The notes beneath the pieces were generated by a model. It saw only the letters and a program-made list of their open reading frames with translations, did not search any database and was not told where the DNA came from. A program made the position numbers and the translations under genes. Positions 1-64,000 of a stretch of 64,000 nt of DNA are shown here, piece after piece. The stretch comes from Planctomycetota bacterium (GTDB lineage: Bacteria > Planctomycetota > UBA8108 > SXIK01). The first letter of the stretch is position 1. Each line of letters opens with the position of its first letter. Location: NCBI GenBank assembly GCA_965223845.1, contig CBDCXR010000004.1, forward strand, positions 928,001 through 992,000, read 5' to 3'.

Positions 1-3000
1 TCCGGGCGAGGCTCGACGATGGCGAAGGGAGCCTCCTCGCCCCGTCCGCCGGCGAGAACCGCTTCGAGGAGGCGACGGCGTTCGGCGATGAATCCTCCGG
101 GCTGGGCGTGCCCGATTCCGGTTCGTCCCGCCTGCATCAGGCGCTCGACGAACGGCGCGAGAAATTCGGGATCGAACGCTCCGCGGACGAGACGATCGAC
201 CGCGCGGTAGTAGCGTCGCTGAATGATCGGGCGATTGAGGAAGCGCGTGACTTCATCGAACGGGAGGAGATACCGGCTCTCTACGTTCGTCGAGAGCGCG
301 GGCGGGAGGAAGCTCGCCGGGTTTCCGTAGCTGATCTCGAGGTCCCACGGGAGGAGGACCCACCCTCTCCGTTCATCGCGGTACCAGTACGCATTCTTTC
401 CGCGCCGGGCGCCCCAGGTGTCGTGATCGTCGGTGTTCAATCGAACCGCGAGAACGCGCAGGATCGCGTCGACGTCGGCAACGGCGAAGATGGCATCGTC
501 GAACTCCGGGTCGAGGAGGAGGCCCGGCGTCATCACCCGCGCGAAATCGATGAGAGTCCGCCAGTCGCTCGGGCGAGTACGCCCCCGTGGGCGAAAATAG
601 CCGCGGTATTCCTCGACGTCGCCGCCGCGCCCGGGATCGCCGTAGGGGGGCGCACGCAGTCGAGAATCCGCGCTCGCGATCCGCCGCCCCGCATCGGAAA
701 ACGTGTGGCGGTCGTCCATCTCGAAACGCGGTCCGCTCGTCTCGGGGAACCACCGCCGCACGAAGTCGCGGTTGGGAAGCGGAGTGTGGTCGCGCAAGCC
801 GTCGACATTAGGCCAAACCTGCCAGCGAACGAGCCACGGATCGGCGAACGGCGTTGTTCTCCCTTCCTCGTTTTGAAAGCGGAGGAGGTAGTGCGAGAGT
901 TTCTCTCGCCCGTCGCGTGCGCCGCCGCCTTGGTGCTCTTCCAGGTTGAAGCTTCGGTACTCGCCGAACAGACGGTCGTCGCGCGGGAACTCGATCCGCC
1001 AGCTCCCCGACCAGCGCGTGCGCGCGAAGGGGCTCCCGGAAAACCGGACCCCGGCGCCGTAGTGAATTCGCTCGCCGTCGACCACGATCGTCGCCGGGAG
1101 GAGGTGGTTCGAGTGGAGCGCCCGCGCTTCGAGGAGCCGAGTCGTTTGTGGCGAGATGAACGCGGCGTAGGACAAGATCGCCGCGCCTTCGAGCACGCGC
1201 GCCGGCAGGTGACGGTAGACGAGGAAGGCGTCGTTCTCTCGACTCTCGAGCGAATGCGTGCGTGATTCCGGAAGTGGCGGGAAGCGCGCGACCGTCCCGC
1301 GTTCGTCTTCCGACTCGACGGCGAACTGCACCGAAGCTCCCTCCGCCTGACCGGGGATCGCGGCTGCGTACTCGTCGCGTTCGAGAGTTTTCTCCATCGG
1401 AACGCGCGACTCGCGATCGCTGTCGCCTGTCCGATAGACGAGAGTCGCGCGGGCGATTCCGTCCGGATCTCGAACGCGCGCGGTCACCGTAACGGGGTGA
1501 TCCGCGATCGGCGTCGCCGGCGACTCACCCGAGCCGCGGTGCCGCACGCGGTCGATCGCCGGACCGACATTGTTCGTTCCTTCGCGGAGAGCCTGGCGGA
1601 GCGCGACCGAGTTGGTGCGTCCGGGCGTTCCGAGACGTTCGGGTACCGAGAGCGCGAGCTCCGCGGCGAAGCTCGGAGATCGAGTTCCGGTCACGGCCCC
1701 GCGGACGAGAAGAGTCGGGGAGCCGGCGATCCAACGCGAGAGAAGCCGGACGGAGTACCGTGCGCCGAGCTCGAGCGCGGGAAGTGCCGCGTCGGTAGTT
1801 TCGACGCGATTCACTTTTTCGTCGCCGCTGCCGCTCGAGGCGAGGTGCAGCGAGGAAGTGCCGCGGAGGGCGTCGTCGCGCCGGATGGCCGAGAGAACGT
1901 GCGTTCCCTCGATGCGCCAGAGTGTTTCAGGAGCCGCGGGGTCGATCTCGAAGTCACCTCCACGAAGTAGATTGTCGCCGAGACTTCGCCGAATCCACCC
2001 GCGAACGAGGCGAGCTTCGAGCCGCAGGTCGTCGCCAGTGCGGGACGCGTTGTGAACTTCGATTGCGAGTGAGTTTTCGCCGGGGTGAAGTCGATCCTTC
2101 GCTCCGGCGATCGCCACTCGAATCGTCCGGTGCTCGGACGCGAGCGCGACGCTGTTCGCCTCGAGAAGAGCGGGAAGGTTCGCGCGGGCGACGGGGACGC
2201 CGTTCAGATACGCCGCGAACCCGTCGTCGTACTCGACCTCGAGAACGAGAGCCTGCTCGTCGAGGGCGCGGAGATCGTCTGCGGACACGAAAAAGCTCGT
2301 TCGTGCAAAGAGCGCGACCGGTCGGTCGCCCCCCTCATCTGCCGGCAGGTTCGTGCCCTCGTCCCCGAAGCCGAATCCGAGCGGTGCAGGTCCCGCACCC
2401 TTCAGCCGCGCCGTCGTCCTCCAATCGGGAGGGAGAGGATCTGTCGAGGTCTCGTACGCCCAGTTCGAACGTTCGGCGACGAGCGTCGCCTCGACGCCGA
2501 CACGTTCCTCGATTCGCCGAAGCTCGATCTCGTCGACAAGCGTGATCCCGCGACGAGGGAGGATCAGGTGAAGCTCTGATTCTCCACCGGAGTATTCCCC
2601 TTCGGCCGTGAGCACAGTCGGCTCTGCGGCGCTCGATTCGTCGCTCGCGTCCCAGGTCGCTGGACAGTCGCTCGGAGCGAACGGATCGATGCGCTCGAGC
2701 GTCGACCCGCCGCCATCGGCCCAGCGCGGCCATCGTCCGCCGTCGTGGTACTCGACGGCATCGACGAGATTCCCGTCCGCGTCCCGGAGCACGATGCGCT
2801 CCGAGCGATTCGAGAGCTCACCGAAGTCGGCACGCGCGTCCGGTGTCGCCGGACCGACGAGGAGCTCGGGGGCGAGAACGGCATCCAGATCGTAGATCGC
2901 GCGGATCTCCTCCGGCTCACGCGCGACGACGAGGAAACTGCCGCTCGGAACTGAGATCTCAGGCAGCTCGAAGCGGATTCCGCTCGTGAAGCGCCAGCCA

Positions 3001-4043
3001 GCGACGGACACGGCGGCGGCGCCGTAGTTGAAGATCTCGATGAACTCGCCCTCATCGCCGCCGGTGAGCGGGTGATACTGAATCTCGTTGATGACGACCG
3101 TGTGCTCGATCGGGAGGCGATTCGGTGCGCTGCGAGTGGGTGCCGCTGCGGGTTCGACTTCGCGCGCACCGTCGGGGATCGACGCAGCGCTTCGCCCGGT
3201 GGGGGCGGAGGAGTACCAGCGTGCGTCCACGACACGATCGTCCGGATCGAGGAGGACGATGAGGATCTCGTCGTCTCTCATCGCGAGGGAAACCCCGAGA
3301 GCATCCTCTCCGAGAGCGAGAAACGGCGTGTCGGCGGCGCGGAGGAGGGTGCGATCTTCGATCACCGCGGTGTGATCTCCGATCGCGAATCGATACCCGG
3401 CGAGGTTCACATCGGCGGCGCCGGCGTTGTAGATCTCGAGGTAGCGATCGTCCGCGTCATCCGTCGCCGAATAGAGCTCGTTGAGTCGAAGGGAAGACTC
3501 GGCCACTCGCCGGTCGACGCGCCCCGGCGATCCCCGGCGCTCGGTGCTCGGCACCCAGCTCGCCGGATGGTCGACGCGCTCGTACGGACTGGCGAGGACG
3601 AGTGAGCTCCCCGCGCCGTCGGCCGCCGCTGGCCACCGGCCGCGATCGGAGTAGCGAACGCTCGTGATGGCGACGCCGCTCGCTTCGCAGAGGGTGACGC
3701 GTTCGCCGTCGTTGTCGAGCGCGCCACGAAAGTCGCCGACGACCGCCTGGGTCCCGAGCTCGCGGCGAGCGAGATCGGTGTTTCGCGCAACGACGATGAC
3801 CTCCCCCGCGTCGAGAATCGTTCGCTCCTCGAAGCGAAACTCGATTCCTTCGCAGAAGTATCGTCCGGTGAGATCGACTGGCTCCGACGTCTCGTTGTAG
3901 AGCTCGATGTACTCGAGATCGGACGGCTCGCCGGGACCCGGGTGGTAGTAGATCTCCGTGATGCGAAGGGCCCTTGCCGGCGTCGAAAGTGACGCGAGGG
4001 CGAGCGCGGTCGCCGCGAGTAAGCCGAGATTTCGCCGAAGCAT
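1..4043 (-). CDS. Secreted lamin-tail-domain / CotH-kinase-like protein (3' end runs off window); paralog of 4239..8894
   Basis: Absent from the ORF track, presumably because its stop lies outside the window. Manual translation from ATG 4043 gives the signal peptide MLRRNLGLLAATALALASLSTPARA, then lamin-tail starts LRITEIYYHPG...LEYIELYN and LRLNELYS. A later CotH-like segment reads FEMDDRHTF...RLNTDDHDTWGARRGKNAYWY...LLPWDLE. The same frame is open at the segments checked, including position 3. Confidence 0.88.
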   Translation of the reverse strand, partial: MLRRNLGLLAATALALASLSTPARALRITEIYYHPGPGEPSDLEYIELYNETSEPVDLTGRYFCEGIEFRFEERTILDAGEVIVVARNTDLARRELGTQAVVGDFRGALDNDGERVTLCEASGVAITSVRYSDRGRWPAAADGAGSSLVLASPYERVDHPASWVPSTERRGSPGRVDRRVAESSLRLNELYSATDDADDRYLEIYNAGAADVNLAGYRFAIGDHTAVIEDRTLLRAADTPFLALGEDALGVSLAMRDDEILIVLLDPDDRVVDARWYSSAPTGRSAASIPDGAREVEPAAAPTRSAPNRLPIEHTVVINEIQYHPLTGGDEGEFIEIFNYGAAAVSVAGWRFTSGIRFELPEISVPSGSFLVVAREPEEIRAIYDLDAVLAPELLVGPATPDARADFGELSNRSERIVLRDADGNLVDAVEYHDGGRWPRWADGGGSTLERIDPFAPSDCPATWDASDESSAAEPTVLTAEGEYSGGESELHLILPRRGITLVDEIELRRIEERVGVEATLVAERSNWAYETSTDPLPPDWRTTARLKGAGPAPLGFGFGDEGTNLPADEGGDRPVALFARTSFFVSADDLRALDEQALVLEVEYDDGFAAYLNGVPVARANLPALLEANSVALASEHRTIRVAIAGAKDRLHPGENSLAIEVHNASRTGDDLRLEARLVRGWIRRSLGDNLLRGGDFEIDPAAPETLWRIEGTHVLSAIRRDDALRGTSSLHLASSGSGDEKVNRVETTDAALPALELGARYSVRLLSRWIAGSPTLLVRGAVTGTRSPSFAAELALSVPERLGTPGRTNSVALRQALREGTNNVGPAIDRVRHRGSGESPATPIADHPVTVTARVRDPDGIARATLVYRTGDSDRESRVPMEKTLERDEYAAAIPGQAEGASVQFAVESEDERGTVARFPPLPESRTHSLESRENDAFLVYRHLPARVLEGAAILSYAAFISPQTTRLLEARALHSNHLLPATIVVDGERIHYGAGVRFSGSPFARTRWSGSWRIEFPRDDRLFGEYRSFNLEEHQGGGARDGREKLSHYLLRFQNEEGRTTPFADPWLVRWQVWPNVDGLRDHTPLPNRDFVRRWFPETSGPRFEMDDRHTFSDAGRRIASADSRLRAPPYGDPGRGGDVEEYRGYFRPRGRTRPSDWRTLIDFARVMTPGLLLDPEFDDAIFAVADVDAILRVLAVRLNTDDHDTWGARRGKNAYWYRDERRGWVLLPWDLEISYGNPASFLPPALSTNVESRYLLPFDEVTRFLNRPIIQRRYYRAVDRLVRGAFDPEFLAPFVERLMQAGRTGIGHAQPGGFIAERRRLLEAVLAGGRGEEAPFAIVEPRP

Positions 4044-4150
4044 TTGCGATCGACCGCGGAGCGACGTTCTCGATTCAGGCCGCCGGCGAGCCGCCGGCGA
4101 ACGGAGTCCTCGATCTATCCCACACGCGCCATTCGGTACGGCGGCAGCGG

Positions 4151-4197
4151 AAAACGTGCGCGTCTCCGGGGGAACTCTTCCGCCCTCGGAGACGCGC
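4151..4197 (-). terminator. Hairpin, possible terminator or processing site between the two tandem CotH/LTD genes
   Basis: Perfect 11-bp arms GCGCGTCTCCG / CGGAGACGCGC (4158-4168, 4187-4197), followed on the minus strand by ACGTTTT, ~40 nt after the 4239 stop. Confidence 0.45.
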
Positions 4198-4238
4198 TGT
4201 CTTCGTCCGCCCGCCCGACTCGATCGTGACGGGCCGAG

Positions 4239-7200
4239 CTACGGCACGGGAATCCCTTCCGTACAGGTGAGCAGATCCTCGGTCGTATCCTCTCCTGGGC
4301 CCGGGAACGGGTTCGCGGGCGGCGCGCCGCGCTGGAAGAGGTAGCCGAGCGTCGCGATCGCGTCGGTCTGGTTGACGGATCCGTCATCGTTGGTGTCGGC
4401 CGCGTCGCGGCATGGGATCGTCTTCCCACCGAAGAGGTGGAGCAGCGTGTGAATCGCGTCCGTGATGTTGATCTTTCCGTTCAGATCGACGTCCCCTCGA
4501 ATGAAGAGTGTCGCCGAGTGGCCTGCGGTGACCTCGATCGACGTCCGAGCGACGAAGTTCTGGTGGGAGTCGAAGCCGAGGAACTCGACGGTGTGGGTAC
4601 CGGCCGGAACCTCGCCGGTCGCGATCCAGCCGAAGAAATCGTCGTTCTTGAACCTGACGTCGAGAAGGTCGGTGTCCTCATCGTCGATGCGGACGGACAT
4701 CGAGAAGATATCGACCGGCGCGATTCCTTCGATGGTGATGCGCGGGTCGATGACCTCGATCGGCGCGCCGTCGTTGGTCGTTACCTCGAAGGGCACGCTC
4801 GCCGAGTTCGTCGAACGGAGATCTTGAACGAGGTTTCGCTTCCGCCGGTCCACGTACCCGTTCGGCTTCGCGATTCCGGTGTTCGTCATCCCGGCCTGGT
4901 CGAGGCTCGAGGCGTACGGCGCCAGAAACGAGCCGTCAAAATGAGCCGCGACCATCTCGTTCAGGATTCCGTAGTACATGCGCTTGATCCGCGGCCGGTT
5001 CACGAACCACGTCGCCTCGCGGAACTTGTCCATGTTCCAGGTCGGGTTGCTCGACTGGCTCACTCGCGGCGGACGGAAGGCGTTGATGTCACCGTAGGTG
5101 AGCTCCATGTCCCACGCGAGGAGCACCCAGCGTCCATGGTTCGGCGGGAGGTACCAGTAGCAGTTTTTGCCGCGCCGACCGCCCCAAGTGTCCCAGTCGT
5201 CGGTATTGAGGCGGACCGACCAAATTCGGAGGATCTCCTCGACGTCGGCGATCTCCCAAATGCGCTCGTCGAACTCTTCCTCCGAGAGAATGTTCGGCGT
5301 CATGACGCGACAGAACTCGATGAAGTCCGTCCAGTCGTCGAACGGATTCCCGCCGCGCGGCATGAAGAAGTAGCGGTACTGCTCCTTGTCCGCGCCGAGC
5401 GTCGGCGAGCCGACCGGCGGGTAGCGCACGAAAGCGTCGTTACTGGCTTGTCGCGTGCCGGAGTCGGTGATCGTGTGCCGGTCGTCCATCTCGAGAAACG
5501 GTCCGGTGTGATCGTCCGGATACCACTGCTCGAGAAACTCCCGGTTCGGCATGCCGTAGTGCTCGCGCGGCTCGTTGACACGGCTGTTCACCTGCCACTG
5601 GGCGAGCCAGAGCCTCGAGTACGGGACGCGAGTTTGGCCGGTGTTGCTGAAGCGAAGCAGATAGTGGGAGACCCGCTCGCGTGCGTCGCGCGCGCCGGAG
5701 CCCTGATGGTCCTCCATACCGAACTTCTTGATCTCACCCCAGAGCGGTTTGTCGCGCGGCATGCGGACCCGCCAGCTCTCACTCCACGCTTGGCGCGCCC
5801 AGGGACTGCCGGAGAAGCGGACCTTGGAGTTGTAGTAGACGTCCTCGTTGCCAAAAACGAACGTCGCGTCGATGAGGTCGTTCGAATGGAGCGGACGCCG
5901 GGAGAGAGCAAGCTCGTTCCCCTTGTGCATGAAGCAGCGATAGGAAAGCAGCCGGCCGTTGTAGCGCGCGTCGTGTGCGTAGACGGCGTAGTTCGGGTCG
6001 ATGATCGCCGGGTCCTCCGGATCGCGCCGAGGCGCGTGAGTCGCGGCGAGGTAGTCGCGGGGGAAGCGTCCCGTGCGTCCCTTCGTGTCGGTCGCGGTTA
6101 CGTAGTAGACGACGAGCTTTCGTCGCTCCTGACCCGGAATAGTCGCAGTGTAGACGCCGTCGCTGTCGTCATCTTCCATCGCCAGGGAGACGAGCCCGTC
6201 GGCCGCATTCAGCTCGGGGTTGTCGATGCTGTAGTGAAGCATCACGGTCGCGAGGCCATCCGGATCGAAGACCTTCGCTTCGACCGTCACGACCTCACCC
6301 GCGTCGGGAATCGCCGGGGAGTGCTTGACGTTCGTCAGGACGGGGCCGGTGTTCACGTCGCCGAAGCGATCGATTTGTCGCTGAGTGACGGAGTTGATCG
6401 CACCCGGCGTTCCGAACTGCGTCGGGATCGCGAGCTGGTGCGAGGTCGCGTACGAGGGCGAGACGGTGTTGGTGTACTTTCCGTGAGTGAGGAGCGCGGC
6501 GACGCCGACGACCCACTTTGCCTTCAGGCTGACGCGGTACTCCGCACCGGGTGTGAGTCGAGCGAGTCCGGTATTGGACGTTTCGATTCGGTTTACCTTG
6601 TTGTCGCCGTTTCCCGTCGAAATGATCTTGAGTGAGCCATCACCGCTGATCGACTGCTTCGTCGTCCGGCCCGAGTGGACGTGCGTTCCTTGAATCACCC
6701 AGGAACGCTGATAATCGTCGGTCTCGAACATCCCGTCGGTGAGGAGGTTCGGTCCGTCCTCGTGCACGTACTCGCCGTTGACGAGCTGGCCTGCGAAGCG
6801 GACGTCGTTGCTGTTCGTCGTCGAATTGAGGACCTGCACCGCGAGAACGTTTCGCCCCTCGACGAGGAGCTCGGTGAGGTGCGTCCAATCGAGCTGAAGC
6901 TCTGCGGTCTCGCGCGAGCGCCGGGCGCGGTCGTCGAACGCGGGAACTTCGTCGTCTTCGACGCGTAGATTCTCGTTGTATACGTGTTGGCCGTTCAGGA
7001 AACAGGCGAAACCGTCGTCGTACTGAACGTCGAAGATGAAGTTCGTCATATTGGCGATGTCGTCCGCCGTCAGTTCGAACTCCTGGCGGAAGAACAGCGA
7101 CGTGTACTCGCCGCGCATGTCGTCGATGACCGTAGTCTCGTCGTCTTCGCCGTAGCCGATGATCGCCCGCCCTTCGAGCCACCCGTCATCGTCGAACTCG

Positions 7201-8894
7201 GTTTGCGCCCAGTCCGCCGGCGGAGCCTCTCGGCCCTTGAAGTAGCGCCACGACGACTGCGCGGGAATGAACGTCTTGAACACATTGACGCGCGTCGTCC
7301 GCGTCGTCATCTGGATGTCGTCGACGATCGTGATGCCGCGTCCGGGGAGGACGAGATGCAGCTCGGACTCGTCGGTCCCCTGAACGAACGTTCCGGTGTA
7401 TTCGAACTCGGTGACCGGCGCGCGGTGCGAATCGTCGCTCGCGTCCCACGCGTGTCCGGCATTGTTGTCCTGGTAGGGGTCGATCAGCTCGAGGCTCGAG
7501 CCGCCCGCGTCGGGCCACGCCGGCCATTCTCCGCCGTCCTGGTACCGCACGGAGTCGGCGACGTTGCCGATCGAATCGAGCAGCGTCACGCGCTCCCCGC
7601 CGTTCGCGAACCGGCCGTAGTCCTCGACCGCTTCGGGAGTCTCCGGACCGATGACCTGGCTCGGTGACAGCTCGTAGGTTTCGCGAATCAGCTCCGGGTT
7701 TCGCGCGATGACGAGGTAGCTACCGGCGGGAAGCGAGACCGCGGGGAAGCTGAAATCGATGCCCTCGTCGAACGCCCAACCGGTGAGATCGACGGTGGAT
7801 TCGCCGCGATTGAAGATCTCGACGAATTCCTTCTCCTCATCCCCGTCGAGCGGGTTGTAGTGGATCTCGTTGATGACGATCGAACTCTCGACTTCGATCC
7901 GATTGACGGCGCCGGGCGTTGGCTGCGCGAACTCGGAGATCGATTTCGTGCCGTCTGGAACTCGCGCCTCGCTCAGCCCTTCGACGCGCGGCCGAAAGAT
8001 GCGCGCGTCGACGACGAGATCGCCGGTCGGATTCGTGAGAATGAAATACACGCGCTCGCCCGCCTCGGCGACCGAGAGGTCGAGCCCTAGCTCCGATTCC
8101 GTGAACGAGATGTGCGACTGGCCGCGGAGTACGGTATCGGCGGGGATTTCGACCTGCTTGAGATTGCCGCGGTCGATGCTCAAGTAGTAACCGGAGAGAT
8201 CGACCTCTGCTTCCCCTCGGTTGTAGAGCTCGACGAAGCGCTCCTCGCCGTCCGCCACCATCGAGTAAAGCTCGTTGAGAACGACGGGGACTCGATCGTT
8301 TTCCGCCGGGTTCTCTTCTCCGGGGGAGCCACCGAGCACACTGCTCGCGCTCCAATTGTCCGGGTCAGCCTGCTCGCCGTACGGACGCTCGATTTCGAGC
8401 GAATGACCGGTCCCGTCGGCGGCTCCCGGCCACTTGCCGCGATCGTTGTAACGCAGGGTCGCGATGACGACGCCCGCGTTGTCGCAGAGCGAGACGCGCT
8501 CTCCGCCGTTCGCGAGACGCGCGCCGTCCGCCATTCCGTCTTCGCCGACGATGCCCCACGGGCCTACGACGTTTCTGAGGTCCGGATGCTGTTCCTTGAG
8601 CGCGTCGGGATCCGCGGCGATCACGAGATACGCCCCCGCGGCGAGGAATCGCCGGTCGGCGAACACGAACTCGATCCCTTCGCAGAAGTGGTAGCCGAAG
8701 AGATCGACGGCATTCGGCTCTTCGTTGAAGATCTCGATGAATTCGAGGTTCGGTCCGTCCGCGGTCGTCCCGGCCGGGTTGTACATGATTTCCGTTATGC
8801 GGACGGCGAACGCGGGGCTCGCTAGCCCGACGATCAGCGCTGCGAGCGCGATCATTCGGATGGACGACGGGCGGCGTGCGATTCTCATCGACAT
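4239..8894 (-). CDS. Secreted protein: 3 lamin-tail domains, beta-sandwich modules, CotH-like kinase domain, C-terminal dockerin-like tag
   Basis: Signal peptide (...GLASPAFA). LTD starts VRITEIMYNP, VVLNELYS and IVINEIHYNP. CotH-like DDWDTWGGRRGKNCYWY...WVLLAWDMELTYG. C-terminal FIRGDVDLNGKINITDAI...DAADTNDDGSVNQTDAI. RBS-like GAGGGAA before ATG. Confidence 0.9.
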   Translation of the reverse strand: MSMRIARRPSSIRMIALAALIVGLASPAFAVRITEIMYNPAGTTADGPNLEFIEIFNEEPNAVDLFGYHFCEGIEFVFADRRFLAAGAYLVIAADPDALKEQHPDLRNVVGPWGIVGEDGMADGARLANGGERVSLCDNAGVVIATLRYNDRGKWPGAADGTGHSLEIERPYGEQADPDNWSASSVLGGSPGEENPAENDRVPVVLNELYSMVADGEERFVELYNRGEAEVDLSGYYLSIDRGNLKQVEIPADTVLRGQSHISFTESELGLDLSVAEAGERVYFILTNPTGDLVVDARIFRPRVEGLSEARVPDGTKSISEFAQPTPGAVNRIEVESSIVINEIHYNPLDGDEEKEFVEIFNRGESTVDLTGWAFDEGIDFSFPAVSLPAGSYLVIARNPELIRETYELSPSQVIGPETPEAVEDYGRFANGGERVTLLDSIGNVADSVRYQDGGEWPAWPDAGGSSLELIDPYQDNNAGHAWDASDDSHRAPVTEFEYTGTFVQGTDESELHLVLPGRGITIVDDIQMTTRTTRVNVFKTFIPAQSSWRYFKGREAPPADWAQTEFDDDGWLEGRAIIGYGEDDETTVIDDMRGEYTSLFFRQEFELTADDIANMTNFIFDVQYDDGFACFLNGQHVYNENLRVEDDEVPAFDDRARRSRETAELQLDWTHLTELLVEGRNVLAVQVLNSTTNSNDVRFAGQLVNGEYVHEDGPNLLTDGMFETDDYQRSWVIQGTHVHSGRTTKQSISGDGSLKIISTGNGDNKVNRIETSNTGLARLTPGAEYRVSLKAKWVVGVAALLTHGKYTNTVSPSYATSHQLAIPTQFGTPGAINSVTQRQIDRFGDVNTGPVLTNVKHSPAIPDAGEVVTVEAKVFDPDGLATVMLHYSIDNPELNAADGLVSLAMEDDDSDGVYTATIPGQERRKLVVYYVTATDTKGRTGRFPRDYLAATHAPRRDPEDPAIIDPNYAVYAHDARYNGRLLSYRCFMHKGNELALSRRPLHSNDLIDATFVFGNEDVYYNSKVRFSGSPWARQAWSESWRVRMPRDKPLWGEIKKFGMEDHQGSGARDARERVSHYLLRFSNTGQTRVPYSRLWLAQWQVNSRVNEPREHYGMPNREFLEQWYPDDHTGPFLEMDDRHTITDSGTRQASNDAFVRYPPVGSPTLGADKEQYRYFFMPRGGNPFDDWTDFIEFCRVMTPNILSEEEFDERIWEIADVEEILRIWSVRLNTDDWDTWGGRRGKNCYWYLPPNHGRWVLLAWDMELTYGDINAFRPPRVSQSSNPTWNMDKFREATWFVNRPRIKRMYYGILNEMVAAHFDGSFLAPYASSLDQAGMTNTGIAKPNGYVDRRKRNLVQDLRSTNSASVPFEVTTNDGAPIEVIDPRITIEGIAPVDIFSMSVRIDDEDTDLLDVRFKNDDFFGWIATGEVPAGTHTVEFLGFDSHQNFVARTSIEVTAGHSATLFIRGDVDLNGKINITDAIHTLLHLFGGKTIPCRDAADTNDDGSVNQTDAIATLGYLFQRGAPPANPFPGPGEDTTEDLLTCTEGIPVP

Positions 8895-9283
8895 TTCGGT
8901 TCCCTCGGTAATCTCTGGACGCGCTGTCGGTGGCGGCTCTCGTCCGAGCCGGGATGCGAGCGCGCCATCTCCATGTCCCCGCGTAGCTCGACAACGTCTG
9001 CTGCCGAGGCGTCTTTACGCAATCTTCTCGGAAAATCTCCCACGGTGCCCAGAACCAAGCTCCGTCGGTCTCGCTTCGCGGACCGATCGGGAGCACCCAA
9101 AATCCAAACGTCCATTGTAGACGCCGGGAGCGCCGTAGAGAAACGGTGACACTGGTCGATTCGAACCCCGACGACGCGAAGGCGCTGCGCCGAACTAACG
9201 AATTGTCCTAGAGTCCATGTTCCCAAAAAGTTAGGAAAGTTGGCGGCGAGAGCCAACGGTTTACTAGACACCAGACTGGCGCG

Positions 9284-9289
9284 TAGAAT
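9284..9289 (+). promoter_or_regulatory. Putative sigma70 -10 element (TAGAAT) upstream of the structured element and kinase gene
   Basis: TAGAAT in an AT-richer intergenic patch. The same hexamer precedes other + strand units at 39690, 48197 and 60884. Confidence 0.35.
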
Positions 9290-9299
9290 CGTGCCGTGA

Positions 9300-9510
9300 C
9301 GCCTTCGGATCGGAGTGGAGACGACGAAAGTCGATCCGAGAGGCGGCCGCGGACGTGAGAGACCGCAGCCGCGATGGGCGAGAGGAGCTCTGCCGGGAGG
9401 ACGGAGGAAGTCCCATTCGGCCGTCGTCTTGCCCGCACGGTGGGGAGATGGCCGGGTGCGTCCTCTTGGCCCGCGCTCGCGGCTTCGGTCGAAGTGACGC
9501 GCCGCTCGGA
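9300..9510 (+). ncRNA. Candidate structured RNA or 5' leader (long irregular hairpin)
   Basis: Nested helices: 9335-9340/9505-9510, ~9343-9354/9494-9505, 9361-9374/9477-9490, 9376-9388/9458-9472 and 9418-9425/9447-9454, plus a CGAC-GAAA-GTCG hairpin at 9322-9333. G-U wobbles favour the + strand. Family not recognised. Confidence 0.4.
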
Positions 9511-9645
9511 ATGGTCGTGGCGGCCGCGATCGAATGACCCGAAACTGAGGATCGTCTATTCAGGGTGCGAATGCGCTCGAGGATCCGTTCTCGAGCTGCG
9601 TCCGCCGGGTCGACGCGCGTAGAGGAAACACTAGGGGATGCGCAA

Positions 9646-12600
9646 GTGAACTCGGGCGAGCTTCCCGCGGAGGTATCGCAGGACCGCGCCTCGGAGCCTC
9701 CAGTCCCGGAGGATTCACCTCGAGACGGGTCCGCCTCCGAACGAGCCGATTCGTCCCAGGACGACGTCACGCTCACGGAGTCGGGGCCGCAGACGATCGG
9801 CGCGGTAGCCACGATCGGGCCGGCGCAGCCGACCGGTGACGTGGCCGGCGAGTGGCGCGACGGGCTCGTCGTCGCCGGGCGATTTCGCATCGTCCGGTTC
9901 ATCAGTCAGGGCGGGATGGGGCGCGTCTACCAGGCGCACGACGAAATGCTCGATCGCCCGATCGCGCTCAAGCGGATTCCGGAGGCGATCCTTTTCGATG
10001 GTGACGCGCGCGACGACTTGCGTCAGGAAGCCAACCGCCTCCTCGATCTCGCGCACGACAACATCGTCCGGGTGCACACGTATTACGACGGACCGACCTG
10101 GCCGTTCATCGCGATGGAGTACCTGTCGGGGCCGACTCTCAAGCAGCTCCTCCGCGCACGGAAGCAGTACGGTCGCGCGTTCTCGGTCGACGAGATCACG
10201 ACGATCGCGCGGCAAGTAGCCAGCGGCCTCGCGCACGCGCACGCTAAGGGAATCGTCCACCGCGATCTGAAGCCGAGCAACCTGATGCTCGCAGCCGTCT
10301 CCGGAGACGAAATCCGCCCGGAAGACCTGGTGAAGATTACGGACTTCGGCATCTCGCGGGTGATCGCCGACGGCACGATGCGCCAAACCGGTCGGCGCAC
10401 GGGGACGCTCCCCTACATGAGCCCCGAACAGTTTCGCGGGGAGGTTTCGACCGCGACTAGCGACATCTATTCGTTCGCTTGCACGCTCTATGAGCTCCTC
10501 GCTGGACGACCACCGTTCTATACGGGCGACATCGGCTACCAGATCTTGAACGTCGCGCCGAAGCCGATCGATTCGGCACCGCGCGCGATCAACAACACGA
10601 TCCTCCGTGGACTTGCGAAAGACGCGAAGGAACGCTTCGAATCCGCCGAGCATCTCCTCGAGGGACTCGAGGGAAAGGTCGTGGTCACCCGCCCGCCGAT
10701 CCATCGCGCGCGGCGTGCGCGGTGGCTCAAGGTCGCTGTCGGCGCGGCGGTCGTACTCACTGGATTCCTCCTCGGGCGGATCTCGCAGAGCCCGGCGCCT
10801 TCGCCCCCTCCGTCCACCGCTTCGGGCAACGCCACGAGCGTCCGCAGCGAGGACTTGCCGGAGTTCAACACCTTTCGCGATCGAGTCCTCCAGCGACTCG
10901 AGTCGGAGATCCCGAGCAGCGTGGGGCGGAGCGACACCCTCGCCCCGACTCCCGACAGCCCGGTCGTCGCGCTCAGGTTTTCACTGCTCGAGCCGACCGA
11001 TTCCGCCTACCAGCGAGAACTCTTTGCCGAGCTCTCCTTCAGCTGCTTCCGACTCGACGACGACACCACGCTTCGGCGGATCGAGCGTAAGGACACCGAC
11101 GGCGAGGCCGTCTTCACGATCCTCGAGCTCTCGGGCGGTCGTTACGGTCTTCAACCCCACGTCACGTGGCCGGGGGCGACCACTCCCGAGCCGCTCTTTC
11201 CGACGCGCTCGTTCCAGTTTGAAGTCGATCTGACAGCGCCGTCGCTCGAGGTCTCCGTGCCGACCTCGAGCCCCGTTCTGGGTGGAGCCGGGACCGCCGG
11301 CGACGAGAGAGGGATTCCGACTTGGTCGACGTTCGCGCGAGACCTCGAGGTTCGCCTCGACGCGACCGAGCAGATCGAGAGCGCGGTCTACGCTCGGGTC
11401 GACTCGACCGAGCCCACGTGGCAGCCGATCCCGGACGTCACGTTCTGGAAACTCGAGCTCGACGAAGGAAAAAACGAGTTCAAGCTCGCCGCCTTCGATC
11501 GCGCGGGGAACCGCAGCCGCGAGGCGTCGTTCGTCGTCTTCCGGCGACGGCTCGGTCTACGTCAATTCGGACTCGCCGCGCCGCCGGCCGGGAATCGCGC
11601 GAAAGTACGCGGGACTCTGGTCGTCGAAGGGACCGAACTGCCGCGGATCTCGTACACGCTCGGAGGACAGCCGGTCGAGGTCGCCGACGCATCGATCATG
11701 CCTTCCAGTGAGCCGAGCGGGGGCGCGTTCCTTCACGAATTCTCGGCCGTGATCGAGCTCCCCGAGCCGACCGCCAACGCGATCGAGGTCAAGTACGCCC
11801 TCGGCGAAGCTCCGCCCCGCGCGTTCGACGGCCCGTCGGCCTCCCGCCTGAAGGTGGACGTCGAGGCGCCGGCGCTCGAGTGGATACGCGAAGTCCCGAG
11901 TCGTACTCGCGAAACGACACTCGAGCTCTACGGACGAATCACTCCCTACTTCGAAGGGCTCACCGTTCGACTCGACGAGTCGCAGCTCGATTCTCGCGTC
12001 GTCGTTCCGATTCCGAGCGCGACGGACGACACCGCGACGATTCACGAGTTGCTCGCGCTCGACGAGAACGAGGATCACGCGCTCGAAGTGCGCTTTCTCT
12101 ATCACGGAGTGCCGCTCACGTCGTCGCCGATCGTCCTCAGCTCGTACTGCGATACTCGGCCGCCTCTCCTCGTCGAGCCGCCGGAGTTTTCCGACGACGG
12201 GAACTGGATGCTTTGGATGACGCTCCGGCCGTCCGAGGAGCTGAGGCTTCTTCGTATCGTCGCCCTGACCTCAGTCGGCGAACCCGCGGGTCGGTGGCAC
12301 ACGGTCGCGCCGGATCTCTTCTCGCTCCTCACGTACCGCTATCAGATTCCCGTCCCGGAGGTGCGGACCCAGTACCGGATCGAGATGACGGATCTCGCCG
12401 GCAACACGCATTCGACGGACGAAGCCTGTGCGTGGACGCGCGAAGCGCTCGCTTTCCGCGCCCGCACGAGCGACCTGTCGTTGGGGGGGGCGCGGCCGGA
12501 TGAAGTGGCCGCCGCTCCGGCGATCACCGACGGCGAGGGCGACGTACGCCGCTCGACACATTCGCTTCCGGGTGATGCGCTCCTCCTCCGATCCCCGTTC

Positions 12601-13233
12601 GTCGAACGCATCGGTCTCGAGTTCCGGACGGTGAGCGCGGATCGGATCGACCTCGCCACGACCGAGGTGAGCGAGTCGGTGTGGGCCGAGTTTCTGCGAC
12701 AGACGGGGCGGGACGGCGAAGCGTCCGGCGAGCGGGAGGTGCCGAAGTTGCTGAGCTTCGAGGACACGCAGCTCCTCTCTGACTTCGTGCGCTGGTTCGA
12801 GGAGAACGCGCGCGACGGCTACGCCTACCGACTTCCGACGCCCGTCGAGTGGATGTGCGCGTTCGTGGCGGCGTCGGATCCCGATGAGGCGCGGCACAAG
12901 ATCTACGATTGGTTCGTCGGCAACCCGAACGACGCTCGGTACCCGCAGCAGTTCAACGAGGCGCCGCGCGCTCGCTACGGCGTCAATCGGATCGACCCGT
13001 CCCAGGCGCGACCGGAGAACAAGACGCCCTCCGGCCTCTACGACATGGAGGCGAACGCCCAAGAAGTGGTGCAAGCGAGCGGCCAATGGCTGGTGATCGG
13101 CGGGTTCAACCAACTGGAGCACAAGAGCGAGTTCGCGCGCGCGTGCACTGAGGCGCGGAGATTTGTCGAGGCAGAGCAGCGCTCCCGTCTCGTCGGCTTT
13201 CGCCTGCTCCGGTTCCCGCGGAGCGCGCGGTGA
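9646..13233 (+). CDS. Membrane Hanks-type Ser/Thr protein kinase with extracytoplasmic Ig-like region and C-terminal FGE-sulfatase-like domain
   Basis: Kinase motifs GGMGRVY, IALK, HRDLKPSN, KITDFGIS and GTLPYMSPEQ. TM segment WLKVAVGAAVVLTGFLLG. C-terminal TEVS...YRLPTPVEW...GLYDMEANAQE...GFRL. Start set at in-frame GTG 9646 after GGGGA (the ORF opens at 9565). Confidence 0.9.
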   Translation: MNSGELPAEVSQDRASEPPVPEDSPRDGSASERADSSQDDVTLTESGPQTIGAVATIGPAQPTGDVAGEWRDGLVVAGRFRIVRFISQGGMGRVYQAHDEMLDRPIALKRIPEAILFDGDARDDLRQEANRLLDLAHDNIVRVHTYYDGPTWPFIAMEYLSGPTLKQLLRARKQYGRAFSVDEITTIARQVASGLAHAHAKGIVHRDLKPSNLMLAAVSGDEIRPEDLVKITDFGISRVIADGTMRQTGRRTGTLPYMSPEQFRGEVSTATSDIYSFACTLYELLAGRPPFYTGDIGYQILNVAPKPIDSAPRAINNTILRGLAKDAKERFESAEHLLEGLEGKVVVTRPPIHRARRARWLKVAVGAAVVLTGFLLGRISQSPAPSPPPSTASGNATSVRSEDLPEFNTFRDRVLQRLESEIPSSVGRSDTLAPTPDSPVVALRFSLLEPTDSAYQRELFAELSFSCFRLDDDTTLRRIERKDTDGEAVFTILELSGGRYGLQPHVTWPGATTPEPLFPTRSFQFEVDLTAPSLEVSVPTSSPVLGGAGTAGDERGIPTWSTFARDLEVRLDATEQIESAVYARVDSTEPTWQPIPDVTFWKLELDEGKNEFKLAAFDRAGNRSREASFVVFRRRLGLRQFGLAAPPAGNRAKVRGTLVVEGTELPRISYTLGGQPVEVADASIMPSSEPSGGAFLHEFSAVIELPEPTANAIEVKYALGEAPPRAFDGPSASRLKVDVEAPALEWIREVPSRTRETTLELYGRITPYFEGLTVRLDESQLDSRVVVPIPSATDDTATIHELLALDENEDHALEVRFLYHGVPLTSSPIVLSSYCDTRPPLLVEPPEFSDDGNWMLWMTLRPSEELRLLRIVALTSVGEPAGRWHTVAPDLFSLLTYRYQIPVPEVRTQYRIEMTDLAGNTHSTDEACAWTREALAFRARTSDLSLGGARPDEVAAAPAITDGEGDVRRSTHSLPGDALLLRSPFVERIGLEFRTVSADRIDLATTEVSESVWAEFLRQTGRDGEASGEREVPKLLSFEDTQLLSDFVRWFEENARDGYAYRLPTPVEWMCAFVAASDPDEARHKIYDWFVGNPNDARYPQQFNEAPRARYGVNRIDPSQARPENKTPSGLYDMEANAQEVVQASGQWLVIGGFNQLEHKSEFARACTEARRFVEAEQRSRLVGFRLLRFPRSAR

Positions 13234-14153
13234 CGTCGGTGTCGATACGCCGGCGGCCGCTCGGAGCCGCGTTCGGGTGCTTTCTCTGTATCCAATTCGC
13301 TTTTCCCCTTCCCGCGGACGACGAGGTTCCTCCTCCCCGCCCGATCTTCAACTGGGACCTGGTCTCGCTCGAGCAGAACAGCAATCGATTCAACGCGAGC
13401 GTGCTTTCGGGGTTCCATACGGTCCGATCACCGGGGGTGACGCCCTACCGCGGGTGGAAGACCGGAGTCGGCATCCTCTTTTCGCGTGAGGAACAGGTCG
13501 CGGTTGCGACGAATACGGAGCTCTTCAACCGCGAGCAGATCCTGGTCAATCCGAAGCTCAACTACGGATTCTGGCCCGGCTTCGAGGTCGGAGCCGGATT
13601 CGAGACGGTCTGGACGAAGGCGAAGGACATCCGCGGCGCCCCGAGCGGCGCGATCGACGCGCGATCGGAGCAGCGCGTCGAGCCTAGCGCGGTGGGCCTC
13701 GGCCTCAAATGGAATGCGTTCGCGGCCGATCGACTCCGCCTCGCGCTCTCATTCGACTCGCGGATCGCCGTCAACCGAGGCGAGCTCGGAACGCTGCCCG
13801 CGACGATCATGAACGTCGAGGTCGATTCCGACTACACGATCACGCCGCGTTGGAGCGTGATTTCGAATCTTCAGTTTCAATTCGCGGACGAACAGCCCGT
13901 CGAGGACGAAGCAGTGCTCGATCTCGCTACGGCCTACACATTCAGCGATCAGTTCCGGGGGATGATCTTCACGACGGGGAAGGAAGACGACGAAGCGAGC
14001 TCGATCCTCTACTTCGTCGGGCTCGCCGGACAGTACGTCTACGAGCAGCACTCGTTCACGCTCGCGCTCGATTTTCAGTTGAACGATGCGGAGAGAGAGA
14101 TTCGCACGCAGAGTCAGCTCGATCTCGAGTTCAGCTACGCGTTTACGTTTTAG
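13230..14153 (+). CDS. Putative outer-membrane beta-barrel protein
   Basis: Signal-like N-terminus, alternating amphipathic strands and C-terminal LEFSYAFTF ending in Phe. GTGA overlap with the kinase stop codon. Confidence 0.65.
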   Translation: MTSVSIRRRPLGAAFGCFLCIQFAFPLPADDEVPPPRPIFNWDLVSLEQNSNRFNASVLSGFHTVRSPGVTPYRGWKTGVGILFSREEQVAVATNTELFNREQILVNPKLNYGFWPGFEVGAGFETVWTKAKDIRGAPSGAIDARSEQRVEPSAVGLGLKWNAFAADRLRLALSFDSRIAVNRGELGTLPATIMNVEVDSDYTITPRWSVISNLQFQFADEQPVEDEAVLDLATAYTFSDQFRGMIFTTGKEDDEASSILYFVGLAGQYVYEQHSFTLALDFQLNDAEREIRTQSQLDLEFSYAFTF

Positions 14154-16006
14154 CGTTCCCGTTCTCGCCGCGAGTAGATCTCGACGTCCTCGTCCGTGTA
14201 GGCGGGAGGACCCCACACGTCCGTGAGCGCGCTCCGCACCGCGTCGAGCGCGGCCGCCGGCATCCCGCGCTCGGGGTTGTAGAGCCGGGCTCTCGCTGTC
14301 CCCGCGTGCCGTTGCCGCGCTCCTTCGAGGTGCTCTCGAGTTCGCTTGCGATGGACGACGACCGTGTCGACCGAAAGTGCTTTCAGCATCGGAGAGAGCT
14401 CGGCCGAGACGTCCACGTCCACCTGCGGGCGGCCCTCGAAGAGATGGCGCAGGATCGGATGGGCGTCTACGCGCGCGGCGACCTCGGGGAGGAGACAGGA
14501 CGTGTAGCCGCCGATGAGCGGCTGATCGTGGGCGATTTGGTAGTAGAGATCCTCGGCCGCTCGGGCGCGGTACCCTCCCGGGACGTTGAGAAGAATTCCC
14601 GGGTAGTCGCGGCGCACGACTTGCGGCCACGCGGGGCGCGCGAGCTCTCGCGTTGGAAACGGGATCCACGCGAAGTCGGCGAGGACGAGAAGCGCGATGC
14701 CGGCGATGATTCCTCGACGTCCGCGTTCGCTCGACGCGCGTCCAGCGATGATCGCTGCGCCCGCCGCCACGAGCATGCTGAGCGCGAGGGCCGCCGGGAC
14801 GAGAAAGCGATTGGCGACGCGCAGCGTGTCGTAGAACGGTACCAAGCGAAGGACGGGAAACGGGAGCGGGACGCCGGTATCCGAGCCTCCGACGACGAGC
14901 GTCGAGCCGAGTGCGAGAATCACGTACGCCGCAAGTACGGCGAGCCAAAACGCGAAGCCGAGCGGCCGCTCTCGTCCAAGCGATGCGAGCGCCGGCGAGT
15001 TTGGGGCAACTCGACGAGCGATCCAGGGGGAACCAAGCGCTGCGCAAACGATAGGGATCCAGCCGAGGTACGCGACGAAGCCGACGGACCGGTAGCTTCT
15101 GAGCTGTTCGTAGAGTTCCGTCGCCCATCCTCCGAGCAGCGAATGGCCCGGGTGAGGAATCGCGAGAAAGAGCGCGTCGATCCCTTTCGCAACCGGCGGC
15201 TTGCGAAAGTAGTCGGCTCCGCCCGCGATCTCGGCGAGCTTCGGCCAGAGAAACGGGAGGAGAAGAGCGGTCGCGATCAACGCGGCGACGGCCGAGTGAA
15301 CGAGCATCGTCCGGCGGCGCTCGCGGCAAGCGACGAACAGCGCGCCAAAGACCGCGAACCCGAGCGGAAGGATCATGAGCGCGTTGTGCCAGCCGTAAAG
15401 GGCGTTCAGCGCGAAGAAGGCGGCGCAGCCCACGGCGTCCCGCCCGCGACCCCTACGCAGCATGCGGATGAGAAAGAGGATGAAGAGCGGCATCCCCTGA
15501 TAGCTGGCGAGATTGACGTGCTCGAGGCTCTGCTCGACGTGCTGGGGCAGGTACGCGAAGACGATTCCGGCGACGATCGCCGGTCCCCAGGCGAATCCGA
15601 GCTCGCGGGCGAGGAGGCTCGCAGCCCACCCGGCGAGCGCAAACCCGAGAAGTGTGGACAGATTGAGCGCGCACTCCGGTCCGAAGAGACGCGTCAGTGG
15701 ATAGGCGGCGAGGACGTTCGCTTCGGAGTGGGTGTGAAACGCGAGCGAGACCGGCGGGCGCTCTCCGGTCTGAAAGAGCCGCGTCGTCGAGTACGGACTC
15801 TCTCCCTGCGAAAGGGATTCGCCCCAAGACCAAAAGTTCCAGACGTTTTGAAAGAGGTCGTTGTTCCCGGCCGGCAGACGCTCGGTGAGGTCGCGGGCGA
15901 GAGGCCACGTGAGAGCGACCGCGATGACGCCGAAGAGAGCGAGAGCGCCGAGCGAGGCTCGAAGACTCCCGGTCGCGCCGGTGCGTCCTTCTGGGGGACT
16001 CTGCAT
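14150..16006 (-). CDS. Multi-pass membrane protein, GT-C-like glycosyltransferase / YfhO-like
   Basis: About 11-13 hydrophobic segments, an early loop Asp (NNDLFQNVWNFW), LRVANRF, and a soluble C-terminal YYQIAHDQPLIGGY motif. Confidence 0.65.
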   Translation of the reverse strand: MQSPPEGRTGATGSLRASLGALALFGVIAVALTWPLARDLTERLPAGNNDLFQNVWNFWSWGESLSQGESPYSTTRLFQTGERPPVSLAFHTHSEANVLAAYPLTRLFGPECALNLSTLLGFALAGWAASLLARELGFAWGPAIVAGIVFAYLPQHVEQSLEHVNLASYQGMPLFILFLIRMLRRGRGRDAVGCAAFFALNALYGWHNALMILPLGFAVFGALFVACRERRRTMLVHSAVAALIATALLLPFLWPKLAEIAGGADYFRKPPVAKGIDALFLAIPHPGHSLLGGWATELYEQLRSYRSVGFVAYLGWIPIVCAALGSPWIARRVAPNSPALASLGRERPLGFAFWLAVLAAYVILALGSTLVVGGSDTGVPLPFPVLRLVPFYDTLRVANRFLVPAALALSMLVAAGAAIIAGRASSERGRRGIIAGIALLVLADFAWIPFPTRELARPAWPQVVRRDYPGILLNVPGGYRARAAEDLYYQIAHDQPLIGGYTSCLLPEVAARVDAHPILRHLFEGRPQVDVDVSAELSPMLKALSVDTVVVHRKRTREHLEGARQRHAGTARARLYNPERGMPAAALDAVRSALTDVWGPPAYTDEDVEIYSRRERER

Positions 16007-16291
16007 AGCCGATCCGATCTAGGAGACGGCGCGAGTCACTAAACTCGGCCGGACAACGGCCCTGTCGTTTTCGACTTCGAATCAGTCCGCGGAGAGACTC
16101 GGTCGGGGCGCGCGGTGACGGGCGCGGTTCCCTTCCGCGGAACCGAAGACCATACCGCGAGAGTCGGGCGAAGGAAACGGCGCGGCTCCCGTCCCCGGTT
16201 GGACGCGCCCCATCGCGCGAACTTCACCGGCCGATCCGGCGTTCGACCGGCGAACGCCCGCTCCGACAGGAGGCCGACCGAGGCGTCGACG

Positions 16292-17329
16292 CTACTCCGT
16301 CAGAACTCCGAGTCGCTCGATGACGGCGCTCGCAAACCTCTCCGTGTCGAGCTCGCCACCGAGATCGCGCGTCGTTTGGCCGTCGCCGAGCGCCTGGTCG
16401 TAGGCCGCGCGGACGCGCACCGCGGCCGCACGGGCGCCCGGATCGTTCCGCGTGTCGGCGATGTAGTGAAGCATCATCTCTCCCGACATGAGGAGCGCGA
16501 GCGGATTCGCGACGCCCTTGCCGGCGATGTCGGGCGCGGATCCGTGCACCGCCTCGAACACGGCGCCGTCGTCGCCGATGTTGGCTCCCGGCACGACGCC
16601 GAGTCCGCCGACGAGCCCCGCGGCGAGATCGCTGACGACGTCGCCGTAGAGATTCTGGAGCAGAAGAACGCTGAACTGCGTCGGATCCTGAACGAGCTTC
16701 ATGCAGCCCGCGTCGATGATGCGCTCCTGGTACTCGACGTCCGGGAACTCGCGCTCGTGGATCTCGCGCGCGCAGCGGATGAAGAGTCCGTCGCTCAGTT
16801 TCATGATGTTCGCCTTGTGAAACACCGTGACGTGGGGGAGCTTTCGCTCGCGCGTGTAGCGAAAGGCCCAGCGCGCGACGCGGTAGCTCGCCTTTTCCGT
16901 CGCGACCTTGAGGCTCGTCACGACGCCGTCGGTGATCTCGTTCTCGATGCCGCTGTAGAGCCCCTCGGTGTTCTCTCGCACGATGACGAGGTCGACGTCA
17001 TCGAAGCGCGTTTTCACGCCCGCGAGGCTGCGCACCGGGCGTACCGCAGCGTAGAGATTCAGGCGCTTGCGCAGCTGAACGTTGACCGACGAGAAACCCT
17101 TCCCGATCGGCGTCGTGCACGGTCCCTTGAGCGCGATCTGGTGCTCGCGGATGGCGTCGATGGTCTCGGCCGGAAGGACGTCGCCGGTCGCGTCGAGTGC
17201 CGCGACGCCGGCCTGTCTCTCGATCCATTCGACGGGGGCGCCCGCCGCCGCGAAGATGCGGCGAACGGCGCCGCTCACTTCCGGACCGATCCCGTCACCG
17301 GGAATGAGGACGACTTTGTGCGGATTCAT
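16292..17329 (-). CDS. icd: Isocitrate dehydrogenase (isocitrate/isopropylmalate dehydrogenase family, NAD-type)
   Basis: LIPGDGIGPEV, FSSVNVQLRK (IDH-type S/N specificity residues), RENTEGLY, HKANIMK, NLYGDVVSD and FEAVHGSAPDIAG. Start at ATG 17329 after AGAGGAG. Confidence 0.85.
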   Translation of the reverse strand: MNPHKVVLIPGDGIGPEVSGAVRRIFAAAGAPVEWIERQAGVAALDATGDVLPAETIDAIREHQIALKGPCTTPIGKGFSSVNVQLRKRLNLYAAVRPVRSLAGVKTRFDDVDLVIVRENTEGLYSGIENEITDGVVTSLKVATEKASYRVARWAFRYTRERKLPHVTVFHKANIMKLSDGLFIRCAREIHEREFPDVEYQERIIDAGCMKLVQDPTQFSVLLLQNLYGDVVSDLAAGLVGGLGVVPGANIGDDGAVFEAVHGSAPDIAGKGVANPLALLMSGEMMLHYIADTRNDPGARAAAVRVRAAYDQALGDGQTTRDLGGELDTERFASAVIERLGVLTE

Positions 17330-17364
17330 GAGGCTCCTCTGGAGGCTTCTGATGGTCGGCGGGG

Positions 17365-17928
17365 CTACTGGACGGTGGCGGACGACCGAACGGCGGCGAT
17401 CTCTTCGTTCAGTTTTGCGAGGGCGCAGCTCCACTCGGCGGGAAGAGTCCCCGCGAATGTCTCCCTCACCCGCTCGGCGGCGGCGATCACCCGCCGCCGC
17501 GAGCTTGTCGAGAGCGAGTCCGCGTCGCGCAGATTGTCGATCGTATCGGCGATCTTGCAGAGCTTCGCTTCGACTGGAGCGTCCGCGAGCTGCTCGAAGT
17601 AGCGATTTTCGCGCTCGAGCTCGGGGAGGCGCGTATCCTTCGACAGCGCCGCGACGAACTCGCCGACACGGCCGCCGAACTGCTCCTCCAGGTCATCGCG
17701 GTCGACCGTCGTGTCCTCGATCGTGTCGTGGAGAAGCGCGGCGACGAGCGTGTCTTCGTCCGCGACATCGAGCTCGGTGGCGAGGATGGCGAACACCCGG
17801 CTTACGTGGGCCGCGTAGGGCGTGACTCCGTCCTTGCGCAGTTGACCGCGATGCGCTCGAGCCGCGAAGGAAATCGCTCGCGGGAGGCGCAAATCGCGTG
17901 AAGAGCTGGTTCGATCATTCGGCGTCAT
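17365..17928 (-). CDS. HD-domain small alarmone hydrolase (Mesh1/SpoT-HD-like)
   Basis: AISFAARAHRGQLRKDGVTPYAAH, AALLHDTIEDT and KIADTIDNLRD motifs. No synthetase domain. Confidence 0.85.
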   Translation of the reverse strand: MTPNDRTSSSRDLRLPRAISFAARAHRGQLRKDGVTPYAAHVSRVFAILATELDVADEDTLVAALLHDTIEDTTVDRDDLEEQFGGRVGEFVAALSKDTRLPELERENRYFEQLADAPVEAKLCKIADTIDNLRDADSLSTSSRRRVIAAAERVRETFAGTLPAEWSCALAKLNEEIAAVRSSATVQ

Positions 17929-18068
17929 CGCCGTGAACTCGCGTTTGCTTGGACGTTCGCCGGCACGTACCCTCGACGCCGCGTGTTCCCGTCGTTCGCC
18001 CCTTGAGCGGCGCGAGCGGCTGAAACCCGTAGGAGTCTACCACCGCCCATCGGAGGAGAACAGGTGAC

Positions 18069-19604
18069 GTGAATCGTTCGCGAAGACGATATCGGACGCG
18101 TTGGATCCCGGGCGCTGCGGCAGCGATCGCGGGTGCGCTCGCTAGCGGCTCGATGCTCTTTGCCAACCTGGCGTCGATCGAGATGAATCTGGTCGAGCCG
18201 GCGTACCGGGGTTGGGTGTTCCCGGAACGACCGCTCGTTCGGCTCCAGCTTCGCGGAACACCGGGGTCGACTCTCGATGCGCGAGTGCGCATCGAAAGCG
18301 GCGCTGTGCGAAGCGATCGGACTCGACGCATCGAGCTCGGGGACGACGGCCGGGGAGAGTGGACGATTCCGGTCGACTACGTTCCGACCGGCAGCTTCGC
18401 GCTGCGCGCGACCGCGGGAGAAGCGGAGCGGCGATTCGACCTCCGTCGACTGACCCGCGACGAGGTCCGCGGCATCGTCGCCTACGTCGATCGGCGGGGT
18501 CGACTCGTCTGGCGCGGTCGGCCGATCTACGTTCGCGGTTGGTACAGCGACGGGAATCTCGAGCGACTACGACGCATCGGTGCGAGCAAATTCAACGCTG
18601 TGCTCGACTACGGCCTGACGAGCCGTCCGATCGCGGCGACGAAGGAGTACCTCGCGGAAGCCGAACGACTCGGCGTAGCGGTGATCCTCTGCGTGAACGA
18701 TGTTTATCCTTCTGCGACGTACCGCGAGCGACTCGGCGACTGGGAAGGAAACGACGAAATCCTCGCCGGTGTCGTCCGCGCGTTTCGCAACTCGCCCGCG
18801 GCCGTCGCCTGGTACAACAACGACGAGCTCGAGTTCGATCTGGCCGGAGAGGCGCGCGAGTACTACGACCGGATTCGTGCGCTCGACCCGTCGCGACCGC
18901 AGCTCATGGTTCATTTCAAGCGCGGTGGAATCGCGGCCTTCCGCGGCGCCGCCGACCTCTTCGGCATCGACCACTACCCCGTTCCGAAGAAACCTCTCGT
19001 GGCGGTCGCCGAAGCCTTGGATGCTGCGCGCGGCGAGGTCGCCCCGCCCGGTCGGCCGTGGGCCGTGATCCAGAACTTCGCCTGGTACCAACACCGCGAC
19101 CCGGAAACACCCGTGATCGCCGGGGATGTCGAGACGCCGCGCTCGCGGCTTCCGACGGCGAAGGAGTGGCGCGAGAATCGCCCTCCGACGTTCGAGGAAG
19201 TGCGAGCGATGACGTATCTCGCCGTCGTGCACGGCGCCGGGGGGATCCTCTTTTGGTCGCTCTACAACCTCGAGTTCCTTCCGGATCGTGTCGAGAGGTG
19301 GGAGAACGCTTGCCGCGTGGCCGCGGAGCTCTCGGAGCTCGAGCCGATCCTGCTTTCGCCGGACGCGCGATCGGTCGAGTGCTCGAATCCCGAGGTGCAT
19401 GTGACCGCGCGGATGTACGAAGGCGCGACCTACGTGATCGCGATCAACGCGAGCGATGAGCCGCTTCGCGCGACACTGCGCGTCGCAGGCGCACGGGACG
19501 GTCGCGTCAACGTCGTGTTCGAGAGACGGACGGTTCTCGTCGACGACGAGAGCTGGACGGACTTCTTCGCGCCGTACGGACGACACGTGTATCGCGTCGA
19601 GTAG
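18069..19604 (+). CDS. Exported hypothetical protein, glycoside-hydrolase-like TIM barrel with C-terminal beta domain
   Basis: RBS GGAGGAG, hydrophobic N-terminus, VAWYNNDE (acid/base-like), DLFGIDHYPVP, MTYLAVVHGAGGILFW and terminal FAPYGRHVY. Confidence 0.6.
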   Translation: MNRSRRRYRTRWIPGAAAAIAGALASGSMLFANLASIEMNLVEPAYRGWVFPERPLVRLQLRGTPGSTLDARVRIESGAVRSDRTRRIELGDDGRGEWTIPVDYVPTGSFALRATAGEAERRFDLRRLTRDEVRGIVAYVDRRGRLVWRGRPIYVRGWYSDGNLERLRRIGASKFNAVLDYGLTSRPIAATKEYLAEAERLGVAVILCVNDVYPSATYRERLGDWEGNDEILAGVVRAFRNSPAAVAWYNNDELEFDLAGEAREYYDRIRALDPSRPQLMVHFKRGGIAAFRGAADLFGIDHYPVPKKPLVAVAEALDAARGEVAPPGRPWAVIQNFAWYQHRDPETPVIAGDVETPRSRLPTAKEWRENRPPTFEEVRAMTYLAVVHGAGGILFWSLYNLEFLPDRVERWENACRVAAELSELEPILLSPDARSVECSNPEVHVTARMYEGATYVIAINASDEPLRATLRVAGARDGRVNVVFERRTVLVDDESWTDFFAPYGRHVYRVE

Positions 19605-19613
19605 ACGTCAACT

Positions 19614-19650
19614 CGTTCCCGTTCCCGGCACCAGGCCGGGACCGGGAACG
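19614..19650 (+). terminator. Hairpin downstream of 18069..19604
   Basis: 16-bp arms CGTTCCCGTTCCCGGC / GCCGGGACCGGGAACG with one mismatch and a 5-nt loop, 10 nt after the stop. No clear U-tract. Confidence 0.45.
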
Positions 19651-19703
19651 GGCAAACCGCTGCTTCTTCTTCTCCTCCTCCGCCTCTTCCGCCGCCGCGA
19701 ACG

Positions 19704-19742
19704 AAAAAAACCGGGCCGAGATCGAATGGATCTCGGCCCGGT
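19704..19742 (-). terminator. Rho-independent terminator of 19781..22165
   Basis: Perfect 14-bp stem ACCGGGCCGAGATC / GATCTCGGCCCGGT with a 5-nt loop, followed by a T-tract on the minus strand (A7 at 19704-19710). Confidence 0.85.
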
Positions 19743-19780
19743 CTCAATGTGAGGCTACGCGCTTGCGTGGCCCGTCGCGA

Positions 19781-22165
19781 TCACTGGCAGCTCACGTTCG
19801 TCGCGCATCCGAGAGCCGCGTCCACCGGGAAGCAGCCGTGGCCTTGCGCAAGACACGCCTCGCCTTGGAAGAGGAAGCGCGCGAGCGTGACGAGGTCGGC
19901 GATCGACCCCGCACCGTCACCCGACACATCGACGACCGCGAGGGTACCTTCCGGGCTTGCGCACGGGGGCACCGCGGCATCGCCGAGAATGAGGAACCCG
20001 GGGAAGAGGAGCCGGACACCGCAGATGATGTCGCTGATGTTGCGCTCACCGTCTTGGTTGCAGTCGCCCGCGAGCTGGCTGACGAGCTCTGGACACGGGT
20101 CGCCGAAGGCCTCCTTCGCCGCGATCGTCGCGGTGAACGTCGTACCGTCGGCGCCGTCGTTGATCGCATCGAGGCCGCCCGTCGCGAGGTTCCCCGCGCC
20201 GTCCGGATCGATCGCGAAGTCGACGATATCACCGACGGCCAAGGTCGTGTCCACCGCGTAAGGAACGGCGTTCCCGTCGGTGAGCATCTCCGCGATCTGC
20301 GTCCCGTTGACGAAGATCCGGCAGACGGTGCCGTCGCCGCCCGCGCTCGCGTTGTTCGCGACGCCGGAGATCTGAACGAGCCCGTCGTGCGTGCTCGTCC
20401 AGCGCCGCATCGCCCAGTGGACGTCGGGGTCCGTCTGGCCGTTCGCCGCCGGATGCCCGCCGGCGGCGCTGATCTCGGTCCACGGACCGTGGCTCACCGG
20501 CGCGCCGTTCGCGAGAAGGTCCCACTTGGTTCCGTCCCAGTGGTTCGCGGACGATTTCCAGCCTCCGACTTCCGGGTCGGCGCTGACGACGTCGCTTCCG
20601 TCGTTGAGGAAGAGGACGAAGTCACTCGTGTCGAACTGGCCGTTTTGGTTCTCGCCGTCGTCGCGGGCGTCGTAGTAGCCGTACTCCCAGCCGTTCTCGC
20701 CCTGAGTTCCCGTCGCCGACCAATCGGCCTGGGAATCGGCGATGGTCTGGAGGTTCGCGGCTTCGCACGGAATCTCGGGGTTGATCGCGAGGAACGTGAA
20801 GGATCCGTCCGCGCCGTCCGACGGATTGCCGTCGACGCCGACCGGTGTGAGGGCGAGGTCGACGATCGAGTTCGCCGAGAGATTCGTGTAATGGACGCGA
20901 TGCACGCCGGCCGGCGAGTTCGTCGCCACGCGGTCGATCTCGACGCCGTCGATGAAGAGGATCGCCGTCGTTCCTTGACCGCCCGTATTCTGGGCGCGGA
21001 CGGCCCAGTTGATTCCCACCGTCTGCTCGGCCGGCTCCGCCGGCGCCTGGTAGCGGCGGATCACCCAATGCTCGCCGCCGTTGTTGTCGCCGTTCGGGTG
21101 GACGAAGTCCTCGCGTAGGGTCGTCCAGGGCGCGTTCGTCGGCACGAGACGCCACTGTCCGTTCGGACCCTGATCCGCGCGCCAGTGATCTTCGAAGACG
21201 AACGGCATGAAGTCGCCGACCGCGTAGCCCTCTTCGGCATCCTCGCCAGGCACGTAGTAGCCGTTCGTCCAGCCGTTCGCGCCCTGCTCGCTGGAGAAAT
21301 CGATGGCCGAGTTCGGGTCACCGTCGCAGGCGTCGCCGTCGCCGTCGCCGTCGAAGTCGGCCTGGCCGGGATTCGCCACGCCGGGACAGTTGTCGCAGGC
21401 GTCGCCGAGACCGTCCGAGTCGGTGTCGGCCTGGTCGTCATTGCAGATCGTGGGGCAGTTGTCGATCGTGTCTGGCGTGCCGTCGCCGTCGGAGTCGAGG
21501 ATTTCGGTGTCCACCCAGAGCCGATTCCGCGAGCCGTCGCAGCCGTCGGTGAGGTCGGCGTCGGGGCCTGGGCTGAGGACGAGATCGACCACCTGGCCGG
21601 CGCTGAGACTGTAGACGAATCCCTTCGTGAAGCCCTCGCCGTCAGCGGCGCCGATCGAGACATCGTCCTCAATGACGCCGTCGACCAAGACGATGCCGCG
21701 AACGCCGTTGCCGCAGTTGACGTTCGCCTTCGACATCGACCAGAAGATCGTGACGTCGCCGGTGTGGTCGCTGGTCCAGCGCCTCACCGTGAGGTGGATT
21801 CCCCACGGGTCGGCGTTGTTCGAACCGTTCGGGTGGGTGTCCGTCTTGTTCATGAAGGTCCACGGCGCGGACGCTTCGCTCGTGAGATCGTAGACCTCAC
21901 CCGTCCAGTGGTTCCCGTCGGGTGCGACTCCGTCGGCCGGATCGCCGCGCGTAAACGGAATGAACTGCGCGGCATCGACCGACGCATTCACGTATCCGAA
22001 CGACCACTCGCCTGGCGCCGGTACCTCCGCCTGATTCTGCGGCGCGTCCCAGCCCGTCTCCGAGTCGGCGATGATGTCCGCCCGAACCGGAGTTGCGACG
22101 AGCGCGACCGCTAGCGCGACTCCGAGACCGGCGAGACGAAACAGATTTCGTGTACCCATAGTCAT
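19781..22165 (-). CDS. Secreted protein: 3 copies of the unnamed Trp-rich domain, TSP3 repeats, variant dockerin-like C-terminus
   Basis: Start ATG 22165 after GGAGG. Signal peptide ...ALVATPVRA. TSP3 repeats DSDGDGTPDTIDNCP...DACD. C-terminal LAGDCNQDGERNISDII...VDVSGDGAGSIADLV. Confidence 0.88.
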   Translation of the reverse strand: MTMGTRNLFRLAGLGVALAVALVATPVRADIIADSETGWDAPQNQAEVPAPGEWSFGYVNASVDAAQFIPFTRGDPADGVAPDGNHWTGEVYDLTSEASAPWTFMNKTDTHPNGSNNADPWGIHLTVRRWTSDHTGDVTIFWSMSKANVNCGNGVRGIVLVDGVIEDDVSIGAADGEGFTKGFVYSLSAGQVVDLVLSPGPDADLTDGCDGSRNRLWVDTEILDSDGDGTPDTIDNCPTICNDDQADTDSDGLGDACDNCPGVANPGQADFDGDGDGDACDGDPNSAIDFSSEQGANGWTNGYYVPGEDAEEGYAVGDFMPFVFEDHWRADQGPNGQWRLVPTNAPWTTLREDFVHPNGDNNGGEHWVIRRYQAPAEPAEQTVGINWAVRAQNTGGQGTTAILFIDGVEIDRVATNSPAGVHRVHYTNLSANSIVDLALTPVGVDGNPSDGADGSFTFLAINPEIPCEAANLQTIADSQADWSATGTQGENGWEYGYYDARDDGENQNGQFDTSDFVLFLNDGSDVVSADPEVGGWKSSANHWDGTKWDLLANGAPVSHGPWTEISAAGGHPAANGQTDPDVHWAMRRWTSTHDGLVQISGVANNASAGGDGTVCRIFVNGTQIAEMLTDGNAVPYAVDTTLAVGDIVDFAIDPDGAGNLATGGLDAINDGADGTTFTATIAAKEAFGDPCPELVSQLAGDCNQDGERNISDIICGVRLLFPGFLILGDAAVPPCASPEGTLAVVDVSGDGAGSIADLVTLARFLFQGEACLAQGHGCFPVDAALGCATNVSCQ

Positions 22166-22542
22166 TGCACCTCCCAGCGCAACATGAGCGTCAACCCTCT
22201 GCGGGAGCCAAGGAGCGCCCGCTTTCCTCGCTACGGGCGCTTCTGCGCCCCCGTTCATTGTTCCTAGCCGCGAGCACACGAGCCGCTCTCGTCTCCGGTC
22301 ACTCGGATGGAGAACGTGCTCGATGAGGCGCGTTGGCGACGTGAATCGTGGATGAATCCACACCCTGAAGCTGCTCGGCGAATCCTCCGAGCGTCCACTT
22401 TCGACCCGTCGATTGTCATCATGGCGTCCGGGGATTTCTACAAAAAGGGCCGGCCGCGTCCGTTTTCCGCGCGCGTTTGGGGGCGGTACGGGTGCCGGTC
22501 GTGATCGGACTCCCGGCGGAGTCGTCTTGCGCCAGGTCCGAC

Positions 22543-24540
22543 TCACTCCGCGGCGAGCGGCTCGCGGTGAGGACGATTTGCCTCGTAGCCGGCGATGCGG
22601 TCGCGGACGGTCTCGGCGAGCGCGTCACCGGACCGCTGCTCGGCGATGGCGAGAGCCCGCCGGGCAAAGCGGAGCGCGGCTGCGAAATCACCCGCCTCGG
22701 CGTACGCCGCGCCGAGCGTGTCGAGGGGCCCGGCCGAGGAGTAGCGCGTGGCGCTCGCCGCCGTCTCGGCGTGTCGAACCGCTGCGCGACCGTCGCGAAT
22801 CGCCGCGTCGGGATGGGTCGCGAGCAACCAAGCGAGATCGTTGGCGGCGCGGTGAAGATCGGCTCTGAGTCGAAGGGCGCTTTCGTACTCGGCGATCGCA
22901 GCTCGGGCGTCGCCCGATCGGCGGAGCACTCCTCCGAGCGCGTAGTGAACGTCCGGTTGCCCGCCGTACTTCTCGAGTGTGGTGCGGAGGTGCGCGACCG
23001 CGGCGGCGCGATCGCCGCTTGCCTCGAGCGCGCCGCCGAGGTCGATCACCGCCGGAACGAGCTGCGGGTGGTAGGAGAGCGCCGCACGGAAGGACGACGC
23101 CGCGGCAAGATGATCGCCGCCTCGGACCGCGATCTGTCCGAGCAGATGGTGAACGTCGGCGAGCCGACGATTGCGTGCCGTCCCTTCGGGCGACGCCGCG
23201 CTCGGCGGGCCGGGATCCTCGGCGAGAAACTGCTCGAGGATCGCGCGCGCGTCCTCCGGGTACTCGCCCTCGAGATACGTGCGCGCGAGTGAGATCACGT
23301 TCGACACGAACGCGTCACCCGCCCAAATTCCCGGGAACGGCACCGAGAGATCGCGGAGCTCCTTGCCGCTCGCCGCGAGAGTCTTCGCATCGGCGAGAAT
23401 CTGGTCCTTTTCCACCGCTCCCTTGTAGACGACGGCGAGCCGTCGCTCGGCGTCGAGGAGGAAGCTCGACGGGAGCGGGAGCTGTCGCTCCCGGTAGATC
23501 GCAGCCTGCTGCAGGCCGTCGAGCGTCTCGACGAGAGCTTTGGGACCGATCCCCGCCGCGAACTCGACTCCGAGACGAGCGAGCATCGCGCGCGGTTTCG
23601 CCGGGTCGGTGGGCTCGCGCAGGCCGTCGACGTTGAGCGCGAGGAGAGCAATCCCCGCGGCCTCGAGCTCCTTCGCGGCCCCGGCGAGTGCGCGGAGCTC
23701 GACCGCGCAGGGACTGCACCAGGTTGCCCAGAGGAGAAGGAGCGTCGGTCGCGCCGGGAGGTTCGCGAGGGAAATCTCCCGACCGTCGAAACTCTCGTAG
23801 GCTCCGTCGACCTTCGGGCGATCCGACAGCCGGATGCGCGCCGCGTCGGTGAGCGGCGCTCCTTTTGGCGTCGATGAAGCTAGAGGAGAAGGCGGCTGGT
23901 TCGGCTCGACGGCTTCCGCTACTCCCGTCCCTTCCCGCAGACGGTGACGCGATCCGATCGCGACGCCGGTGAACGTCTCGCGGCGTACCGAGCCGGGCCA
24001 GCGGACGACGACGGACTCGACGCCTTCGGCTTCGCCCGTTCCGAAGTAGAGCCACTTTGTCGACTGACTGAGGTAGCCGTCGCCGGCGACCAGCGTCTTC
24101 GCGCGTTTCGCGGGCTCGACCCCGGCGAGCTCGATCTCGACGCGTGCACCGATCGCGTCGCGATTCGTTCCGCGGGCGGGATCGCCGAGGAGTCGGAGCG
24201 CGACGAATCGTCCGCGCGGCGCGGCGTCGTTCCGGAGGAGTCTCACCCGCGGACTCGTGCGTGAGGCGATCCAGAGGTCGACGTCACCGTCGCGGTCCCA
24301 ATCGCTCAGAGCGACCGTACGGCTGTCGTCGATGTGATCGAGTCCCGACGCCGCGGAGACGTCCGCGAACCGCGTGGCGCGCGTGTTGAGAAACGCGCAG
24401 TTTCGTTCCTTTCCGCTGAACGAGCGGCCCTTTCGAATGAGCTGCGCGAGCTCCTGCCACGCGTCCATGTAGCCGTCCAGAGGATCGCCCGCGTCCTCGC
24501 CGGCAGGGGTTTGCGACACGACCTGTCGCCAGTAGAAGCT
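22543..24540 (-). CDS. C-terminal part of a probable UGA-readthrough protein: last FG-GAP blade, ASPIC/UnbV domain, TlpA-like redoxin (WCSPC), TPR repeats
   Basis: DWDRDGDVDL, RDAIGARVEI...GDGYLSQS...YFGTG...VVVRWPG, LWATWCSPC and TPR-like helices (NDLAWLLAT, LDTLGAAYAEAG). The frame is open immediately after the upstream TGA, and there is no RBS before GTG 24519. Confidence 0.85.
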   Translation of the reverse strand, partial: SFYWRQVVSQTPAGEDAGDPLDGYMDAWQELAQLIRKGRSFSGKERNCAFLNTRATRFADVSAASGLDHIDDSRTVALSDWDRDGDVDLWIASRTSPRVRLLRNDAAPRGRFVALRLLGDPARGTNRDAIGARVEIELAGVEPAKRAKTLVAGDGYLSQSTKWLYFGTGEAEGVESVVVRWPGSVRRETFTGVAIGSRHRLREGTGVAEAVEPNQPPSPLASSTPKGAPLTDAARIRLSDRPKVDGAYESFDGREISLANLPARPTLLLLWATWCSPCAVELRALAGAAKELEAAGIALLALNVDGLREPTDPAKPRAMLARLGVEFAAGIGPKALVETLDGLQQAAIYRERQLPLPSSFLLDAERRLAVVYKGAVEKDQILADAKTLAASGKELRDLSVPFPGIWAGDAFVSNVISLARTYLEGEYPEDARAILEQFLAEDPGPPSAASPEGTARNRRLADVHHLLGQIAVRGGDHLAAASSFRAALSYHPQLVPAVIDLGGALEASGDRAAAVAHLRTTLEKYGGQPDVHYALGGVLRRSGDARAAIAEYESALRLRADLHRAANDLAWLLATHPDAAIRDGRAAVRHAETAASATRYSSAGPLDTLGAAYAEAGDFAAALRFARRALAIAEQRSGDALAETVRDRIAGYEANRPHREPLAAE

Positions 24541-24543
24541 TCA
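24513..24543 (-). promoter_or_regulatory. In-frame UGA plus putative bacterial SECIS element
   Basis: mRNA reads UGA-AGCUUCUACUG (11 nt)-GCGACA GGUCG UGUCGC. This is a perfect 6-bp stem whose spacing and CAGGUC core match the E. coli fdhF SECIS. Confidence 0.65.
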
Positions 24544-26499
24544 CAAGTCGCCCGTGTCGTCGGGCTGTGTAATGAACCCGTTCGTGACGACGAGATCTTC
24601 CCAGCCGTCTGAGTTGAGATCGACGAACTTCGATCCCCAGGCCCAACGTCCGATGCTGACCGCGCTCGCGACGCTGACGTCCTCGAACGTACCGTCGCCG
24701 CGGTTTTGAAAGAGCGAGTTTCCCCGCGCATGCCGGCGGAGTTGCTTGCGGAATTCGCCCGAGCCGCCGGCGTGAAATCGGCTCTGCGTCGTGATGCGTC
24801 CCCCGGCAGAGGAGAACATGTTGCTGACGTAGAGGTCGGGGCGGCCGTCGTTGTTCGGGTCGCCCCAGCACACGGACATCCCCGGAGAGATGTCCTCGAC
24901 GCCCGCGGTCGCGGCGATGTCGCGAAAGTTCCCGCCGAGATTCTCGTAGAGGTTGTTGCGACCGAAATCGTTCGCGACGTAGAGGTCGAGATCGCCGTCG
25001 CCGTCGAAATCTTCCCACGCCGCCGCGTAGCTGAAGCGGCGATTGTTCTCGTCGAGACCGGCGCTCTTCGTCGCGTGGCGAAAGCGCCAGTTGCCGTCGT
25101 TTCTGAGGAGTACGTTCCGGCCGCCGTTGTTCGCATCGTGGTAGGGGACGGGACGCGCGAAGACGAGGTGACGATTCACTTTCGGCCGGCGGTTGTAGCA
25201 GCAGACGAATAGGTCGAGGTCGCCGTCCGAGTCGTAGTCCGCCGCCGCGAGCGAGTAGGGAATCGCCGCGGGGATGATCTCGGCCGAGCGGACCGCGAAC
25301 CTTCCCGTGCCGTCGCCGCGGCAAAGGTAGACGCCGCTCGAGACTCCGACCGCGAGGTCCTGGTGGCCGTCGCCGTCGAAGTCGACCGCGACTGCGCCGT
25401 GGGTGGAGTCGAGGCAGTTGACTCCCGATTGGGCGGACACGTCGCGAAGCGTGCCATCGGGCGACTGCAAGTAGAGCAGATTCGGCAGCCCACCGGGCTG
25501 ACAGACGTAGACGTCGTCGCGGTCGTCGCCGTTGAAGTCGGCGACGGCGAGGCCCTGCCAGCCGCCGATGTCGAGACCGTGCCGCGTCTCGATGCGCGCG
25601 GTCCAGTGATCGATCCCCGGGAGAACCTGAGTCGCGTAGCTCGGCGCGTTCGCGAAGACCGCCTCGGTACAGTCGGCGAAGAGTGGAGCCGGGCCTTTGC
25701 CGACCGTCTCCTCGTAATCGACGAGACGGAGCGCGGTGAGCCGGGGACGCTCCGCATCGGCGAGCGCCCAGTGGTGTTCCCACGTTGAGCGAACCTGGAG
25801 GAGGCCGCCCGCGGTTCGTCCGCTCGCTTGGAAATAGCTTTCCGCGCGGGCCGTCGCGCCCGAAATCTCCGTGCGGAAGAGCTTGCTCTTTACGTGCACG
25901 TCCGCGTCGATCGGCCACAACTGCGCGACGCCGGAGAGCACGGACGCGAGGTCCGTAGCGGCGGCCGGGGCGGTGTCGGCCGATCCGCGGCGAACTTCGA
26001 AGGCGGCGTCCGTGAATGCGACTGAGAGCACCGGCGGCCGGAGGGCGGTCACCTCGTAGGACGGCGCGACGAGACCCTGGACCTCGTCGGATCCCACGGC
26101 GCGTCCGCTCGTAGCGAGCGCCTCGAGCTCGTGGAGGCGATCCGCGATCGAGGCGCCCACGACTTCGCTCGTCCACCCGTCTCGATCGGCGGGTTCCGCC
26201 GGCGGTGCGTCCGGCACGCCGGAGATCACGGCGGGTGGCTCGTCGGGCGCGGTAGCCACCGACGTCTGGTTTGCCGTTCCCGGCGACGGCGCCGTCGCCG
26301 GAGAGGGGTCCGAGGACGGCGAGCACGCGGACCCGAAGATCGCCCAGGCGGCTAGGGCGATGGTCGCGAGACCGCTTCGGATCGCCACCGGACGGCGCCA
26401 GCCCGCAAACGCGCGCCCGACGGCTCCGGAAGGTTCTCTATTCCCTTGGAAAAGCACAAATCGAATCATAAGATTGCGATCCGACGGGTCGGTCGACAT
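24541..26499 (-). CDS. CRTAC1-like FG-GAP beta-propeller lipoprotein, N-terminal part (probably continues through UGA to 22543)
   Basis: Lipobox-like AIFGSAC. Repeated FG-GAP motifs DFNGDDRDDVY, DFDGDGHQDL, DYDSDGDLDL, DFDGDGDLDLY, DPNNDGRPDLY and DLNSDGWEDL. Ends NGFITQPDDTGDL-TGA. Exact start uncertain. Confidence 0.88.
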   Translation of the reverse strand: MSTDPSDRNLMIRFVLFQGNREPSGAVGRAFAGWRRPVAIRSGLATIALAAWAIFGSACSPSSDPSPATAPSPGTANQTSVATAPDEPPAVISGVPDAPPAEPADRDGWTSEVVGASIADRLHELEALATSGRAVGSDEVQGLVAPSYEVTALRPPVLSVAFTDAAFEVRRGSADTAPAAATDLASVLSGVAQLWPIDADVHVKSKLFRTEISGATARAESYFQASGRTAGGLLQVRSTWEHHWALADAERPRLTALRLVDYEETVGKGPAPLFADCTEAVFANAPSYATQVLPGIDHWTARIETRHGLDIGGWQGLAVADFNGDDRDDVYVCQPGGLPNLLYLQSPDGTLRDVSAQSGVNCLDSTHGAVAVDFDGDGHQDLAVGVSSGVYLCRGDGTGRFAVRSAEIIPAAIPYSLAAADYDSDGDLDLFVCCYNRRPKVNRHLVFARPVPYHDANNGGRNVLLRNDGNWRFRHATKSAGLDENNRRFSYAAAWEDFDGDGDLDLYVANDFGRNNLYENLGGNFRDIAATAGVEDISPGMSVCWGDPNNDGRPDLYVSNMFSSAGGRITTQSRFHAGGSGEFRKQLRRHARGNSLFQNRGDGTFEDVSVASAVSIGRWAWGSKFVDLNSDGWEDLVVTNGFITQPDDTGDL

Positions 26500-26812
26500 C
26501 GGGTTCTCACCGCGTACTGAGTTTCATCGCGAGAGCGTGCTCTCGACGGGTCGAAGTCCGGCGGCGAGGCGGCGCTTTCGCTGCGTTTCGTCTCGGGCTC
26601 GGGTGCGTGGCAAGCAGGCGGACCGTCGCTCTCGGAGGATCGTGAAGAGAAAACCACCGTGCGGAGTCGGGGCTGCGAACGCAGGCTGTACTTCGTCTCG
26701 CCGGGGCGCTGTCGCTCGGCTCGATGCGGCCGCCTCGGTTCCGGCCATCCCGGCATCCGCGACGGCGCGGCGATCGGCGGGGATTACCGTTTCACCACAA
26801 GAATCATCGTTC

Positions 26813-29800
26813 ATGCTCGAGCTTAGACGACCTCGCGGGCAGTTGCGACGGCGTACCCAACAGATTGTGTCCGGCGGTCGGCGGCGGTCGAACGGGAGAC
26901 GATCTCTCTGGTTCGTACTCGGCGTGCCCGCAGTGGTGCTCGTGAGCTTCGGTTCTCGACCGGTGCACGCAGATATCATCGCCGACTCGTCCGCCGATTG
27001 GTCGACCACCGGGACTCAGGGCGCCGGCGGCTGGTTTCACGGGTACTACAACCGCTCCACCGACGGGAACGGAACTTACCAGACGGGGGACTTCACGGCG
27101 TACACGAACTCCGCCGGCGCGGGAGGGGGAGCGGTCAGCCCCGACGGGAATCACTGGACCGGCTCGGCGTGGGACCTTCTCGACGAGGCATCCGGACCGT
27201 GGACGTTCTCCGCGTCCGAGGCGACCCATCCGAACGGGACGAACAACGGCGACGAGCACTGGACCATCCGGCGGTGGGTCAGCGACTTCGACGGCCCCGT
27301 GACGATCGGCTGGTCGACCGCGAAGTCGAACACGAACTGCGGGAACGGCGTCGGGGCACGCCTCTACTTGAACGGAGCTCTCATCGATTCGGCGGCGATC
27401 GGCTCGGGCGATGGGACCGGTGTCACCCGAGAGCTCGACCGCACGATTTCTGCCGGTGACGTCATCGATCTCGCGCTCACGCCTACGGGGCCGGACGGCT
27501 CGCCGAGCGATGGCTGCGACGGCTCGATCAATCGGCTTTGGATCGACGATCTCGTGAGCGATCTCGACGACGACGGGGTTCTCGACGGAGACGACAATTG
27601 CCCGCGCGATCCGAATCCCGGGCAAGCGGACGGCGACTCCGACGGCGTCGGCGACGTCTGCGACAACTGCGTCGACGAGCCCAATGAAGACCAGCGCGAT
27701 CGCGATCGGGACGGACTCGGCGACGCCTGTGACGAACCGCTGACACCCGATCATTTCGACGTCGTCATCAGTGAGATCCACTACAACCCGGACGACGGGA
27801 GCGAGCTCGAGTTCGTCGAGTTCTTCAACGCGGCCGACGCGGCGCTCGATCTAACCGGCTGGTCGATGACGGGCGCGGTGCGCTTCGTGTTTCCCGACGG
27901 AGCGTCGATCCCGCCGGGCGGGCACGTCGTCGTCTGCCGGAATTCCGGTGTGCTTTCGAGCACTTTCGGCCTCGATCGCACCGCGCTCTTCGAATGGGTC
28001 GCGGCGGCGCTCGACAACGATGGGGAGGAAGTCGTCCTCCTCGACGCGACGGGAGCGATCGTCGATTCCGTGCGCTACGACGATTCCTTGCCGTGGGATA
28101 TCGACGCCGACGGAGACGGCCCCTCGCTGCAGCGACTCTGCGTCGAAGGGGAATCCGAGAATCCGCAGAACTGGCTCGCAGACATCGGAAGCCCGCCGAC
28201 GCCGATGGGGGAAGTTCAGGTGCCGCAGTGTCCGCCGCCCGTTCTCCCGCCGCCCGAGATCGCGATCAACGAGATCTACTACCATCCGCCGGGGGACCAG
28301 GAGGAGCGCGAGTACGTCGAGCTCACCAACACCACGGCAGCGCCGATCGACCTTCTCGGGTACTGCTTCTCGCAAGGGTTCAGTTTCTGCTTCGATACGA
28401 GCACGGTGATCGAGCCGGGCGAGTTTCTCGTCGTTTGCCGCGACGAGGCCGCAGTGAGGAGCGCGTTCGGGATCACGAATACGATCGGGAACTTCGTCGG
28501 GCAGCTCTCGAACAGCGGCGAGCGCATCACGCTCCTCAAGCCGGATGGCACGCTCGCCGATTCCGTGCGTTACCGCGACGAGGACAAATGGAATATCGCG
28601 GCCGATGGGCTCGGATTCAGCCTCGAGAAGTACGTTCCGGACGCGACTTCGGATCAGCCGGCGAGCTGGACGGACAGCGGCGCCGCCGAAGGGGGCGGCG
28701 GTGGAGGCTGGGCGACGGCATCCGTCCGCGGGACCGCGACGAGCGATCGCGTCTACTTCTACATCGAGGGGCCGGGCGAGTTTCTCATCGATGACGTCTC
28801 GCTCGTCAACATCGCCGATCCCGATCGAAATCTGCTTCCGAACGGAGACTTCGACGGCGGAATTGCCGGCTGGAGCGGAAACGGGAACCACTCGGGGAGC
28901 ACCTACAACACCGAGAACGAAGCCCTCCACGTCATCTCGAGCGGAACGGGTACCGGGTCGTCGAACGCGGTTCGAGTCGAGGCGATCGAGGCGCTCGAGC
29001 GCTCGAACGTCACCTACGAGCTGAAGTTTTCGTACTTCCACGTCTCGGGGAGCAACGAGCTGGTGGCTCGGCTTTCGAGCTCGACGCCGAGTCGGGGGAT
29101 CTACTGGGCCCTCGTTGGAGGCGGAGGCGCGGGGAGTGTCAGTCCTGGTGCTCCGAACAACGCGCTGAGCACTGTCGTCCCGCCGTTCGCGACCGGCATC
29201 GGTCGCTTCCCGCGGGAGCCGTTTTCCGACGAAGCCGTCTGGCTCACGACGAAAGTCATCGGCGAGGCGACCGAGGTGGAGCTCGTCGTCGACCTCGACA
29301 CCGGTACGCAGGAGCTCGAGATGTTCGACGACGGCGTATCGAATGACGGAATCGCGGGCGACGGTGTTTACGGAGCGTCGGTCCCGCCGCAGCCGCACCA
29401 CTCGGTGGTGACGTTCAAGATCGTCGCGACGGGGCCCGGCGGACAGCGAACGAGCCCACCGCGCACGGATACGGAGCCCGTGCACGCCTATTACGTGAGC
29501 GACTACCAGCCGCCGTCGGATCTCCCCGTCTACACCATGATCCTTCCGACGAGCAGCCCGAGGTCATGGATCGCCGGTCTCAACTGCTCGACCTACCGCT
29601 CTTGCTCCTTTGCGGTCGGAGGAGACGTCTACTACGACGTCGGCATCCGTCGCCGCGGCGGAAGCGTTTGCGGCGACGGCGACGTGATCAAGAAGTACCT
29701 CAAGATGAAGTTCAACCGTGGGCACGAGTTCAAGGGCGTGCGGCGGATCAACTTCCAGAGCCTCTGGACGGACAAGTCGCTGATTCGGGAGAACCTCGCC

Positions 29801-31438
29801 TGGGACGTTTTCGAGGAGACCGGGAATCCCGACTGTTTCCACGATTTCGTTCGGCTTCACGCGAACGGCGATTACTTCGGCCTCTACGCGGAGTACGAGC
29901 ACCCGGACGCACGTTTTCTCGCGCGAAACGATCTCAATCCGGACGGCAACCTCTACAAGGCGACGGCTTCACGCGAGCAGCGAGACGGCTGGACTTACGA
30001 GAAGAAGACGAACGAGAGCACGGGAAATGCAGACCTCGTCGACTTTATTCACACGATGCACGACATCCCGACGAACCAGCTCGTGAGCTTCTTCGAGACG
30101 AACACCGAGCCGGACGTCATCATCGAATACCAGATGGCGCAGATCCTCACGAACAACCGTGACTATCCGCACAAGAATCACTACCTCTTTCACGACACCG
30201 AGAAGGGAGTCTGGTTCCCGACGGCGTGGGACATCGATCTCGTCTACGGAAAGCGCTGGGACGGGTCGTTCGAGGGCGTCCTCAACGACAAGATGGACAA
30301 CCCGGGCATCACGCCGTGGTACACGACGACGGTGCGCGGCGGGGGGATCGGAAACCATCTACTCGACAAGTTCTTCTCCCAGGCCGGGACGCACTTCCGC
30401 CGGGCCTACATCGTCCGGCTGTGGAACGCGATCCAAGAGAAGTACACGCTCGAGTACTACGACGGTCGCATCGACGAGTATCGCGCGCTTCTGTTCGAGG
30501 AGCAGCTCGAGGATATCGACGAGTGGGGCCGGTCTCGGGCGTCTGCGAACGACCCGACGGCTCCGGCGGAATTCGAGCCGAATCTCGAGCGCGTCCGCGA
30601 TCATGTTCGCATCCGCCGGAATTACCTGATCAACTACCTCCGGAATACGGAGGGCTTCGCGGGGAGCGACCGGCTGAAGATCACCGAGGTGATGTACAAC
30701 CCCCTCGGAGACGACCAGAGCGAATACATCGAGTTTTGGAACAACTCGGGTCGCTCGATCGACATTTCCGGCTGGTCCGTCAGAGGAGTCGGCGTCGAGA
30801 CCTTCACCTTCCCCGGCGGAACGGAAGTCGCGGACAACGAGGTGATCATCCTCGCGCGCAACCCCGCTCACTTCGTCGGAGTCTACGGCAATGTTGCGCG
30901 GACCTTCGGACCCTACACCGGGAACTTGAGCAACAGCGGCGAGGTGCTGCGTCTCCGAGACGACGGCGCGGGCTACGATGCGACCGTCGACTACCTCGAG
31001 TACGGGACGAGCGACCCCTGGCCGGGAGAGCCCGACGGGCTCGGTCACAGCCTCGAGCTGTTCAACGTCAGCGGAGACATCGACAACGACCGAGCGGAGA
31101 ACTGGCGCTCGTCCGTCTCGTTCGGCGGCTCGCCCGGCTTCGTTCATTTCGAGGGACAAGACGTGCCGCACTTCCGTCGCGGCAACTGCAACAACGATCA
31201 ACGGGTCGATATCACGGACGCGCTGGCGATCCTTCTCTATCTTTTCGCCGAACGGGAAGAGCCGCGTTGCATCGACGGTTGCGACGTGAACGGAAACGAG
31301 GGCGTCGCCATCGACGACGCGCTCGCACTCCTTCAGTATCTGTTCACGTCGCAGGGCTTCGTGATTCCGGCGCCCGATCCCGGCGACTGCGCACCGGCGC
31401 GAGAAGGCTTCTGTCAGCAGTCGAACTGCGTTTTGTGA
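26813..31438 (+). CDS. Secreted protein: unnamed Trp-rich domain, TSP3 repeats, lamin-tail domains, CBM-like module, CotH-like kinase, LTD, dockerin-like tag
   Basis: Signal region ...VLVSFGSRPVHA. LTD starts VVISEIHYNP, IAINEIYYHP and LKITEVMYNP. CotH motifs RRRGGS, KKYLKMKFN and NNRDYPHKNHYL...WFPTAWDIDLVYG. C-terminal FRRGNCNNDQRVDITDAL. Start set at in-frame ATG 26813 (the ORF opens at 26360). Confidence 0.88.
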   Translation: MLELRRPRGQLRRRTQQIVSGGRRRSNGRRSLWFVLGVPAVVLVSFGSRPVHADIIADSSADWSTTGTQGAGGWFHGYYNRSTDGNGTYQTGDFTAYTNSAGAGGGAVSPDGNHWTGSAWDLLDEASGPWTFSASEATHPNGTNNGDEHWTIRRWVSDFDGPVTIGWSTAKSNTNCGNGVGARLYLNGALIDSAAIGSGDGTGVTRELDRTISAGDVIDLALTPTGPDGSPSDGCDGSINRLWIDDLVSDLDDDGVLDGDDNCPRDPNPGQADGDSDGVGDVCDNCVDEPNEDQRDRDRDGLGDACDEPLTPDHFDVVISEIHYNPDDGSELEFVEFFNAADAALDLTGWSMTGAVRFVFPDGASIPPGGHVVVCRNSGVLSSTFGLDRTALFEWVAAALDNDGEEVVLLDATGAIVDSVRYDDSLPWDIDADGDGPSLQRLCVEGESENPQNWLADIGSPPTPMGEVQVPQCPPPVLPPPEIAINEIYYHPPGDQEEREYVELTNTTAAPIDLLGYCFSQGFSFCFDTSTVIEPGEFLVVCRDEAAVRSAFGITNTIGNFVGQLSNSGERITLLKPDGTLADSVRYRDEDKWNIAADGLGFSLEKYVPDATSDQPASWTDSGAAEGGGGGGWATASVRGTATSDRVYFYIEGPGEFLIDDVSLVNIADPDRNLLPNGDFDGGIAGWSGNGNHSGSTYNTENEALHVISSGTGTGSSNAVRVEAIEALERSNVTYELKFSYFHVSGSNELVARLSSSTPSRGIYWALVGGGGAGSVSPGAPNNALSTVVPPFATGIGRFPREPFSDEAVWLTTKVIGEATEVELVVDLDTGTQELEMFDDGVSNDGIAGDGVYGASVPPQPHHSVVTFKIVATGPGGQRTSPPRTDTEPVHAYYVSDYQPPSDLPVYTMILPTSSPRSWIAGLNCSTYRSCSFAVGGDVYYDVGIRRRGGSVCGDGDVIKKYLKMKFNRGHEFKGVRRINFQSLWTDKSLIRENLAWDVFEETGNPDCFHDFVRLHANGDYFGLYAEYEHPDARFLARNDLNPDGNLYKATASREQRDGWTYEKKTNESTGNADLVDFIHTMHDIPTNQLVSFFETNTEPDVIIEYQMAQILTNNRDYPHKNHYLFHDTEKGVWFPTAWDIDLVYGKRWDGSFEGVLNDKMDNPGITPWYTTTVRGGGIGNHLLDKFFSQAGTHFRRAYIVRLWNAIQEKYTLEYYDGRIDEYRALLFEEQLEDIDEWGRSRASANDPTAPAEFEPNLERVRDHVRIRRNYLINYLRNTEGFAGSDRLKITEVMYNPLGDDQSEYIEFWNNSGRSIDISGWSVRGVGVETFTFPGGTEVADNEVIILARNPAHFVGVYGNVARTFGPYTGNLSNSGEVLRLRDDGAGYDATVDYLEYGTSDPWPGEPDGLGHSLELFNVSGDIDNDRAENWRSSVSFGGSPGFVHFEGQDVPHFRRGNCNNDQRVDITDALAILLYLFAEREEPRCIDGCDVNGNEGVAIDDALALLQYLFTSQGFVIPAPDPGDCAPAREGFCQQSNCVL

Positions 31439-31657
31439 AGGACGAGGCGCGGCTCTCAGACGGCCGTGTTCTTGCTGGGAGCAGAGCGACCGAGGAGAAT
31501 GGCGGGATCTCTTCCGAGCCCGACGGGTTTCGGAGAGTGCGGGTGAGAAACCACTTCGAATCGAGTGAGAGGTAAGAGGCGGGCCGCGAGCCATCCCGGG
31601 AACGACCGCCCGGGGGGGAGACGTGAGTCGCCGAGGTTCTTCTTGGAGGGTGAATCT

Positions 31658-34600
31658 ATGCGTTTTCGAACGCCCATCGGGGTTGGGGTCGCGCTCTTCG
31701 TGCTCGCTTGGGGTACGACGGCCGACGCGCAAGTCATCGCGGACTCGTTCGACGACTGGTCGATCGACGGGATCCAAGGCGATAACAACTGGTACAACGG
31801 GTGGTACGACCGCAGCGCGGACGAGGACGACACGTACTCCGCAGAAGAAGACTTCATGGAGTTCGTGAACGACGGGACGGGCGATATCGTCAGCCCCGAC
31901 GGCAACCACTGGAACGGGACGGCTTGGGACCTTCACCCGACGGGCGCTCCGTGGACGGTGGTCGCGCAGGAGGCCACGCACTCGAACGGGACGAACAACG
32001 GCCCCGAGCAGTGGTCCATCCGCCGATGGGCGAACGACGGGATCGACGGCGACGAACCCATCACCGGCAAGGTCGCCGTGACGTGGTTCATGGCGAAACA
32101 GAACCTCAACGGAACCGGAGTGACGGGCAAGCTCTTCCACACGACGGGCGACGTCACGACGGAGCTCGATTCGGCGACGATCGCCGGCAACGACGGCGTC
32201 GGCGTCACGCGGGTCGTCATCATTGAGAATCTCGCCCCCAACGATCTCATCGAGCTTGCGCACACGCCGCTCGGAGTGAACGACGATCCTCGAGACGGGT
32301 CGGACGGGTCGATCAATCGACTCACGATCGGAGACGAGGTCCCGGATACGGACGAGGATGGCGTCCCGGAGGACGAGGACAACTGTCCCACCGTCCCGAA
32401 TGCCGGCCAGGAAGACCAGGACGACGATCAAGTCGGAGACGCGTGCGACAACTGCATGAGCACTCCCAATACCGATCAAGAGAACCAAGACGGCGATAAC
32501 CTCGGAGACGTCTGCGACGACTCCGACGGCGACGGCGTCTTCGACGCGACCGACAACTGTGTCGACACGCCGAATGACGATCAGGCCGATACCGACGGCG
32601 ACGAGATCGGGAACGCGTGCGACAACTGTCCCTCCGACGCGAACCCGGGCCAGGAGGACACTGACATGGACGGGATCGGCGACGCGTGCCGACCCGAGCT
32701 CGTCGCGGATTCCCTCGTCGATTGGTCGACGACCGGAACGCAGGGCGAGAAGAACTGGTTCTACGGTTACTACAACCGCTCGGAGGACGAGCTCGAAGGT
32801 GACGATCAGTACCAGGCCGACGAGTTCATTCCGTTCACGAACGACGGCGACGTCGTCGTCGCGCCCGATGGCAATCACTGGACGGGAACGACGTGGGATC
32901 TGACGACGGAAGGCACCCCCCCGTGGACCTTCATGTCCCGCGACGGAACGCATCCGAACGACCCGGATCCCGAAGACGAGCACTGGACGATCCGGCGCTG
33001 GGAGGCGGACCAGGACTATCCGACGGCCGTCCTTCGCTGGCATCTTCGCAAGACGAACGTCAACTGCGGAAACGGAGTGAGCGGTCACCTCTTCGTGAAC
33101 GGCGAGGAAGTCGACTTCGCCGCGATCGCGGGCGACGACAATGTCGGTGTCATCCGCGTCGTCGTGACGAGTCTCAGTCAGGGCGACTTCGTAGACCTCG
33201 CGCACGATCCGGCCGGACCGGACGGTGCGCGCGCCGACGGCTGCGATGGATCCGCCAACTGGCTTCAGATCGGCACGGACGTCCCGGATTCCGACGGTGA
33301 CGGTGCGAAGGATGATGTCGACAACTGCGTCTTCACCCCGAACGCGGACCAGGCGAACTCGGACGGGGACGAGCTCGGAGATGCGTGTGACAACTGCATC
33401 GACACGGACAACCCGACCCAGCGCGACCGCGACGGCGACGGCATCGGCGATGCCTGTGATGAGCCGGTGATCGCCGATTCGGTCGACGACTGGTCGCTCA
33501 CTGGCGAGCAGGGAGCGAACGGTTGGTCGAACGGCTACTACAACAAGTCGCTCGACGACGACGCCACCTACACCGCCGGCGAGTTCATCGCGTTCGAGAA
33601 CGACGCGGGGCCCGATGGCGGCGACGTTGCGGTCGACGGCAACCACTGGACCGGTACGATCTGGGATCTCACGACGGACCCACCCGCTCCGTGGACCACG
33701 ATCGGCCAGGAGTCGAACCATCCGAACGGGACGAACAACGGCGACGAGCACTGGACCGTCCGGCGCTGGCAGAGTACGCACGACGGCCCGGCTGCGATTC
33801 GTTGGCACATGCGGAAAGCGAATCCCGCGGGCGGCGGCGTCACCGGCTACCTCTACGTGAATGACGAAGAGATCGATCGCTTCGTCATCGCCGGAAACGA
33901 TGACCTCGGCGTCGTGCGCACGAAGATCGTCACGCTCGCGATGGGCGACACGGTCGACCTGTGCCTCGGCCCGGACGGGGCGTGCGGCGATACGGGTGAC
34001 GGTGCCGACGGTTCGGTCAATTGGCTTCGCATCGAAGGCGTCGTCGATCAGGCCGAGAGCCCGACCGTCCTCGCGCAGTCGATCGTCGATTGGTCGCCCG
34101 ACGGCGATCAAGGCGCGAACGGCTGGTTCTACGGCTATTGGGACCAGCGGTTCGACATCGAGGAAGATGACGGGGTCTACGACCCCGGATTCGACTTCAT
34201 CGAGTTCGAGAACTTCGGCGCCGGCCCCGTGGAGCCCGACGGCAACCACTGGAGCGGGACGAAGTGGGATCTCCTCGACGGCGCCGCGCCGTGGACGGAG
34301 ATCACCTGCACGGGTGGACATCCCGCCGGAAACGGTCAGACCGACACCGCCGTTCACTGGGCGATCCGTCGCTGGGAGAGCTCGGTCACGGGAACGATCG
34401 TGATCAGCGGCGTCCTCAACAACGTGAGTGCCAGCGGCGATGGCGTCGTCGGCCGGATCTACCACAATGACTCCGAAATCTGGGCGCAGGTCTCGAACGG
34501 TGAAGCCTTCGTCTACGAGGTCGAAGCGACCGTCGAGGAGGGCGACACGATCGACTTCATCATCGACTCGGACGGATCGAATGCGCTCGAAGCGGGCGGA

Positions 34601-34966
34601 ATCGACGCCATCGCCGACGGCAGCGACGGAACGACGTTCACGTCGGTGATCGGCGTGCTCGGTGACGGTCCTCCGACCGTGCAGATTCGCCGCGGAGACG
34701 CGAACAACGACGGCAGCGTGAACATCGCGGACGCGATCTACGAGCTGAACAACCTATTTGGTGACGGCGCCGACCCGACCTGTCTCGAGACGGCGGACGT
34801 CAACGGGGACAACGCTTTCAACATCGCGGACGCGATCTTCCTCCTGAACAACCTCTTCGGCGACGGTCCACCGCCGATCGAAGGAGTCGGCGAAGGAGGT
34901 TTCGGCTGCGGGCCCGATCTCGAGCCGGCGACGACGCTCGGTTGCACTCTCTACGACAAGTGCTGA
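31658..34966 (+). CDS. Secreted protein: 4 copies of the unnamed Trp-rich domain, TSP3 repeats, dockerin-like tag
   Basis: ATG 31658 after GGAGGG. Signal peptide ...AWGTTADA. Many DxDxDGxGDxCDNC repeats. C-terminal [18 protein letters not shown]...[15 protein letters not shown]. Confidence 0.9.
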
Positions 34967-35169
34967 GCTGAGCTAGTCTCCAGTCCAGAACTGGGCCTCG
35001 AGCACGGAACGGGAGCGGTCTTCGCAACGCGGAGATCGCTCCCGTTCTTTCTTGTTGGCGCGCGTAGAGCCGGTGTATCGTCGAGCTTAGCGTCCGAACC
35101 AGTGCCGCGCGCTCGTTCGGAGAACCCATACGTGATCGCGCTCGTCGCTGGCTAGTGGAGGTTCGGATC

Positions 35170-36153
35170 GTGCGAAGTCGAACACCCGGCGTCGTGGGTC
35201 TCATGATCTTCGTGTTGGGCCCGATGGCGAGCGCGTCCGAATTCGAGCTCGCCGCTGATTCCCACGCCGATTGGTCGGCGACCGGCGAACAGGGGGCGAA
35301 GGGGTGGTACTACGGGTACTCCGACCGTCGTCTCGACGTCGAGTCCGGGGATGGAATCTACGATCCGCAGTCCGATTTCGTCGCGTTCCGAAACCTCGGA
35401 GCCGGCGACGTCGGTCCCGACAGAAACCACTGGACGGGCTCGGCGTGGGCTCTCAGCGACGGGCTTCCCACGACGTCACTCTGGCGCGAAGGTGGGCGAC
35501 CCGCGGCGAATTGCGAACCGGACACTTCCGTCCACTGGTCGGTTCGTCGGTGGGTGAGCTCCGTCGCCGGAGAGGCGGTGATCGAGGTCTCGTTGAGGAA
35601 TCTCGAGGGTCGGTTCGCCGACGGGATCACCGCGCGCGTCTACCAGAATCGACGCGAGCTCTGGTCGGCGACGATCCCCGCGGGGTGGACGGTGAGCCCG
35701 CTGATCGAGGCCACGCTCGAGATCGGCGACAGCCTCGATTTCATCGTCGACCCCGACGGGAGGGGGAACGAAGCGACGGGTGGCATCGACACCGTCAGTG
35801 GCAAGGACGATTCCGCGATGTTTCGCGCGGTCGTTTGGAAACGAAACGACGCTCCGGTTCCACCAGAGTTTCGCCGTGGGGATCCCAATGCCGATGGCCG
35901 CGTCAATCTCGCGGACGCGCTCTGCGTCCTGCTGAGCCTCCACGGGCGGGGCTGTCCCGTGTTGACGTGCCTCGAGGCCGGAGATGTGAACGGCGACGCG
36001 GGGGTGAGCATCGCGGACCCGATCTACCTGCTCAATCGTCTCTTCGGGAACGGTCCGCCGCCTGTCGGAGGTGCCGGCGCTGACGGTACCGAATGTGGAA
36101 TTGACTCGGACCCTGAGCACTCCTTGGGCTGCGAGCGCTACGAAAGCTGCTGA
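35170..36153 (+). CDS. Secreted protein: one unnamed Trp-rich domain plus dockerin-like tag
   Basis: GTG 35170 after GGAGG, signal peptide, LAADSHADWSATGEQGAKGWYYGY...HWSVRRW, and FRRGDPNADGRVNLADAL...GDVNGDAGVSIADPI. Confidence 0.85.
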   Translation: MRSRTPGVVGLMIFVLGPMASASEFELAADSHADWSATGEQGAKGWYYGYSDRRLDVESGDGIYDPQSDFVAFRNLGAGDVGPDRNHWTGSAWALSDGLPTTSLWREGGRPAANCEPDTSVHWSVRRWVSSVAGEAVIEVSLRNLEGRFADGITARVYQNRRELWSATIPAGWTVSPLIEATLEIGDSLDFIVDPDGRGNEATGGIDTVSGKDDSAMFRAVVWKRNDAPVPPEFRRGDPNADGRVNLADALCVLLSLHGRGCPVLTCLEAGDVNGDAGVSIADPIYLLNRLFGNGPPPVGGAGADGTECGIDSDPEHSLGCERYESC

Positions 36154-36189
36154 ATCCGCTCGTTCGAAGTCTCGTTTTGCCTGGCGGGC

Positions 36190-37221
36190 TCACTCGAGCA
36201 TCCGCCACTCCGTCCGGTAGTCGAGCCCGAGTTTCATCACGCGTTCGAGAAGCTGCGGGTACGTCCCGCCGGCCGCTTCGAACGCCGCGGACATCTCTTC
36301 TCCTTCCGAGATGTCGGCGTTCGGATTCGCCTCGAGGACGTAGACGTCGCCGTCGTCGGTGAGCCGAAAATCGATGCGGCCGTAGCCGCTGATGCTGAGC
36401 AGGCGGAACATGCGGCGGCTCAGCCGAAAGATCCGCCGCTCGAGCGCGGGAGGGAGATCCTTCGCCACGTCGACGTAGATCTCGTGCTCCTCTTGGTACT
36501 TCCAGTCCCACTTCACCTTCGAAGTCGCGATGCGCGGCGCGCCTTCGCGCAGATTGTCGAATCGGAGCTCGAGGACGGGGAGCGTTCGAGGCCGACGGTT
36601 GCCGAGGATCGCGACGTAGAGCTCGCGCCCCTCGATGTACTCCTCGGCGATCGCGTGCGTGTCGAGCTCCTCGTGAAGATACGCGACCCGCTCGCGCAGC
36701 TTCTCTTCGTTCGTGACGACGGATGCCTGAGAGATTCCGTAGGACCCCTCCTGAATGAGCGACTTCACGAGCACGGGATAGCGGAGGCCGCGCGCACGCC
36801 GGAGTCGGCGTCCCTTCGGAAACGTGACGAATCGCGGCACCTTGATCCGGTGGTAGGAGAGGATCTTTTTGCTCAGCGCTTTGTCGTGCGTGAGCATCAA
36901 GCCGCGCGGATTGCACCCGGTGTAGCGTTGCTCGAGGAGTTCGAGGTAGCTGACGACGTGCTGATCGTAGGCGGCGAACCCCTTGAACTCTTCCAACAGA
37001 TTGAACGCGATGTGAGGTTTCCACTCGCGAATCTGCGCGCGGACCGCACCGAGATCGGTGCTGAGCCCGAGCGGGCGCGCCTCGTGCCCCAGCTCGCGGA
37101 GCGTGCGGAGCACGTCGTACTCGGCCTTCCACTCGAGGATCTCCCGGTCGGAGTAACCCTCGACAGAGTCGGGCGGAACATTGTCCTCGTGCATGAGCAC
37201 GAGAACGCGGAGCGGTCTCAT
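36190..37221 (-). CDS. ATP-grasp ligase, D-Ala-D-Ala-ligase-like family
   Basis: AFNLLEEF, YTGCNPRG...DKALSKKIL, YPVLVKS...GSYGISQAS, EEYIEGRELYV and YGRIDFRL...LEANPN. Confidence 0.85.
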   Translation of the reverse strand: MRPLRVLVLMHEDNVPPDSVEGYSDREILEWKAEYDVLRTLRELGHEARPLGLSTDLGAVRAQIREWKPHIAFNLLEEFKGFAAYDQHVVSYLELLEQRYTGCNPRGLMLTHDKALSKKILSYHRIKVPRFVTFPKGRRLRRARGLRYPVLVKSLIQEGSYGISQASVVTNEEKLRERVAYLHEELDTHAIAEEYIEGRELYVAILGNRRPRTLPVLELRFDNLREGAPRIATSKVKWDWKYQEEHEIYVDVAKDLPPALERRIFRLSRRMFRLLSISGYGRIDFRLTDDGDVYVLEANPNADISEGEEMSAAFEAAGGTYPQLLERVMKLGLDYRTEWRMLE

Positions 37222-38384
37222 ACGGAGAAGCGCGGCTCCCCGCGGCGGCGATAGCGCATCGCACGCGCACTCAAGAATACGGCGGCTTCGAGCTTCGTCT
37301 GCTCGGTCGAGCTACGGACGTAGAGGCCGAGCTCTCGGCAGCGCACGAGAGCCTCGTGAAAGACTTGGTCGATCGTATAGGGGTGCTCGCCCGTGCCGCG
37401 GACGACGACGCGGCGGAGCTCCGTCGAGTGGCGACGGAGAAACGCGGCCGCCGTGCGTGCGCGTGTCGCCGGGCGGACGCGCGTGAAGAGTCGCATCAGG
37501 TCGCGGTCGGCGAATTCGCCTCCGTCTCCTTGATACCGGGCGCGCTTCTCGACGTAGTGTTGCCGAAGTGTCGTGCGCAGCGTCGACAGCGGATCGACTC
37601 GCTCCCGCGTTGCCACGGGCGGAGGCGCGGCTCGAAGCTCGCGCATCAATCCGTCGACGTACTCGAGCTTTCGCCGCGCCGGCCAGCCGGCGTAGTCGCG
37701 CCGCCAGCGGGAGCCGGGCTTCAACCACAGCGCGAAGGTCTCCGCGAAATCCTCGGTCGGGTGGCTCTGGGCGTACCAGCGTCCTAGGTGGAGGACGTAG
37801 TCGCGACTGTACGGATTCGGCTGGTACTCAGTGGGGTACGCGACGCTGGCTCGGCCGAAGTGACGCTGCCATTCCCTTCGCCGGCGCAAACGGAACGCCG
37901 CGTCGATCGCGTGCCCGGCCTCGTGGCGGAGGAGGCGCATGCACCAATCCTCCGTGCCGCCTTCGACCTCGCACATCTGCCGGCACTCGAGCCGCATGAG
38001 CCGAGGATGGGCCAAATAGAACGGAATCGCGATTCCCGGGACCCCGTCGGGCGAAAACCATTCCTCGGAGAGCCAACAGTGGGGGCGGAGCGAGAGACCG
38101 CGCGCAGCGAGCTCGCGGTGAAGTCGTTCGATTCTCCGTTCGAGAACGGTTCCTTCGATCGCGATGTCGAGGTCGCAGAGGCGCACGTCGAGGAGATCGG
38201 AATCGGACGCGCTCTCCCACCACCGTACGGTGGACGGCGGAGGGACCCAGCACGCGACGCGGGCGAGCGTTCGAGTGGGCGGGTCGCGCAACTCCGGATT
38301 CATGAGCTCGTACTCGGTTCGATCCGCCGCGTCCGTGACGGCGGAAGCTGCGTCGTGGAGCGCTACCGCCGGTGTCTGAGCCAC
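37218..38384 (-). CDS. Putative zinc-binding metallopeptidase (zincin, HExxH)
   Basis: LRHEAGH and YAQSHPTEDFAETFALWL motifs. ATGA overlap with the ligase gene. The start could be ATG 38303. Confidence 0.8.
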   Translation of the reverse strand: MAQTPAVALHDAASAVTDAADRTEYELMNPELRDPPTRTLARVACWVPPPSTVRWWESASDSDLLDVRLCDLDIAIEGTVLERRIERLHRELAARGLSLRPHCWLSEEWFSPDGVPGIAIPFYLAHPRLMRLECRQMCEVEGGTEDWCMRLLRHEAGHAIDAAFRLRRRREWQRHFGRASVAYPTEYQPNPYSRDYVLHLGRWYAQSHPTEDFAETFALWLKPGSRWRRDYAGWPARRKLEYVDGLMRELRAAPPPVATRERVDPLSTLRTTLRQHYVEKRARYQGDGGEFADRDLMRLFTRVRPATRARTAAAFLRRHSTELRRVVVRGTGEHPYTIDQVFHEALVRCRELGLYVRSSTEQTKLEAAVFLSARAMRYRRRGEPRFSV

Positions 38385-38678
38385 GCAGTAGGGTCCGTGC
38401 GACGTCGTCCTAGCGACGACGCTTCGCTTCGCGCGCGATGGAGGTTTCCGAGCGCCATCGATCGAAGATCGACGCTCCGCCCGGAGAGTTCATCCGCGCA
38501 CCTGCGCATCGGAGCCCGCGACCCAAAGGAGCTCGAATCCGTTCTCGCTTCTCCCGCACCGCGGACCCGTCGTGTCCTTCCGACGCATCCCGTGCAGTGG
38601 TCGCAGGTCCCAGCGTACCGTATGGTCGCGAACGGGTCCACCGCTCGCCCGGGCGCGACCCTCGACGTCGGCGTGCGC

Positions 38679-39440
38679 TCAGACGGCACTCGTTTCGTCG
38701 CCGCCGCGGGCTTCGTCCCGGGGGTCGCCGGCGAGGTCGATGCGCCAGGGCTGGGCGCACGCGTCGATGACCCAGCGGCTGAGTGGAATCCAGCGGCGGC
38801 ACCGATCGATCACGCCGCTGTCGGAGGACGCGACGACCGCGCCCGACTCGGCGAGCTCCGGGTCCGGATCCGGGACGACGCGCGCGGTCCAGTTCCAGCC
38901 CGCGGAAGCCGCGGTCGCCCGAATCAGCTCCGCGAGTCGACCGGAGTTCGAAACCGGGGCATCGAGGAGCCAGAGTGCGCTGTTGGCGCCGATCCGCTCG
39001 AGGTAGCTCCCGACGGCGGTGAGGGCGGGAACGGTCTCCTCGACACGGCGGTAGGTTCCGTGGAGGCTCGCGAGATCTCGCACCGTGCCGTCGTGGCCGT
39101 AAAGAATCGGTGCCCCGGCGAGCGCGCTCTCGACGGTGATCAAGACGTTGTAGCCGTCGACGGCGACGTCGAGTCCGCGGAGACGAGACTCGGGCACCGC
39201 CTTGGCGGCGCGCGCCTCGCTCGCAGCCGTAGAGGCAGTAGCACGCAGAATGGCCTCGCGCTGCCGTGCGGCGAGTTGGAATCGATCGCCGACGAGCGCG
39301 AGCGAAGCTCGGGGCGAATACCCCCGGTCGAACAAACATCGAAGATCCGCAGCCGCGCGACGGAGAATCGCCACCGACGGCGCGCCGAAGAGCTCGCCGT
39401 CGCGCGGGTGAGGGCCTCGATGGCGGCGGCGGTCGGGCAC
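38679..39440 (-). CDS. DUF434-like protein (PIN-like VDGYN motif)
   Basis: DLRCLFDRGY...LALVGDRFQL, VDGYNVLITVE, DGTVRDLA, LDAPVSNSGRL and SSDSGVID. Start set at GTG 39440. Confidence 0.75.
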   Translation of the reverse strand: MPDRRRHRGPHPRDGELFGAPSVAILRRAAADLRCLFDRGYSPRASLALVGDRFQLAARQREAILRATASTAASEARAAKAVPESRLRGLDVAVDGYNVLITVESALAGAPILYGHDGTVRDLASLHGTYRRVEETVPALTAVGSYLERIGANSALWLLDAPVSNSGRLAELIRATAASAGWNWTARVVPDPDPELAESGAVVASSDSGVIDRCRRWIPLSRWVIDACAQPWRIDLAGDPRDEARGGDETSAV

Positions 39441-39763
39441 GAACGGTCTCCGCTCGGGAGGTGGGGAAGACGCACGCGTCGCAGTTGAACGCAGAACCGA
39501 TTCTACCGCTCGCGCCGAAGCGAAACCGTCTCCATCGGCTTCGAGCGGCGCGGGTCGCGGTGCGATGAATCGACGACGGCGCGTCGACGGAGTCGAGGCA
39601 GACGCCCTTCGGCTCTCCGAATTCACTTCCGTCCGCGCGTGCTCCCAGATCGGAGGTCGGCTCGTGACGAATCTTCGGTGGCGTTAGGGTAGAATCGGCC
39701 GCGAACGTCCGCCGGGGTCAGCCGGGCGATTCAGAGAACCGCGAGACGGCTCGACGAGTATCC

Positions 39764-40813
39764 ATGGGAACATCTGCGCTCATCACCGGAATCACGGGGC
39801 AGGACGGGTCCTACCTCGCAGAGCTCCTGCTCCACAAGGGATACCGGGTGCACGGGCTCGTGCGGCGAACGTCCGCGGTCGATCGTGACCGCCTCGATGG
39901 GCTGTCGATGCTCGCTGCGGAAGCGGGCGGTGCGGTCGAGCTCCACTACGGTGACCTCTCCGACGCGAGCAGCCTGCAGGCCGTCGTGTCGCGCACGCGA
40001 CCCGACCAGATCTACAACCTGGCGGCGCAGAGTCACGTCGGCGTTTCCTTCGAGCAGCCCGAGTACACCGCGGACGTCTGCGGAACGGGAGTTCTTCGGC
40101 TCCTCGAAGCGATGCGAAGCGCCGGGCTCGACGAGTGTCGGTTCTACCAGGCGTCCACGTCGGAGCTCTTCGGAAATGCCGTAGAGTCGCCGCAGTCCGA
40201 GTCGACGCCGTTCCGCCCGCGTTCTCCCTACGCGGTCGCGAAGCTCTACGCGTATTGGCTCGTGCGGAACTATCGCGACAGCTACGGCCTACACGCGAGC
40301 AACGGGATCCTCTTCAATCACGAGTCGCCGCGGCGCGGCCCCGATTTTGTGACGCGAAAGATCACGCTCGGTCTCGCGCGACTCCGGCGGGACGCGAGCG
40401 GCGCTACCGAGCCTCTTCGCCTCGGGAACCTCGACGCCTGTCGCGATTGGGGCTTCGCCGGCGACTACGTCGAGCTTATGTGGCGGATGCTCGAGCGAGA
40501 CGCACCCGGCGACTACGTCGTCGCGACCGGCGAGGCGCACAGCGTGCGCGAGTTCGTCGAGATCGCCGCCGCCGTTTGCGGCTTCGAGGTCGAATGGGAA
40601 GGCACCGGGACCGAAGAGCTCGGCCGGGATCGGAGGTCGGGGCGAGCTCTTGTCGCCGTCGACCCGCGCTACTATCGGCCCTCCGAAGTCGACGCGCTCG
40701 TCGGCGATGCGACGAAAGCGGAGCGGGAGCTCGGCTGGGAGCCGCGCGTTCGGTTTGCGGGGCTCGTCGAAATGATGATGGCAGCGGATTTGGAGCGGAT
40801 CGACGGGCGTTGA
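39764..40813 (+). CDS. gmd: GDP-mannose 4,6-dehydratase
   Basis: ALITGITGQDGSYLAELLL, YNLAAQSHV, FYQASTSELFG, SPYAVAKLY, NHESPRRG and RDWGFAGDYV. Confidence 0.95.
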   Translation: MGTSALITGITGQDGSYLAELLLHKGYRVHGLVRRTSAVDRDRLDGLSMLAAEAGGAVELHYGDLSDASSLQAVVSRTRPDQIYNLAAQSHVGVSFEQPEYTADVCGTGVLRLLEAMRSAGLDECRFYQASTSELFGNAVESPQSESTPFRPRSPYAVAKLYAYWLVRNYRDSYGLHASNGILFNHESPRRGPDFVTRKITLGLARLRRDASGATEPLRLGNLDACRDWGFAGDYVELMWRMLERDAPGDYVVATGEAHSVREFVEIAAAVCGFEVEWEGTGTEELGRDRRSGRALVAVDPRYYRPSEVDALVGDATKAERELGWEPRVRFAGLVEMMMAADLERIDGR

Positions 40814-41063
40814 AACAGCGCGGCGATCGGAGGGCCACGAAGCCGATAATCGGACACCATCGAGAGCGAGACGTTCCGATCGTCGATAGAAGAAGAGCGG
40901 AAGAATCGGCGGTGAAGAGCCTCTCGGGCGAATCGACCGGTAAGAATCGTCGCTCGTTTCGCTCGGGGATCTCGCGAGATCCGAATCCGCGGATGTCTCT
41001 GACTCACGCGAGAAGGACACGCCCGCACAGCGGAAAGAATCCATCTTCTGGAGTAATGAACAC

Positions 41064-41825
41064 GTGACGACGCAGCAGCAGGAAGCACAGCCGACATCCA
41101 CCGGCCAGCCCGAGCTTCGCATCATCGGGGACGATGGTTCCCACGACGCACTTCGCGCAGTCCTCAGCACGCGGAAGCCGGGCAAGATTCTCGACATTCC
41201 GTGCGGCCACGGAGTCCTCTCGAAGTTTCTTCTCGATCTCGGCTGGGACGTGCACTGCGCGGACATCGACCGCGGCAATCTCGAGCTGAAGGACGTCCCC
41301 TTCTTCGAGGTGAATCTCAATCGTGAGCTCGACATCGAGAGCGAGAGCTTCGACGCGATCGTCTGCGCCAACGGCCTCCACCGTCTCTTCAATCCGGGTG
41401 CCGCGATCGGCGAGTTCGCGCGGATTCTGCGCCCGGGCGGACGGCTCTACGTCAACGTCAACAACTACGCCTCGATCGATCGGCGCATTCGATTTCTGCT
41501 CTCCGGGTCGATCAACGACATGATCAATCGTCAGGACTGCCGCCAGACGATCGCCGATCCGGAGGCTCACGTCCGCGTGCCGCTCCTCTATCCGCAGCTC
41601 GCGAGCCTCCTCGATTCAGCGGGCTTCGAGACCGTCGATCTCCGGCGCTCCGCGGTGCGCACGAAGCACCGCCTTCTCTGGCCGGTCGCGTGGGTCGTCC
41701 GCTTCGCCGCGCTCTTCCTCCCGCGCGATGCGCGCGAGCGATGGCACGTGAAGACGACGCTCTCGACTCCGATCATGCCGGGAGGCGGATACTTCTTCCT
41801 CGAAGCGGTGAAGCGAGACGGATGA
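41064..41825 (+). CDS. Class I SAM-dependent methyltransferase
   Basis: ILDIPCGHG, CADID, FDAIVC and EFARILRPGGRL motifs. Confidence 0.85.
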   Translation: MTTQQQEAQPTSTGQPELRIIGDDGSHDALRAVLSTRKPGKILDIPCGHGVLSKFLLDLGWDVHCADIDRGNLELKDVPFFEVNLNRELDIESESFDAIVCANGLHRLFNPGAAIGEFARILRPGGRLYVNVNNYASIDRRIRFLLSGSINDMINRQDCRQTIADPEAHVRVPLLYPQLASLLDSAGFETVDLRRSAVRTKHRLLWPVAWVVRFAALFLPRDARERWHVKTTLSTPIMPGGGYFFLEAVKRDG

Positions 41826-42976
41826 GTCGACGGAGGATCGTCGAGCTCCGTCGATCGATCGCGCGAGTCGTCCAGCGGCATGTTCGCATGAGCATCCCGC
41901 TCGAGAAGGTACTCTTCGGGGCGCAGGGAGGGGGGCGCACGGCCGCGCAGTGGGCAGAAGATTGCGGCGATTTGATGTTGCCGTCGCTCCCCATCGCCGA
42001 ATGGCCGCACGTTCTACTTCTCCGCGACTTCGACGACATCGGCGAGCGAGTATTCGACGATGATCGCTTCTTCGCGTGCGGGTACTTTCAAAACGCTCGG
42101 CGCTGTGTAGACCTTTACGGTCAGTTCACGTGGTGCCGAACCGACGAAGAGATTCGCGAAGCGGCGCGTTTCTTCGTCCGGCGCTACGCGGAGCGCACCT
42201 GGAGCGAGGGGAGCGGTGGTCGCACGACGACCAAGCAGGGGCATCCCGTCGTCGTCCGTCGAGTTCGCGCGTCGGATTGTTATCAGGCCTGCGATGGCCA
42301 CCACCGACTGTCCGCCGCGTACGCCGCCGGCGAACGGATGATTCGCGGACATATCAACCCGTGGCCGATCGTCTACACGCCAGTTCAAGAGCTCCTCTTG
42401 ACGGTCGCTCGACACGGCGGCCGGCGCCGCTGCTACCAGCCCGTCGATCGATGCGCTGAGGTCGGGTCCTGGCGCGTGGCGGCGGATTGGGACGGAAGGC
42501 TCGCCGCGGTGCTCGAAGCACTGAACGAACGGTGCCGCGACCGAACCATTCGCTACTTCGACGTTGCCGCCGGATTGGGGTGGATGATCGCGAAGCTGCG
42601 CGAGCGCGGTATCGATGCCGTCGGTGCTGAAGCCGACCCGGCAGCGTGTCGAGTCGGCTGGAATGTTCATGGGCTCGCGCCGGAGACGCTGCGGCATCGG
42701 GACGCCGTACCTCCGCTCTCCGAGCGCTTCGACGTCGTCGGTTGTCTCGACGCCGATTGGGTGGCGAGGAACCTCGTCTCGGATGCCGAGCGGAGATTCC
42801 GAGATCTCGACACCGCCGCCACCGACGTCCTTCTCGTCATCTCGGGGAGCGAAGCGACAACACGATCGCTCGCTGCGGCGATTCCGCGTTGGACGCGGTT
42901 CGAATCGGTTCGCGCGTTACCGCTCGCTCGCGAAACGAACGCGAAGCTACTCGTTTGTAGTTCCCCGAACATCTGA
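41822..42976 (+). CDS. Hypothetical protein: ParB/Srx-like domain fused to a methyltransferase-like domain
   Basis: ATG 41822 overlaps the previous stop. PVVVRR...YQACDGHHRLSAAYAAG, then YFDVAAGLGWMI...GIDAVGAE...FDVVGCL. Confidence 0.6.
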   Translation: MSRRRIVELRRSIARVVQRHVRMSIPLEKVLFGAQGGGRTAAQWAEDCGDLMLPSLPIAEWPHVLLLRDFDDIGERVFDDDRFFACGYFQNARRCVDLYGQFTWCRTDEEIREAARFFVRRYAERTWSEGSGGRTTTKQGHPVVVRRVRASDCYQACDGHHRLSAAYAAGERMIRGHINPWPIVYTPVQELLLTVARHGGRRRCYQPVDRCAEVGSWRVAADWDGRLAAVLEALNERCRDRTIRYFDVAAGLGWMIAKLRERGIDAVGAEADPAACRVGWNVHGLAPETLRHRDAVPPLSERFDVVGCLDADWVARNLVSDAERRFRDLDTAATDVLLVISGSEATTRSLAAAIPRWTRFESVRALPLARETNAKLLVCSSPNI

Positions 42977-43303
42977 CGCAAACGCCGACTTCGCGTGGGT
43001 TGACTCGGCAGGGTTTCTCGAGTTCCTCACCCGGAATTCGCACCTGCTTAGTCTCCGTCGGTAAGGATTCTTTCCTACACGGCTCGTTCCGTGCACCGGC
43101 CATCCGAAATGCGACGAGACCACGAAGGAAACGGGTCACGGCGTCGCGCGAATCCGAACTCGAATGCGGGTCGAATCCATGGTGCGCGTGAGAGAGTTCA
43201 CGCGCCGAAAACACTGCTAGGCGTAGATCCAAATCAACTGTTTCGCACTTGGTTAAGAAAGAGATTTGACGTGGACGGAGATGCGGAGCTTTTGGTCGAC
43301 TCG

Positions 43304-44308
43304 ATGAGCGGCGCAGCCGACCCTTCGTCGCGCATCGAGGTAGTGTTTATCGGCGGCTACGAACGCAGCGGAACGACTCTGGTCCATAACATCGTGTCGC
43401 AGACCGCGGGGTTCTTCGGCGCGGGTGAGATCTCTCGGTTCTGGGACTGGGGCCTTCGTGGAAACCAGGACTGTACGTGCGGGCGGTCCTTCTCTCAGTG
43501 CTCGGTCTGGTCGTCCATCGCGGACGGGCTCGAGACCGGAGTGCGAGGAGCTCCGCACATGACTAAACTCACCGCAGCTGTCGCCAACGTCCGGCTGTTC
43601 ACGAGCAACTCGCCGGCGAAGCGGGCAAGCGTGGAAGCCGAGTTCGACACCTTCCGTCCGCAGATCGCCGCGCTCTACGCGTCGATTTGGCAGCGATTCG
43701 GCGGCGGTGCGATCGTCGATTCGTCCAAGACGCCGTTCTACCTGCGTCTTCTGCTCGGGCTGCCCTCGATCGACGTCAAGCTGATTCATGTCGTCCGTGA
43801 TCCGCGCGCGGTGGAGTACTCGAAGTATCGTCGTGCGCTCAGCGGGCACGAGTACTACTCCCGCCGTCACTCCTTGATTCGCGGAGCGCTGGCATGGAAT
43901 GCGATCAATCATGCGCTCCGGGACGCGATCGAGGACGGAACGGTGACCGGTACGACGATCCGCTACGAGGATATGGCGGGACAGCCGCGAGCCACCCTGG
44001 AGAGGGCGTTCGCAGAGCTGGGCCTCGACTTCGATCCGGCCCCGTTCGTCGACGATCATCGCGTCGTGCTCGAGCCCACGCATGTCTTCGCGGGCAGCGA
44101 CAGTCGGTCGGCCCACGCGGGCGAGATCTCGCTCCGCGCGGACAATCAGTGGGAAAACGCGTTGCCGCGAAAGCGTCGACGACTGATCGAGTGGCTCACC
44201 CTCCGTAGTCGGAGACGATTCGGCTACACCGCGTCCTCGGCGGCCCGCACGAGCCCACGCGCCGATCCGGTCGTCGATCGTCTGGAAGAGACCGTGACCA
44301 CCCATTGA
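43304..44308 (+). CDS. Sulfotransferase (PAPS-dependent)
   Basis: 5'-PSB motif FIGGYERSGTT, IVDSSK, 3'-PB motif LIHVVRDPRAV and IRYED. Start is ATG 43304 or GTG 43271. Confidence 0.88.
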   Translation: MSGAADPSSRIEVVFIGGYERSGTTLVHNIVSQTAGFFGAGEISRFWDWGLRGNQDCTCGRSFSQCSVWSSIADGLETGVRGAPHMTKLTAAVANVRLFTSNSPAKRASVEAEFDTFRPQIAALYASIWQRFGGGAIVDSSKTPFYLRLLLGLPSIDVKLIHVVRDPRAVEYSKYRRALSGHEYYSRRHSLIRGALAWNAINHALRDAIEDGTVTGTTIRYEDMAGQPRATLERAFAELGLDFDPAPFVDDHRVVLEPTHVFAGSDSRSAHAGEISLRADNQWENALPRKRRRLIEWLTLRSRRRFGYTASSAARTSPRADPVVDRLEETVTTH

Positions 44309-44403
44309 AGCCGCGGGTATTCGGATGAGATCCGCGAAGCCGTTCGTGCCTCGGCGCGGCGGAGTCGTTTCGGGGCTCGGCCCCATCCCCGCGAACGCGC
44401 CGG

Positions 44404-45861
44404 TTAAAAGGACGGTCGCAGTCGTTCTCGTTCGCGCACCGGACGCTTGGGAGCCGCGCGCCCCGGATTTCGCGGTGGTGGCTTCGCCGTGCGTTGGGGC
44501 CGAGATCGCTCAACTCTCGCTCGCGACTCTGCCCTCGGCTCAGAGGGCGCACGGCTCGAGGATCGTTTCATCTCCCGCAGGGCTCCGGTGACGCCGGCGG
44601 CGACCGTCGCATAGAGCGGAATGGGCATAGCATTGGAGAGGCAGTCGTACATGAAGAGTAAGCCGATGGTCGCGGCGGCCGCGGCCGGGGCATAGCGCGG
44701 GTGAAGGAGCTTCTTCTTCGCCCTCCTGACCAGCAGAAACGCCGGGAGTACCCACGCCGCCACGAAGGCGACCAATCCCACGACGCCGCGCTGCCCGAGA
44801 GCGATGATCCACAGGCTGTCGACCGTCGTCAGGTCGCGGCCTTCGTCGTCGTACACTCGGTTGCGCCCCCAACCACCCCAACCGAACCACCGCTGCTGGA
44901 GCGCCTTCTCGATCAGCAGCGTCTCGTTGTCGATCCGGAATTGCAGCGAACCCGCGCGTTCCTCGCTGATGCGCTCTCGAATGAACTCGACGACGCCGGC
45001 GAACTGATAGTCGTAGCCCGCCCGGCTGATCAGGATGGCGGGCATCCCGAGCACGAAGAGGAGGTACACCCACGCCGTTCGCTTCGACACATGGAGAGCG
45101 AAGATTCCCGCCACCGTGAGAACGAGCGCTCCCATCGATTTGCACGCGACGGTGGTGACCGCGATCGCGCCGAGCAAGAGGTGCGTCGGAACGGTCCAGA
45201 CGCGGCGGACGATGCGCGAGCGCCAGAGGCAGTATCCGGCGGTGGTCGCCACCCCCATCCAAAGCGCGAGCATGAGACCGTGGGTGAGAAACACCTGCGG
45301 TCGCCAGCCGCCCCAGCGTTTCGTCTGTGAAAACGTGTGGACACGAAAGCCGTACACGATCCGGTGAAGCTGTGGGCTCATCCGGACTTCGAACAGACAG
45401 AGCGGAATGTAGAGTAGGCCGCCGACGAAAATCCAGAAGACGAGGGTCCTCAGTCCCTGCCGATCGCTGAAGAGCACCCGTCCCGAGATGTACGGGATCC
45501 CCCAGAAGAGCGTGCTGTTCATGAGCTCGCTCAGCGCGTCGTAGAGGCCGAGCTTGTTGCTGAGCGAGCTGATCGTGGGGGAGAGCACCCACATGATCAT
45601 GGGGAGATCCAGCCACCCCGGCCTGAAGCTGAAGAGCCGCTGCGGACAGAAGAGGATCATTCCCGTCATCACGCCGACCGATGTGACGGTGATCTTGTTC
45701 ATACTGGGCAGGGCGCCGGGAAGGGCGATCGACGCCATGGGTAGGAACAAGAACCCGAACACGAACGCGACGGCGGCGGCGGTCCGTGGGCGCGTCAGGT
45801 GAAAGAGCACCAGGATGCACGGCAGCCAAAGCGCGAGCGCGATGTAGTTGAGGATGAACAT
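44404..45861 (-). CDS. O-antigen ligase / Wzy-type polymerase-like membrane protein
   Basis: About 12 TM segments, FEVRMSPQLH, periplasmic SLQFRIDNE...WFGWGGWGRNR and DSLWIIALGQRGVVG. Confidence 0.78.
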   Translation of the reverse strand: MFILNYIALALWLPCILVLFHLTRPRTAAAVAFVFGFLFLPMASIALPGALPSMNKITVTSVGVMTGMILFCPQRLFSFRPGWLDLPMIMWVLSPTISSLSNKLGLYDALSELMNSTLFWGIPYISGRVLFSDRQGLRTLVFWIFVGGLLYIPLCLFEVRMSPQLHRIVYGFRVHTFSQTKRWGGWRPQVFLTHGLMLALWMGVATTAGYCLWRSRIVRRVWTVPTHLLLGAIAVTTVACKSMGALVLTVAGIFALHVSKRTAWVYLLFVLGMPAILISRAGYDYQFAGVVEFIRERISEERAGSLQFRIDNETLLIEKALQQRWFGWGGWGRNRVYDDEGRDLTTVDSLWIIALGQRGVVGLVAFVAAWVLPAFLLVRRAKKKLLHPRYAPAAAAATIGLLFMYDCLSNAMPIPLYATVAAGVTGALREMKRSSSRAPSEPRAESRARVERSRPQRTAKPPPRNPGRAAPKRPVRERERLRPSF

Positions 45862-46440
45862 TCGTTTACGGTCGATCGACCGAGGACGACTCGCGAGCGC
45901 GAGGTCGATGAAGAGGCGCGATATCGGAACCGGATGGCCGAATGGACTGGGGCGGAACGCGCCTCCGCCCGCGACGCGAGTCGGCCGCGCTCTCCATCCG
46001 TCGGCATTGTGATCAGTCTAACTTCCTCGCGGCGCGGAGGGTTTGCCGTTTTTTCGGAGAGAAGCCAGCCGAGCGATTCTCTCGACGCGCGGCTTCCACC
46101 GAAGTCGGAGATCCGTGTGCGCACGCGGGCCGTCAGCGTGGAAGCGAAAGTCTCAGCGAGCTGTCGTGCGAAGTCGATATCGAGTAGAGTGCGTCGGCGG
46201 TCTCGATCGACGTTTTCGGCCCGTCAGGCGATTCACCGGCGTGCAGCGAGCGGCGCTCGCCGGCGCTGGCCTGAGGGATCCCAAGTCAACGTCGATCGGC
46301 ACTTCGGGCGATGGGTTCGCTCTCCCACCTCGCGGCCGAGACTCCGCACCTTCGATCGAGCGATCGCGCGGTGAGGAATCCCGAAACTCCACGCGACGCG
46401 CCATCGCTCCCGTTCCGCGTCAGCCGACGCCGCCCGACCG

Positions 46441-47928
46441 ATGACTCAAGACACCGTATCCACTCCAGCCGCGTCCGGTTCGTCTCAGCCCCTCCGCTCG
46501 AAGGTCACGCGCGGCGCGCTTTGGACCGTAGGTGGGTACGGCGTGACGCAGGGCATCCGGCTCGGCGGCAACTTCGTCGCGGCGTGGTGGCTCCTCCCCG
46601 AAGCGTTCGGCCTGATGGCGATCGTAACGATCTGGATGCAGGGGCTCCGGATGTTCTCCGACTTCGGAATCCAGCCGGCCATCATTCAAAACGAGCGTGG
46701 CGCAGAGCCGGAGTTCCTCGACTCCGCGTGGATGATTCAGATCTTTCGGGGGTTCGGGCTCTGCCTCATCTGTCTCGTTTCCACGGTGCCGATGGCCTGG
46801 TTCTTCGCGCAGCGCGATCCGGGCTCCTGGCAGCTCCTCGGCCTCCTCCCCGCCGTCGGCTGCGCCGCGATCGTCGCCGGGTTCGAATCGCCGAAGCTGC
46901 ACCTCGCGAGCCGAAACCTGCTCATAGGGAAGCTCACGATTTTGGCGTTCGTCCGGCAGTGCGTGAACGTCGCGACCATGCTCACGTGCGCGTACGTGTT
47001 CAAAAATGTGTGGGCGCTCGTCATCGGGGGCTTCGTCGGTACGACGGTGCACGTGATTCTGAGCCACCTGTGGCTGCCGGGGCCTCGCGGCCGGTTGCGA
47101 CTGAATCGTGACTGCGCCCGCGAGATCCTCCGCTTCGGCAAGTGGATCTTCGCTAGCACGCTCTTCATGTTTCTCTCGTCGAACATCGATCGTCTCGTCC
47201 TCGCGAGCCTGCTTCCGCTCGAGATCGTCGGCCTCTACCACATCGCCTACGTCCTCGCGGATATCGCGATTCAAATCGCTTCTCGGCTGACGAGCGCGAT
47301 CCTCTATCCGGTGCTCGCGGATTACCGAAACGATCACGCGCGTATGGTCGAGGTCTGTCTCCGCGCGCGACGGCCGATCCTCTGGGCCTCGTCCGCGGCG
47401 TGCATCGGGATCTGCCTCGTCGCCCCGACGTTCTTCAAGCTCTATCGCGAGCACTACGCCGGATGCGGACCGATCGCTCGCTGGCTCACGGTGTTCGTGT
47501 GGGTCGCGCTCCTCGTCCTCACGATCAACCGCCTGCCCCTCGCCATGGGAAAGCCGCGAGTCTTGTTCAACGCGAACGTGGCGACCTCCGTCGTCAGCCT
47601 GCCGCTCTCAGTGCTCGGTTTCTTTCAGTTCGACATCCCGGGATTCATTATCGGGCTCGCCATCGGCCAGCTGGTGAAGTACGTCGTGCTCACCGCTGCG
47701 ATCGGGGAGGGGCGCCGAGAGATTCACGCGCAGACGCTGAGGTTTACCGTCGCCGTCTCAGCGTACTGCGCGGGATCGCTGCTCGTCCTCGGGGCGATCG
47801 AGTCGTTCTGGTTGAATCTTAGCGTAATGTTTGTCCTTGCCGCGCTACCGCAGATCGGGGCGGCGAGGATGGTTTGGGTGACGTATCGCGGTGGTCGGAA
47901 GAAGAGCTCGGCCGCTCCAGCGACGTGA
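46441..47928 (+). CDS. wzx: Wzx-type oligosaccharide flippase
   Basis: LLPEAFGLMAI, FSDFGIQPAIIQ and FGKWIF...NIDRLVL...VGLYHIA motifs. About 12-14 TM segments. Confidence 0.85.
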   Translation: MTQDTVSTPAASGSSQPLRSKVTRGALWTVGGYGVTQGIRLGGNFVAAWWLLPEAFGLMAIVTIWMQGLRMFSDFGIQPAIIQNERGAEPEFLDSAWMIQIFRGFGLCLICLVSTVPMAWFFAQRDPGSWQLLGLLPAVGCAAIVAGFESPKLHLASRNLLIGKLTILAFVRQCVNVATMLTCAYVFKNVWALVIGGFVGTTVHVILSHLWLPGPRGRLRLNRDCAREILRFGKWIFASTLFMFLSSNIDRLVLASLLPLEIVGLYHIAYVLADIAIQIASRLTSAILYPVLADYRNDHARMVEVCLRARRPILWASSAACIGICLVAPTFFKLYREHYAGCGPIARWLTVFVWVALLVLTINRLPLAMGKPRVLFNANVATSVVSLPLSVLGFFQFDIPGFIIGLAIGQLVKYVVLTAAIGEGRREIHAQTLRFTVAVSAYCAGSLLVLGAIESFWLNLSVMFVLAALPQIGAARMVWVTYRGGRKKSSAAPAT

Positions 47929-48364
47929 TCTCCCTCACATTTACCTGCGCGTCCGCGCGCGAGTCCGCCTCGTGCCACCAGTAGTACCGAAAAAGCGGCT
48001 TGATTCTTAAGCCGCGTCGGTTTATCAGCGGGCCTGCTTTGTTGCGTTCGTCGACGTGGGCGCAGACGGATGGGAGCACTTCCCGCCGTCGTCGTTGGCA
48101 CGCATCTCGCAGTCGACGGGTCTCTTAGACGTCCTGTCCCGGTCGTTCTTGACCGGGAACTTGGGTGCGGTTCCCGCCCGTTTTCTTCTCGGTGCGTAGA
48201 ATTGGGAATGGGTGTAAAGGGTCTCACCACCTCTCCCAGAATGCCCCTAACCGGCTGAGTTTCAGTGGCTTACGTGCGAAATTCGCATGCGTGGTCTCGT
48301 TCTTGCTTCCTGGCTGGCGGTTTGACGCGGGGGCGTCGCTGGTAGAGCTCGAAAGGAGTTGCAG

Positions 48365-49882
48365 ATGGGTCCGTCGAGACGCAGTTTTCTTTCTGCACTG
48401 GCCGTCGCGGTCGTCGCCATGGGCGTCGGTCGATCGGTCGTAGCGAACGAGTCGGTCGCTCCGGCCGCACCGACAAATCTGCGGGTCGTGACGAACGAGC
48501 AGCCCGCGCCCGACGCGTCGGGGTGGACGACGTTCGCCGCGTCCGACGATACGCGAGCGGTATTCGTCAGCATCTCGAGTGGGAACGACGCCAATTCTGG
48601 TCTTTCGGAGACCGAGCCGGTGCAGACGCTCGCCGCCGGGTACGCGCGTCTCCGCCACGGTTTCCCCGATTGGCTGCTGCTCAAAAAGGGCGACGTGTGG
48701 CGCGAAGGATTTCCGACGTGGAAGAAGGGCGGTCGTTCTGCAACCGAGCCGATGCTCGTCGCAACGTACGGCACCGGCGCCCGACCCAGCGTCTGCCCGC
48801 CGTCCGGAGACCGAGCGCTGCTCCTTCACAAGGACGCGATCGGGGATCTCGCGTTCGTGGGACTCGATCTCTACGCGGAAGGTCGAGATCCTTCCTCGCC
48901 CGCTTACACGGCCGCTGCTTCCCAGGCGATGCCGACCGGAGTGACTTCCGTCGGCGGACTCAAGCGGGTCCTCTTTGAGGATTGCTCGATTCGGTTCTTC
49001 GCGACAAACGTCGTGATCCAGGAGTACACCGGACCCACGCCGACCAACTACCGCTTCCACCGGTGCATCATTTCGGACGCGTATTCGTTGGGCTCGCATT
49101 CCCAAGGAATGTACTCGAGCGACTCCAAAGGACTCCACATCTCGGAGTGCATCTTCGATCACAACGGGTGGAACGAAGCGGTCGGAGCCGAGGCGACGAT
49201 CTTTAACCACAACGTCTACCTCCAAGGCTGTGACGACGTCCGAATTCACGATACGGTTTTCGGCCGCGCGTCGAGCTTCGGGATCAAGCTGCGATCTGAG
49301 TCGTACCGAGGGTCGGTGAATCTTTCGATCCGCGACAATCTGTTCGTCGCCTGCGGAAATACGATCTCGGTCGGCGGTAACAACACGTCCGAGCACACGT
49401 TCGCGAACGTCGTGTTCGAAGGAAACGTGCTCACCGAAATCGGTCGGACGATCAACAACGCCGAGCAGGCCTACGGACTTCACTTCAACTGCACCGACGG
49501 CGGGCGAGCCGTGGGGAACTACTTCCTCCACAAATCGACTCTCGGCCGGACGTTTGCGCTCCTCGTGACGCATCGACCGAATCGGGAACTCGACCTTTCG
49601 GGGAACGTCATGCATGAGTGGGCCGCGAACGGAGACATCATCGAGATCGACACGACCGAGCCGACGGTGGTCGTGAGCAACAACCTGGTCGATCCGGATC
49701 CCGCTACGCTCGTCGACCCGAACGCAACGGTCGCGCGTTACGCCGCCGACCGCCTGCGAGGACAATCGAGCATCGACTGGCTCCTCACGAAGTGTAAGAC
49801 GCTCTCGAAGAGCTCTTGGGATCCACGCCTGACAGCGAAGGAGATCGTGACCTACATGAAGGAGGCCGCGACTCTCCGCTGA
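48365..49882 (+). CDS. Tat-exported right-handed parallel beta-helix protein (possible polysaccharide lyase/hydrolase)
   Basis: ATG 48365 after GAAAGGAG. SRRSFL twin-arginine motif, VFVSISSGND, LLLKKGDVW and beta-helix repeats (HSQGMY, CIFDHNGW, FNHNVY, IRDNLF). Confidence 0.75.
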   Translation: MGPSRRSFLSALAVAVVAMGVGRSVVANESVAPAAPTNLRVVTNEQPAPDASGWTTFAASDDTRAVFVSISSGNDANSGLSETEPVQTLAAGYARLRHGFPDWLLLKKGDVWREGFPTWKKGGRSATEPMLVATYGTGARPSVCPPSGDRALLLHKDAIGDLAFVGLDLYAEGRDPSSPAYTAAASQAMPTGVTSVGGLKRVLFEDCSIRFFATNVVIQEYTGPTPTNYRFHRCIISDAYSLGSHSQGMYSSDSKGLHISECIFDHNGWNEAVGAEATIFNHNVYLQGCDDVRIHDTVFGRASSFGIKLRSESYRGSVNLSIRDNLFVACGNTISVGGNNTSEHTFANVVFEGNVLTEIGRTINNAEQAYGLHFNCTDGGRAVGNYFLHKSTLGRTFALLVTHRPNRELDLSGNVMHEWAANGDIIEIDTTEPTVVVSNNLVDPDPATLVDPNATVARYAADRLRGQSSIDWLLTKCKTLSKSSWDPRLTAKEIVTYMKEAATLR

Positions 49883-50124
49883 TCGCTCATCGGACGTCAG
49901 TCCGGCTGAGTGCGCGCGGGGTCCGCCGGCGGATGGCCGGCGGACCCCGCGTTTTCTATTGCGGGGCTCTGGCACGCCGCGACTCGATGCCGGGGGCGCC
50001 GTATCGGAGCCGCATTGTTCCGAGTACGATCGGAGTCAACGACTGCGCGCCGGACGGCCGAGGAATCGGGCGGTGCAAGATCGATCGGTGAACGGAATCG
50101 GCGCGAAGAAGCGGGGAGAGACGA

Positions 50125-51216
50125 ATGAGAGTGTCCATCGGCATTCTCGCTTACAACGAGGAGTTTTCGATCGGAACGACCATCCGATCGCTCTTCGAGC
50201 AGTCGCTTCTCCAGGGAGAAGTCGACGGTGTCGACGCCGTCGAAGTCGTCTGTGTGCCGAACGGCTGCACGGACTCCACCGCTCGCGTTGCGGAGGAGAC
50301 GTTCGAGAGCCTCCGAGACGAGACGCGCTCCTCGGTCACGACTCGAGTCTGCGATCTCGAGCAGGGCGGCAAGATGAACGCGTGGAACGAATTCGTCCAC
50401 CGGTTGAGCGATCCCGCGGCGGACTATCTCCTCCTCCTCGACGGCGACATCCGCCTTCTCGATCGCGCGGGTTGCGGCGCCTTGATCTCCGCCCTTCGCG
50501 ACGATCCTCATCTCTTGATTTCCGGCGGCATCCCGATCAAGCACGTGGCGTTCAAGAAGCGAAAGACGCTGCGCGACCGGATTTCCCTTTCGATGTCGGG
50601 GATGCGCCGCGAGGGAATCCGCGCGAAGATCGCGGGCTGTTACTACTGCGCTCGAAGTAGCGATCTCCGGCGGCTCGTGTTTCCTGCGGGGACCGTCGCG
50701 GAGGACGAGTTCCTGGTCGTTTGTGCCTGCTCGAACTACTTCACGGAGCCGTACGACCCCAAGCGAGTCGTAAATCCACCCGAAGCGACGGCCGTCTTCC
50801 AGGCCTACACGAGCTTCGGCGAGGTTTACCACAACCTAAAGCGCCGTGCGGTCACGCGCTTCGTGAACTACGTTCTCCTCGGTTTCCTCGACGGAGCACG
50901 GCGCGAGGGGACTATGGGCGCCGACGCGGGCGAAATCCTCCACCATATGGAGCGTCAGGATCCCGACTGGTTTCGCAAACGGCTCGACGAGCACGTCGCG
51001 AACTCGGGTTGGTGGGTGATGCCGCCTCGCGTCCTCAGCGGGCGCTACTACGTTTGGAGCCAGCAAAGCTCTTGGAGCAAGGTGAAGCGCTTCCCGATCA
51101 TGGTCGGCTCCTCGCTCCTCGATTTCGTCGTCTACTGGAACGCGAATCGCGCGGTGAAAAGTGGCTCGCTCAATCTCTGGCGGACGACGCGGACGACGGA
51201 ATTGTCGTCGGGTTGA
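50125..51216 (+). CDS. Glycosyltransferase family 2
   Basis: VSIGILAYNEE, NGCTDST, GGKMNAWN, LLLDGD and AEDEF motifs. Confidence 0.85.
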   Translation: MRVSIGILAYNEEFSIGTTIRSLFEQSLLQGEVDGVDAVEVVCVPNGCTDSTARVAEETFESLRDETRSSVTTRVCDLEQGGKMNAWNEFVHRLSDPAADYLLLLDGDIRLLDRAGCGALISALRDDPHLLISGGIPIKHVAFKKRKTLRDRISLSMSGMRREGIRAKIAGCYYCARSSDLRRLVFPAGTVAEDEFLVVCACSNYFTEPYDPKRVVNPPEATAVFQAYTSFGEVYHNLKRRAVTRFVNYVLLGFLDGARREGTMGADAGEILHHMERQDPDWFRKRLDEHVANSGWWVMPPRVLSGRYYVWSQQSSWSKVKRFPIMVGSSLLDFVVYWNANRAVKSGSLNLWRTTRTTELSSG

Positions 51217-51479
51217 GAGACGGTCGCGGGCTCGCCGCCGCGTTTCATGGGAGCGAGCGCCATCCTCGGGATTGTGACGACGAAAAAGTAGTCCGCCGTC
51301 ACCCACAGTGCCCGAGCGATACCGTGCAGCACCTCGGCCCGCGGGTTGCGGTCGAATTCCATCCGCTCGATCTTCGACATCGACGACGGCGTCACGCCGG
51401 CCATCTTCGGGAGCTCTTGCTGTTTGATCCCGAGATCGCGTCGGATGTTCAGAATCTTTCGGCCGGTGGACCAGGTCAT
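51132..51479 (-). pseudogene. XRE-family HTH regulator, probably truncated
   Basis: ATG 51479 overlaps the TIR gene stop. GRKILNIRRDLGIKQQELPKMAGVTPSSMSKIER...IARALWVTADYF is a typical XRE HTH. The frame then runs ~85 nt into the convergent GT2 gene. Confidence 0.55.
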
Positions 51480-52420
51480 GGGGTGGACTGCTCGTTCTTT
51501 TGCAGGTCCCGGAGGAGCTTCTCGCAAGCCGACTCGAAGGCGTCATCATCCTTCCAGTCCACGAAGTCGTCGGGCACGTAGTACTCGCGGATCTCGCGGG
51601 CCATGTCCTTCCCCGTGTCTGCGTCGAATGCCTCCCACTCCTGAACTTTCTTCCATTCGACGAGCCGGATCGGGAAGAGCACCTGACGATCTTCTCTCAC
51701 CTCGCGTTGCCGAGCCTTGTAGATCTCTGTGCCGACCCAGTCGCTCGTCATCGAATGCTGGGAGAGGATCAGGAGCAGCTTGTCGTAATCCCGGATCGCC
51801 TTGTCGATCTGGGGGTCCATCTTCTTTCCACGCTGCAAGTCTTCGCGTGCATACCAAACTTGAAGACCGGTCTCTTGCAATTTCTTGTAGAGACGCTTCG
51901 CGAACTCCTCGTCCTTGTGGCTGTAGCAAATGAAGCAAGAGTAAAACTTGATCGGGGAGCTCGAACCGAGAAGCGCGGGAATCTCTGAGATCCAGGAATC
52001 GGGGACCCCGCAGCCACGCAGAAACGCCTTCGGAAGCGGACCAGAGCGACAGAGGGTGTCGACGCCGATGGAGCTGGGGGACATGTGAACAAGTGAGTCC
52101 AATCCTTTGGTCGACGACAAATCACAATCCGCGAACACTGTGCCCCAGACGTACGCTCCGTCGAGATTCGCATCGACGAGGGTGGCGCGAGTGAAGTTCG
52201 CTGCGCAAAGGTTCGCGCTTCTCAGATCCGCGCCTTTGAGAGTGGCCCCCCAGAAGTCTGCACCGTTAGCGTTCGCCCGTTCGAGGTTCACATGGGGTAG
52301 GAACGCTTCGTTCAAATTCGCGTCGCTGAGATTCGGCACCTGCTCAGGATTCCCATCCCGCCAAGCATTCCAAGCCTCCACCCCCTCCTTCAGCTTCGCG
52401 ACATGCTCAGGATTCGCCAT
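51476..52420 (-). CDS. Pentapeptide-repeat plus TIR domain protein
   Basis: RBS GGAGGAG. Pentapeptide repeats NLSDANLNEA...ADLRSANLCAANF. TIR motifs FYSCFICYSHKDEEFAKRL and LLILSQHSMTSDWVGTEI (conserved Glu). Visibly less GC-rich than the flanks. Confidence 0.88.
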   Translation of the reverse strand: MANPEHVAKLKEGVEAWNAWRDGNPEQVPNLSDANLNEAFLPHVNLERANANGADFWGATLKGADLRSANLCAANFTRATLVDANLDGAYVWGTVFADCDLSSTKGLDSLVHMSPSSIGVDTLCRSGPLPKAFLRGCGVPDSWISEIPALLGSSSPIKFYSCFICYSHKDEEFAKRLYKKLQETGLQVWYAREDLQRGKKMDPQIDKAIRDYDKLLLILSQHSMTSDWVGTEIYKARQREVREDRQVLFPIRLVEWKKVQEWEAFDADTGKDMAREIREYYVPDDFVDWKDDDAFESACEKLLRDLQKNEQSTP

Positions 52421-52723
52421 CTCTCCTCCGAGACAGAACGCCGGCCGAGCGAACCCGACGGGGGGTAGGGGAGTTGTGGGCGTGGGGGTTGCTATTCGCC
52501 CTCAGGTTCGCGCTCTTCGTCGCCACCGTCCTGGTCCGGCGTCTCGAACTCGACCTGTCCGCCGTCGTTCTTGATTCTACGAACGGCATCTTCGACAGCG
52601 CGAAGCGCTTCGTCGGCATCGTTAGGTGACTCATGCTGCGACCGCAACTGTTCGCGCCGATCGCGGGCATGATCTCGCCCGTCGAGAATTTGGCCCGCGT
52701 GCAAGAGCACACGCGGGCCTTTG

Positions 52724-52798
52724 TGGAGCGGGTGAAGGGGGTCGAACCCTCGACATTCAGCTTGGGAAGCTGACGCTCTGCCACTGAGCTACACCCGC
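52724..52798 (-). tRNA. tRNA-Gly (anticodon CCC)
   Basis: GCGGGTG-TA-GCTCAGTGGCAGAGC-G-TCAGC TTCCCAA GCTGA-ATGTC-GAGGG TTCGACC CCCTT-CACCCGC-T-CCA forms a full cloverleaf with encoded CCA. Confidence 0.97.
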
Positions 52799-52815
52799 AG
52801 AGTCCAGGGGAGAGG

Positions 52816-52845
52816 AGTGTACTACTCACGGCACGCGGGCGGCAA
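52816..52845 (-). promoter_or_regulatory. Putative sigma70 promoter of tRNA-Gly
   Basis: TTGCCG-N18-TACACT, ending 17 nt upstream of the mature tRNA. Confidence 0.5.
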
Positions 52846-52866
52846 GCGGCTGTCCGTCGATACTCC

Positions 52867-53970
52867 TCACCCCGTAGACTGCGTCACTCCACTCGCGACG
52901 GCCTCCGCGACCGCTGTGGTCGTCGAGCTTCCACCGAGATCGGGAGTTCGTACTTTTCCTTCGGCGAGGACCGCTCCGACCGCACTCTCGATGCGGTTCG
53001 CAGCGCGGGTGCACGCGGGGTCGCCGCTTCGATCGGCGAGCCAATCGAGCATCATCGCGGCCGAGAGAATCGTCGCGAGTGGATTGGCGATGTTCCTTCC
53101 GGCGATGTCCGGCGCGGTGCCGTGGGACGGCTGAAAGAGTGCGTGCTCGTCCCCGATCTCTCCCGATGGACCGAGCCCGAGCCCGCCGACGATCCCCGCG
53201 CCGAGATCGGAGAGAATGTCGCCGAACTGGTTCTCCATGACGAGGACGTCGAAGTCCTGGGGATTCGCGACCATGTAGAGACTCATCGCGTCGACGTAGA
53301 CCGCGTCAGTCTCGATCTCCGGGTACGACGCGGCGACGTCGAAGAAGATCTTGCGGAAGAACGCCATGCTGCGAAAGACGTTCGCCTTGTCGACGCAAGT
53401 GACTTTTCTCCGGCCGTCCGATGGTCGACCGGAGCGCTTTCGAGCGAGACGGAACGCGTAGTCGACGACGCTCGTCGTGCCTTTTCGGGTCACGACGAGA
53501 GTGTCCGTCGCGACCTCGTCGCCGACGACGCTTCCGCCCCCGAACGAAGCGAAGAGCCCTTCGAGGTTCTCGCGCACGACGACGAAGTCGATTCCCGGTC
53601 CGGTGTCCTTGAGCGGGCAGGGGACGCCCGGGTAAAGCTTCACCGGCCGGACCGCCGAGTGCAGCTCGAGCGCACGCCGCAGCCCGACCATCATGTCGGG
53701 TTGCACCTCCGTTCCGTCCGCTTTCCGTACGTCCGGGAGGCCGATCGCCGCGAGGAGCACGGCGTCCGCGGCGAGGCACCGCGCGAGCAGCTCGTCGGGG
53801 AATGCAACGCCGGTCTCCCGGTAGCGAGAGGCTCCCGCCTCGTGAGACTCGAGCGAGAGCTCGAGATCGGAATCCGCCGCTGCGGCCGCCGCGAGAACGG
53901 TCTCCGTCGCAGCCATGCACTCGGGGCCGATCCCGTCGCCGGGAAGAAGAACGATGCGGTGGGCGCTCAT
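52867..53970 (-). CDS. Beta-decarboxylating dehydrogenase (isopropylmalate/tartrate dehydrogenase family), variant active site
   Basis: LLPGDGIGPE, RENLEGLF, VDKANV, NQFGDILSD and FQPSHGTAPDIAG. ATG 53970 overlaps the cyclase stop. Confidence 0.85.
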   Translation of the reverse strand: MSAHRIVLLPGDGIGPECMAATETVLAAAAAADSDLELSLESHEAGASRYRETGVAFPDELLARCLAADAVLLAAIGLPDVRKADGTEVQPDMMVGLRRALELHSAVRPVKLYPGVPCPLKDTGPGIDFVVVRENLEGLFASFGGGSVVGDEVATDTLVVTRKGTTSVVDYAFRLARKRSGRPSDGRRKVTCVDKANVFRSMAFFRKIFFDVAASYPEIETDAVYVDAMSLYMVANPQDFDVLVMENQFGDILSDLGAGIVGGLGLGPSGEIGDEHALFQPSHGTAPDIAGRNIANPLATILSAAMMLDWLADRSGDPACTRAANRIESAVGAVLAEGKVRTPDLGGSSTTTAVAEAVASGVTQSTG

Positions 53971-54605
53971 GAGTTTCTCTCCTCTTCGATTGCTATGGCT
54001 CGCACCGGTGATCCATCGCCGCCCACGATCTTGAGCGGAAGGGCGACGAACGTGACGATGGGCGTCCGAATCTGATCGAGGTGAGCGAGCCCCTCGACGA
54101 CGACGACCCCTCCTCGAAAGAGAACTCGATGCACGGTCGTGAGCTCCTCTAAGTTGTTGACGTCGGCGACGGACGGTGGCTCGACTCCGATGAGCGCGAC
54201 GCCTCGCTCGACGAGCCACTCCGCGAGCTCGACGGATATGCGGGGAAGCTCGCTGCGGTACTCGTTCGTCCCGTGTCGGCGGTACCAGTCCGTGCGGAAG
54301 AGGAGTCGATCGCCCGGCCCGATGTCGTCCGCCGCCGCCAGCTCGTCCACCGTGATGAGCTGTCTCGGCGCGGCCGGCGCGAGATCGATGATCTTCGCGG
54401 TGCCCACCACCGCGTCGAGCGACTGCTTGTCGAGAGTTTCTCCGTCGGGGAGGAAATGACGCGGCGCGTCCATGTGCGTCCCCGCGTGCGAATAGAGGGC
54501 GAGAGTCGTCGCGTTCCAGCCGTCGACGTCGAGTCGTCGAGCGGGGGAAATGTCGACGCCCCGCATGTCGTTGTCCAGCGCAAGACTGAGATCGATGATG
54601 CGCAT
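53967..54605 (-). CDS. Cyclase-family (KynB-like) metal-dependent hydrolase
   Basis: IIDLS, HAGTHMDAPRHF, LLFRT and ALPLKIVGGDGSPVRAIA motifs. Confidence 0.88.
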   Translation of the reverse strand: MRIIDLSLALDNDMRGVDISPARRLDVDGWNATTLALYSHAGTHMDAPRHFLPDGETLDKQSLDAVVGTAKIIDLAPAAPRQLITVDELAAADDIGPGDRLLFRTDWYRRHGTNEYRSELPRISVELAEWLVERGVALIGVEPPSVADVNNLEELTTVHRVLFRGGVVVVEGLAHLDQIRTPIVTFVALPLKIVGGDGSPVRAIAIEEERNS

Positions 54606-54608
54606 CGG

Positions 54609-55649
54609 CTAGGGGTTCCTCGCAAGTCCTCGCACTGGTTGACGCGACTTCGCCGATTCGTAGACCGCTTCCTCGACGCGAAGCGTGCGGAGGTAATCGA
54701 GCCCGTTCGTTTCGAAGCGTTCGCCCTTGCGCAGGCACTCGATGAAGTGGCGCTGCGTCGCGAACACGCAGTCGCCGGCGAAGTTTCGTTTCGTGTGCGT
54801 GTACGCGTGATCGCGCTCGGACTCTCCGAGGCGCTGGACGGTCAATCGCCCGTCCGCGTAGAGGCGGATCGAGCCTCCACTCCCTTCGACGAGAGCCTCT
54901 CCGAAGGTGTACCGCGGGTTGTCGAAGTTCGGCTCGTTGAACCGATTCGCGTCCCACATCCCTTCCGCGCCGCAGGCGAACTCGAAGAGGATCGTTCCCG
55001 CATCTTCGCCGGCGATCTCGGAGTTGAGCCGGCGAAGCGACGCGTAGACCCCGTCGATCTCGCCGGCGAGGAAGCGAAACGTATCGATGAAGTGGACTCC
55101 GGTTTCGAAGACGAGAAATCGCGGCATGGTGCGGAAGTACGGTTGTCGCGCGAGATATGCATCCCGCTGCCAGCCGTCACCCATGCGCGAGCGGACGGAC
55201 AGTGTATGGAGTCGTTCGCCGATCGCGCCATCCGTGATGAGACGCCGAATCTCGCGAAACCAGGGCTGAAAGCGAAAGTTCTCGTGGACCATCAGACGCA
55301 CGCCCGCCGATTCGGCCGCGTCGACGAGCTCGGTCGCCGCGGCGAAATCGGGCGCGAGCGGCTTCTGGCAGATCACCGCGATGCCCCGGTCGACAGCGAG
55401 CCGCGTCAGCTCCAAGTGGGAGTCGGGACGCGTGACGATGTCGACGAAATCCGGGCGCTCGCGCTCGAGCATCTCAACGACATCGGTGTAGACCGCGGGC
55501 ACTTCGTAGCGCTCGGCGGCGGCCGCGCCCGCTGCCTCATCCAGATCACAGATCGCCGCGAGATCGACGCCGTCGAGTCGCGACCACGCGTCGAAGTGAA
55601 ACTGGCTGAAGTACCCGGCCCCGACGGCGACGCCCTTCAAAGTCTTCAT
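54609..55649 (-). CDS. Gfo/Idh/MocA family oxidoreductase
   Basis: VGAGYFS, DFVDIVT, CQKPLA, VHENFRFQP and ETGVHFID. ATG 55649 overlaps the MFS stop. Confidence 0.88.
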   Translation of the reverse strand: MKTLKGVAVGAGYFSQFHFDAWSRLDGVDLAAICDLDEAAGAAAAERYEVPAVYTDVVEMLERERPDFVDIVTRPDSHLELTRLAVDRGIAVICQKPLAPDFAAATELVDAAESAGVRLMVHENFRFQPWFREIRRLITDGAIGERLHTLSVRSRMGDGWQRDAYLARQPYFRTMPRFLVFETGVHFIDTFRFLAGEIDGVYASLRRLNSEIAGEDAGTILFEFACGAEGMWDANRFNEPNFDNPRYTFGEALVEGSGGSIRLYADGRLTVQRLGESERDHAYTHTKRNFAGDCVFATQRHFIECLRKGERFETNGLDYLRTLRVEEAVYESAKSRQPVRGLARNP

Positions 55650-57088
55650 TCTGAGGATTCCACACTCGTCCCCGGCGGAGGAGACTCGGGATTCGGTTCG
55701 CCCGACGACAGGAACTTCGTGTAGACGAGTGCGGCGACCACGAGGGCGATGATCGCGAGAAAGAGCGCGAGCCTCGCCTTGAGCGCTCTCGACGAAATCA
55801 CCCGGAGCTCGCGTCGCGGGTTCATGAAGAGCCAAGCGACGACCGCGAGCACGTTCATCGCCGCGGCGAACACGAAAAACGAGTTCGCGGTCCCGAGCGA
55901 CGGCGCGAGCACGGGAACCGTCACGTTCGCGACGAAGAAGGGAAATGCGATCGCGCTCAGCGCTGCTCCCAGATTCCCGACCATATTCATCGCTCCCGAG
56001 ACCGCACCCGAGCGACTGCCTCCGATATCCATACAGAACGCCCAGCTCGAGCTGAGGGTCATCTCGACACCGAAGATCGCGAGCGAGAAACATGCGATGA
56101 ACGGCCAGACCGTCTCTGCTTCGACCGTCTGCGTCGAGAGGATGAGCCCTACCGCGCCGAGCGAGTATCCGGCGATCGCCGGCAGACGCCGCGAGAAGAC
56201 CGGCATCCCACGGCGGTGGAGCCCGGTGACGAGGTATCCCGACACCCAGAGTGCGACCGCTCCGCCGAGAAGCGGAATCGACGCGGCGTATGCGTACTCC
56301 GCTCCCCACGTGTCTTTGATGTACGGCTGCAGCCACGTGATGCTGATGAAGAACGTGATGTTGCTCGCAGCGTACTGGAACATTGCGAGGAGGACGTTCG
56401 CCGACGTGACCACCTGGACGTAGGGGATCTCCTGCGTCGTCGTGACCTCTCCTTCGGCGATGCCTTTCTCGATGAGAGTACGTTCGCGGGCATTCACGGC
56501 CGCGTGATCGGCCGGATCGTTTCGGTACCAGATCCACCAGACGACGCCCCAGACGATGCCGAGGGCCGCGTTGGCGACGAACGTGAGTCGCCAGCCGATG
56601 ACGCTGATCACCGCGGGCATGAGGACGAGCGAGATCGCCGCTCCGACGCGCGCTCCCGAGTGAAAGATTCCCTGCCCGACGCCGCGCTCCTTCGCGGGAA
56701 GCCAACTGTAGAGCGCGCGCGTGGCTCCGGGGTAGGCCCCGGCTTCCCCGACGCCGAAGAGAAAGCGAACGATGAGGAGACTGATCGCCGTGTACACGAG
56801 TCCCGTGAGCGCGGTGAACACACTCCAAACGACGACGACGATCGTGAGCGCGAGGCGCGGCCCGGCGCGGTCGCTGAACCAGCCCGCCGGAATCTGAAAC
56901 AGGGCGTAGCCGACGGCGAAAATGCCGAAGGCGTAGCCCATCATCTGGTCATCGAGTCCCGCGATGTCCCCCTGCATCGAGTCCTTCGCCGTCGAGATGC
57001 ACACCCGGTCCATGTAGGTGTTGACGGTGTGGAGGAAGAGGAGGAGAACGAGCCAGTAGCGCTGGCGCGTGGCGATCGGTTCGATCAT
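55646..57088 (-). CDS. MFS transporter, ACS (sugar-acid) family-like
   Basis: TYMDRVCIS, FQIPAGWFSDRAGPR, RFLFGVGEAGAYP, WLPAKERG and SGAMNMVGNLG. Confidence 0.88.
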   Translation of the reverse strand: MIEPIATRQRYWLVLLLFLHTVNTYMDRVCISTAKDSMQGDIAGLDDQMMGYAFGIFAVGYALFQIPAGWFSDRAGPRLALTIVVVVWSVFTALTGLVYTAISLLIVRFLFGVGEAGAYPGATRALYSWLPAKERGVGQGIFHSGARVGAAISLVLMPAVISVIGWRLTFVANAALGIVWGVVWWIWYRNDPADHAAVNARERTLIEKGIAEGEVTTTQEIPYVQVVTSANVLLAMFQYAASNITFFISITWLQPYIKDTWGAEYAYAASIPLLGGAVALWVSGYLVTGLHRRGMPVFSRRLPAIAGYSLGAVGLILSTQTVEAETVWPFIACFSLAIFGVEMTLSSSWAFCMDIGGSRSGAVSGAMNMVGNLGAALSAIAFPFFVANVTVPVLAPSLGTANSFFVFAAAMNVLAVVAWLFMNPRRELRVISSRALKARLALFLAIIALVVAALVYTKFLSSGEPNPESPPPGTSVESSE

Positions 57089-57342
57089 GCTGGCACCCGG
57101 AAGACGGCCGCGAGGTGGCAGATCGTACCGAGGGCGGACGCGCGGGGGAACCGTTCACCGGGCGGCGAGGCGACTGCTGCGGCTCCGGGCGGCACCGATT
57201 GCGCACGAAGATTGCAGGAAACGGGCGCGAGGTCCCGTCGATGCGGGCGCCCGTCTCCGCCGCGGCGGCACTTTCCTTTGGCGATCCTCGGGTCCGTGCC
57301 GTCATCGGAGTAGATCTTTGCGAACGTTCTCGATCTCACGTC

Positions 57343-60300
57343 ATGCCTTCCCACGATCACAGTTTACTCGAGCGTTGGCTCGACCGACGCGACGCCGAAG
57401 CCTTCGACGAGCTCGTCTCGCGTTACGCGGGCCTCGTGTTCGCGACGTCGCAGCGAGTCGTGCGCAACGAGGCGGACGCCGAGGACGTCGCTCAAAACTG
57501 CTTTCTCAAGCTCGCGCGGGTGAAGGTGCTTCCGCGGAGTTCACTCGGCGCCTGGCTCCACCGAGTGGCGACGCGAGACGCGATCGATGTCGTTCGCGCG
57601 CGCGAGCGGCGACGCCGCCGTGAGAGAAGCTTCGCATGTAAGCGCGGAGAATCTGGCTCGGAGCCGACGTGGAGCGAGATCGAGGAGCACGTCGACGAGT
57701 GCATCGCCGAGCTTCCCGATCCCCTGCGGGCGACGATCGTCGCCCACTTCCTCGATCGGAAGACGCAGGAAGAGATCGCGTCGGACCTCGGAGTCTCGCG
57801 CCAGGCCGTCAGTTACCGCGTTCGCAAGGGGGTGGAGCGCCTTCGCGCGCTCCTCGCACGCCGCGGTGTCTCCGCGTCGGTCGGTGCTCTCGGTGCGCTG
57901 CTCGGCGCAGCGCCCGTGGAAGCCGCCGCGCCGTCGACTCTCCTCGCTTCGCTCGGGCGGGTCGCGCTTTCGGGAATTGCGGCTCCGCCGGTGACGCCCG
58001 CGGCGGCCGCCGGTGCAGCGTCCGGTTCCGTCGTTCCACTTGGAGGTGTTCTCATGGGGAAGAAGCTCGCGATCAGCGCCGGGCTCGCCCTCGCTCTCGT
58101 TCTCACGATCACCGGGATCGCGTACTTCAGTGGGGGGGCTGATCACCACGACGATCGGGCGGATCGCTCGCCGGTCGAGGATCCAGCGCGAATCGACCAG
58201 CCGCGACCGGAACGACCCGCCGAAGAGGTCGCGCGTGTGGTTCAACCGCGCTCGTCATCGCCGTCGGACGTTCAGGTCGCGGCGAGCGACATCGAGATCA
58301 CCGGCGTCGTCTTGAGTGGCGATGGGGAGGCGGTCGGAGGAGCGTCCGTCGCCGTCGGGATCGACTCCGGCGAAGCGCTTCGCGCCGCCTTCCGCGCCGA
58401 GACCGACCGCGACGGCCGCTTTCGCTTGCCGATTCCTGAGGGCGTGAGCGCGGTCCATATCGGCGCATTTTCCGGCGAGTTCGGTCTCGGCGGCGCGAGG
58501 GTCGACGAACCGAACGCCGACGCCGAGCTCGAGATCACCCTCGTACCTCTCTGCGCGATCGGCGGCCGTGTTTTCGAGCGCGAGAGCGAAGCCGGACTCG
58601 CCGGATTGCGTCTCCGTCTCGCGGTCGGGCCGACGGCCGATGACTCCGCCGCGGCACGGTCTTCCGATGCAGACGCGGGGCGCGCGTCGGTTCTCTTCCC
58701 GGAGGTAGCCGACGTCGCGACGGGGGCAGCGGCGACGACGGTGACCAACGACGAAGGACTCTATCGATTCTTCGCGATCGGACCGCTCCGCGCGGACGTG
58801 CGTTTCGACGCTGTCGAGTCGGACTACGTCGTCCCCGGCCTCGATCGCACCGGGCGGAAGCCGCCGATCGAGCTCGCAGCGGGCGAGCGGCGACTCGATG
58901 TCGACTTCGCGCTCACGCTCGGTGGCGCGCTCCGCGGCGTTGTCCTCGAGCCCGACGGGACGCCGTCCGCCGGTTCGAAAGTGGAGCTCGTCGCGTCGTT
59001 CCCGACCCGGGCTCGGCGGCTCACGTGTGACGATGAGGGGCGTTTCTCCTTTCGGGGACTGGCCACCGGCGCCAACTATGTGGTCCAAGCCACGCAAGAG
59101 GGGTACGCACCGACGGCGAGCGAGTCGATCGCTCTCTCCGCGGTCGAGGAGCTGAGCGGAATCGAGATCGTCCTCCGCGTCGGCGCGTTCGCGTCTGGGC
59201 GATTCATCGAGGAGGGTGGAACTCCCGTCTCAGGACTCCGCGTGTCGGTCGAGCGTCCGTTCGAAGCGAGTTTCATCCGTTCCGGTTTCGACTCGATCGT
59301 CACATCGGATCTCGGCGAATTCTCGATCGGGCCACTCGCTCCCGGAACGTATCGACTGCGTCCGTCGACGGAAGCGCACAACCGGCGCAACTTCAGCCTC
59401 GTCATGCCGGATCCGACGCCGCCGGACTCGGGCGATGTCGAAGGGCTCGAGTTCGAGCTGGCGCGTCGAGCGGAGGGATACATCGCAGGCCGCGTCATCG
59501 ACGACGAGGGGCGCGGCGTCCGCGCCGTGGTCGCCGTCCGACGCCGCGGGCGACTCGTCGAGCGATCAGTCTCCGGTGACGACGGCGCGTTCCGAGTCGA
59601 TGGGCTCGAGGAAGCGGACGATTACCTCTGTCTCGCTCAATCGAGCGTTCACCTGGGAGAGCGAGTGAAGAACATTTCTACGTACACCGACGATCTTGTC
59701 CTGCTCGTCCGCCGGCGAGGTCGCATCTCAGCACGCATTCTCGACGCCGTCTCCGGCGAGCCGGTCGCACACTGCGAGGTTCGAGTCGCGTTTCGGCGCC
59801 CCGACGGAAACACGTTTCATACGAAGTGGACGCCGTACGACGATCCGGACGGAAGAATCGCTATCGACGGTGCGGAGTCCGCGCCCGTTCAGTGTCAGCT
59901 CCACGTTCGGTCGCCGGAGCATGTCTCGGCGAAGTCCTCCCGGTTCGAAGTTCCTCCCGGAGGAACCTCGGACGAGATCGAAGTGCGTCTCGAACGCGGC
60001 CCGGCCATTCGCGGGCGGATCGTCGACGCCGAGTCGGGCGAGGCCCTCGAGGGGGTGCGAGTTCGTTCGTTCACGCTGGACGCGTACCGTCCGAGTCTTC
60101 TCAACGCATCTCAGGACGCTTGGGGCGGAGACGATTTGTGGAAGCTCGGAATGTCGGACGTCGACGGCCGTTTCGAGCTGCGCGGCTACGAAGCGGGGAG
60201 CACCATCCATATCGTCGCGTGGAAGAGCGGGTACGGCACGGTGATTCGCCGCGGTGTGCGAGTCGTCGCCGGGGGCGTCGACACCGAGCTCGCGCTCGGC

Positions 60301-60864
60301 GCGGAGGGGGGGCTCGTCGTCCAGGCCCGATTCAACGCGGGGGAGCGGTACGTCTTCACGGCGCTTCACCGTGAGCAACGTCCGTGGCGAAACGCGTTCT
60401 TCACGGCGAAGAGTGCGACGAAACCGGGGCCGGTCGAGATCCTCGGCTTACCGCCGGGGAGGTACCGGCTGGTCGTCGACCGCGCGGAGGGGAAGCGGTC
60501 GACTCGTGTGGGAGAGATCTTCGTCCAAATCGATTCCGGCGACCGTCACGAGCTCGAGCTCGAGCTCGATCCTGACGCCCCCGATTCCTTCGCGCGCCGC
60601 TTCGGCTCGATCGCCGGGTCAGTAGCGGGAGTCGGCGATCCGACTCGAGTGCGTGTCGATCTGGTTCCGAAGAGTGACCTCGAGGATCGCTACTCGTTCA
60701 CGCCTACTCTCTGCAACGCAGACGGAAGCTTCCAGCTTACGGGTGTCCCGGCTGGAGCCTACCTCGTCATCGCCCGCGAGGGAGGCCGGAATGCGCGCGA
60801 GGTTCGTGTCGAGGTTCGGGTCGATGCACGGCGACGAGCGGACGCACGACTCGTTTTCGAGTAG
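57343..60864 (+). CDS. ECF sigma-70 factor fused via a TM helix to carboxypeptidase-regulatory-like (Cna-B type) repeats
   Basis: Region 2 AFDELVSRY...DAEDVAQNCFLKL...LGAWLHRVA. Region 4 LPDPLR...TQEEIASDLGVSRQAV. TM segment AISAGLALALVLTITGIAYF. Repeated I.GRV.D..G.P...T..DG.F...L.PG.Y modules. Start set at ATG 57343. Confidence 0.88.
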   Translation: MPSHDHSLLERWLDRRDAEAFDELVSRYAGLVFATSQRVVRNEADAEDVAQNCFLKLARVKVLPRSSLGAWLHRVATRDAIDVVRARERRRRRERSFACKRGESGSEPTWSEIEEHVDECIAELPDPLRATIVAHFLDRKTQEEIASDLGVSRQAVSYRVRKGVERLRALLARRGVSASVGALGALLGAAPVEAAAPSTLLASLGRVALSGIAAPPVTPAAAAGAASGSVVPLGGVLMGKKLAISAGLALALVLTITGIAYFSGGADHHDDRADRSPVEDPARIDQPRPERPAEEVARVVQPRSSSPSDVQVAASDIEITGVVLSGDGEAVGGASVAVGIDSGEALRAAFRAETDRDGRFRLPIPEGVSAVHIGAFSGEFGLGGARVDEPNADAELEITLVPLCAIGGRVFERESEAGLAGLRLRLAVGPTADDSAAARSSDADAGRASVLFPEVADVATGAAATTVTNDEGLYRFFAIGPLRADVRFDAVESDYVVPGLDRTGRKPPIELAAGERRLDVDFALTLGGALRGVVLEPDGTPSAGSKVELVASFPTRARRLTCDDEGRFSFRGLATGANYVVQATQEGYAPTASESIALSAVEELSGIEIVLRVGAFASGRFIEEGGTPVSGLRVSVERPFEASFIRSGFDSIVTSDLGEFSIGPLAPGTYRLRPSTEAHNRRNFSLVMPDPTPPDSGDVEGLEFELARRAEGYIAGRVIDDEGRGVRAVVAVRRRGRLVERSVSGDDGAFRVDGLEEADDYLCLAQSSVHLGERVKNISTYTDDLVLLVRRRGRISARILDAVSGEPVAHCEVRVAFRRPDGNTFHTKWTPYDDPDGRIAIDGAESAPVQCQLHVRSPEHVSAKSSRFEVPPGGTSDEIEVRLERGPAIRGRIVDAESGEALEGVRVRSFTLDAYRPSLLNASQDAWGGDDLWKLGMSDVDGRFELRGYEAGSTIHIVAWKSGYGTVIRRGVRVVAGGVDTELALGAEGGLVVQARFNAGERYVFTALHREQRPWRNAFFTAKSATKPGPVEILGLPPGRYRLVVDRAEGKRSTRVGEIFVQIDSGDRHELELELDPDAPDSFARRFGSIAGSVAGVGDPTRVRVDLVPKSDLEDRYSFTPTLCNADGSFQLTGVPAGAYLVIAREGGRNAREVRVEVRVDARRRADARLVFE

Positions 60865-61075
60865 CACCCCTCGCAGTGCCGCGTAGAATTTGAGGCGTTC
60901 TCGGCTAGTCGCTGAACGTCGCGTCGGCAGCGGAGCCGTGATCCTCTGTGTGTGCACCGGAGGCAGACGGACGTGGTCGAGTCTCCACGTGTCGTGAGCG
61001 TCGCGCTTGCTCCGCACATTCACCTCTGACGCGGACGCCGTGCCGCACCGCGGCAACGGTCGCTGCTCTTCAGCT

Positions 61076-64000
61076 ATGAACGGCTCTCGGTGGCTCTTCG
61101 TTTCGCTCTCAGTGCTCGTCGGCGGCGCAGCGATCGGCGCCGAGTTCGAGCGCGATGTCGCGCCGATTCTCGTCGAGCGGTGTCTCGGATGTCATTCCGG
61201 AGCGGAGCCGAAGGCCGGGCTCGATCTCTCCACGCGCGAGGGTGCTCTTCGAGGCGGCGAGTCCGGGCCGGCGTTCGTCCCCGGCGACGTGGCGAGCCTC
61301 CTTCTCAAACGCGTGACGCGGGGCGAGATGCCTCCGCGCGAGGACGAGGACGACATCGGTCTTTCGACCTCCGAAGTCGGGACCCTGCGATCGTGGATCA
61401 GCGGGGGCGCCCCCTGGCCGGACGGGCGCCGACTCGATCCGTACGAGCGCACGACGACGAGTCGGGCCGGCTACGACTGGTGGAGCCTACGGCCGATCAC
61501 TCGTCCCGAGCCCCCCGCGGTGAGCGCCGGAGATCGCGTCGCGAATCCGATCGACTCGTTCATCCTCGAGCGACTCGAGTCCGAAGGAATGACGCTTGCT
61601 CCGCCGGCCGAGCCGCGCGCGCTGCTCCGGCGTCTCTACTTCGATCTCACCGGCCTTCCCCCGAGCTTCGAGGAGCTCGAGGCCTTCGCACGCGAGCCGA
61701 CAGCTGTCGAGTACGAGCGCGCGGTCGATCGACTCCTCGCTTCCCCTCACTACGGAGAGCGTTGGGCCCGCTACTGGCTCGATCTCGTTCGCTTCGCGGA
61801 GACGAACGGCTACGAGCGCGACGCGACGAAGCCGCACGCTTGGCGGTACCGCGACTACGTCGTCGAGTCGCTCAATTCCGACAAGCCGTACGACCGATTC
61901 GTCCTCGAGAATCTCGCCGGAGACGAACTCCCGGGGGCAAATGAAACAACGGTGATCGCGACGGGCTTCCTGCGCCTCGGAACGTGGGACGACGAACCGA
62001 ACGTTCCGAACGAGTACGTCTACGAGCGCCTCGAGGATCTCGTCCACACGACGTCGAGCACGTTCCTCGCGATGACGGTGAAGTGCGCGCGCTGTCACGA
62101 TCACAAGTTCGATCCGATCCCGCAGCTCGACTACTACCAGCTCGCGAGCGCGTTTTTCGCCGGCCCCGTGGAGCCCGCCGATCGGAAGCTCCAGGGTGGA
62201 CCGGCGCCGGAGCAACTCGGTTACGACGTGCTCGGCTGGACGGATCGCGGCCGCGAGGTGCCGGCGCTCCGGCTTCTGAAGAGCGGCGACCCGCATCGTC
62301 CTCTCGAGCCCGTCCGATCGGCGGCGCTGTCGATGGTGCGGGAGCTCGACCCGTCCTTCAGCGAGCCTCCGGCGGAGGCGAAGACGACGCAGCGTCGATT
62401 GCAGCTCGCGCGCTGGATTGTCGATCCCGCGAATCCGCTCACCCCGCGCGTCATCGCGAATCGCATCTGGCAGCACCACTTCGGGCGCGGGCTCGTCTCG
62501 ACGCCGAACAACTTCGGTTTCATGGGGGCGAAGCCCACGCATCCCGAGCTCCTCGATTGGCTCGCGAGCGAGCTCGTCCGCGGCGGCTGGAGACTGAAGC
62601 GGCTCCATCGGCTGATCGTACTCTCGAACTCGTACCGTTCGGCGTCGGTGAATCCGAGCGGTGCCGAGTACGAGAGCCGAGACCCTGAAGCGAGATGGCT
62701 CTGGCGGTTCCCCCGCCGCCGCCTCGACGCCGAGGCGCTCCGCGATGCGATGCTCGCCGTTTCCGGCGAGCTGGATCGTCGAGTCGGCGGGCCGAGCTTC
62801 TTCCCGCGAATCTCGCCCGAAGCGCTCGAGGGTCTGTCGCGAAAGGGCGCGACGTGGGGCGAATCTCCCGAATCGGAGCGGAAACGCCGCAGCCTCTACA
62901 TCTTTCACAAGCGCTCCCTCATCGTTCCGTTTCTCACGACGTTCGACTTTTGCGACACGACGACATCCTGCGCTTCGCGCGACGTGACGACGGTCGCGCC
63001 CCAGGCGCTCGCTCTTCTCAACAATCACTTCGTTCACGCCCGAAGCGCTGCCCTCGCGCGTCGCGTCGCGAAAGCAGGTCGAGAGCACCCCAAGCGGGTC
63101 GAGCTCGCGTGGCGTTTCGCCTTCGGACGCGACCCGTCCGAGCGAGAACGCGTTGCCGCGCTCGCTTACCTCGAGAGCGAAGAAACGACGCTGCTCGCGC
63201 GTTACGAGAAGGAAAAAGCGATCTACGAACGCCGACTCGAGGAGGCGCGTCTCCACGGCGACTCGGGCGAGTCGGCCATCGCGAACATCGACGGGCTCGC
63301 TCTTTGGCTGCGCGCCGATCGCGACGTCGAGCACGACGACGCGGGCCGCCTCGTACGCTGGAAGGATCAAGCCGGCGCCGACCGTCACGCAGCGCCGCCT
63401 ACGGTGGAGGCTCGTCCGCTCGTCGTCGCTGACGGGGCGAACGGGCGCCCGGCGCTGCGTTTCGACGGCAGGGACGATGCCCTCGCGATTTCAGGGGCCG
63501 TTCTTACTAATCAGCAGTTCACGATGTTCGCGGTCGCGGCCGACCGACATGCCGGCGGTGGACACCGCGAGATCATCTCCAACTGGAACCGCGACGGGAA
63601 TTCGACCACCTCGGTGTTTCTCGGGACGACGGGGGCCCGTTCGATTCGCTTCTCCGACCATTTCGCCCCGGCGGGACGACTCCACCGCCCGAGCGAGCTC
63701 TTTCTTCTCGGCGCACGCACGTCGCTGGCCGGAGCGGTGGTGCATCAGGGGGACGAAGTTCTCGCGAGGCGCGCGGAACCGCTGGCGAGGCGCCGCCTCG
63801 ACACACCTTGGGTCGTGGGGACTCAGGGCAACTACGGCTCGGAGTTCTGGCGGGGAGAGATCGCCGAGATCGTCGTCTTCGACCGCGCGCTGAGCGACGC
63901 CGAAAGTGCGGCGGTTCGCTCCGAGCTCACTTCGCGTTACCGGCTCGATCCGCGCTCGCGTCCCCCGGAGCCGCCGGCTGATCCCGCGCATCTCGCGCTC
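61076..64000 (+). CDS. Planctomycete cytochrome c protein (PSCyt1 + DUF1549 + DUF1553) with a LamG-like insert; 3' end beyond window
   Basis: Not in the ORF track. Manual translation gives MNGSRWLFVSLSVLVGGAAIGAEFERDVAPILVERCLGCH, then NPIDSFI, YGERWARYWLDLVRFAET, KCARCHDHKFDPIPQ, NRIWQHHFGRG and PTHPELLDWLA. The frame is consistent at 64000. Confidence 0.92.
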   Translation, partial: MNGSRWLFVSLSVLVGGAAIGAEFERDVAPILVERCLGCHSGAEPKAGLDLSTREGALRGGESGPAFVPGDVASLLLKRVTRGEMPPREDEDDIGLSTSEVGTLRSWISGGAPWPDGRRLDPYERTTTSRAGYDWWSLRPITRPEPPAVSAGDRVANPIDSFILERLESEGMTLAPPAEPRALLRRLYFDLTGLPPSFEELEAFAREPTAVEYERAVDRLLASPHYGERWARYWLDLVRFAETNGYERDATKPHAWRYRDYVVESLNSDKPYDRFVLENLAGDELPGANETTVIATGFLRLGTWDDEPNVPNEYVYERLEDLVHTTSSTFLAMTVKCARCHDHKFDPIPQLDYYQLASAFFAGPVEPADRKLQGGPAPEQLGYDVLGWTDRGREVPALRLLKSGDPHRPLEPVRSAALSMVRELDPSFSEPPAEAKTTQRRLQLARWIVDPANPLTPRVIANRIWQHHFGRGLVSTPNNFGFMGAKPTHPELLDWLASELVRGGWRLKRLHRLIVLSNSYRSASVNPSGAEYESRDPEARWLWRFPRRRLDAEALRDAMLAVSGELDRRVGGPSFFPRISPEALEGLSRKGATWGESPESERKRRSLYIFHKRSLIVPFLTTFDFCDTTTSCASRDVTTVAPQALALLNNHFVHARSAALARRVAKAGREHPKRVELAWRFAFGRDPSERERVAALAYLESEETTLLARYEKEKAIYERRLEEARLHGDSGESAIANIDGLALWLRADRDVEHDDAGRLVRWKDQAGADRHAAPPTVEARPLVVADGANGRPALRFDGRDDALAISGAVLTNQQFTMFAVAADRHAGGGHREIISNWNRDGNSTTSVFLGTTGARSIRFSDHFAPAGRLHRPSELFLLGARTSLAGAVVHQGDEVLARRAEPLARRRLDTPWVVGTQGNYGSEFWRGEIAEIVVFDRALSDAESAAVRSELTSRYRLDPRSRPPEPPADPAHLAL

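Follow-up and report, generated by a model that had tools for sequence, protein, structure and literature searches.

An apparent pair of adjacent genes is most likely a single gene for one large exported selenocysteine (Sec) protein, a reading for which there is as yet no experiment. On the minus strand of the window (the whole 64,000-nucleotide stretch of DNA analyzed), an open reading frame of 652 codons beginning with ATG (24541-26499) and a second open reading frame (22543-24519) share one frame, with a lone TGA as their sole separator, as the first-pass annotation had noticed. Reading through this TGA yields a product of 1318 residues, ...NGFITQPDDTGDL-U-SFYWRQVVSQTP.... The genuine terminator of the recoded gene is also TGA (22545-22543), and TGA is the ordinary stop in this genome, where it ends 1926 of 3081 long frames. 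On the basis of sequence analysis, without experimental data, we consider it very probable that the two frames form one gene whose UGA653 is decoded as Sec via SelB, tRNA-Sec and a bacterial SECIS (bSECIS) element. The features of the locus are collected in Table 1.

Table 1. Features of the proposed selenoprotein gene, in window coordinates.
Feature	Position	Strand	Basis
Recoded gene, 1318 codons + TGA stop, UGA653 read as Sec (proposed)	22543-26499	-	Frame, translation; homologues with one TGA between long open frames
In-frame UGA, codon 653, proposed Sec codon	24541-24543	-	Same column in homologues; secondary structure of model
11-nt spacer coding S-F-Y-(W), in frame after UGA	24530-24540	-	Codon-position entropy
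bSECIS-type hairpin GCGACA-GGUCG-UGUCGC, 6 bp, 5-nt loop; loop begins 17 nt past UGA	24513-24529	-	Fold, covariation, sense-codon control, FdhA-like geometry, consensus criteria
Candidate signal peptide, lipobox-like FGSAC, residues 34-59, Cys59	26323-26400	-	Read directly from sequence, no predictor
FG-GAP beta-propeller, ~residues 300-760, interrupted by UGA; last blade downstream of UGA	24220-25602	-	Pfam, structure model, CRTAC1 match
Cys701 (ERNC), candidate partner cysteine of Sec	24397-24399	-	Enriched in TGA forms; no support from independent contrasts
UnbV_ASPIC domain, residues 782-852	23944-24156	-	Pfam, 51.3 bits (cut-off 23.4)
TlpA/ResA-like redoxin domain, residues 904-1030	23410-23790	-	Pfam, fold match, CxxC retention in TGA forms
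Redoxin CxxC, C928 + C931	23707-23718	-	Translation (WCSPC, residues 927-931)
C-terminal TPR repeats, ~residues 1111-1291	22627-23169	-	Pfam

Alignment of homologues placed TGA at one shared column in 8/8 close paralogues from this genome, in 21/21 orthologue loci from relatives and in 42/42 close loci from named Planctomycetota and Verrucomicrobiota assemblies. TGA forms also accounted for 9 of the 19 Acidobacteriota loci considered, a count that omits two from unpublished genomes, and were present in 15 metagenome loci. The best 80 matches in 41 related genomes all carried TGA (79 one, 1 two) and none TAA or TAG. A TAA, TAG or frame change at the site, which would have spoken against recoding, was not found among the homologues examined; every interrupted form had TGA in that column. 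Furthermore, a single TGA was flanked by long open frames in 71/71 genes, both halves being intact and conserved. A pseudogene or a one-base sequencing or assembly error, for which nothing speaks beyond the lone in-frame stop, is scarcely credible when independent assemblies and different phyla agree on TGA at this column in each close homologue examined; a broken gene or base error was refuted by the recurrence of this TGA in the paralogues, relatives and named assemblies.

Gene callers cut this gene in two, as the first-pass annotation had anticipated: all of the best 120 database relatives of the N-terminal frame end exactly at ...DL. The same outcome would follow if translation of a 652-residue FG-GAP protein stopped at the UGA and the rest were made through coupled re-initiation at a codon such as GTG661 (24519-24517), with the downstream hairpin, whose 3′ arm contains this GTG, acting as a coupling or pausing element. 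However, codon variation between the UGA and GTG661 is concentrated at third positions, and the encoded peptide is that of the uninterrupted homologues. Third-position entropies of the three post-UGA codons were 1.35/1.14/1.10, and five of their six first and second positions lay at 0-0.37, the exception being the first position of the F/V/L codon (1.38). The Ser codons following the UGA alternate between AGY and TCN, the peptide SF[FY]WRQVV is kept in uninterrupted homologues too, and no start codon lies between the UGA and the next three codons. This concentration of variation at third positions shows that the three codons are translated. In addition, GTG is replaced by GCG, TTG, CTG or ACG in variants, the hairpin shares its geometry and GGUC loop with the FdhA-like SECIS found here, and the UGA lies inside the modeled propeller, so that a split would leave the last blade on a separate chain. 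We therefore regard a split gene as highly improbable.

Eleven nucleotides, AGCUUCUACUG, separate the TGA from the 17-nt hairpin, exactly the arrangement first proposed; the E. coli fdhF SECIS has a 17-nt minimal element and 11-nt spacing. The hairpin is the minimum-free-energy (MFE) fold of its 39-nt stretch (-9.3 kcal/mol), and the exact pattern of TGA, spacer and hairpin occurred once in the window and in none of 100 shuffles. Taken singly, it was no more stable than shuffles (z = -0.83; 37/200 folded at least as well), so its significance rests only on comparative data. No Rfam family matched. The bSECIS consensus given in Fig. 2 of PMC13188914 comprises a loop of 3-9 nt with G in its first two positions, a stem of 4-16 bp, a UGA-to-loop distance of 16-37 nt and an MFE of at most -7.5; the present hairpin, with GG at the start of its loop, satisfies all four criteria of that figure.

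The comparative data were obtained from 87 sequences, in which 92.9% of hairpin cells were paired, a value attained by 0 of 500 shuffles; slid registers of the alignment gave at most 69%. Double changes occurred in four of the six pairs, amounting to 31 such cells, and some of the compensatory changes that the first-pass annotation had called for alter amino acids. One pair ranged over AU (34), GU (27), GC (15), CG (3), UA (2) and UG (1), tying the wobble base of an Arg codon to the first base of an S/P/A/T codon. In the six off-register forms, other hairpins are present that have G at loop position 1 or 2. All six pairs were formed in 78/94 TGA forms but in only 2/37 sense-codon homologues encoding the same WRQVV peptide, which excludes conservation of the hairpin purely through coding for WRQVVS; the GGTCG loop was likewise present in 71/94 TGA forms versus 5/37 sense forms. 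These comparisons showed, as far as sequences can, that the UGA and hairpin are under selection and that the post-UGA codons are translated. That the inserted residue is Sec remains an inference, unsupported so far by selenium labelling, mass spectrometry or a reporter.

The genome possesses the complete machinery for Sec decoding, the absence of which would have counted against the proposal: selA, selB, selD and a tRNA-Sec with anticodon UCA all exceeded curated cut-offs, the tRNA-Sec scoring 68.1 bits. It also supplies an internal positive control, an FdhA-like gene (CSRA-U-HAPTV; G000:C4:4984549) whose UGA is followed after 12 nt by the hairpin GUCGCC-GGUCU-GGCGGC, which matches in geometry and in its GGUC loop. 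Among relatives, 40/41 had selA, as did 8/8 Acidobacteriota genomes with TGA forms; in the checks of relatives and Acidobacteriota combined, selA was present in 30/30 genomes with TGA forms. The Sec trait is nearly universal in the class to which the window belongs, and co-occurrence there consequently discriminates nothing. Of a set of 39 TGA-bearing assemblies, 35 had selA over the cut-off, one had only a fragment of it at a contig end, and in three it was not found. The first of these three had selB and tRNA-Sec, another selB alone, and the third (G277, 3.1 Mb) none of selA, selB and tRNA-Sec; their completeness is unknown.

The first-pass annotation had expected Cys or a sense codon at the UGA site of uninterrupted homologues. 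Sense codons were indeed found, but Cys was nearly absent: the best 120 such homologues carried D (53), E (22), S (14), A (9), L (6), N (5), C (3), G (3), H (2), R (1), M (1) and I (1), and a TGA form is the sister of the clade with Cys. On these alignments, the classical Sec/Cys signature is thus weak. The redoxin CxxC, by comparison, was intact in 77/77 TGA forms versus 12/120 sense forms. This association is confounded by phylogeny; only four independent contrasts were available, two in the same direction and none opposite (p ~ 0.5). Cys at position 701 was similarly frequent in TGA forms (69/94 versus 9/153 other forms) and similarly confounded, independent contrasts giving no support (p ~ 1). 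In an outgroup-rooted tree, successive basal branches were TGA forms; recently derived sense forms retained CxxC, and older ones were without it. From this topology, Sec looks to be ancestral in the family and to have been repeatedly replaced by non-Cys residues, with CxxC decay following.

The variety of residues at the site (D/E/S/N/A/G/C) suggests that many may be tolerated there, as would suit hairpin-stimulated read-through in which a standard residue rather than Sec is supplied by a near-cognate tRNA for Trp, Cys or Arg, and one assembly with a TGA form did lack every Sec component sought. Such read-through nevertheless leaves unexplained why about 94 diverged genes, drawn from three phyla or more, should have kept TGA in preference to a sense codon. 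The fit of the hairpin to the bSECIS consensus and to the FdhA-like SECIS, the selA genes in all 30 genomes of the combined checks, and the fact that every TGA form keeps CxxC, which points to a redox-active residue, make it a very unlikely explanation.

To place the residue structurally, we used an AlphaFold2 model, which covers residues 290-1060 only (pLDDT 93.2, pTM 0.93). In this model, the UGA position falls inside the propeller fold, with U as the first residue of the helix 364-374 (model residue 364). The start of a helix is a typical position for a reactive Cys or Sec. The helix belongs to an insert, DL-U-SF[FY]WRQVV, that neither CRTAC1 nor the distant paralogues possess. The closest PDB match was murine CRTAC1 (9etn_A; E 6.7e-25, TM 0.71 on target, 16% identity). 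The redoxin fold matched ResA and TlpA (2f9s_A, TM 0.84; 1jfu_B), and its CxxC lies at the N-terminus of helix 640-658 in model numbering.

Sec might also be inserted with its chemistry secondary, the UGA and SECIS serving mainly as a selenium-dependent throttle on the ratio of the truncated 652-residue form to the full-length protein. Bacterial Sec decoding is generally inefficient, non-Cys, non-redox residues stand in for Sec in many homologues, and eight paralogues with the same device make common control conceivable. We nonetheless judge this unlikely, given the helix-initial position of Sec in the model, the loss of CxxC from most homologues without TGA and, with the phylogenetic reservation above, the enrichment of Cys701. 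Under the reading that we prefer, a minimal bacterial SECIS inside the coding sequence directs Sec insertion, the SelB/tRNA-Sec system decodes UGA653 to give a protein of ~1318 residues, and Sec opens the helix within the insert that this CRTAC1-like propeller/ASPIC module carries; more tentatively, the extracytoplasmic CxxC domain of the same protein would keep it reduced. The idea that the protein's own CxxC serves its Sec received only indirect support from CxxC retention; that Sec is redox-active and kept reduced outside the cytoplasm by the TlpA/ResA-like domain is a weak inference on which we remain evenly divided, with no Sec-CxxC distance to inform it.

Pfam matches to the 1318-residue product comprised five stretches of FG-GAP_3/FG-GAP, then UnbV_ASPIC, AhpC-TSA/Redoxin and the TPRs; with FG-GAP_3 at 145.8 (cut-off 26.9) and UnbV_ASPIC also above its cut-off, the criterion for the CRTAC1/ASPIC-UnbV FG-GAP family was met. 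The FG-GAP-like blade DWDRDGDVD (~residues 733-741) and the UnbV domain both lie downstream of the TGA, which upholds the earlier view that the break falls within a CRTAC1-type architecture. The earlier description as a single exported lipoprotein held for the single recoded gene; its lipoprotein part rests only on a lipobox-like FGSAC, whose C59 follows a hydrophobic stretch, and on comparable motifs among the orthologues, which are mixed, some with clearer lipoboxes and others with a hydrophobic anchor only. The product is probably exported and possibly lipid-anchored; no signal-peptide predictor was used.

Collectively, the homologues found form a large multi-copy family, widespread among bacteria, whose genes are split by gene callers; this genome has eight paralogues and, judged by sequence, other members occur across Planctomycetota, Verrucomicrobiota and Acidobacteriota. 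As initially suggested, it falls outside the classical selenoprotein families. No FG-GAP, ASPIC or CRTAC1 entry occurs among the 119 prokaryotic selenoprotein families (2026) in Table 1 of PMC13188914, and these terms are absent from its text, so far as that article was available; no NCBIfam selenoprotein model passed its cut-off for this protein (NF041054, 23 versus 300).

Among known systems, Sec decoding in formate dehydrogenases (E. coli fdhF and the FdhA-like gene here) is alike in its in-frame UGA, its short hairpin with a GGUC-type loop at 11-12 nt and its selA/selB/selC/selD set, whereas the CRTAC1-like protein is unrelated to molybdopterin enzymes, lacks the UHxP motif and has few Cys homologues. 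CRTAC1/ASPIC-UnbV proteins such as murine CRTAC1 (PDB 9etn), the top structural match, share the FG-GAP repeats and UnbV_ASPIC; CRTAC1, however, is no selenoprotein and lacks the helix-bearing insert, the redoxin and the TPRs. Extracytoplasmic TlpA/ResA oxidoreductases share the AhpC-TSA/Redoxin domain, the fold and WCxPC at a helix N-terminus, but here the redoxin is one domain of a 1318-residue protein, its substrate is inferred to be the protein's own Sec, and it scored far below the NCBIfam equivalog cut-offs for TlpA (NF047696, 49.5 versus 230) or ResA (NF002854, 33.4 versus 170). The redoxin-type selenoproteins in Table 1 of PMC13188914, a UGC-containing TlpA family and a ResA-like WAxxUGC family (NF041054), are likewise extracytoplasmic thioredoxin-fold proteins of Sec-using bacteria; they replace a Cys of CxxC by Sec, whereas here the CxxC is all-Cys and Sec lies ~275 residues upstream, in the propeller. 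Finally, the fmdB selenoprotein, with glycine homologues in Planctomycetes according to a passage in PMC4807772, similarly has Sec aligned with a non-Cys residue in relatives, but in the present family non-Cys replacement is the rule (117/120) and is coupled to loss of the partner CxxC.

Read through the in-frame TGA, the two reading frames that the first-pass annotation had joined into one putative selenoprotein gene give a product of 1318 residues, with the proposed selenocysteine (Sec) at codon 653 (U653) in the context ...TGDL-U-SFYWRQVVSQTP.... Pfam searches of this product detected FG-GAP repeats, an UnbV_ASPIC domain (residues 782-852), an AhpC-TSA/Redoxin domain (residues 904-1030) with WCSPC at 927-931, and TPRs. 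An AlphaFold2 model covering residues 290-1060, built from an 80-row alignment (pLDDT 93.2, pTM 0.93), places the TGA within the propeller, ahead of one blade and the ASPIC domain; helix 364-374 (model numbering) starts at U. Synthesis as two separate polypeptides would cut the modeled fold.

Coordinates of the gene, its hairpin, the adjoining genes and the internal control (window positions unless a contig is named)
Feature	Position	Strand	Description
N-terminal ORF	24541-26499	-	652 aa; frame shared with 22543-24519
C-terminal ORF	22543-24519	-	same frame as 24541-26499
In-frame TGA between the ORFs	24543-24541	-	sole stop separating the two frames
Hairpin GCGACA-GGUCG-UGUCGC	24529-24513	-	11 nt after TGA; minimum-energy fold, -9.3 kcal/mol
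921-aa neighbor	19781-22546	-	4-nt overlap with the stop codon of the putative selenoprotein gene; weak TSP_3 match
1692-aa neighbor	26360-31438	+	three lamin-tail domains, CotH, weak dockerin match
FdhA-like molybdopterin enzyme (L271)	G000:C4:4984549	-	classical CSRA-U-HAPTV Sec site; internal control

We searched the genome containing the window and 40 relatives with residues 301-900 of the product. All 80 top matches carried TGA (79 with one, 1 with two), and none of them carried TAA or TAG. TGA occupied the same codon in 8/8 close paralogues within the genome, in all 21 orthologue loci retrieved from relatives and in 42/42 close loci of named assemblies; the last set spans Planctomycetota (including Pirellulales, Fuerstiella, Mariniblastus and Phycisphaerae) and Verrucomicrobiota (including Roseibacillus and Akkermansiaceae), and also includes one 'Paracoccaceae' MAG and one 'uncultured bacterium'. 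Beyond these, a TGA at the same alignment column was present in 9 of 19 Acidobacteriota loci, with two loci of unpublished genomes left out, and in 15 metagenome loci. A duplicate of the window (L054) was dropped. Each of 71 genes had one TGA flanked by long open frames, and the relatives carry several family genes per genome. TGA is the commonest stop in the window's genome, where it closes 1926 of 3081 long frames. On this comparative evidence, the TGA is conserved rather than accidental.

Several variants were observed within the family. Two matches contain two TGAs (G021:C170:5245-6771 and G002:C64:12120-13775); each may encode two Sec residues or be damaged. A sub-branch including L075:1942-1989, L226, L228 and L232 has another peptide after the TGA (..LExVGRR..) and its own GGUC-loop hairpin, for example GGCGUC-GGUC-GACGCC; in L226, L228 and L232 the aligned TGA is offset by one or a few codons. 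Two distant TGA forms, L237:2168-2215 and L245:4159-4206, read DG-U-[ST]-C-LWRAVV, a U-x-C motif, and share a hairpin with a CGUGAC loop in which the stem difference between both loci is compensated. An Arg-rich out-of-frame translation of the gene still matched homologous loci at 32-50% identity, which reflects strong conservation of the DNA and the ease with which off-frame matches arise in G+C-rich genomes.

Subsequently to the TGA, the pattern of variation is that of a coding sequence. Across 70 distinct sequences, the third positions of the next three codons had entropies of 1.35, 1.14 and 1.10. All but one of their six first and second positions lay at 0-0.37; the exception, at 1.38, was position one of the second codon (F/V/L). 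The Ser after the TGA alternates between AGY and TCN codons, the SF[FY]WRQVV peptide is common to the uninterrupted homologues, and the window sequence contains no start codon between the TGA and these three codons. On this evidence, the codons downstream of the TGA are translated.

Taken singly, the hairpin is unremarkable in stability: its z-score in single-sequence folding was -0.83, and 37 of 200 shuffles folded equally well. By itself it does not stand out in this G+C-rich DNA and it had no Rfam match, so the case rests on comparison. At 87 TGA sites, standard pairs filled 92.9% of pair cells and both-side changes occurred at 4 of the 6 pairs (31 cells in total); the observed pairing values were reached in none of 500 shuffles, and slid registers gave at most 69%. 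One stem pair alone appeared as AU 34, GU 27, GC 15, CG 3, UA 2 and UG 1 times. Whether the codon nine positions after the TGA encodes Ser, Pro, Ala or Thr is set by the wobble base of the Arg codon, and compensatory changes alter amino acids, as in Q-to-R with V-to-A and Q-to-H with S-to-A. Six off-register sequences, among them L237 and L245 with their compensated pair, form other hairpins with a G within the first two loop bases. In the decisive control, all six pairs were present in 78 of 94 TGA forms, compared with 2 of 37 sense homologues encoding the WRQVV motif, and the GGTCG loop in 71/94 compared with 5/37. The motif filter for this sense set was loose and admitted three rows without WRQVV (L230, L243 and L255). 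Loci L180 and L186, from genomes flagged unpublished (G090 and G193), were excluded from this control and from the covariation, trees, contrasts, CxxC counts and Acidobacteriota selA counts; they figured in an Acidobacteriota locus listing and tally, and none of the conclusions depends on them. The hairpin satisfies all four published bSECIS criteria as worded in one figure legend of the 2026 catalogue of 119 prokaryotic selenoprotein families (Fig. 2, PMC13188914). On this comparative evidence, selection acts on the hairpin as RNA.

Sec machinery is present in the window's genome, which encodes a tRNA-Sec (68.1 bits, anticodon UCA), selA, selB and selD. Its FdhA-like gene carries GUCGCC-GGUCU-GGCGGC 12 nt after the UGA, with the geometry and loop of the window hairpin. 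A crude scan of the genome for long frames in which a TGA is followed, after a spacer of 9-14 nt, by a 6-bp stem with a GGTC loop returned 13 places: six family paralogues, the FdhA-like gene, one further candidate and five others, which we judged to be chance matches in Arg-rich off-frames. The further candidate selenoprotein, outside the window at G000:C4:6836567 (-), reads ...GTAIAATW-U-HLCHNGVVYAS, which is UxxC-like; its TGA has flanking open frames of 153 and 254 codons and is followed after 14 nt by a hairpin with a GGUC loop.

Within the window's class, selA exceeded the cut-off in 40/41 genomes and tRNA-Sec in 38/41, so that co-occurrence there cannot discriminate. Among Acidobacteriota, selA was found in 8/8 genomes with TGA forms compared with 7 of 9 with sense forms only, both selA-less genomes carrying sense forms alone; the co-occurrence runs in the right direction but is weak. 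A further 39 assemblies with TGA forms yielded selA over the cut-off in 35; the other four had, respectively, a selA fragment at a contig end, selB with tRNA-Sec, selB only, and no selA, selB or tRNA-Sec, the completeness of these MAGs being unknown. Many genomes of the class (G022-G040, G009 and G025) also contain a second tRNA-Sec-like match at 47.5-54.4 bits, just over the Rfam cut-off, beside a main tRNA-Sec of 63-82 bits.

We compared the 120 best uninterrupted full-length homologues, which have the same four-part architecture as the window protein. The residue aligned with U was D in 53, E in 22, S in 14, A in 9, L in 6 and N in 5, and otherwise C (3), G (3), H (2), R (1), M (1) or I (1); Cys is the exception at this column. 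A tree of 247 rows required 11-12 changes of TGA/sense state. When 75 representatives were rooted with eight motif-less paralogues, TGA forms made up the successive basal branches, with sense forms nested among them; L127 and L131, which had passed the loose motif filter, grouped with the outgroup. The trees were FastTree or 'quick' IQ-TREE reconstructions and some nodes are weak. On a parsimony reading, with that reservation, the motif-bearing family would have started out with Sec and lost it many times.

The redoxin CxxC (C928/C931) was intact in 77/77 alignable TGA forms; of the 120 sense forms, 12 kept it intact, 25 had a single Cys left and 83 had lost it. In the rooted tree, those sense forms that adjoin TGA forms retain the CxxC and older sense clades are 'dead', a distribution that fits a putative order of Sec loss followed by decay of a CxxC left without a job. 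Independent contrasts were too few to establish this coupling statistically: only 4 fell on supported branches, of which 2 agreed in direction and 0 were opposite (p ~0.5). Separately, position 701 (ERNC) was Cys in 69/94 TGA forms compared with 9/153 others. This strong raw association was not supported by independent contrasts (1.8 same direction, 1.5 opposite, 3.8 no difference, p ~1), and Cys701 as a Sec partner is kept only as a lead. No gene for a redox partner was found among the neighbors of the window gene. The sole recurring neighbor was an LTD-type repeat gene, its repeat similar to that of the 1692-aa neighbor, adjoining orthologues at several Planctomycetota and Verrucomicrobiota loci; L180 and L186 were included in the neighbor BLAST database and gave no match.

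Collectively, it is highly probable that the UGA is genuinely decoded as Sec and that the gene belongs to a new selenoprotein family, large and spread over several phyla, a judgment made without experimental data. That U653 and the fused CxxC form a redox relay is plausible and unproven, and we regard it as an even call. In the proposed mechanism, a fused TlpA-like CxxC domain would service a selenocysteine on a CRTAC1-like propeller; Sec would be repeatedly replaced by non-Cys residues; and the partner CxxC would decay once Sec is lost, leaving redox-dead descendants. The joint reading, of an uncatalogued, ancestrally Sec-dependent, multi-copy class of extracytoplasmic enzymes whose propeller Sec is serviced by the fused CxxC and has repeatedly given way to non-Cys residues, is offered tentatively, at somewhat short of an even chance.

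If true, evolution here would have run opposite to the textbook pattern. Current selenoprotein discovery strategies depend on Cys/Sec pairs (PMC13188914); replacement of Sec by non-Cys residues together with CxxC decay would explain why such searches missed the family, which would contradict the pairing assumption and expose a blind spot of discovery. Annotation in public protein sets also systematically cuts the family in two. The N-terminal half matched 7948 relatives there. The best 120 of the 7948, named 'VCBS repeat-containing' (including NCBI records), 'FG-GAP-like repeat-containing' or 'hypothetical', all end at ...DL, exactly at the UGA. With eight genes in the window's genome and several per relative, selenium use would have to be estimated higher for Planctomycetota, Verrucomicrobiota and part of the Acidobacteriota, and under the joint reading the family may be the largest single selenoproteome contributor in the first two phyla.

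Recoding itself follows the bacterial mechanism already known. What is new, so far as the literature was searched, is the protein family, its inferred extracytoplasmic location, the many copies per genome and the non-Cys homologues. Table 1 of the catalogue, as read, has no entry for FG-GAP, ASPIC or CRTAC1, none of which is mentioned in the text (PMC13188914). We found no published link of selenocysteine to FG-GAP, ASPIC, UnbV, CRTAC1 or VCBS proteins in the literature searched; table S9 of PMC4807772, on Planctomycete candidates, could list the family. No NCBIfam selenoprotein model passed for the window protein. Its redoxin domain resembles ResA and TlpA and scores far under their NCBIfam equivalog cut-offs. 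To our knowledge, CRTAC1, the animal relative, has no settled biochemical function, and an inferred extracytoplasmic Sec on a beta-propeller, with a CxxC kept or lost alongside it, would offer a way into this fold's chemistry that can be tested. By sequence matching to the PDB, CRTAC1 aligned over the FG-GAP repeats only, leaving the Sec region unaligned. The propeller and ASPIC part has its closest structural match in murine CRTAC1 (9etn_A, E 6.7e-25, TM 0.71 on target); the Sec-bearing insert is missing from CRTAC1 and from distant paralogues.
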